Positions 1 to 28,898 of a stretch of DNA of 28,898 nt are shown here, piece by piece (within the stretch, counting starts at the first letter, position 1; each line of letters starts with the position of its first letter). The DNA lies in the NCBI GenBank assembly GCA_031459535.1, contig JAVKIJ010000038.1, positions 1-28,898 on the forward strand. The letters are read 5' to 3'. The position numbers and the translations under genes are program-made. The notes under the pieces are model-generated. The model searched no databases and was not told the DNA's origin. It saw only the letters and a list, made by a program, of their open reading frames with translations. Source of the stretch: Candidatus Fervidifonticultor quintus. Its GTDB lineage: Bacteria; Sysuimicrobiota; Sysuimicrobiia; Sysuimicrobiales; Humicultoraceae.

Positions 1-42
1 GTAGTGCACCCGGTCGGCGGGGAAGTAGTGTGTCCGTGCCAT
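1..42 (-). CDS. 5' end of a gene running off the window (MARTHYFPADRVHY...), possibly acetamidase/formamidase family
   Basis: ATG at 42-40 preceded by a strong SD (AAGGAGGAG, minus strand). Only 14 codons are visible, so the family guess is weak. Confidence 0.5.
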   Translation of the reverse strand, partial: MARTHYFPADRVHY

Positions 43-105
43 CGGTCTCCTCCTTGACGCGAGTGTCCCCGAGGCGGGCCGAGCACCCGCCCGGGCTGTC
101 GTGCG

Positions 106-1557
106 CTACTCGCCCTGGCCGAGCGAGTAGCCGCGCTCGCCGTCGAACGTGTAGAGGTTCTCGGTCTTGATGAAGTCCAGGCCGGCATCTGCCGCCCGCT
201 GCACCAGGGCCGCGATCTGCCCATGCGAGATGGGGCTCTGCCCGTCGGGCGAGAGGAACCGGCAGGCCCAGTGGTCCACGCAGAACGTGCCGGGATCGCC
301 GTCCGGGTAGACCTGGACGCCCCGGTTCATGATCGAGCTCAGCCGCAGGCCCTGGGGGGCCAGCGCAACGACCCGTCGGGCGAGCTGCTCGGCGCCGCCG
401 TCGGTCCAGTGGAAGAACACGTCCACGCCCACGAGCGCCTTGCGGGGTTGCGTGCGCCGGACCGGCGCGGCCGCCAGGGTCTGCTTGGGGGCCGAGGCGT
501 AACTGGCAGGCGTCAGACGCTCGGGGCGCTGCCCCAGCCGGGCGACCACGGCGGCGGCGAACTCCCGGGTGCCCACCTTCTGCCTGCTAACACCCTCCTC
601 ATAGATGTCGTAGGTGTGGATGCCGTCCTCGATGGTCCTAAGCCACGCGTTGTGGACGCGCTCGGCGACATCGGGCTGGTCAATGTGGACCAACATCATG
701 ACCGCGGCCAGCAGCAGCCCCGACGGGTTGGCCAGATTCTGGCCCGCGCGCCGGGGCGCCGAGCCGTGGATCGCCTCGAACATGGCCGCGTGGTCGCCGA
801 TATTGGCGGAGCCGGCCAGCCCCACCGAGCCCGCGATCTGCGCCGCCACGTCCGAGAGGATGTCGCCATAGAGATTGGGCAGGACCACCACGTCGAACGC
901 CTCAGGTGTATCGGCCAGCTTGGCCGCGCCGATGTCCACGATCCAGTGCTCCTGCTCGATGGTCGGGTACTGGGCGCCGATCTCGTCGAAAATCTTGTGG
1001 AACAGGCCGTCGGTCATCTTCATGATGTTGTCTTTGGTGAAGCAGGTGACCTTCTTGCGGTTGTTGCGGACCGCGTACTCGAACGCGTAGCGCACGATCT
1101 TCTCGGTGCCGGGCCGGGTGATGAGCTTGAGGCACTGCATCACGTCCGCGGACTGACGGTGCTCGATGCCGGCATAGGTGTCCTCTTCGTTCTCGCGGAC
1201 GATGACCACGTTCATGTTGGGGTGCTTGGTGGTCACGAAGGGGTGGTAGGAGACGCACGGGCGGACGTTGGCATACAGCCCCAGCCGCTTGCGGGTGGTG
1301 ACGTTGAGGCTCTTGTACCCGCCGCCCTGCGGCGTCGTAATCGGCGCCTTCAGGAAGACCTTCGTCCGGTGCAATGACTCCCAGGCGGACGGGTCTATGC
1401 CGGTGGTGATGCCAGAGCGGTAGACCTTCTCGCCCACCTCGATGGTCTCGATCTCCAGGCGCGCACCGGCCTCCTTGAGGATGTGCAACGTGGCGGCCAT
1501 GATCTCGGGTCCAATGCCGTCCCCGTAGGCCACCGTGATCGGGGTGTTGGTGCCCAT
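106..1557 (-). CDS. icd: NADP-dependent isocitrate dehydrogenase (long form with C-terminal extension)
   Basis: GDGIGPEI, KAPITTP, SLNV, RENEED, KDNIMK, NLYGDILSD and FEAIHGSAP motifs, with a C-terminal ...GYSLGQGE tail. Confidence 0.95.
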   Translation of the reverse strand: MGTNTPITVAYGDGIGPEIMAATLHILKEAGARLEIETIEVGEKVYRSGITTGIDPSAWESLHRTKVFLKAPITTPQGGGYKSLNVTTRKRLGLYANVRPCVSYHPFVTTKHPNMNVVIVRENEEDTYAGIEHRQSADVMQCLKLITRPGTEKIVRYAFEYAVRNNRKKVTCFTKDNIMKMTDGLFHKIFDEIGAQYPTIEQEHWIVDIGAAKLADTPEAFDVVVLPNLYGDILSDVAAQIAGSVGLAGSANIGDHAAMFEAIHGSAPRRAGQNLANPSGLLLAAVMMLVHIDQPDVAERVHNAWLRTIEDGIHTYDIYEEGVSRQKVGTREFAAAVVARLGQRPERLTPASYASAPKQTLAAAPVRRTQPRKALVGVDVFFHWTDGGAEQLARRVVALAPQGLRLSSIMNRGVQVYPDGDPGTFCVDHWACRFLSPDGQSPISHGQIAALVQRAADAGLDFIKTENLYTFDGERGYSLGQGE

Positions 1558-1626
1558 TGCGCGTCACGCTCCACGAACGGGATGGGGTGAGTTTCGCGGT
1601 GACCGCCGCGGGAGCCTGCCGCATCG

Positions 1627-1655
1627 TTGACGGCCGGCGCGGGGTGCGCTATTCT
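1627..1655 (+). promoter_or_regulatory. sigma70-type promoter of csoR-copA-copZ
   Basis: TTGACG (1627-1632), 17 bp spacer, TATTCT (1650-1655). Confidence 0.7.
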
Positions 1656-1665
1656 GTCCGGGAGA

Positions 1666-1687
1666 TCCCTCCCCCTATGGGGGGGGA
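1666..1687. promoter_or_regulatory. Probable CsoR operator (C-tract/G-tract pseudo-palindrome)
   Basis: TCCCTCCCCCTATGGGGGGGGA lies between the -10 and the csoR start. G/C-tract palindromes typify CsoR operators. Confidence 0.6.
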
Positions 1688-1706
1688 CGAGGGAGGGGGG
1701 AGTGCG

Positions 1707-2015
1707 GTGCAGACCTCCCAGGTGAGGGTGCAGCACGGGTCGGCCGAGAAGCGGCAGAAGATCCTCGCGCGCCTGCGCAGCGTCAGCGGCCACGTGCGCG
1801 GCGTGGAGCGCATGGTGGAAGACGGCGCCTACTGCGTGGACATCATGAAGCAGGTCCTGGCCGTCCAGCGCGCGCTGGACCGCATCAACGCCATGCTGCT
1901 CGAAGACCATCTGGAGCACTGCGCGACCACGGCCATCCGGTCCAGCGATCCCAACGAGCGGGAACGCACCATCGCCGAGCTGCTCGAGGTCTTCGAGATG
2001 TCCAGCAAGCTATAG
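1707..2015 (+). CDS. csoR: Copper-sensing repressor CsoR
   Basis: [22 protein letters not shown] and EDHLEHC give the Cys-His-Cys Cu(I) ligand set. GTG start after GGAG, directly upstream of copA. Confidence 0.9.
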
Positions 2016-2022
2016 GGCGCCC

Positions 2023-4479
2023 GTGACCACCGCCACACGCACCAAGCGGATCGAACTGCCGGTCGCAGGGATGTCGTGCGCCTCCTGCGTGGCCCGGGTG
2101 GAGCACGGGCTGCAGAGCACCCCGGGCGTGGCTCAGGCGCAGGTGAACTTCGCCGCGGAGCGGGCGGCGGTGACCTTCGACCCCGGCCGGATCAGCGTCA
2201 AGGACCTGATCGCCGCGGTCCACGGCGCCGGCTACCAGGTGCCCCACGAGAAGGTGACTATCCCCATTGTGGGCATGTCGTGCGCGTCGTGCGTCGAGCG
2301 GGTCGAGCACGCCCTGCGGGCGCTTGACGGCGTGGTCGAAGCGTCGGTCAACCTGGCGACCGAGCAGGCCACGGTGGAGTACGTGCCCGGCCTGGTCGGT
2401 CCCGACGACCTGCGGCGGGCCGTGCGCGCAGCCGGCTACGAGGCCCCTGTCGGCGAGGAGCCCACGGTTGACCGGGAGGCCGCCCGCCGGGCAAGGGAGT
2501 TGCGCTCACTCCGGCGGCGGTTGGTCGGGGCGGCCCTGCTGAGCCTGCCGCTGCTGTGGGGCAGCCTGCCCCACATGGGCCTGAGGATCTTGGCGCCGGC
2601 GTTCCTGCACGACTGGACCGTGCAGTTCCTGCTGGCCACACCGGTACAGTTCTGGGCCGGCTGGCGGTTCTACCGCGGCGCGTGGGCCGCCCTGCGCCAC
2701 GGGGCCGCGGACATGAACACGCTAATCGCCACCGGGACGTCAGCCGCGTATCTGTACAGCGCCGCGGCGACGTTCGCGCCCGGCTGGTTCGCCACTGGCG
2801 GCGTGCGGCCGTCGGTCTACTACGAGACCGCGGCGATCATCATCCTGTTCATCCTGCTCGGCCGCTACCTCGAGGCGCTCGCCAAGGGGCGCACCAGCGA
2901 CGCCATCCGGCGCCTTGTGGGCCTGCAGGCGAGGACCGCCAGGGTCATTCGTGACGGCACTGAGAGGGAGGTGCCGACAGACGCTGTCGTGCCAGACGAC
3001 ATCGTGGTCGTACGGCCCGGCGAGAAGATCCCGGTGGACGGGGTGGTCACCGAGGGGTTCTCGACCGTGGACGAGTCCATGATCACCGGCGAGTCGATGC
3101 CGGTCGAGAAGGGCCCGGGGTCTGCGGTCATCGGCGCGACCTTGAACAGGACCGGCACCTTCAGGTTCCGCGCGACCAAAGTGGGGCGCGAGACGACCCT
3201 GGCGCAGATCATCCGCCTGGTGGAGGAGGCGCAGGGGACCAAGGCCCCGATCCAGCGCCTGGCGGACCGGGTCGCCGCGTACTTCGTCCCCGCCGTGATC
3301 GGCATCGCCCTGCTCACGGCGGCCGTCTGGTACTGGTTTGGGCCCCAACCCGCTGCGACCTACGCCCTGCTCAACTTCGTCGCGGTGTTGATCATCGCGT
3401 GTCCCTGTGCGCTGGGCCTGGCGACCCACACGGCCATCATGGTGGGCACCGGACGGGGCGCCGAGGCAGGCATCCTGATCCGCGGCGGCGACGCGCTGGA
3501 GGTCGCGCACAAGATCACGGCAGTCGTGCTGGACAAGACCGGCACGCTGACCCGCGGCCGGCCCGCGGTCACCGACGTCGTACCCGCAGCCGGGTTCGAC
3601 GAGGAGACGTTGCTGCGGTTGGTCGCGTCGGCAGAACGAGGCTCGGAACACCCGATCGGCGAGGCCATCGTGGCTCGGGCGCAGGCCGCCGGGCTGCGGC
3701 TCGCCGAGCCGACGGCGTTCGAGGCGGTGCCGGGCCAGGGCGTCCGGGCCCTCGTGGATGGTCGCACGGTCCTGGTCGGCAACGATGCCCTCATGGCGCT
3801 CCACGGGGTGAGGCTCGACGGCCTGGGGGCTCAGGCGGATGCACTCGCCGCCGCAGGGAAGACACCCATGCTGGCTGCGGTGGATGGCTGGCCGGCGGGC
3901 CTCATCGCCGTGGCCGACACGCTGAAGCCATACAGTCGGGAGGTTGTCGCGGCCCTGCAGAAGATGGGCCTGCTCGTGGTCATGCTCACCGGCGACAACC
4001 GGCGCACGGCCGACGCCATTGCCAGGCAGGTCGGCGTGGACCGGGTGGTCGCCGAGGTGAAGCCCGCGGAGAAAGCAGCGCAGGTCGAAGCCCTGCAGCG
4101 CGAGGGCCACGTGGTCGCCATGGTGGGCGATGGCATCAACGACGCGCCGGCGCTGATGCGAGCCGACCTCGGTATCGCCATCGGCGCTGGCACCGACGTC
4201 GCCATCGAGTCCGCGGGCATCGTGCTGATCGGCGAGGACCTGCGCGGGGTGCTGGCGGCCATCGCGTTGAGCCGGCGCACGATGCGGACCATCCGGCAGA
4301 ACCTCTTCTGGGCCTTCGCCTACAACGTGGCGCTGATTCCGGTCGCGGCGGGTGCGCTCTATCCGTTGGCGGGCGTGCTGCTCAGCCCGGTGCTGGCCGC
4401 GCTGGCGATGGCGGCCAGTTCGGTCACCGTGGTGAGCAACAGCCTGCGGTTGCGGTCGTACCGGCCGGCGACGATCTGA
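2023..4479 (+). CDS. copA: Cu(I)-exporting P1B-1 ATPase
   Basis: Two GMSCASC HMA domains, plus [26 protein letters not shown] and MxxSS. Confidence 0.97.
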
Positions 4480-4517
4480 TCCGGGGGCGCCAGGCCAGAA
4501 CGAGAGGAGGACGAAGC

Positions 4518-4724
4518 GTGATCACCAAGATCTTCAACGTGCCCAAGATTCACTGCGACGGGTGCGAGCGCACGATTCACGGAGCGCTCACCAAGTTGCC
4601 CGGGGTCTCGAAGGTGGAGCCGAGCGCACTGACAAAGAAGGTGCTCGTGGAGTTCAACCCCGCGGCCGTGGACGAGGCGCGGATCCGGGAGGCGCTCAAG
4701 GCGGCAGGGTATCCCGCCGCCTAG
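4518..4724 (+). CDS. copZ: Copper chaperone (HMA domain), 68 aa
   Basis: GTG after GAGGAGG, IHCDGC motif, ends AGYPAA. It is the C-terminal part of the long spurious ORF 3399..4724. Confidence 0.88.
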   Translation: MITKIFNVPKIHCDGCERTIHGALTKLPGVSKVEPSALTKKVLVEFNPAAVDEARIREALKAAGYPAA

Positions 4725-4730
4725 GCTCCC

Positions 4731-5273
4731 ATGGAACGGCGTGTCGCGCTGCTGGGGGGTCTCGCGGTCTTCCTGGCGCTGATCGCGTTCGTCACGCTCC
4801 ACGCCAACCGACCGTCTTCACTGACCGTGGCCATCGCCCGAGGCCAGACCCCCGCGGCGCCGGAATTCGCGCTCCCCCGCCTCGACGCCGACGGCACGCT
4901 GAGCCTCTCGTCCCTGCGCGGCAGGGTGGTGGTCATAAACTTCTGGTCGTCCTGGTGCGTCCCGTGCAGAGACGAAGCCCCGGCGCTCGAGGCCTCGTGG
5001 CAGCGGTACCGGGAGCGGGGCGTAGTGTTCGTGGGCGTCAACGTCCAGGACCTGGTCCCCCAGGCGATGAAGTTCCTGGCGGAGACCGGGGCGACCTACC
5101 CCAACGTGCGCGACAAGGACAACAGCGTGTACCGGGCCTACGGCCTCACCGGTGTCCCAGAGACCTTCTTCGTGGACCGCGGGGGCCGGATCGTCAAGAA
5201 GTTCCCCGGGGTCGTAACCGATCCCCGCCAGTGGGCGCAGGCGATCGAAGAGGTCCTCAGCGCCAGTCCGTGA
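4731..5273 (+). CDS. Membrane-anchored TlpA/ResA-family thiol-disulfide oxidoreductase
   Basis: N-terminal TM segment, NFWSSWCVPC (CxxC), GVPETFFVD cis-Pro loop. Confidence 0.9.
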   Translation: MERRVALLGGLAVFLALIAFVTLHANRPSSLTVAIARGQTPAAPEFALPRLDADGTLSLSSLRGRVVVINFWSSWCVPCRDEAPALEASWQRYRERGVVFVGVNVQDLVPQAMKFLAETGATYPNVRDKDNSVYRAYGLTGVPETFFVDRGGRIVKKFPGVVTDPRQWAQAIEEVLSASP

Positions 5274-5301
5274 CGTCGCGGCAGGGACGAGCGGTCAGGG
5301 A

Positions 5302-5622
5302 CTAGCGCAGGATCAGGAGGGCCTGCTGCAGCTTCGCCAGCGCCGCCTTGACTCGCGCGGCGTCCCCAAACGCGGACTCCAGACAGTGCTCCAGTCCGGC
5401 GGTGAGCAGGCCGACGGCCACGCCGTCCAGGGCCGCGTGCACCGCCGCAAGCTGCTGGGTGATCTCCGTGCAGTCCCGCTGCTCGCGCAGCATCCGCTGC
5501 AGCCCCTTGATCTGTCCCTCGATGCGCCTCAGCCGGCCGATCAGGCTCTCCCGCTCCCGCTCGTCGAGCCGGAGTTCTGGGGCCACCTCCTGCGTCCTGG
5601 TGACCGTACGTGGCGGCGTCAT
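5302..5622 (-). CDS. CsoR/RcnR-family repressor, CstR-like (two Cys, no Cu-ligand His)
   Basis: RLRRIEGQIKGLQRML, RDCTEI and TAGLEHC. Gly replaces the His found in csoR. Divergent from dsrE/tusA genes. Confidence 0.85.
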   Translation of the reverse strand: MTPPRTVTRTQEVAPELRLDERERESLIGRLRRIEGQIKGLQRMLREQRDCTEITQQLAAVHAALDGVAVGLLTAGLEHCLESAFGDAARVKAALAKLQQALLILR

Positions 5623-5628
5623 CGCGAC

Positions 5629-5645
5629 ATACCCCCAGCTAGTAT
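5629..5645. promoter_or_regulatory. CsoR/CstR-family operator box 1
   Basis: ATAC-CCCCAGCTA-GTAT inverted repeat with a C-tract. It overlaps a minus-strand TATACT (5641-5646) upstream of the repressor. Confidence 0.65.
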
Positions 5646-5707
5646 ATGACAGGAGGCCCACGCGGGCATCGGGTCCGCACCCGAGTTCATCTCGGTATCC
5701 GGCCCGA

Positions 5708-5736
5708 TTGCGCGGTGCGTCTGGCGCCTATACCGT
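5708..5736 (+). promoter_or_regulatory. Putative promoter of the dsrE-tusA operon
   Basis: TTGCGC, 17 bp spacer, TACCGT, just upstream of operator box 2. Confidence 0.4.
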
Positions 5737-5745
5737 GAGCATGGG

Positions 5746-5760
5746 TACCTCTGGGGGGTA
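5746..5760. promoter_or_regulatory. CsoR/CstR-family operator box 2
   Basis: TACC-TCTGGGG-GGTA, with the same TAC-N9-GTA geometry and G-tract as box 1 read on the opposite strand. Confidence 0.65.
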
Positions 5761-5786
5761 GGGGTACGACCGTCGAGGTGAGCACC

Positions 5787-6266
5787 ATGGCGACCGACCA
5801 GAAGAAGTTGTCCATGATCGTCTTCAGCGGCGACATGGACAAGGTGATGGCGGCGTTCATTATCGCCACCGGCGCCGCCGCCGCCGGCATGGAGGTGATC
5901 ATGTTCTTCACCTTCTGGGGGCTCAACGCCATCCGGATCGGCAGGCCGACCGGGAAGGGGCCCTTTGGCCGTCTGCTGGGCCTGCTCAACCGCGGCGGCA
6001 TCGAGCGCATCGGCCCCTCGCGGTTCAATTTCGGCGGCGTTGGCCGGTGGATGTTCAAGGTCATGATGCGCCAGCACCAGGTGACCCCGCTCCCGGAGCT
6101 GCGCCAGATGGCGATCGACCTGGGCGTCAAGCTCCTGCCCTGCGGCATGAGCATGGATGTCATGGAGATCGGCCGCGAGGACCTGATTCGCGAAGCCGCC
6201 GAACCCGTGGGGGTGGCCACCTTCATCGAGCACGCCCAGCAGTCACAGACCACCCTGTTCATCTAA
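5787..6266 (+). CDS. DsrE/DsrF/DrsH-like (DsrE2) sulfur carrier
   Basis: KKLSMIVFSGDMDK, MFFTFWGL, conserved Cys in LLPCGMSMDVM, GVATFI...TLFI. SD GAGGTG. Confidence 0.9.
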   Translation: MATDQKKLSMIVFSGDMDKVMAAFIIATGAAAAGMEVIMFFTFWGLNAIRIGRPTGKGPFGRLLGLLNRGGIERIGPSRFNFGGVGRWMFKVMMRQHQVTPLPELRQMAIDLGVKLLPCGMSMDVMEIGREDLIREAAEPVGVATFIEHAQQSQTTLFI

Positions 6267-6280
6267 GGAGGATCCATCCC

Positions 6281-6529
6281 ATGAGCACGCAGAGCCCGCA
6301 GGCACCGGCCCTCACCCTGGACCTCAAGGGGTTGCTGTGCCCGTTGCCCGTCGTGAAGATCGCCCAGGCGATCAAGAAGGTCAACGTCGGCGAGGTGGTC
6401 GAGGCCACGGCGACTGACCCCGGCGTCCTAGCCGACATCCCGGCCTGGGCCCGCACGAGCGGCAACGAGGTGGTGAGCATGGAGCGGCAGGACAAGGTCA
6501 TCCGCTTCGTGGTCCGGCGGGTGAAGTAG
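6281..6529 (+). CDS. tusA: TusA/SirA-family sulfurtransferase
   Basis: LDLKGLLCPLP motif, ATDPG..DIPAWA. SD AAGGAGG. Confidence 0.92.
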   Translation: MSTQSPQAPALTLDLKGLLCPLPVVKIAQAIKKVNVGEVVEATATDPGVLADIPAWARTSGNEVVSMERQDKVIRFVVRRVK

Positions 6530-6531
6530 GG

Positions 6532-7182
6532 ATGCTCGCGCTCGCTGCCGCTCAGCTCGTGACCCTGGTCGGTCTCGTGGTCGGGGTGGGGGGACTAGTG
6601 GGCAGGTGGTCCGAGTTGCGCCGTCGGCCCTGTCCGACAGACAGGGCGCCGGCCAGGGGCGACCCGACGCGAGGTGTCCTCTATGCCTTCACGCTGGGGA
6701 TGGCCCCATGGTCCAAAGAGAGCACCCGCATCCACTGGGCGGCGTACCTGCGCGGTGCGGGCTTTCACGTCGCGGTCTTTGTGGCGCTGGCGGCGCTGGC
6801 GGCCAGACCGGCGTGGCCGGCATTGAGCCCAGCGGTGCGCGCCGCGCTGGCGGTCGTGCTGGCTGCGGGCGCGGCGCTGGCAGCCGTGGGATCGCTGCTG
6901 CGGGTGCACGAGCCCAATCTCCGCGCGCTGAGCAACCTGGACGATCACCTGTCGGTCTGGCTGGTGGCCGCGTTCCTGGCGCTGACCGGGCTCGCGCTGT
7001 GGGATGCCCGCTTTGCCGTGCTTATGTACCTGGCCGCCGGACTGCTGTTCGCCTACATCCCCCTGGGCAAGATCCGCCACTGCCTGTACTTCTTCTTCGG
7101 CCGGCGCTTCTTCGGCCGGTTTGCCGGTCGTCGCGGCGTGCTGCCGCACCCTACCCCGCCAATCGTGGAAGGTGTCCGATGA
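6532..7182 (+). CDS. NarI/DsrM/HdrE-like membrane subunit (probable cytochrome b anchor)
   Basis: About 5 hydrophobic segments, GFH and YIPLGKIRH (cf. the PFSKLxH motif). Its stop overlaps the start of the FeS gene (ATGA). Confidence 0.7.
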   Translation: MLALAAAQLVTLVGLVVGVGGLVGRWSELRRRPCPTDRAPARGDPTRGVLYAFTLGMAPWSKESTRIHWAAYLRGAGFHVAVFVALAALAARPAWPALSPAVRAALAVVLAAGAALAAVGSLLRVHEPNLRALSNLDDHLSVWLVAAFLALTGLALWDARFAVLMYLAAGLLFAYIPLGKIRHCLYFFFGRRFFGRFAGRRGVLPHPTPPIVEGVR

Positions 7183-8516
7183 GCGAGCGCGTCGAGGTAG
7201 CCCTGAAGGTCCTGGAGGACCAGCTCAACCAGCCGCTGCAAACCGCCCTTGAGGTCTGTGCCCGGTGCGGGATCTGCGCTGAGGCCTGCCACTACTACCG
7301 TGCAGATCCACGACCGGAGCATGTGCCCGGGTACCGGGGCGAGGCCCTCCGGCGCGTCTATCGCCGCGAACACGACTTCCTCAGCCGCCTCTTCCCCGGC
7401 TGGACGCGCGCCCAGAAGCTGGACGAGCAGACGCTGGCCTCGCTGGCCGAGATGGCCTTCAGCCAGTGCACCCTGTGCCGGCGGTGCTCCTTCAACTGTC
7501 CGCTGGGCTGCGATCTCCCGCTGATGATGCGAGCGGTGCGGGCCATGGCGACGGCCACCGGCACCGCGCCCGAGACGCTGGTGATGCTGGCCGACGCGGC
7601 CATCGAGCAGGGCAAGGATCCCGAGATGTACCGCGAGATGTTTCTGGAGAGCATCCGCGAGACCGAAGAACAGCTCCGGCGGGCCACCGGCGATCCCAAC
7701 GCGCGGATCCCGGTGGAGGAGAAGGGCGCGAAGATCCTCTACGTGCCGCTGGCCGGTACGCACAGCATCCTGCCGCCCGCGATTATCTTCCACGCCGCGG
7801 GGGAGTCCTGGACGCTCAGCCTCTTCCAGGCGTCCAACTACGGCATCTTCCTGGGAGACCTGCGGCGGGCCAAGGAGATTGCGCGGCGGATCGTGGACGA
7901 GGCCAAGCGGCTGGGGGTGCAGCAGATCGTCCTGGCCGAGTGCGGGCACGCCTATGCGGTCTACCGCTGGGAGGCGCCCAACTGGTTCGGCCCGGACTAC
8001 ACGTTCGAAGTCCGCAGCATCGTCGAGGTCATGGCGCAGTACATCCGCGAGGGGCGCCTGCGCCTGGACCCCACCGCGAACAGCGAGCCGATCGCCTACC
8101 ACGATTCGTGCAACCTGGGGCGCGGGGGCGGGCTCTTCGAGGAGCCCCGTCTCGTGCTGCGCGCGGTGGCGACAGACGTCCGCGAGATGACGCCGAACCG
8201 GGAGCAGGCCTATTGCTGCGGGGGCGGCGGTGGGCTCGTCGCGCTCCCCGAGTACGAGGAACGGCGGTTGCGGGCGGGCAAGCCGAAGGCCGAGCAGATC
8301 CGCCAGACCGGTGCCCGGATCGTGGCCGCGGCCTGCGAGAACTGCCGGCTGCAGATCGGCGAGCTCAGTGTGCACTACGGGCTGGCGGTGGGCGTCTCGT
8401 CACTGGCGGACCTGGTCGTGCGGGCGATGCGGCTGCCGGGGCCGTTGCCGGACGATATGAGCGGTGCGTCATCCGCCGAGCGTACCCAGGAGGCGGAACC
8501 CGTCGCTGTCGGCTGA
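7179..8516 (+). CDS. DsrK/TmcB/HdrD-like FeS protein (2x[4Fe-4S] plus CCG domain)
   Basis: CARCGICAEAC, CTLCRRCSFNCP, ECGH, YHDSCN, YCCGGGGG and ACENC. Confidence 0.88.
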   Translation: MSERVEVALKVLEDQLNQPLQTALEVCARCGICAEACHYYRADPRPEHVPGYRGEALRRVYRREHDFLSRLFPGWTRAQKLDEQTLASLAEMAFSQCTLCRRCSFNCPLGCDLPLMMRAVRAMATATGTAPETLVMLADAAIEQGKDPEMYREMFLESIRETEEQLRRATGDPNARIPVEEKGAKILYVPLAGTHSILPPAIIFHAAGESWTLSLFQASNYGIFLGDLRRAKEIARRIVDEAKRLGVQQIVLAECGHAYAVYRWEAPNWFGPDYTFEVRSIVEVMAQYIREGRLRLDPTANSEPIAYHDSCNLGRGGGLFEEPRLVLRAVATDVREMTPNREQAYCCGGGGGLVALPEYEERRLRAGKPKAEQIRQTGARIVAAACENCRLQIGELSVHYGLAVGVSSLADLVVRAMRLPGPLPDDMSGASSAERTQEAEPVAVG

Positions 8517-8541
8517 GGGCCAGGCTGCTCCGGCGGTGGGC

Positions 8542-8618
8542 TGGCGCGCCCGGAGGGATTCGAACCCCCGACCTACAGATTCGAAGTCTGCCGCTCTATC
8601 CACCTGAGCTACGGGCGC
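8542..8618 (-). tRNA. tRNA-Arg(TCG)
   Basis: GCGCCCG acceptor stem, anticodon arm GCAGA-CTTCGAA-TCTGT, GTTCGAA T-loop, encoded CCA. TAGAAT -10 at 8638-8633. Confidence 0.97.
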
Positions 8619-8744
8619 ACGTCAACGGAGTTATTCTAGCACGTGGGCCAGCCATCTGGCGCCCGGTCGCCACCCGCGCCCTCCCGCGGGCAGTGCGACG
8701 CGCCCGGCAGGGGACGCCGGAGACGGCGGCGCAGAACTCCACCT

Positions 8745-9611
8745 GTGACTGGCCTGGCCCTCGTCCTGGTGCTCGCCGCCGCGTTCATGCACGCCACCTG
8801 GAACCTGCTCGCCAAACGCGCCAGCGGGGGCGGGGCCTTCCTCTGGATGGTCTGCGTGGCGGCGGCTGTGATCTACGCGCCGCTGGCAGCCGCGGTGGTG
8901 ATCCTGCAGCAGCCGCACTTGGGTCCGGCGCAGGCGGCCTTCATGGCCGGCAGTGCCGCGTTGCACCTCGGATACTTCCTCATGCTCACGCGCGGATACC
9001 GCGTGGGCGATCTCTCGTTGATCTATCCGCTGGCGCGGGGCACCGGCCCGGCGCTCTCTACCCTGGCGGCCGTGGCCTTCTTCGGCGAACGGCCCACCTG
9101 GGTCGCCGTGCTGGGCGCCGCCCTGGTGGTCGGCGGTGTGGTCGTCCTGACCCGCGGCCCGCGGGGCGTCCGACGATCTGAGGCTGCGGCCCTGCGGGCG
9201 ACGGCGTACGGCCTGCTGACCGGCGTGCTGATCGCGACGTACACGCTGTGGGACAAGCGCGCGGTGAGCGTCCTGCTCGTGCCGCCTCTGCTGTTGGATT
9301 GGGCCGCCAACGTCGGCCGGCTGCTCTTCCTTACGCCTGTCGCCATCCGTCATTGGGACGAGGTCAGGCACCACTGGCGAGCGCACCGGTTGGAGACCGT
9401 CGGGGTTGGCGTCCTGGCGCCCCTGGCCTACATCCTGGTGCTGACGGCTCTGGTGTTCACTCCCGTGAGCTACATCGCCCCGGCGCGCGAGGTCAGCATC
9501 CTGATCGGCACGGCCATGGGAACGCGGCTCCTGGCCGAGGGTGACAGCATCCGGCGGTTGGGGGCGGCCGCGGCCATTGTCGCCGGCGTCGTGGCGCTGG
9601 CGGTGGGGTAG
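8745..9611 (+). CDS. DMT/EamA-family transporter
   Basis: About 10 TM segments, HATWNLLAK, GDLSLIYPLARGTGP, SYIAPAREVSIL. Start codon uncertain. Confidence 0.88.
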   Translation: MTGLALVLVLAAAFMHATWNLLAKRASGGGAFLWMVCVAAAVIYAPLAAAVVILQQPHLGPAQAAFMAGSAALHLGYFLMLTRGYRVGDLSLIYPLARGTGPALSTLAAVAFFGERPTWVAVLGAALVVGGVVVLTRGPRGVRRSEAAALRATAYGLLTGVLIATYTLWDKRAVSVLLVPPLLLDWAANVGRLLFLTPVAIRHWDEVRHHWRAHRLETVGVGVLAPLAYILVLTALVFTPVSYIAPAREVSILIGTAMGTRLLAEGDSIRRLGAAAAIVAGVVALAVG

Positions 9612-9620
9612 GGAGCCGTT

Positions 9621-10394
9621 CTACGTGCGCACCTCGCGGTAGTACCAACACCAGTAGGTGAGCAAACACCGGTGGCACTTCGGGATCTCCGAGCAGATGG
9701 CCTCGGCGAGCTCGTAGCCCGAGCCCAATCGGGTCAGCAGCCGGTTGACCTCATCCAGCCTCGTCGTGGGGCTCGCGGCGACCAGCCGGGCGTGGGCCCG
9801 ACCGACCTCCTCATCGGTCGGGCGCCGGTTCCCGACCAGGCCCAGCCGGTAGAGGACCCTCACCGTGTCGGGATGCGAGAAGAAGACGTCCTCGCCGGCA
9901 CGCCGGAGGAACGTCCGCACCGTGTACGGGCCCAGGTGCGCAAACCGCCGCTGCAGGTCGGCGTAGAGGGCGCCCTGCTCGGCCGGGCCATAGCGACGCA
10001 GGTAGCGCCGAAACGATCCATCCTCGTCCCGTATGGCGAGCATCGTGCGGGCATTGTGAACCGTGGCCTCGATCTTGCCCCGGTAGCGAATGATGCCGCG
10101 ATCTCGCAGGAGACGGGCGACATCCCGGCCGGTGAACGCTGCCACCGCCTCGACGGAAAAGCGGCAGAAGGCCTGCCGGAAGCGCGGCCACTTGCTGTTG
10201 ACCACCGCCGCGCTGATCCCGGCCTTGAACACGGACCAGGTCATCTGCTCGAAGTAGCCGTCGTCGTCCCTGGGACGGCGGCCTCGGGCGATGGCGAGGA
10301 TGCGGCGGAGCCCCCCGGGTCCGCCCGACAGCTCTTCGATCTGGTCGCGCAGGTTCAGATAGAGGTCGTGCAGGTCGCCGTCCGTGTGGGTCAT
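9621..10394 (-). CDS. 3-methyladenine glycosylase I (Tag)-like / HhH protein with C-terminal FCL-like [4Fe-4S] motif
   Basis: FKAGIS...KWPRFRQAF..F...VA...GIIRYRGKIEATVHNA resembles Tag. C-terminal CSEIPKCHRCLLTYWC. ATG overlaps the ligD stop. Confidence 0.75.
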   Translation of the reverse strand: MTHTDGDLHDLYLNLRDQIEELSGGPGGLRRILAIARGRRPRDDDGYFEQMTWSVFKAGISAAVVNSKWPRFRQAFCRFSVEAVAAFTGRDVARLLRDRGIIRYRGKIEATVHNARTMLAIRDEDGSFRRYLRRYGPAEQGALYADLQRRFAHLGPYTVRTFLRRAGEDVFFSHPDTVRVLYRLGLVGNRRPTDEEVGRAHARLVAASPTTRLDEVNRLLTRLGSGYELAEAICSEIPKCHRCLLTYWCWYYREVRT

Positions 10395-12955
10395 CGGGAG
10401 GTCGTTCTGCCCAGCCGCTTCTCGATGCGGGCGATGGCGCGGCCCAGATCGACGGACTGCCTCAAGACCGCCCGCATAGGGTCGCGCATGGCCGCGAACC
10501 GGGGCGGCACCGTCCGCAGCGTGAACTGGCGGGGGTCCAGTCGCGGGGTGACCTCGGTCCACTCCAGAGGGCAGGAGGCTGGCGCGCCCGGCAGGGGGCG
10601 CAGCGAGAACGGCGCGACGATGGTGCGGCCGTGCCCGTTCTGGCCGTAGTCCACGTAGACTCGGCCCTGGCGTGAGCGCAGCGGGCGGGCCAGCGTGGCC
10701 AGATCAGGGGTGGCCTCAACCGCCAGCAGCGCCAGGAGCCGCGCAAACGCGCGCGCGGATTCGTACGGGTACCGGGCGCCCAAGGGGACCAGAATGTGCA
10801 GGCCGGTGCTCCCCGAGGTCTTGACGTAGTGCGGCAGGGCGATCTCCTCGAGGAGCTGGTGCAGCACCAGGGCCACCGCCACCACGTCCGCGAACGCGGC
10901 ACCCTTGGGATCGAGATCCAGCACGAGCCAGTCCGGCCGCTCGAGCGATCCCAGCCGTGAGCCCCATACGTGCAGGGGAATCGTGCCGAGGTTGACCAGA
11001 TAGCGCAGCGTGTCCACGTTGTCGGCGATGAAGTAGTTGATCTCCCGGTCCGCCTCCTTGGAGTAGATGCGCTCCGTGCGGATCCAGGAGGGCACGAACG
11101 GGGGTACGTCCTTCTGGAAGAACGACTTGCCCGCAATACCGTCGGGATAGCGGGTCAGCACCACGGGACGGTCCTTCAGATAGGGGAGGAGGAGGGGCGC
11201 GAGCGCCTCATAGTAGTGGATTATATCAACCTTGGTGTAGCCTTCCTCCGGCCAGAAGACTTTGCCCGGGTTCGAGATGCGCACGGAGCGCGCTTGGCCC
11301 GGTCCCAGACCATGGCGCGCGGCTGGAGCGGCCGGGCTCGGGGGAATGGCTGTCGTCGAAGGTCCCTCCGCCGCAGACGGTGCCTCACCCTCCCTGCGGC
11401 AGTCCTCCGGACGCTTGTCTGGTCTTAGGCCCACGAACGCCGGGTGTCGGATCCCGCCGTCAGCCGTCCACTCCGCGAAGCGGACCTCACAGACCAGCTT
11501 CGGCTCGACCCAGTGATGGCCGCGGCCGGTGGGGCTCCTCGCATCGAACGGCGAGCTCGCACGCCGCAGCGCCTGCAGCATCTCCCAGAGGCGCCTGAGG
11601 CTGGCCTGGTCGAACCCGGTGCCCACCTTGGAGACGTAGGCCAGCTTGGAACCCTCGTACAGCCCCAGGTGGAGCGCGCCGAAGTACGGGCGAGACCCCC
11701 GGGGCTCCGTGTAGCCGCCGATGACGAACTCCTGACGGCGCTGGCACTTGATCTTGACCCACTCGTGCGAGCGGCCGCCGGCATACCGGCTGGTGATCTT
11801 CTTGGCGACGATACCTTCCAGCCGCTGCTCAGATGCGGCCTCGAAGAAAGCCTCGCCGTGCTCCAGCACGTGATCGCCATAGCGCACCCGGCCCAGCGGC
11901 GGAAGCAAGAGGTCCAGGCACGCCTTACGCTGGAGCAGCGGCAACGACCGCAGGTCGAAGCCCTCGAGCGCCAGGCAGTCGAAGAATACGGCCACAACAG
12001 GCACCGCGGCCCGCAGCGCCTCCACGTCCCGGGGCGCCGAGACGTGCATGCGGGCCTGCAGGCGCTGGAAACTCGGCCGACCGGTCTCGTCGAGGGCCAC
12101 GATCTCGCCGTCGATGATGAACTGACGCTCTGGCAGCGCCCGCAGCGCCTCGGCAATCTCGGGATAGAGAGGCGTGATGACCTGCCCCCGACGGCCGTAG
12201 AGGTGCACGTCATCGCCCACACGTTCGGCCATGACCCGCACCCCGTCGTACTTGATCTCAAACAGCCAGTCCGCGCCCGAGAACGGCCGCTCCCCGGGTG
12301 CCGCCAGCATGAAGGCCTGGTCCCGCGCCGAGGGGGGCCGTCGCGAAGCCCCAAGGGAGCGGCAATGGGCCCGGACGGCTTCCAGTTTGGCCGGGACGTC
12401 GCGGATTTCGTCGACGGTCAGGCCCGAGATGACCGAGCGCGGGTAGCGGTCGATCAGTTCCTCGTCGGCGCTGAAGCCGTCGGGCTTCTTGAGGAGGAGC
12501 CAGTCCTTCTCTGACCTGGCGAGCCGCACGAGGGTCCAGCGCCCGCGCATTTTGTAGCCGAAGAGTTCGAGGTCGAGTTTGCCCCTCGCGTATTGCGTCA
12601 ACGCATCCTCGCCCGCGGCCAGCCGATACCACCCGAGATCCCAGACGATCACGGCGCCGGCGCCGTAGTTGTCAGGGGGGATGACGCCTTCGAACGTGGC
12701 GTACTCCAACGGGTGGTCCTCCACGTGGACGGCCAGGCGCTTCTCCTCCGACCGAACGGACGGCCCCCTGGGCACCGCCCAGCTCTTCAGGACTCCGTCC
12801 ATCTCCAGGCGGAAGTCGTAGTGGAGCCGTCGTGCGGCATGCTGCTGCACCACGAAGACCGGCGGACCCACCGAGGCCCTCCCGCCGAAGGGCTCGGGGG
12901 TGCGCTCGGGATCGCGCTTCCGGCGGTAAGCCTCGAGTGAGGCGCGGCGCACCAT
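10391..12955 (-). CDS. ligD: NHEJ DNA ligase D (phosphoesterase-ligase-polymerase)
   Basis: PE domain (QQHAARRLHYDFRLE, HPLEY), ligase (EIKYDG, EGIVAK, WVKIK), AEP polymerase (RYPDG, DLDP, KTSGSTGLH). Confidence 0.96.
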   Translation of the reverse strand: MVRRASLEAYRRKRDPERTPEPFGGRASVGPPVFVVQQHAARRLHYDFRLEMDGVLKSWAVPRGPSVRSEEKRLAVHVEDHPLEYATFEGVIPPDNYGAGAVIVWDLGWYRLAAGEDALTQYARGKLDLELFGYKMRGRWTLVRLARSEKDWLLLKKPDGFSADEELIDRYPRSVISGLTVDEIRDVPAKLEAVRAHCRSLGASRRPPSARDQAFMLAAPGERPFSGADWLFEIKYDGVRVMAERVGDDVHLYGRRGQVITPLYPEIAEALRALPERQFIIDGEIVALDETGRPSFQRLQARMHVSAPRDVEALRAAVPVVAVFFDCLALEGFDLRSLPLLQRKACLDLLLPPLGRVRYGDHVLEHGEAFFEAASEQRLEGIVAKKITSRYAGGRSHEWVKIKCQRRQEFVIGGYTEPRGSRPYFGALHLGLYEGSKLAYVSKVGTGFDQASLRRLWEMLQALRRASSPFDARSPTGRGHHWVEPKLVCEVRFAEWTADGGIRHPAFVGLRPDKRPEDCRREGEAPSAAEGPSTTAIPPSPAAPAARHGLGPGQARSVRISNPGKVFWPEEGYTKVDIIHYYEALAPLLLPYLKDRPVVLTRYPDGIAGKSFFQKDVPPFVPSWIRTERIYSKEADREINYFIADNVDTLRYLVNLGTIPLHVWGSRLGSLERPDWLVLDLDPKGAAFADVVAVALVLHQLLEEIALPHYVKTSGSTGLHILVPLGARYPYESARAFARLLALLAVEATPDLATLARPLRSRQGRVYVDYGQNGHGRTIVAPFSLRPLPGAPASCPLEWTEVTPRLDPRQFTLRTVPPRFAAMRDPMRAVLRQSVDLGRAIARIEKRLGRTTSR

Positions 12956-13030
12956 GGTGCCACCTTGAAGCATAGCGGGCTTCGTGCTATGTTGCACTCT
13001 GCCTTCACATCGCGCCGGGAGGACAGCGCC

Positions 13031-13894
13031 ATGCCTCCGCACTCGCTGGGCACGGGCACGATCTCGTTCGGGCTGGTGTCTATCCCTGTGAAGATGTACA
13101 CAGCCGCGTCGTCGCAGGCGGTGCGCTTCAACCTGCTGCACGCGACGTGCGGCAGCCGCGTCCGGCAGCAGTACATCTGCCCGGTGGAGAACGTCGTGGT
13201 CGACCGGTCGGAGATCGTCAAGGGCTATGAGTACGCCAAGGATCAGTACGTGCGCGTCACTGACGAAGAGCTGAAGGCGCTGGAAGGTGCCGCATCCCAG
13301 GTGATCGACATCACGGAGTTCGTTCCCCTTCCCGCAGTCGACCCTCTCTACTTCGAGAATGCGTACTATTTGGGGCCCGACAAGGGGGGCGAGAAGGCCT
13401 ACCGGTTGCTGGCGGACGCCATGGCCAGGACCAACCGCGTGGCGCTGGCCAAGTTCGTCATGCGGGGGAAGGAGAGCCTGGTGCTGATCCGAGCGGCGCA
13501 GGACGGCCTGATGCTGCACACCATGTACTTCGCAGACGAGATCCGAAACTTCGCCGAGATCGGCAAAGGTCAGGACGTCAAGATCAAGGGTGGGGAGCTC
13601 GAGCTGGCGGTGCGGCTGATTGACGAGCTGGCCAGCGACGAGTTCAGGCCCGAGCAGTACCAGGACGAGTACCGCATGCGGGTGCTCGACCTGATCAACA
13701 CCAAGGTGGAAGGCCGGGAAGTCACGCCGGTCGGGCCGCAGGTGCAGCGCGCGCAGGTGATCGACCTGATGGAGGCGCTGAAGAAGAGCCTCGAGAAGCG
13801 GGTCCCGAGGGAGAAGAGGCCGGCAGCGAAGGCCCGCCCCGTGGAGGAACCGGCGGCGAGGTCGCTACGGAGGGCCGCAGCCGCTCGGAAGTGA
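13031..13894 (+). CDS. ku: NHEJ Ku protein
   Basis: GTISFGLVSIPVKMY, IVKGYEY, YQDEYR, VIDLMEALKKSL and a basic C-terminal tail. Confidence 0.96.
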   Translation: MPPHSLGTGTISFGLVSIPVKMYTAASSQAVRFNLLHATCGSRVRQQYICPVENVVVDRSEIVKGYEYAKDQYVRVTDEELKALEGAASQVIDITEFVPLPAVDPLYFENAYYLGPDKGGEKAYRLLADAMARTNRVALAKFVMRGKESLVLIRAAQDGLMLHTMYFADEIRNFAEIGKGQDVKIKGGELELAVRLIDELASDEFRPEQYQDEYRMRVLDLINTKVEGREVTPVGPQVQRAQVIDLMEALKKSLEKRVPREKRPAAKARPVEEPAARSLRRAAAARK

Positions 13895-14721
13895 CGCACT
13901 TCACCACCCAAGAGGCGGCCAACATCCTGGGAGTGAGCGCGGCGCGCATCCGGGCGTGTGTGCGTGCGGGGCTCCTCAGGCCCCGGCGAGGTCGGGGACG
14001 GAGGCTGCAGTTCGGATTCGAGGACCTGCTCCTCCTGCGCACGACCAAGAATCTGCTCGACGCACGCATTCCCCCGGGCCGGATCCGCCGGATTCTGGCG
14101 TCGCTGAGGCGTCAGCTCCCCGGCGATGAGCACCTGCAGCACGTGACCATCTACGCCGACGGCCGGCGCATCGTCGCGTGGGACGGACATGCGCGCTGGC
14201 AGCCGGACTCCGGGCAGTTCCTGTTCAACTTCGACGCCGCCGACCTGGCCGAGCAGCTCCCCGGCCCGCACAAACCCCCGACGCCCGCGGTGCCCATTCG
14301 CACCGCCCGGGAGTGGTTCGATCTAGGGGTCGAACTCGAGGCGTACTCGCCCGAGGAGGCCGGTCGCGCCTATGAACAGGCCCTGGAGCTGGACCCTCAC
14401 CTGCCTGATGCGCACATCAACCTGGGTCGCCTCTACCACGCCCAGGGCCGGTACAGCGAGGCGGAGACCCACTACCGGGCGGCGGCGACGGACGCACCCC
14501 GCGACCCGATCCCGCCGTTCAACCTGGGCGTGCTCTACGACGACCTCGGCAGGCGCGCGGACGCCCTCCGTGCCTACAAGCGGGCGCTGGAGCTCGACCC
14601 GGACTTTGCCGACGCCCACTACAATCTGGGACTGCTCTACGAGGCCATGGGCCGGCGCACGGAGACCATCACGCACCTTCAGAGAGCCCGGGCGCTCTAC
14701 GGGCGCGTCGGTCGGTCCTGA
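13891..14721 (+). CDS. MerR-like HTH plus TPR-repeat protein
   Basis: N-terminal FTTQEAANILGVS...GLLRP wHTH, and about 4 TPRs (AHINLG, PFNLG, AHYNLG). GTG overlaps the ku stop. Confidence 0.85.
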   Translation: MTHFTTQEAANILGVSAARIRACVRAGLLRPRRGRGRRLQFGFEDLLLLRTTKNLLDARIPPGRIRRILASLRRQLPGDEHLQHVTIYADGRRIVAWDGHARWQPDSGQFLFNFDAADLAEQLPGPHKPPTPAVPIRTAREWFDLGVELEAYSPEEAGRAYEQALELDPHLPDAHINLGRLYHAQGRYSEAETHYRAAATDAPRDPIPPFNLGVLYDDLGRRADALRAYKRALELDPDFADAHYNLGLLYEAMGRRTETITHLQRARALYGRVGRS

Positions 14722-14755
14722 CGCTTTGCTCGTGCCGGCAGGAACTGCCCTGACG

Positions 14756-15055
14756 TTAGAACTGCGCGAAGAGCGCTCTGAGCAGAAGCAGGAAGAACAA
14801 CGCAGCGGTGAGCAGCAGCGCCGCCATCCCCAGGAGTTCCGCCACGAGCGCCGGCCAGGCATGGGTGAGGGCGATGACCAGCACGACGAGGGCGCCGACC
14901 AGTAACAGGCCGAACGTGGCGACGGGCGCCAGCAGCGTGGCGGCGTCAGAGGAGAAGACCGCGAGGCCCTTGAACTTCGTGACGCGCTCGTGGATGAGCC
15001 GCGAGGTAGCCAGCGGCGGCCCCACGAGCAGCCGCTTCAGGAAGAGCGGGATCAT
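14756..15055 (-). CDS. Small membrane protein with a KimA/YdaO (APC-family) N-terminus, possibly a truncated remnant
   Basis: LKRLLVGPPLATSRLIHERVTKFKGLAVFSSDA resembles the KimA start. The expected LSSVAY continuation is absent and the ORF ends at 99 aa. Confidence 0.5.
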   Translation of the reverse strand: MIPLFLKRLLVGPPLATSRLIHERVTKFKGLAVFSSDAATLLAPVATFGLLLVGALVVLVIALTHAWPALVAELLGMAALLLTAALFFLLLLRALFAQF

Positions 15056-15084
15056 AGCTTGCCTTCGCGAGGTGAGCGGTATCG

Positions 15085-16092
15085 ATGCCGCGTGCGCGTG
15101 ACTACTTCACCACTGGCATTCTAGCGCCAGGACCGTTCAATGCCATTACCGACGTGGGCGAGGTGCGCGTGGGCCACGTCTCCGTGTACGGCGACAGCCT
15201 GCGTACCGGCGTCACGGCCGTTCTGCCCCACGGCGGCAACCTCTACCGCGAGAAGGTCACCGCCTCCGCAGCGGTGCTGAACGGGTACGGGAAGTCCGTG
15301 GGCTTGATGCAGATCGACGAACTGGGCACCCTCGAGACGCCGATCCTGATCACGAGTACGCTCAACGTTTCCCGGGTCGCCGACGCCCTCGTGACATACA
15401 TGCTCGAGCAGGATCCGCTCCTGGGCATCTCGGACACCGTCAACCCCGTGGTGTTGGAGTGTTTCGACGGCTACCTCAGCGATGCCCGAGCGCGCGCCGT
15501 GGGCGAGCCCGAAGTCCGTGCCGCCATCACGGGCGCCCGCGGGGGACCGGTGGAGACCGGGTGCGTCGGCGCAGGTGTGGGCATGCGGTGCCTGGGGTTC
15601 AAGTCCGGCGTCGGCACTGCGTCGAGACTGCTCCCGGAGGTGGGCTACCGCCTCGGCCTGCTGGTCGTGCCCAACTTCGGGTTTGCGGGCGACCTCATCG
15701 TGGCCGGGTTGCCGGTCGGCCGCGCACTGCAGCAGGTCGGGCAGCCGCCCGAGCGTGGATCGTGCGTGTTCGTCGTGGCGACCGATGCGCCCCTGGATGC
15801 CGCCGGCCTGCGCCGCGTGGCCTGGCGGTGCTTCCTGGGCATGGCCCGAACCGGCGCCATCAGCGGGGTGACCAGCGGTGACCTGGCGGTGGCCTTCACG
15901 ACCGCGCGGGAAGCCGCGCGCCAGGACCGATCGACGCTCAACCTGCTGTTCCGCGCGGCTGTTGAGGCGGCGGAGGAAGCGATCCTCGATGCGCTGTTCT
16001 CAGCGGTGACCACGGTGGGGCGCGACGGCCACACCATGCCCGCCCTGCCGATCCCCGCGGTCCTCGAGATGCTGAGGCACCGGAGGGATTAG
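15085..16092 (+). CDS. DmpA/P1 (S58) family aminopeptidase
   Basis: NAITDV..VRVGH, TGVTAVLP, NGYGKSVG, NPVVLEC, GS autocleavage site (ERGSC..VVATDAPL), SGD. Confidence 0.92.
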   Translation: MPRARDYFTTGILAPGPFNAITDVGEVRVGHVSVYGDSLRTGVTAVLPHGGNLYREKVTASAAVLNGYGKSVGLMQIDELGTLETPILITSTLNVSRVADALVTYMLEQDPLLGISDTVNPVVLECFDGYLSDARARAVGEPEVRAAITGARGGPVETGCVGAGVGMRCLGFKSGVGTASRLLPEVGYRLGLLVVPNFGFAGDLIVAGLPVGRALQQVGQPPERGSCVFVVATDAPLDAAGLRRVAWRCFLGMARTGAISGVTSGDLAVAFTTAREAARQDRSTLNLLFRAAVEAAEEAILDALFSAVTTVGRDGHTMPALPIPAVLEMLRHRRD

Positions 16093-16197
16093 GCGGGCAT
16101 CCTGGCGCGTTCTTTACCCAGAAAGGGTCCCACGGGGGTGAGGACATGGCGGCAGCGGCGGCAGCGGACAACCCCATCCTAGGTGGGGCGGCCTGAG

Positions 16198-17190
16198 GTG
16201 CGCCCCGCCCAGCCGATTCGTCGCGCGGTACTCTTGGCGCTCTGCGCGCTGGCTGTGCTGGCGCGCGTCGCTGCGGCGCGGCAAGGGGCGCTGGATGCGG
16301 ATGCGATCTACCTGCGTGCAGCCCCGGCCGTGGCCGCAATCCGCATCGGCCACGACGCGACCGCGGGTGTCGGCACCGGGTTTGCCATCGACGCGCGAGG
16401 CGTCCTCATCACGGCCGCTCACGTGGCCCGCGGCGCGGATCGGATCACGGCGGAGTTCGGGGATGGCGCCCCGCTCGAGGCCGAGCTCGTCGGATACGAC
16501 GCGCGCCGTGACGTGGCCCTGCTGCGGGTCCGGCCCCTAGCGCCCCTGACGACGCTCGAGGTAGTCGATTCGGCTGGTGTGCAGCGGGGGGATCCCGTGG
16601 CGGTGATTGGCACGCCGCGCGGCCGCCCCCGGGTGATGACGACGGGATCGGTCCAGGCGACGGGCGTGACCCTGCCCGGGCAGCTCCCCGGCATCTTCAT
16701 CCAGTTCGACGCGCCGGTCCAGCCTGGCAACTCCGGCGGCCCGCTGTTGAACGATCGCGGTCAGGTGATCGGCGTGGTGGTGGCGCTCCGGCGACAACCA
16801 GACGGTGCCGCCGGGCTGGCCACATCGAGCGCCGCGCTCCGGTCTACGCTCCCTGCCATGGCAGACGGTGCCCGGCTGGAACGCGCCTGGATTGGCCTCA
16901 GCGGGGTGACCCTCGGACCGGACGTCCGCTTCGGACGAGGCGCCCCCAGGGGCGTGCTGGTGCTGGCGGTGGTTCCGGATAGCCCGGCCGCCCGTGTCGG
17001 GCTGCGGGGCGAACACAACGACCCACCGGGCGACATCATCGTCGCCATCGACGGCGAACCTATCGGCGCGTGGGAGGATCTCCTACGGGTCCTGGGCGGC
17101 CGTGAACCCGGGCAGCGGATCCGGCTCGGGCTCATCCGCAACGGGACGTACCAGGAACTCCAGCTCACGCTGGAGGCGCGATCCTCGTGA
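16198..17190 (+). CDS. HtrA/DegP-like S1C serine protease with one PDZ domain
   Basis: Signal/TM segment, TAAH, DVALL and GNSGGP triad motifs, C-terminal PDZ. Start uncertain (16183 or 16198). Confidence 0.9.
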   Translation: MRPAQPIRRAVLLALCALAVLARVAAARQGALDADAIYLRAAPAVAAIRIGHDATAGVGTGFAIDARGVLITAAHVARGADRITAEFGDGAPLEAELVGYDARRDVALLRVRPLAPLTTLEVVDSAGVQRGDPVAVIGTPRGRPRVMTTGSVQATGVTLPGQLPGIFIQFDAPVQPGNSGGPLLNDRGQVIGVVVALRRQPDGAAGLATSSAALRSTLPAMADGARLERAWIGLSGVTLGPDVRFGRGAPRGVLVLAVVPDSPAARVGLRGEHNDPPGDIIVAIDGEPIGAWEDLLRVLGGREPGQRIRLGLIRNGTYQELQLTLEARSS

Positions 17191-18218
17191 CCTTCACTTG
17201 GCCGGCAGCCTTATGGGGCTTGGCGCTCCTTCCGGTAGCGCTGTGGGGCCTCGGACTCGCCGGCAGGCGCCGCCCTGCGCAAGCGCGGCTGGCCGACCCG
17301 CATCTCTTCACCCATCTTGCGGGCGGCCCCGATCCCAGACGCCGCTGGCCCTCAGTGCTGTATGCGCTTGCGGCCACCTGCCTGATCGTTGGCGCGGCCC
17401 GACCGGTGGCAACCGTGCCCGTGCCGACGAACCGTGCCGCGCTGGTCATCGCCATCGACACCAGCCAGAGCATGATGGCCGACGACGTCAAACCCAGCCG
17501 GCTCGGCGCTGCCAGGGCAGGCGCGCGTGTCCTCGCCCGGGCGCTACCGCGCAACGTGCGCATCGGGCTCGTGGCGTTCAGCGATGCGGGGACCATCCTG
17601 GTGTTACCGACGACCGACCGCCACCTGCTTGAGGAGGCCCTGGACCGCCTGCGGCCTCAGCAGTCCACGGCCATTGGCTCGGCCGTGATCGAAGGGCTGG
17701 CCATTCTACCCGGCCGGCGCGAGCTCCTCGGCGAGCGATTGGCTCGCCTGCGCACGCAGTCTGCGCCGGACCCGCTGGCGCAGAGCCCGCCGTCTGGCAG
17801 TACCCCGCCGCCTGGGCCCGCTGACCTGCCCCCCGGCGCGATCGTCATCTTCTCCGACGGCGTCACGAACACCGGCATCGCCCCGCAGCTCTCGGCCGCC
17901 CTCGCCGCTGAGGCCAGGGTACGGGTGCACGCCGTGGGCGTCGGCCAGCAGGGTGGAGCCATCATGCCCTACAACGGGAGCCTGGTCTTCGTGCCGTTCG
18001 AGGCGTCGTCTCTGCAGGATCTGGCAGGCCGGACCGGTGGGGAGTACTTTGCCGCCGTAAATGAGGACGGCATCCGCAGGATTGCGCGGCATCTGGGACG
18101 AGCCATCGGGTGGGAGCGGCAACGCACGGAGATCACCGCGATCCTGGCCGGGGCCGCGGCGTGTCTGATGCTGGCGGGTGCGCTGCTGTCCGGCGCGTGG
18201 TTCAGACGCATCCCATGA
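17187..18218 (+). CDS. BatA-like membrane VWA-domain protein
   Basis: N-terminal TMs, MIDAS DTSQS, TAIG, FSDG, C-terminal TM. GTGA overlap with the protease. Confidence 0.9.
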   Translation: MTFTWPAALWGLALLPVALWGLGLAGRRRPAQARLADPHLFTHLAGGPDPRRRWPSVLYALAATCLIVGAARPVATVPVPTNRAALVIAIDTSQSMMADDVKPSRLGAARAGARVLARALPRNVRIGLVAFSDAGTILVLPTTDRHLLEEALDRLRPQQSTAIGSAVIEGLAILPGRRELLGERLARLRTQSAPDPLAQSPPSGSTPPPGPADLPPGAIVIFSDGVTNTGIAPQLSAALAAEARVRVHAVGVGQQGGAIMPYNGSLVFVPFEASSLQDLAGRTGGEYFAAVNEDGIRRIARHLGRAIGWERQRTEITAILAGAAACLMLAGALLSGAWFRRIP

Positions 18219-19192
18219 TGCTCGAGTTCCGCTGGCCCGCACTCCTCTGGGCGCTCCTCCTGGTGCCGGGGCTGGTGACCCTGTACGTCCGCTGGACCCG
18301 CCAGGTCGCCCGGCGCTCCGTGATCTTCTCGGACCTGGCCACCCTCGTGGCTGCCGGGGAGCAGGCCAGCCGGTGGCGCCGCCACGTCGCAGCCGCCGCC
18401 TTCTTTCTTGGGCTCGGCCTCGCGCTCGTCGCGCTGGGCCGGCCGGTTTTCCCGCTGCCGGTTCCCGCCGACCGGTCGGCGATCATGCTCGTGCTCGACA
18501 TCAGTGGCAGCATGCGTTCCACCGACATCGCGCCCAACCGTCTCGAGGCCGCCAAGGCTGCGGCCAGGGCGTTCCTGGCGGAGGTGCCTGACCAGGTGCG
18601 CGTCGGTCTGGTCACGTTTGGAGGCTATGCCACGCTTCTCGCGCCGCCCGGCACCGACCACAATGCCATTGCCGAACGCCTCGAGGGCCTGAGCTTCATC
18701 CGCCGCACCGCCATCGGCGAAGGTCTGCTCGAGGCTGTCAGCGCCTTGCCGGGGCGCGTGAGGCCGAGGCCCGACGGTACATTACCCGTGGTGCCACATG
18801 CGGACCGGCCGCCCGGCGTCGTGATCTTGCTCTCAGACGGCCGCAGCAACACGGGGATCGATGCGGTCCGCGCCGCCGAGATTGCGCGGCAACAGGACGT
18901 GGTGGTGCACACCATCGGCGTCGGCAACCCCGCACCGGACCCCAGCGCATTGGTGATCGGCGGAAGCCTCGACGAATCGGAACTGCGGGCCGTGGCCCAG
19001 GCCGGAGGGGGAACGTACCACCACGCCTCGTCCGCTGCGTCGCTGGCGGGCATCTACAAGAAGCTGGCGCGCACGGTGGGGTGGGAGCGCCGGCCCGACG
19101 AAGTCTCAGCGGCCTTCGCGCTCGCCGGGGCTATGGCGCTTGTCGCATCAGTGACGCTGGCCCGCTGGTTCACCCATCCGCTAGGCCTGTAG
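18215..19192 (+). CDS. BatA-like membrane VWA-domain protein (paralog)
   Basis: MIDAS DISGS, TAIG, LSDG, TMs at both ends. ATGA overlap. Confidence 0.9.
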   Translation: MMLEFRWPALLWALLLVPGLVTLYVRWTRQVARRSVIFSDLATLVAAGEQASRWRRHVAAAAFFLGLGLALVALGRPVFPLPVPADRSAIMLVLDISGSMRSTDIAPNRLEAAKAAARAFLAEVPDQVRVGLVTFGGYATLLAPPGTDHNAIAERLEGLSFIRRTAIGEGLLEAVSALPGRVRPRPDGTLPVVPHADRPPGVVILLSDGRSNTGIDAVRAAEIARQQDVVVHTIGVGNPAPDPSALVIGGSLDESELRAVAQAGGGTYHHASSAASLAGIYKKLARTVGWERRPDEVSAAFALAGAMALVASVTLARWFTHPLGL

Positions 19193-19217
19193 ACGCCGGC
19201 GCAAATGCGACCGCCTC

Positions 19218-19246
19218 TTGCTGTCCGCAGCAGGCCGGCGTATCGT
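19218..19246 (+). promoter_or_regulatory. sigma70-type promoter of the riboswitch leader
   Basis: TTGCTG, 17 bp spacer, TATCGT, about 24 nt upstream of the aptamer. Confidence 0.6.
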
Positions 19247-19269
19247 AAAGACAAAGGCACCGAAAGCCT

Positions 19270-19407
19270 GCAGCCTTTCGGGGCAGGGTGAGGCGCGTAG
19301 GGGCGCGCCAATTCCCGATCGGCGGTTACAGCCCGTGAGGCCCTATAGGGCCGTGGCCCGGTGGAATTCCGGGGTCGACGGTACAGTCCGTATGAGGTGG
19401 AGGCTGC
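19270..19407 (+). ncRNA. FMN riboswitch (RFN element), atypical
   Basis: P1 GCAGCCTT/GAGGCTGC. Conserved TTCGGGGCAGGGTG...AATTCCCGATCGGCGGT..AGCCCGTGA, CCGGTGGAATTCCGG and CGACGGTACAGTCCG..ATGAG. Confidence 0.9.
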
Positions 19408-19433
19408 CAGGTTCCGGCGCGTTCAGCCGGCCC

Positions 19434-19473
19434 CCAGGGGACGCCCGATTCGGGCGTCTTTGACTTCTCCTGG
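19434..19473 (+). terminator. Riboswitch expression-platform hairpin
   Basis: GACGCCCG-ATT-CGGGCGTC followed by TTTGACTT. An outer CCAGGGG/CTCCTGG pairing abuts SD GGAGG (19475-19479). Confidence 0.6.
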
Positions 19474-19485
19474 TGGAGGTGGTTC

Positions 19486-20616
19486 ATGTCCCGCTTCGCC
19501 CTCGCCATCCCTGTCCTGTTCGTCGTGTTCGCCTTCTGGAATGGCCCGGCGGCGTCGCAGGCCGCGCTGGAAGACCGCCTGGTCGTGCTCACGCCGATCC
19601 CTCGTGAAGTCTCTGATCCGGTCTCGGAACGATTTGCTGAATACACCCGGCGGCGCTTCGGCGCCACGGTGCGGGTCACGATGATCTCAGCCGGCGCGCC
19701 CCTGGCGTACGCGCGCATCATCGAGTGGCGCGGACGGCCCGAGGCCGACCTCATGTGGGCCGGCGAGGCGGAACTGTTCGATGACCTGGCGGAGAAGCGC
19801 CTGCTGGCACCCCACGAATTGCCGGACGCGGTGACCCGGGAGATCCCCGCCGCGATTGGAGAGCCCCGCAGCCTGCCGCTCCGCGACCCGAGGGGATTCT
19901 GGATCGGCACCGCGCTCACGTCGGCCGGTATCATCTATCACCCGGGCCTGCTGCGCCGATTGGGCCTGCCCGCGCCCGCCGACTGGGACGACCTCACCGA
20001 CTGTCGGTTCAAGGGACAGATCGCGCAGACCACGCCCGACCGATCGGGGTCCCACCATTCGTCTCTTGAGGTCATCCTCCAGCTCAAGGGCTGGCAAAAG
20101 GGGTGGGAGTGGGCGCAGCGGGTCGGCGCCAACACCGGCGTCTTCCTCGCGCGCAGCCGCGACGTGCCCACCTTCGTCGCCCGGGGTGAGTTCGCGGTGG
20201 GGTTCGGGGTGCTGTCGTACATGGCGTTTCAGGACGTGCTCGGAGGCCACGATCTGCGGTTCGTGAGCCCGCCCTACGCGTGGTTCACCCCGGCGCCGTC
20301 GGCCGTCGTCGCCGGTGCGCGCTCGCCCCGCGCGGCCCGGGCGTTCCTGGAGTTTCTCCTGAGCGAGGAGGGCCAGCGCACCGTAATGGCCCAGGGGCTC
20401 TTTCCCATCGTGCCCCGGTTCAAGATGGAGGGACCTCCGGGCTCGCCGGCGCACCGCGCGGCGCTCTTCAGCGGGATGCGCTCGTTTTACGACCGACCGG
20501 TCAAGAGCGTCTACGACGATGCGCTCAGCCAGCGCCGGTACAGCGAAGTGAACGAAGTCTTCCGCTCGCTGATCACCGAGCGCCACGACCAGTTGAAGCG
20601 GCTGCACTGTCCATAG
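19486..20616 (+). CDS. ABC solute-binding protein, AfuA/FbpA/ThiB-like class
   Basis: Signal peptide, PEADLMWAG, P..WDDL, PDRSGS, VARGEFAVG and AARAFLEFLLSEEGQ. Confidence 0.88.
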   Translation: MSRFALAIPVLFVVFAFWNGPAASQAALEDRLVVLTPIPREVSDPVSERFAEYTRRRFGATVRVTMISAGAPLAYARIIEWRGRPEADLMWAGEAELFDDLAEKRLLAPHELPDAVTREIPAAIGEPRSLPLRDPRGFWIGTALTSAGIIYHPGLLRRLGLPAPADWDDLTDCRFKGQIAQTTPDRSGSHHSSLEVILQLKGWQKGWEWAQRVGANTGVFLARSRDVPTFVARGEFAVGFGVLSYMAFQDVLGGHDLRFVSPPYAWFTPAPSAVVAGARSPRAARAFLEFLLSEEGQRTVMAQGLFPIVPRFKMEGPPGSPAHRAALFSGMRSFYDRPVKSVYDDALSQRRYSEVNEVFRSLITERHDQLKRLHCP

Positions 20617-20693
20617 GCGCGGCCGCAGCGACCGCCACCGACAGCCGTCTGGACAGAGGAGAATCGCCGACTATAATGAATTCCGGAACTGCC

Positions 20694-20769
<76 letters not shown>

Positions 20770-20804
20770 GCCACGCTCGTGATAAGCCTTGACAAGTGGA
20801 AAGA

Positions 20805-20832
20805 GCGAAGAGTCCCTCTGAGGGGTCTTCGC
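20805..20832. terminator. Hairpin downstream of tRNA-Lys, possible terminator
   Basis: GCGAAGA..CCCT-CTG-AGGG.TCTTCGC. A short pyrimidine tail (TCTTT) is present only on the minus strand. Confidence 0.4.
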
Positions 20833-21145
20833 CACGGGACCCGCACCCCCGAGCGTGTAGAGTTCGATCAGCACCTGCTGCACACTGCTGTTGGATTGCC
20901 ACGCGGCCCAAGCCGCCATGTCGGCGAACGCCCAGGTTGTCACGTGCCGGCCCGTACCAGCGCTCATGAAATGCAAGACGCCCTGGCCCGTCAGGAAAGG
21001 GCGAGGGCGTAGGTATAGGGCCAGACCGAAGCGGGCTCTGCCCCATGCAGGAGAATCGTGGAGCGCCGCAGTGGCTCCGCACGGGGGTGTTCCCGTGCCC
21101 TGCTGGAGCGGGACACCCCTCATTCGTGGCAAAGGGGATGATCTC

Positions 21146-21526
21146 ATGAAGCTCAGTGCCTTCTTGAGCATCAAGGCCGTCATGTGCTTCGTGTTCGGAA
21201 TCCCCATGCTCCTCGCCCCGATGGGAGTGATGTCGTTGTTCGGCGTCGCGCTCGACCCGCCGGGGGCCTTGATGACGCGCTTCTTTGGCGTTGTCCTGAT
21301 CGCGGTCGGCCTGATCTGCTGGTTTCTCAGGGAGGCCGCAGAATCCGTGACCCGGCGAGATGTCCTTCTCGCGCTGTTCGTCGGCGATACCCTCGGCTTC
21401 ATCGTGGCGCTGGCCGGTCAGCGCGCCGGCCTGATGAACCCGCTCGGGTGGGTTGTGGTCGCCATCTGGCTCCTGCTGGCGCTGGGGTTGGGATACTTCC
21501 GGTTCCTGCGGCCCGCCGCTGCCTGA
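21146..21526 (+). CDS. Small 4-TM membrane protein of unknown function
   Basis: 126 aa with four hydrophobic segments. ATG after AAAGGGG. Confidence 0.8.
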   Translation: MKLSAFLSIKAVMCFVFGIPMLLAPMGVMSLFGVALDPPGALMTRFFGVVLIAVGLICWFLREAAESVTRRDVLLALFVGDTLGFIVALAGQRAGLMNPLGWVVVAIWLLLALGLGYFRFLRPAAA

Positions 21527-21637
21527 GCAGCACGGGCCCGGGCCCCCACACGCCCGGGGGCTGAGGGATCGTAGACAGAACCCCCGGGAAATCCTAGAAT
21601 GACTCGGGACAAAGGAGTCAGTGCGACTGCACCCTCC

Positions 21638-21724
21638 GCGGGCGTAGCCGAACTGGTATAGGCGCCAGACTTAGGATCTGGTCGGCGCGAGCCGGTGGGG
21701 GTTCGAGTCCCTCCGCCCGCACCA
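21638..21724 (+). tRNA. tRNA-Leu(TAG)
   Basis: GCGGGCG/CGCCCGC acceptor stem, CCAGA-CTTAGGA-TCTGG, long variable arm, CCA. Promoter TAGACA-17-TAGAAT (21572-21600). Confidence 0.97.
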
Positions 21725-21759
21725 CAGTGGATTCCGCACCGCTGACCGGGAGGTCCTTG

Positions 21760-23016
21760 ATGAAGGTGGAGTGGAGGCGGGAGCCGCCCAGCCGGGCGGT
21801 TCTCGAGGTCGAGATTCCGGCCGAGGAGGTGGCCCGCGAGGTCCAGAGCGCGGCGTCCAGGCTCTCCCGCCGGTACCGCGTCCCGGGGTTCCGTCCGGGC
21901 CGGGCGCCCCGTGCCCTCCTCGAACGGTACGTGGGCCGCGATGAGCTCTACAGCGAGGCCGCCGAGACCCTGGTGAGCGCCGCCTACCGGCGGGCCATCA
22001 TCGAGGCGGGCGTGCTCCCCGTCGGCCGGCCCGAGTTCGACGTCCCGCCCCTGGACGAGGCGAAGCCGTTGAGATTCGTGGCCAGGGTGGATGTCTCGCC
22101 CGAGGTGGACCCGGGGCGGTACGATGAAGTCAGGATCCCGTACGAGCCGCCGGTGGTGACCGACGCCGAGGTCGACGAGGCGATCGAGGATCTGCGGCGG
22201 CGTCGCGGCAAACTGGTCTCGGTGCCGGGAGAGCGCGCCGGCCGGGGTGATTTTGTGTTGATCAGGCCCACGGCGGTGGAAGGGCTCGATCGCTTCCACG
22301 TAGGTCGAGAGGTCCTGGTGGAGGTCGGCGGGGGCGTGGTGCCTCCGGAGCTCGAGCAGGCGCTGGAGGGTGCCGCAGGCGGCGATGAACGGGCGATCAC
22401 GGTGGGAGAGGCCGGACGGCTCGTGGCGACCGTGGTGGACGTAAAGCGTCGGGAAATGCCGGCGCTCGATGATGCGTTTGCCAGATCGCTGGGCGACGCC
22501 TCCACCGTGGAGGAACTCCGGGCAAAGGTGCGGCAGCGGCTCGAGGCGGACGCCGAAGCCCGGGCCCGCGAGGCTTACGAGGAGAAGGTGCTGGGGGCCG
22601 TGCTGGACGGCGCCTCGGTGGAACTGCCGGCGAGCATGGTGGAGCACGAGGTGGAGCATCTGATCGAGGACCTGGCCGGGTCGCTCCAGCGCCGAGGCTA
22701 CACGCTCGAGCGCTATCTGGAAAGTGCGGGGAAGGATCTCCCCGCGCTGCGCGAAGAGTTTCGGCCACGGGCCGAGCGCCGCCTGCGCGCCAGGTTGGTC
22801 CTGGACGCGATCGCGGACCGCGAGGGCCTTGCCCCTACGGGGGAGGAGATCGCTGCGGAGGAAGAGAAAGTGGCGGCCGACCTGAAGCAAGACCTCGCGC
22901 GGGTCAGGGAGTGGCTGGACGGCGAAGGCCGGCGGCAGGCGATGATCGCCGCACTCCGCCGCCGGAAGACCGTGGCCATGCTGGTGTCGCGGGCGCGGGC
23001 CCCGGCGACCGCCTGA
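21760..23016 (+). CDS. tig: Trigger factor
   Basis: [10 protein letters not shown] ribosome-binding signature, [14 protein letters not shown]. tRNA-Leu-tig-clpP-clpX synteny. Confidence 0.93.
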
Positions 23017-23086
23017 GGGACGAACCGAGCCGACCCCAAGGCGGTCAATACCTTTGGTGGATGGGAATGGACGCGAGGTGAAGACC

Positions 23087-23692
23087 ATGACGCTGATTCC
23101 GATGGTCGTGGAACAGACGGCGCGGGGGGAGAGGGCCTATGACATCTACTCGCGCCTCCTGAAAGACCGGATTGTCTTCCTGGGTGGTCCAATTGACGAC
23201 GACGTGGCCAACCTGGTCATCGCGCAGCTCCTGCATCTGGAGGGTGAGGATCCGGACAAGGATATCATGCTGTATGTCAACAGCCCGGGCGGTGACCTGA
23301 TCGCCTCACTGGCCATCTACGATACCATGCAGTACGTGCGCCCGGACATCGCCACGATCTGCGTGGGGCTGGCCGCCAGCGGCGGCGCCCTGGTGCTGGC
23401 CGGCGGCACCCGGGGCAAGCGGTCGGCGCTACCGTACTCCCGCATCATGATCCACCAACCGTGGGGGGGCGCCCAGGGGACCACTGCCGACATCGAGATC
23501 CAGGCCAGGGAGTTTCTCCAGATGCGTGCCTTGATGAACGAGATCCTGGCCCGGCACACCGGCCAGCCGCTCGAGCGCATCGAACGCGATACCGATCGGA
23601 ATTTCTGGATGAGTGCCGAGCAGGCGAAGGAGTATGGCCTCATTGACGAGGTCATCCGGCCTCGGGAGCATGCCAGGCCCAAGGCCGGGTAG
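23087..23692 (+). CDS. clpP: Clp protease proteolytic subunit
   Basis: [33 protein letters not shown] and YGLID. Confidence 0.97.
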
Positions 23693-23703
23693 ATAGTGGG
23701 AGG

Positions 23704-24975
23704 ATGTTGAGGGCCGGCGAGGACCGCCAGAACACCATGAAGTGCTCCTTCTGTGGCAAGTCCCAGGAACAGGTGCGCAAGCTCGTCGCCGGGCCTGGTG
23801 TGTACATCTGCGATGAGTGCATCGAACTGTGCACGGAGATCGTGGAAGAGGAACTGACCGACCAGGAGACGCGGCCGCAGCTCCGCCCAACCCCAAAGCC
23901 CAAGGAGATCTACGAGACGCTCAACCAGTACGTGGTGGGGCAGGACCGGGCCAAAAAGGCCCTGTCGGTGGCGGTCTACAACCACTACAAGCGCATCGGC
24001 AGCCGCCGGCCCACCGACGTCGAGTTACAGAAGTCCAACATCCTCCTCATCGGACCCACGGGATGCGGGAAGACGTTGCTGGCCCAGACCCTGGCCAAGA
24101 TCCTGGACGTCCCGTTTGCCATCGCCGACGCCACCTCATTGACCGAGGCCGGGTACGTCGGCGAGGACGTGGAGAACATCCTGCTGCGGCTCATCCAGGC
24201 CGCCGACTACGAGGTCAAGAAGGCGGAGCGCGGCATCATCTATATCGACGAGGTGGACAAGATCGCGCGCAAGAGCGAGAATCCGTCCATCACGCGGGAT
24301 GTCTCAGGCGAGGGCGTTCAGCAGGCGCTGCTGAAGATTCTCGAGGGCACCACGGCCAACGTGCCGCCCCAGGGCGGTCGCAAGCACCCGCACCAGGAAT
24401 TCATCCAGATCGATACCAGCAACATCCTGTTCATCTGTGGAGGCGCGTTCGACGGACTGGAACGGATCATCGAAACCCGCACGCGGAAGGCCAGCATCGG
24501 GTTCGGGGCCAACGTGGAACCGCGGAACAAGCGGCACCTGGCTGAGGTCCTGGCGGACACCATGCCGCAGGACCTGCTGCGCTACGGGCTCATCCCCGAG
24601 TTCATCGGCCGGCTGCCGATCATCGTGCCGCTCGACCCGCTCGATGAAGAGGACCTGGTCCGCGTGCTGACGGAGCCCAAGAACGCCCTCGTGCGCCAGT
24701 ACCAGCGCATCCTCGAGATGGACGGGGTAGAGCTGGCTTTTACCGATGAGGCGCTTCGGGCCATTGCGCGAGAGGCCATGGCCCGGGGCACCGGCGCCCG
24801 GGGGCTGCGCACCATCATCGAGGAGATCATGCTCGACATCATGTACGAGGTGCCGTCGCGGGCCGACGTGCGGCGGTGCCTGGTCACCGAGGACGCGGTC
24901 CTACGGCACAGCGGGCCAATGCTGCTCACCGCTGCCGACCTGAAGAAGCCCGCCCGCGAGAAACCCGCTTCGTGA
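23704..24975 (+). CDS. clpX: Clp protease ATP-binding subunit
   Basis: CSFC...CDEC zinc domain, [15 protein letters not shown] and IGF loop. Confidence 0.98.
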
Positions 24976-24995
24976 CTTGCCCTGCGCGCCTCAGG

Positions 24996-25025
24996 TTGCC
25001 GACGCGTCCACAAGTGATGGATAAT
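24996..25025 (+). promoter_or_regulatory. Putative internal lon promoter
   Basis: TTGCCG, 18 bp spacer, GATAAT, in an AT-rich patch between clpX and lon. Confidence 0.45.
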
Positions 25026-25117
25026 ATTTAATGAGGAAGGCTGTCGAGCAGGACCGGGAACACTGAGCCCGGACGGAGCGTTATGTGCTCAGTGAGCCCA
25101 TCTGAGCAAGGAGGACG

Positions 25118-27559
25118 ATGTTGACGGTCCCTGAGAAGGCACCGCAGATCCCCAATCGCCTGCCGCTGCTGCCCCTCAAGGGCACGGTGGTGTTTCCACA
25201 CCAAGTGCAGGGGCTGGGCGTGGGGCGACAGAAGTCGTTGCGCGCGCTGGAACACGCGCTGGGACACGACCGGTTCATTCTGCTGGTGGCGCAGCGGGAT
25301 GACGAGATCGACAATCCGCGGCCGCAGGACATCCACAGTGTAGGCACGGCCTGCCGCATCCTTCAGGTCGGCAAGCAGCCGGACGGTATCCTCCAGGTGG
25401 TGGTGGAGGGCCTGGCCCGGGCGACGATCTCCCGGTACCTCCAGGAGGATCCCTTCTTCGAGGTCGAGGCTGAGCGGCGCGACGACTCCGTGGAGAAGAC
25501 CATGGAGGTCGAAGCCCTGATGCGCGGGCTGCTGTCACAGTTCGAGCGGTTCGCGCGGTTCTCGCGCTCGATCCCGGCCGACCAGCTCGTGGCCGCCAGC
25601 CAGCTCGACGATCCCGGCCGGTTGGCCGATCTGGTCGCACAGCACGTTTCCCTAAAAGTCGAGGAACGCCAGGAGCTCCTGGAGGCCGATCCCAAGACCC
25701 GGCTGGAGAAGCTGTCGGCCATCATCACCCGCGAGGTCAACCTCCTGGAGCTCGAACGGAAAATCCAGAACCGCGTGCGCAAACAGATGGAGAAGTCGCA
25801 GCGGGAGTACTTCCTCAAGGAGCAGATCAAGGCCATCCAGCAGGAGCTTGGCGAGAGCGACGAGCGCCAGGCCGAGGTCACCGAGTACCGCAAGAAGATC
25901 GAGGCAGCCAACCTGCCCGAGCATGTCAAGACCAAGGCCATGGAAGAGCTGGCGCGCCTGGAGAAGATGCCGCCCATGGTCGCCGAGGCGGTGGTCGTCC
26001 GCACCTATCTGGATTGGATCCTGGCCATTCCGTGGACGGAGCGAACCGAGGACCGGCTGGACATCGACGAGGCACGGCGGATCCTGGACGAGGATCACTA
26101 CGGGCTGGAGAAGGCCAAGGATCGCGTGATCGAGTACCTGGCGGTGCGGAAGCTCGCCCCGCAGACCCGGGGACCGATCCTGTGCTTCGTGGGGCCGCCG
26201 GGCGTCGGCAAGACTTCCGTGGGCAAGTCCATCGCCAGGGCGCTGGGCCGCAAGTTCGTCCGCGTCTCCCTGGGTGGCGTGCGGGACGAAGCTGAGATCC
26301 GGGGCCATCGCCGCACCTATGTGGGTGCCCTGCCCGGCCGAATCGTCCAGGGTATGAAGACGGCGGGCAGCCGCAACCCGGTGTTCATGCTGGACGAGAT
26401 CGACAAGCTGGGCATGGACTTCCGGGGCGATCCGTCCGCGGCGCTGCTCGAGGCGCTGGATCCGGAGCAGAACCACGCCTTCAGCGATCACTATCTGGAG
26501 CTGGCGCTGGATCTGAGCGAGGTCATGTTCATCGCCACGGCCAACATCCTGGAGACCGTGCCACCGGCGCTGCGCGATCGGATGGAAGTCATCCGCTTCC
26601 CGGGCTATATCGAGGAAGAGAAGGTCAAGATCGCCGAGAAGTTCTTGATTCCCAAGCAACTGCGGGCCAACGGCCTCAAGCCCGAGCAACTAACCTTCAC
26701 GCCCGAGGCGCTGCGACTGGTGGTGCGGGAGTACACCCGGGAAGCCGGCGTCCGCAATCTGGAGCGCGAGATCGGCAGCATCTGCCGGAAGGTCGCCACG
26801 CGCGTGGCGCGCGGGCAACTGCAGGCCGAGCGGGTGACGAGGGCGAACGTCCACCTCTTCCTGGGCCCGCCCAAGTTCCGCTTCGGGATGGCCGAGGAGC
26901 ACGACGAGGTGGGCGTGGCGACCGGCCTGGTCTACACCGAGATGGGTGGCGACGTCATCACGGTGGAAGCGACCCTGATGCGCGGGGAGGGCAAGCTGGT
27001 TCTCACGGGGCAGCTGGGCGATGTCATGAAGGAATCGGCTCAGGCGGCCATGTCCTATGTGCGGTCGCGGGCGCGGCGCCTGGGAGCCGACGAGGAGTTC
27101 TACGACAAGAGCGACGTGCACATCCACGTGCCAGCGGGCGCGGTGCCCAAGGACGGTCCGTCGGCGGGCATCACCATGGCCACGGCCCTGGCGTCGGCGG
27201 TGACCGGCCGGCCGGTGCGCCGCGATGTGGCCATGACAGGCGAGATCACCCTGCGCGGCCGGGTGCTACCGATCGGCGGCCTGAAGGAGAAGGTCCTGGC
27301 GGCGCATCGGGCAGGCATCAAGACCGTCATCCTGCCCAAAGAGAACGAGAAGGACCTCACCGAGATCCCGGCCAACGTGCGCAAGCAGCTCAACCTGGTG
27401 CTCGTCACCCACATGGACGAGGTGCTCAAGGAGGCCCTGGGGGCGACGAGGGCGCAGGAGGTGACGCCTCCGGCGCCGGTGGTGAGCCCGCCGCCGTTTG
27501 TGCCGTCCATGCCCCCGGTACAGCCCGAGCGGCGCCCGGCGGAGCCTCCGGTCAGCTGA
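25118..27559 (+). CDS. lon: Lon protease (endopeptidase La)
   Basis: [27 protein letters not shown] (catalytic Ser), GGLKEK. Pro-rich tail. Confidence 0.98.
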
Positions 27560-27584
27560 CAGGCCGTCGGTGGGGTGGTATGAT
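27556..27584 (+). promoter_or_regulatory. valS leader promoter
   Basis: CTGACA, 17 bp spacer, TATGAT with an extended -10 TG. Confidence 0.65.
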
Positions 27585-27594
27585 TTGGCATAAT

Positions 27595-27850
27595 GGCCGT
27601 GAGGGGGAGGAGTAGGCCAGCGGCGCCCGAAGCGAGGGAGGTCCGTCGGGTGGAAGGCCTCCTGGAAGCGGGCCGGCCCAATGTCGCCCCTGAGCCGCAG
27701 CCTGAACCTGCAGTAGGGCTGCCGGGGCTCGCCCGAGAGCGCGAGTGAGAGCGCCGGGGCCGGGCGCGTGTGATCCACGCGCCGGACCCGGCGATCAAGG
27801 TGGTACCGCGGAGCGCCGCTTCGCCCTTGGCAAGCGGCGTTGCGTTTTGT
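27595..27850 (+). ncRNA. Val T-box riboswitch with terminator
   Basis: Stem I with AGTA and specifier GTC (27683-27685), T-box AAGGTGGTACCGCG (27797-27810), antiterminator CAAGG/CCTTG, terminator GCGCCGCTT/AAGCGGCGT followed by GTTTT. Confidence 0.9.
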
Positions 27851-27865
27851 CTGGAAGGAGTGGTC

Positions 27866-28898
27866 ATGGCGGAACCGTACAACCCCCTGGAAGTCGAGGC
27901 GCGCCGCTACCGCCAGTGGCTGGAACGCGGCTATTTCCACGCGCCGGTGGATCCTGGCCGAAAGCCCTTCTGCATCATGATGCCCTTGCCCAACATCACC
28001 GGCACATTGCACATGGGCCACGCGTTGAATCACACCATCCAGGACCTGCTGACCCGGTGGCGGCGCATGCAGGGCTACAACGCCATGTGGCTGCCCGGCA
28101 CCGACCACGCCAGCATCGGGACCCATGTGGTGATGGAGCGCGAGCTGGCAAAGCAGGGCAAGACTCGGTTCGACCTGGGCCGCGAGAAGTTCCTGGAATT
28201 CGCGTGGCAGTGGAAGGAGAAGTACGGGGAGCTCATCTACAGCCAGATCCGCCGTATGGGCTCAGGCTGCGACTGGGACCGCGTGACGTTCACCATGGAT
28301 CCGGGTTACTATGACGCGGTCATCGAATGCTTCCTGCGCCTCTACCGGAAGGGCTACATCTACTACGGCAAACGGATGATCAACTGGTGTCCCCGGGACC
28401 TGACCAGCGTGTCCGATCTCGAGGTCGACTACCAGCCGGTCCAGAGCCACCTCTGGTACGTGCGCTATCGCAGTGCCGGCGACGGGGCGGGCATTGTGAT
28501 CGCCACCCAGCGACCGGAGACGATCCTGGCCGACGTGGCCGTCGCCGTGCACCCCGACGACGATCGCTACCGGGCCATGATCGGGCAGGAGGTGGTGGTG
28601 CCCATCGTGAACCGCCGGGTCCCGATCATCGGCGACTTCCGTGTGGACCCGGCGTTCGGCACCGGCGCGCTCAAGATCACGCCGGGCCATGACCCCCTGG
28701 ACAATGCCATCGGAAGTGAACACAGGCTCCCGGTCCTGGTCATCCTCGACGAACGCGGTCGCATGACGCCCGAGACCGGCCGGTATGCCGGCATGGATCG
28801 GTTCGAGGCCCGCGAGGCCGTGGCTTCCGACCTGGAGGCCGCGGGCCTGGTGGAGCGCAAGGAAGCATACACGACCCACGTCGGTCTGTGTGACCGTT
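27866..28898 (+). CDS. valS: Valyl-tRNA synthetase, 5' part (runs off the window, absent from the ORF track)
   Basis: [36 protein letters not shown] and [20 protein letters not shown], Val T-box upstream. Confidence 0.96.

What the first reader, a model, noticed from the sequence alone, without database searches (positions are those of the whole stretch)
19270..20616. FMN riboswitch controlling an orphan AfuA-class solute-binding protein
Seen: promoter, RFN aptamer, hairpin and SBP gene, followed by a tRNA and no permease or ATPase. Known: flavin uptake systems include RibU, RibM/PnuX, RibN, ImpX, RfuABCD (BMP-type SBP) and RibXY (ThiY-type SBP). This SBP instead looks like the Fe/thiamine/sugar-phosphate class. 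Inference: a new flavin-binding protein, plausibly for phosphorylated FMN or a precursor, using a translocator encoded elsewhere.
Basis: partly seen in the sequence, partly recalled or inferred. Interest (0 to 1): 0.7.

Follow-up and report, generated by a model that had tools for sequence, protein, structure and literature searches.

The report
Vitamin-B6-linked variant of FMN riboswitch
The RNA in front of this lone binding-protein gene belongs to a distinct subgroup of the FMN (vitamin B2) riboswitch fold that sits only in front of vitamin B6 supply genes, so the protein is more likely a B6 scavenger than a flavin binder, and the RNA is a testable candidate for a B6 riboswitch.

Summary
A full-length RF00050 match lies at 19270-19407 (65.7 bits, cut-off 66.2, E 9.5e-15). 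A monocistronic signal-peptide SBP gene follows at 19486-20616, then tRNA-Lys. No permease or ATPase gene is adjacent.

The flavin interpretation probably fails. The same genomes hold two classes of this aptamer. The canonical class precedes ribD or RibU-like (PF12822) genes. A variant class keeps the phosphate-side guanines but has U at G98, a different J4/5 and J6/1, and a G.U closing pair in P3.

The variant precedes only three gene kinds: this SBP clade (16 of 16 genomes; 0 of 25 paralog matches), PLP synthase pdxST, and a PdxU/HmpT-like (PF07155) ECF component with a ThiL-like gene. A gene-blind signature scan of metagenomes gave 50 loci: 47 B6-linked, 0 flavin-linked.

In this genome I found no pdxS, pdxJ, pdxA or pdxH. 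It does carry a canonical riboswitch in front of ribD-ribE-ribBA-ribH.

Best reading: a B6 (probably PLP) uptake receptor, distantly like P5PA, under an off-switch that probably senses a phosphorylated B6 vitamer. Ligands and translocator are untested.

The scan earlier noted an FMN riboswitch before a different, sugar-type orphan SBP in another genome (e1-1413861); I did not test that note.

The parts
19218..19246 (+). Promoter-like -35 TTGCTG (19218-19223), 17-nt spacer, -10 TATCGT (19241-19246)
   Evidence: Read. A TTGC.. box and a TATGCT/TATGGT/TATCGT box are conserved in position upstream of the aptamer in the orthologous leaders. It falls below the threshold of the simple scanner.
19270..19407 (+). 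Variant-class RFN-fold aptamer (P1-P6). J6/1 is UAUGAGG (19391-19397), J4/5 is UGG, J5/6 is GU, and P3 closes with a G.U pair.
   Evidence: RF00050 at 65.7 bits, E 9.5e-15, model 1-138. Covariation in P1, P2 and P4 across 50 variant sequences.
19414..19430 (+). Small hairpin CCGGCGCGUUCAGCCGG between P1 and the terminator-like hairpin
   Evidence: MFE fold. A GGCGC motif is conserved at this place in related leaders.
19437..19467 (+). Terminator-like hairpin: GACGCCCG 19440-19447, loop AUU, CGGGCGUC 19451-19458, then a U-rich tail UUUGACUU
   Evidence: The same hairpin with a U-tract is conserved in variant leaders before the SBP, pdxS and PF07155 genes wherever I printed that region. The scanner did not call it.
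19464..19482 (+). Possible anti-SD (CUUCUCC 19464-19470) paired with the SD GGAGG (19475-19479). The P1 3' strand (GGUGGAGG, 19396-19403) has the same sequence as the SD region.
   Evidence: Local fold. The competition between the two sequences is my inference, and this feature is not conserved outside the genus.
19486..20616 (+). Orphan periplasmic solute-binding protein, 376 aa ('type A' clade), candidate vitamin B6 / PLP receptor
20650..20677 (+). Promoter-like site of tRNA-Lys (TGGACA, 16 nt, TATAAT)
   Evidence: 11 of 12 matches, against a shuffle mean of 0.1. It marks a separate transcription unit.
20694..20769 (+). tRNA-Lys (CTT)

Best explanation
The leader is an off-switch of the RFN (FMN riboswitch) fold, but of a distinct subclass dedicated to vitamin B6 supply. 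The gene it controls encodes a secreted cluster-D solute-binding protein that captures a B6 vitamer, most likely PLP. It does this for an organism in which I found none of the known de novo PLP pathway genes. A translocator encoded elsewhere would take the ligand in.

The most likely effector of the RNA is a phosphorylated B6 vitamer (PLP) rather than FMN. When the effector is plentiful, P1 closes, the conserved hairpin with its U-tract (and in this genus an SD-masking hairpin) acts, and the gene is shut off.

Shown: the fold, the subclass signature, its exclusive gene associations, the conservation of the RNA-SBP pair, and the failure to find pdxS, pdxJ, pdxA or pdxH.

Inferred: both ligands, the direction of switching, and the translocator.
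For: 1. Two aptamer classes share the same genomes (alignment; 55 variant against 34 canonical unique sequences).
- J6/1 is UAUGAGG in 49 of 55 variant sequences, against GAUGGGA or GAUGGAA in 33 of 34 canonical ones.
- J5/6 is GU in 48 of 55, against GC in 34 of 34.
- P3 closes with G.U in 51 of 55, against G-C in 28 of 34.
- The six-helix fold is kept: 20 of 41 predicted pairs show compensatory changes.

2. Gene associations in 61 related genomes.
- The variant precedes the type-A SBP in 16 of 16 genomes that have it.
- It precedes pdxS-pdxT in 7 genomes: G006, G014, G016, G027, G030, G049, G052.
- It precedes a PF07155 ECF S-component plus an AIRS/ThiL-like gene in 6 genomes.
- The canonical class precedes ribD or PF12822 RibU-like genes in all 11 cases I examined.
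- G049 carries all three arrangements at once: canonical before a RibU-like gene, variant before PF07155, variant before pdxST.

3. A gene-blind scan of metagenome contigs for a 21-nt signature gave 50 loci.
- 28 have a PF07155-like gene downstream, followed where sequence allows by the AIRS-like gene.
- 13 have pdxS, followed where sequence allows by pdxT, and 1 more has a pdxS remnant.
- 5 have a type-A SBP.
- 1 has a 64-aa membrane ORF.
- 2 have too little downstream DNA to tell.
- None has ribD or a RibU-like gene.

4. PMC9997740 (passages read) states that only three prokaryotic B6 transporters have been characterised: PdxU and PdxU2/HmpT (both PF07155) and P5PA (PF13531). PF13531 is the top Pfam family of this SBP. 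P5PA is among its three nearest solved structures. The only PDB match of the PF07155 protein is 4hzu_S, which I recall to be the HmpT component shown to carry pyridoxamine (PMC4860826, listing only).

5. pdxS was found in 0 of 6 genomes of this genus and in 6 of 33 other genomes of the family. pdxJ was found in 0 of 61 genomes. pdxA and pdxH were not found in G000. Of the 16 type-A genomes, only G030 also has pdxS.

6. By my mapping of the alignments, the phosphate-side guanines G10, G11, G32, G62 and G84 are kept. [quoted passage not shown] That pattern fits a ligand with a phosphate but a different ring.

7. In the SBP, the phosphate-anchor positions of P5PA and AfuA are kept: G70, S187, G/A188, S/T189 and S224. 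Type A differs from its non-riboswitch paralog at ring-side positions 142, 143, 147, 243, 244, 264, 266, 270 and 307.

8. Feedback by a B6 vitamer makes regulatory sense. Repression of the only B6 sources by FMN would not.
Against: - No ligand was tested.
- By my mapping, all nine nucleotides that PMC6298564 lists as FMN contacts (G10, G11, G32, A48, G62, G84, A85, A99, plus position 12) are unchanged. FMN binding may therefore be retained. The mapping to crystal numbering is mine; I could not read the Serganov 2009 paper.
- The exact signature occurs in only two families of one phylum (34 of 94 genomes; f1 17 of 33, f2 16 of 22). The many loci are kin, not independent cases, and the metagenome hits were selected by part of the signature itself.
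- The SBP is only about 20% identical to P5PA. It lacks P5PA's ring ligand His203 (Ser244 here) and Gln267 (Pro307).
- 13 genomes of the family have neither the type-A SBP nor pdxS.
- Many type-A genomes also hold PF07155-like genes that are not behind the riboswitch.
- G000 is 88.85% complete, so absences in it are provisional.
- Simple folding found no antiterminator: the terminator-like hairpin forms whether or not P1 is allowed.
- The candidate translocator was not found in G004 (96% complete) or G015 (93% complete).
- In G008 the 5' half of the aptamer is deleted although the gene is intact.
Confidence: 0.55

Rival explanations
1. Cross-vitamin control. The variant aptamer still senses FMN, and FMN status governs B6 supply genes, including a B6-binding SBP. 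One possible reason is that B6 salvage through PNP/PMP oxidase needs FMN, so low FMN would call for direct PLP synthesis or PLP uptake.
For: By my mapping, all nucleotides listed as FMN contacts are kept (list from PMC6298564). Rfam scores are near or above the family cut-off (60-73 bits). An RFN before yaaDE (pdxST) in Thermaerobacter marianensis was reported as an FMN riboswitch with no obvious role (PMC4418817, passages read).
Against: pdxH was not found in G000, so the FMN-dependent step this logic invokes is not evident there. In genomes such as G049, both the B6 synthesis genes and the B6 uptake genes sit behind the variant, so FMN repletion would shut off all B6 supply. The fixed differences from the canonical class in the same cell, including G98 to U on the ring side of the pocket (PMC7573352), would need another explanation.
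Confidence: 0.2
2. One reading: an ordinary FMN riboswitch controls a new flavin (FMN, riboflavin or precursor) binding protein that uses a translocator encoded elsewhere.
For: The RNA has the RFN fold. Almost all known RFN targets are flavin biosynthesis or transport genes (PMC4418817, PMC6298564). A monocistronic RFN-ribY in Deinococci is a precedent for an orphan SBP behind an RFN (PMC4418817). Type A gains aromatic residues in the cleft relative to its paralog (Y264, W266). An anion-anchor loop is kept.
Against: The subclass is never found before rib or RibU-like genes (0 of 50 metagenome loci; none in the genomes examined). It shares its signature with the leaders of pdxST and PdxU/HmpT-like genes. 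Flavin transporters in sister genomes use the canonical class. The organism makes riboflavin, while I found no known route to PLP. Pfam gave no match to the families of the known flavin SBPs.
Confidence: 0.12
3. The SBP binds some other organophosphate or anion, like its paralog whose operon ends in HAD-IIA and GDPD genes, or it has a non-transport role. The riboswitch association would then be a lineage-specific accident.
For: The 62%-identical paralog sits in an ABC operon with a HAD-IIA phosphatase and a glycerophosphodiesterase. The best NCBIfam hit is a weak match to 2-aminoethylphosphonate SBPs. No translocator could be assigned in G004 or G015.
Against: The RNA-SBP pair is kept in 16 of 16 genomes across 4 genera despite changing neighbours. 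The riboswitch-bearing SBPs form one clade. The other two targets of the same RNA class are both B6 genes.
Confidence: 0.1

Closest known systems
FMN riboswitch / RFN element (Rfam RF00050; F. nucleatum structure 3F2Q)
   Same: It has the same six-helix architecture, with a full-length model match. The J1/2, J2/3 and P6 sequences are the same. The nucleotides listed as FMN contacts are kept by my mapping. The layout is that of an off-switch, with a hairpin and U-tract after P1.
   Different: G98 is U. J4/5 is UGG rather than aGA. J6/1 is UAUGAGG rather than GAUGggA. P3 closes with G.U. Scores lie around or below the curated cut-off. The gene associations are with vitamin B6 genes, never flavin genes.
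Variant FMN riboswitches of Clostridioides difficile and Atopobium, subtypes 1 and 2 (Atilho, Perkins and Breaker 2019; PMC6298564, passages read)
   Same: The same logic applies: an RFN-fold subclass with fixed core changes and its own gene associations, coexisting with true FMN riboswitches.
   Different: Those variants mutate the phosphate- and ribityl-contacting guanines to adenines, reject FMN, bind riboflavin, lumiflavin or lumichrome (subtype 2), and control efflux pumps or COG3601 genes. Here the phosphate-side guanines are kept, a ring-side nucleotide changes, and the targets are B6 genes.
RFN before yaaDE (pdxST) in Thermaerobacter marianensis (Gutierrez-Preciado et al. 2015; PMC4418817, passages read)
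   Same: [quoted passage not shown]
   Different: It was a single case, treated as an FMN riboswitch, with no subclass signature described. I could not fetch that leader to see whether it carries the same signature.
P5PA, the PLP-binding SBP of Actinobacillus pleuropneumoniae (6WCE; PMC8427247, passages read)
   Same: It has the same cluster-D fold and the same Pfam family, PF13531. The phosphate-anchor positions are kept (G36=G70, S147-G148-T149 = S187-G/A188-S/T189, S183=S224). P5PAB borrows the ATPase AfuC, which is a precedent for shared transporter parts.
   Different: Identity is about 20%. His203 is Ser244 and Gln267 is Pro307. The Tyr103 region aligns ambiguously (W139 or the loop 142-144). 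P5PA is encoded next to its permease, whereas this gene stands alone. P5PA homologs were reported only in Pasteurellaceae.
AfuA, a sugar-phosphate SBP (4R72-4R75; PMC4546632, passages read)
   Same: It is the best sequence match in the PDB and shares the fold. The helix-N-terminal anion site is partly kept.
   Different: The defining sugar-binding motif H205-D206-E229 is absent, replaced by S244, Y245 and S/T268. The AfuBC genes are not adjacent.

Membership tests
RF00050 FMN riboswitch | Six-helix junction architecture (P1-P6) matching the covariance model | tested here: met
   Model positions 1-138 of 138, E 9.5e-15. 20 of 41 pairs show compensatory changes in 50 variant sequences.
RF00050 FMN riboswitch | Score at or above Rfam's gathering threshold (66.2 bits) | tested here: not met
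   65.7 bits. Class members range from about 59 to 73 bits, against 72 to 119 bits for the canonical copies with short P3 and P4 stems in the same genomes.
RF00050 FMN riboswitch | Conserved pocket nucleotides, including ring-side G98 and the J4/5 GA | tested here: not met
   G98 is U in 55 of 55 variant sequences, against G in 34 of 34 canonical ones. The A of the J4/5 GA is G. The phosphate-side guanines and A48, A85 and A99 are kept. The numbering is my mapping. The role of G98 comes from PMC7573352.
RF00050 FMN riboswitch | Association with flavin biosynthesis or transport genes | tested here: not met
   0 of 50 metagenome loci, and none of the variant-class leaders examined in genomes, precede rib or RibU-like genes.
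RF00050 FMN riboswitch | Binds FMN | not testable with these tools
   This needs in-line probing or ITC.
Variant FMN riboswitch subtypes 1 and 2 (Atilho 2019) | Phosphate- and ribityl-contacting guanines changed to adenines; norM, emrB or COG3601 genes downstream | tested here: not met
   The guanines are kept and the downstream genes differ.
AfuA sugar-phosphate SBP | Sugar-coordinating H205, D206 and E229 (PMC4546632) | tested here: not met
   These positions are S244, Y245 and T268 (S in 15 of 16 type-A sequences).
P5PA PLP-binding SBP | Phosphate anchor T37, S147-G148-T149 and S183 | tested here: met
   S187, G/A188, S/T189 and S224 are kept. Position 71 is G, S or A rather than T.
P5PA PLP-binding SBP | Pyridine-ring ligands Y103 and H203; Q267 | tested here: not met
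   H203 is S244 and Q267 is P307. Y103 aligns ambiguously, to W139 or to the loop 142-144.
P5PA PLP-binding SBP | Binds PLP; encoded with its permease (P5PAB) | tested here: inconclusive
   Binding is not testable here. The gene is an orphan in all 12 orthologous loci whose neighbours I inspected.
Known flavin SBPs (RfuA, BMP type; RibY, NMT1/ThiY type) | Membership of those SBP families | tested here: not met
   Pfam gives only PF13531, PF13343, PF01547 and PF13416. The family assignment of RfuA and RibY is taken from the finding and from PMC4418817, not tested here.

The most novel reading that the evidence does not exclude
The variant class is a natural riboswitch for pyridoxal 5'-phosphate or another phosphorylated B6 vitamer. 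It would have arisen from the FMN aptamer by keeping the phosphate pocket and remodelling the ring side. Its regulon (pdxST, a PdxU/HmpT-like ECF component with a ThiL-like gene, and this SBP) would define a new B6 binding-protein family and possibly a new B6 kinase. Searches of the held library found no report of a B6 or PLP riboswitch.
Probability: 0.5. Interest if true: 0.95.

Novelty: new variant of a known kind. Interest (0 to 1): 0.85.

Why it matters
From recall, PLP is one of the few universal coenzymes for which no natural riboswitch has been described. My searches of the held library found none.

This locus gives a short, well-defined RNA with a clean comparative signature. It also has an internal control, the canonical FMN class in the same genomes. 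A few binding assays could therefore settle the question.

Bacterial B6 uptake is poorly known: PMC9997740 counts three characterised transporters. This SBP clade would add a fourth kind, in an uncultured phylum (CSP1-3 / Sysuimicrobiota). In 36 of the 61 genomes searched I found neither de novo PLP route. That bears on vitamin cross-feeding and on attempts to cultivate these organisms.

It would also explain the old puzzle of an 'FMN riboswitch' in front of pdxST.

Tried and rejected
**Translocator**
- I looked for the SBP's translocator. The only close paralog (62% identity, C73:29448-30584) heads an operon with an ABC ATPase, a fused permease, a HAD-IIA phosphatase and a GDPD.
- The other seven fused permeases of G000 that lie near a match of the SBP search each pair with a distant SBP paralog; the remaining matches I did not check.
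- The C73-type permease was not found in G004 or G015. All three fused-permease systems found in G004 have their own SBP. The partner stays open.

**Synteny**
- The riboswitch-pdxST loci share none of the window's neighbouring genes that I searched for (BatA, BatB, tig, ClpP, ClpX, Lon and others), so the SBP did not replace pdxST in place.

**Antiterminator**
- MFE folding, with P1 allowed or blocked, keeps the terminator-like hairpin either way. No alternative pairing was found.

**Pocket analysis in 3D**
Pocket positions were therefore mapped only through sequence alignments to AfuA and P5PA.

**Literature**
- I could not read Serganov 2009.
- I opened no supplementary files. The supplements of PMC4418817 and PMC6298564 may list pdx-associated RFNs.

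**AIRS-like gene of G000**
- Its neighbours at C110 are uninformative.

**Earlier notes of this scan**
- Nothing is recorded near this place or for this protein.
- One note on another genome (e1-1413861) describes an FMN riboswitch before a different, sugar-type orphan SBP.

**Not possible**
Full report
**What is in the window**

Infernal finds a full-length match to the FMN riboswitch model RF00050 at 19270-19407 on the + strand. It scores 65.7 bits with E 9.5e-15. The curated cut-off is 66.2 bits, so the default scan did not list it.

Seventy-eight bases downstream starts a 376-codon ORF (19486-20616). It encodes a signal-peptide-bearing solute-binding protein with Pfam families PF13531, PF13343, PF01547 and PF13416. 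tRNA-Lys follows at 20694-20769, with its own strong promoter-like site at 20650-20677.

The neighbours are housekeeping genes. BatA/BatB-like VWA proteins lie upstream. tRNA-Leu, trigger factor, ClpX and Lon lie downstream, with a clpP-sized ORF between tig and clpX that I did not scan. There is no permease or ATPase gene.

It is, however, conserved in position in the orthologous leaders.

**The protein**

An AlphaFold model built on 117 homologs is confident (pLDDT 91.7). Its best structural matches are the glucose-6-phosphate binders VcA0625 and AfuA and the PLP binder P5PA, at about 20% identity and TM 0.67-0.83. The same three lead the sequence search of the PDB.

I mapped the published ligand residues through those alignments.
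- The sugar motif of AfuA (H205, D206, E229; PMC4546632) is absent. The positions are S244, Y245 and S/T268.
- The phosphate anchor shared by AfuA and P5PA is largely kept: G70, S187, G/A188, S/T189 and S224.
- The ring ligands of P5PA, His203 and Gln267, are not kept (PMC8427247).

The protein is therefore not a member of either characterised group. It plausibly still anchors a phosphate.

**Conservation of the RNA-protein pair**

I searched 61 related genomes, which are MAGs. Public records of the same proteins and contigs are labelled Armatimonadota or Candidatus Sysuimicrobiota (CSP1-3).

Every match with at least 66% identity to the protein has an RFN hit 60-135 nt upstream on the same strand. 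That is 16 of 16 genomes, G000 included.
- One of these (G008) has lost the 5' half of the aptamer.
- One (G022, flagged unpublished) is cut by a contig end. Without G022 the count is 15 of 15.

None of the 25 matches at 59-65% identity ('type B') has an RFN hit nearby.

On a maximum-likelihood tree the 16 riboswitch-bearing proteins form one clade (support 85/81). It is sister to 19 proteins without the riboswitch (support 91/97).

The gene is always alone. Its neighbours differ between genera: VWA, MFS or CUT1-type permease genes upstream, and tRNA, tig, Memo, ROK or NHL genes downstream.

**The genome's flavin and B6 genes**

G000 has only two RFN hits. The other one (89 bits) precedes ribD-ribE-ribBA-ribH, so the organism makes riboflavin.

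By contrast, four PLP pathway genes were not found.
- pdxS: 0 of 6 genomes of the genus, and 25 of 61 genomes overall.
- pdxJ: 0 of 61 genomes.
- pdxA and pdxH: not found in G000.

G000 is 88.85% complete, so each absence is provisional. The genus-wide pattern is harder to dismiss.

**Two classes of the aptamer**

I aligned the SBP leaders with the other RFNs of the same genomes. Two sharply different classes appear. The comparison below uses 55 variant and 34 canonical unique sequences.

| Feature | Canonical class | Variant class |
|---|---|---|
| J6/1 | GAUGGGA or GAUGGAA, 33 of 34 | UAUGAGG, 49 of 55 |
| J5/6 | GC, 34 of 34 | GU, 48 of 55 |
| P3 closing pair | G-C, 28 of 34 | G.U, 51 of 55 |
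| J4/5 | ends in ..GA | GUGG, 42 of 55 |

The architecture is intact in the variant. RNAalifold on 50 variant sequences predicts P1-P6, with compensatory changes in 20 of 41 pairs.

I read both classes against the Rfam consensus.
- The nucleotides that PMC6298564 lists as FMN contacts appear unchanged: G10, G11, G32, G62 and G84 for the phosphate, and A48, A85 and A99 for the ring.
- The first J6/1 nucleotide, G98, is U in all variant sequences and G in all canonical ones. [quoted passage not shown]
- The mapping to crystal numbering is my own. The original structure paper was not available.

**What each class controls**

In the genomes, the variant class precedes three kinds of gene.
- The type-A SBP, in 16 genomes.
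- pdxS-pdxT, in G006, G014, G016, G027 and G030 (family f1) and G049 and G052 (family f2).
- A PF07155 ECF S-component followed by an AIRS/ThiL-like gene, in G034, G040, G043, G049, G052 and G058.

The canonical class precedes ribD or PF12822 RibU-like S-components in all 11 cases whose downstream gene I checked. Single genomes hold both classes with this division of labour. G049, for example, has canonical before a RibU-like gene, variant before PF07155, and variant before pdxST.

The only PDB match of the PF07155 protein is 4hzu_S. From recall, that chain is HmpT/PdxU2, which the title and abstract of PMC4860826 report as a pyridoxamine transporter.

PMC9997740 states that the only characterised prokaryotic B6 transporters are PdxU and PdxU2/HmpT (both PF07155) and P5PA (PF13531). 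PF13531 is the top Pfam family of the window's SBP.

In family f5, PF07155 genes lie about 1.1-1.2 kb from pdxS on the same strand in 8 of 8 genomes, without the variant RNA. That ties the family to B6 independently of the riboswitch.

**A gene-blind test**

I scanned the metagenome collection for a 21-nt signature covering J5/6, P6 and the start of J6/1 of the variant. It returned 50 loci. All hold an aptamer by my nhmmer profile. The genes downstream are as follows.
- A PF07155-like gene, followed where sequence allows by the AIRS-like gene: 28 loci.
- pdxS, followed where sequence allows by pdxT: 13 loci.
- A truncated pdxS remnant: 1 locus.
- A type-A SBP: 5 loci.
- A 64-aa membrane ORF: 1 locus.
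- Too little downstream sequence to tell: 2 loci.
- ribD or a RibU-like gene: 0 loci.

The features outside the pattern (P3 closing pair, J4/5, the J5/6 dinucleotide) co-vary with it.

There are limits to this test. The pattern fixes part of the signature. The hits are probably kin. In the 94 genomes of the phylum, the pattern occurs in 34, all in families f1 (17 of 33, plus G000) and f2 (16 of 22). A reversed-pattern control gave none.

**Interpretation**

Three unrelated gene families are the only genes found behind this RNA subclass: a B6 synthase, a B6-type ECF component, and an SBP of the P5PA family. Flavin genes in the same cells use the canonical class. Among the 16 genomes with the riboswitch-SBP, 15 lack pdxS.

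The SBP is therefore most simply a B6 uptake receptor. PLP is favoured as its ligand because the phosphate anchor is kept.

Which molecule the RNA senses is the open and most interesting point.
- Feedback by PLP or another phosphorylated vitamer would be the normal logic for these genes. It fits kept phosphate contacts with a changed ring-side nucleotide.
- Continued FMN sensing is possible because the listed contact nucleotides are unchanged. But it would mean that FMN repletion shuts off all B6 supply, and the one obvious link (FMN-dependent PdxH) was not found in G000.

My estimates are as follows.
- The SBP serves B6 rather than flavin: about 65-70%.
- The RNA's ligand is a B6 vitamer: about 50%.

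**Mechanism of switching**

Downstream of P1, the variant leaders that I printed through that region carry a G+C-rich hairpin (GACGCCCG ... CGGGCGUC) followed by a U-rich run. In the window this lies at 19440-19467.

In the window's genus, a further small hairpin can mask the Shine-Dalgarno sequence (19464-19482). The P1 3' strand carries the same GGUGGAGG sequence as the SD region. That suggests competition for the CUUCUCC anti-SD, but this is my inference.

Simple folding did not reveal an antiterminator. The off-switch direction and the level of control (transcription, translation or both) are therefore inferred by analogy.

**The translocator**

The only close paralog in G000 (62% identity) heads an operon on contig C73. 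The operon holds an ABC ATPase, a fused two-domain permease, a HAD-IIA phosphatase and a glycerophosphodiesterase. A DinB gene and a truncated third SBP copy are inserted after the first gene. The SBP-ATPase-permease-HAD order recurs in other genomes.

That makes it the best candidate partner. P5PAB's use of the AfuC ATPase (PMC8427247) is a precedent for shared transporter parts.

However, G004 (96% complete) and G015 (93% complete) have the riboswitch-SBP and neither the type-B SBP nor that permease. All three fused-permease systems found in G004 have their own SBP. The partner is unresolved.

**Novelty**

The 2015 survey of RFN-regulated genes lists no SBP of this family. It records an RFN before yaaDE (pdxST) in Thermaerobacter marianensis as unexplained (PMC4418817, passages read).

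The 2019 paper on FMN variants describes different mutations and different genes, and does not mention pdx genes (PMC6298564).

Library searches gave nothing further.
- 'PLP riboswitch' and four similar phrases: 0 papers.
- FMN riboswitch with vitamin B6: 13 papers, none relevant beyond the 2015 one.
- Riboswitch with pdxS, yaaD, RFN or FMN: nothing relevant.

The library lacks most subscription journals, and I opened no supplements.

I did not test it.

**Verdict**

The element is real and conserved. The flavin reading is probably wrong. The locus belongs to a previously undescribed, B6-dedicated subclass of the FMN riboswitch fold and to a new candidate family of B6 binding proteins. Both ligand assignments are inferences that a handful of binding assays can settle.

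Noticed in passing
L106:792-1673 (G058), L110, L111, L116, L120, L122; 25 of the 28 PF07155-type loci among L133-L182; G000 C110:8735-9616 (-): An AIRS/ThiL-like gene (best NCBIfam hits are HypE, ThiL and SelD, all far below cut-off) follows the PF07155 S-component behind the variant riboswitch in all 6 genomes checked and in 25 of 28 metagenome loci; in the other 3 the locus ends first or no match was found. It is a candidate for an unrecognised B6 vitamer kinase. G000 has a 65%-identical copy in an unrelated context.
   Followed up: partly
G000 contig C73:29448-36433 (L012:3448-10433): The paralogous ABC operon reads SBP, then a DinB gene on the opposite strand, then a truncated C-terminal SBP copy (C73:31250-31957, 65% identical to the window's SBP), then ATPase, fused permease, HAD-IIA phosphatase and GDPD. 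The truncated copy looks like a remnant of a tandem duplication. Its substrate is unknown.
   Followed up: partly
G008:C4:82815-82916 (L044): In one genome the 5' half of the aptamer (about 80 nt, P1 5' strand to P4) is deleted. The -10 box abuts the P4-P5 region, while the SBP gene stays intact. This is a natural loss of regulation.
   Followed up: no
L164:1234-1390 and downstream: An intact variant riboswitch is followed by only the first 22 codons of pdxS and then a stop. The riboswitch has outlived its gene.
   Followed up: partly
L159 (minus strand, about 120-315 of the reverse complement): One variant riboswitch precedes a 64-aa predicted membrane ORF that matches none of the query proteins I used. 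I ran no Pfam scan on it.
   Followed up: no
Family f5 genomes, e.g. G048:C4:21814-23980, G060:C5:107484-109708: The PF07155 gene and pdxS lie about 1.1-1.2 kb apart on the same strand in 8 of 8 f5 genomes, without a variant riboswitch. How that cluster is regulated is unknown.
   Followed up: no
L104, L105, L107-L109, L112-L115, L117-L119, L121: Canonical FMN riboswitches of families f5 and f2 carry large insertions in P3, P4 or the P5 loop (up to about 70 nt). They therefore score below Rfam's gathering threshold (42-65 bits), although they precede ribD or RibU-like genes.
   Followed up: partly
window 20728-21402 (-) and 21418-23088 (-): Two long minus-strand ORFs have no Pfam hit. The first lies between the two tRNA genes. 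The second overlaps the trigger-factor gene on the + strand, so it is probably a GC-rich shadow ORF.
   Followed up: no
G000 C74:10843-12567 (L183): The only full-length Phos_pyr_kin (ThiD/PdxK family) gene of G000 lies next to a ThiL-like gene. It looks like ThiD, so no obvious pyridoxal kinase was seen.
   Followed up: no
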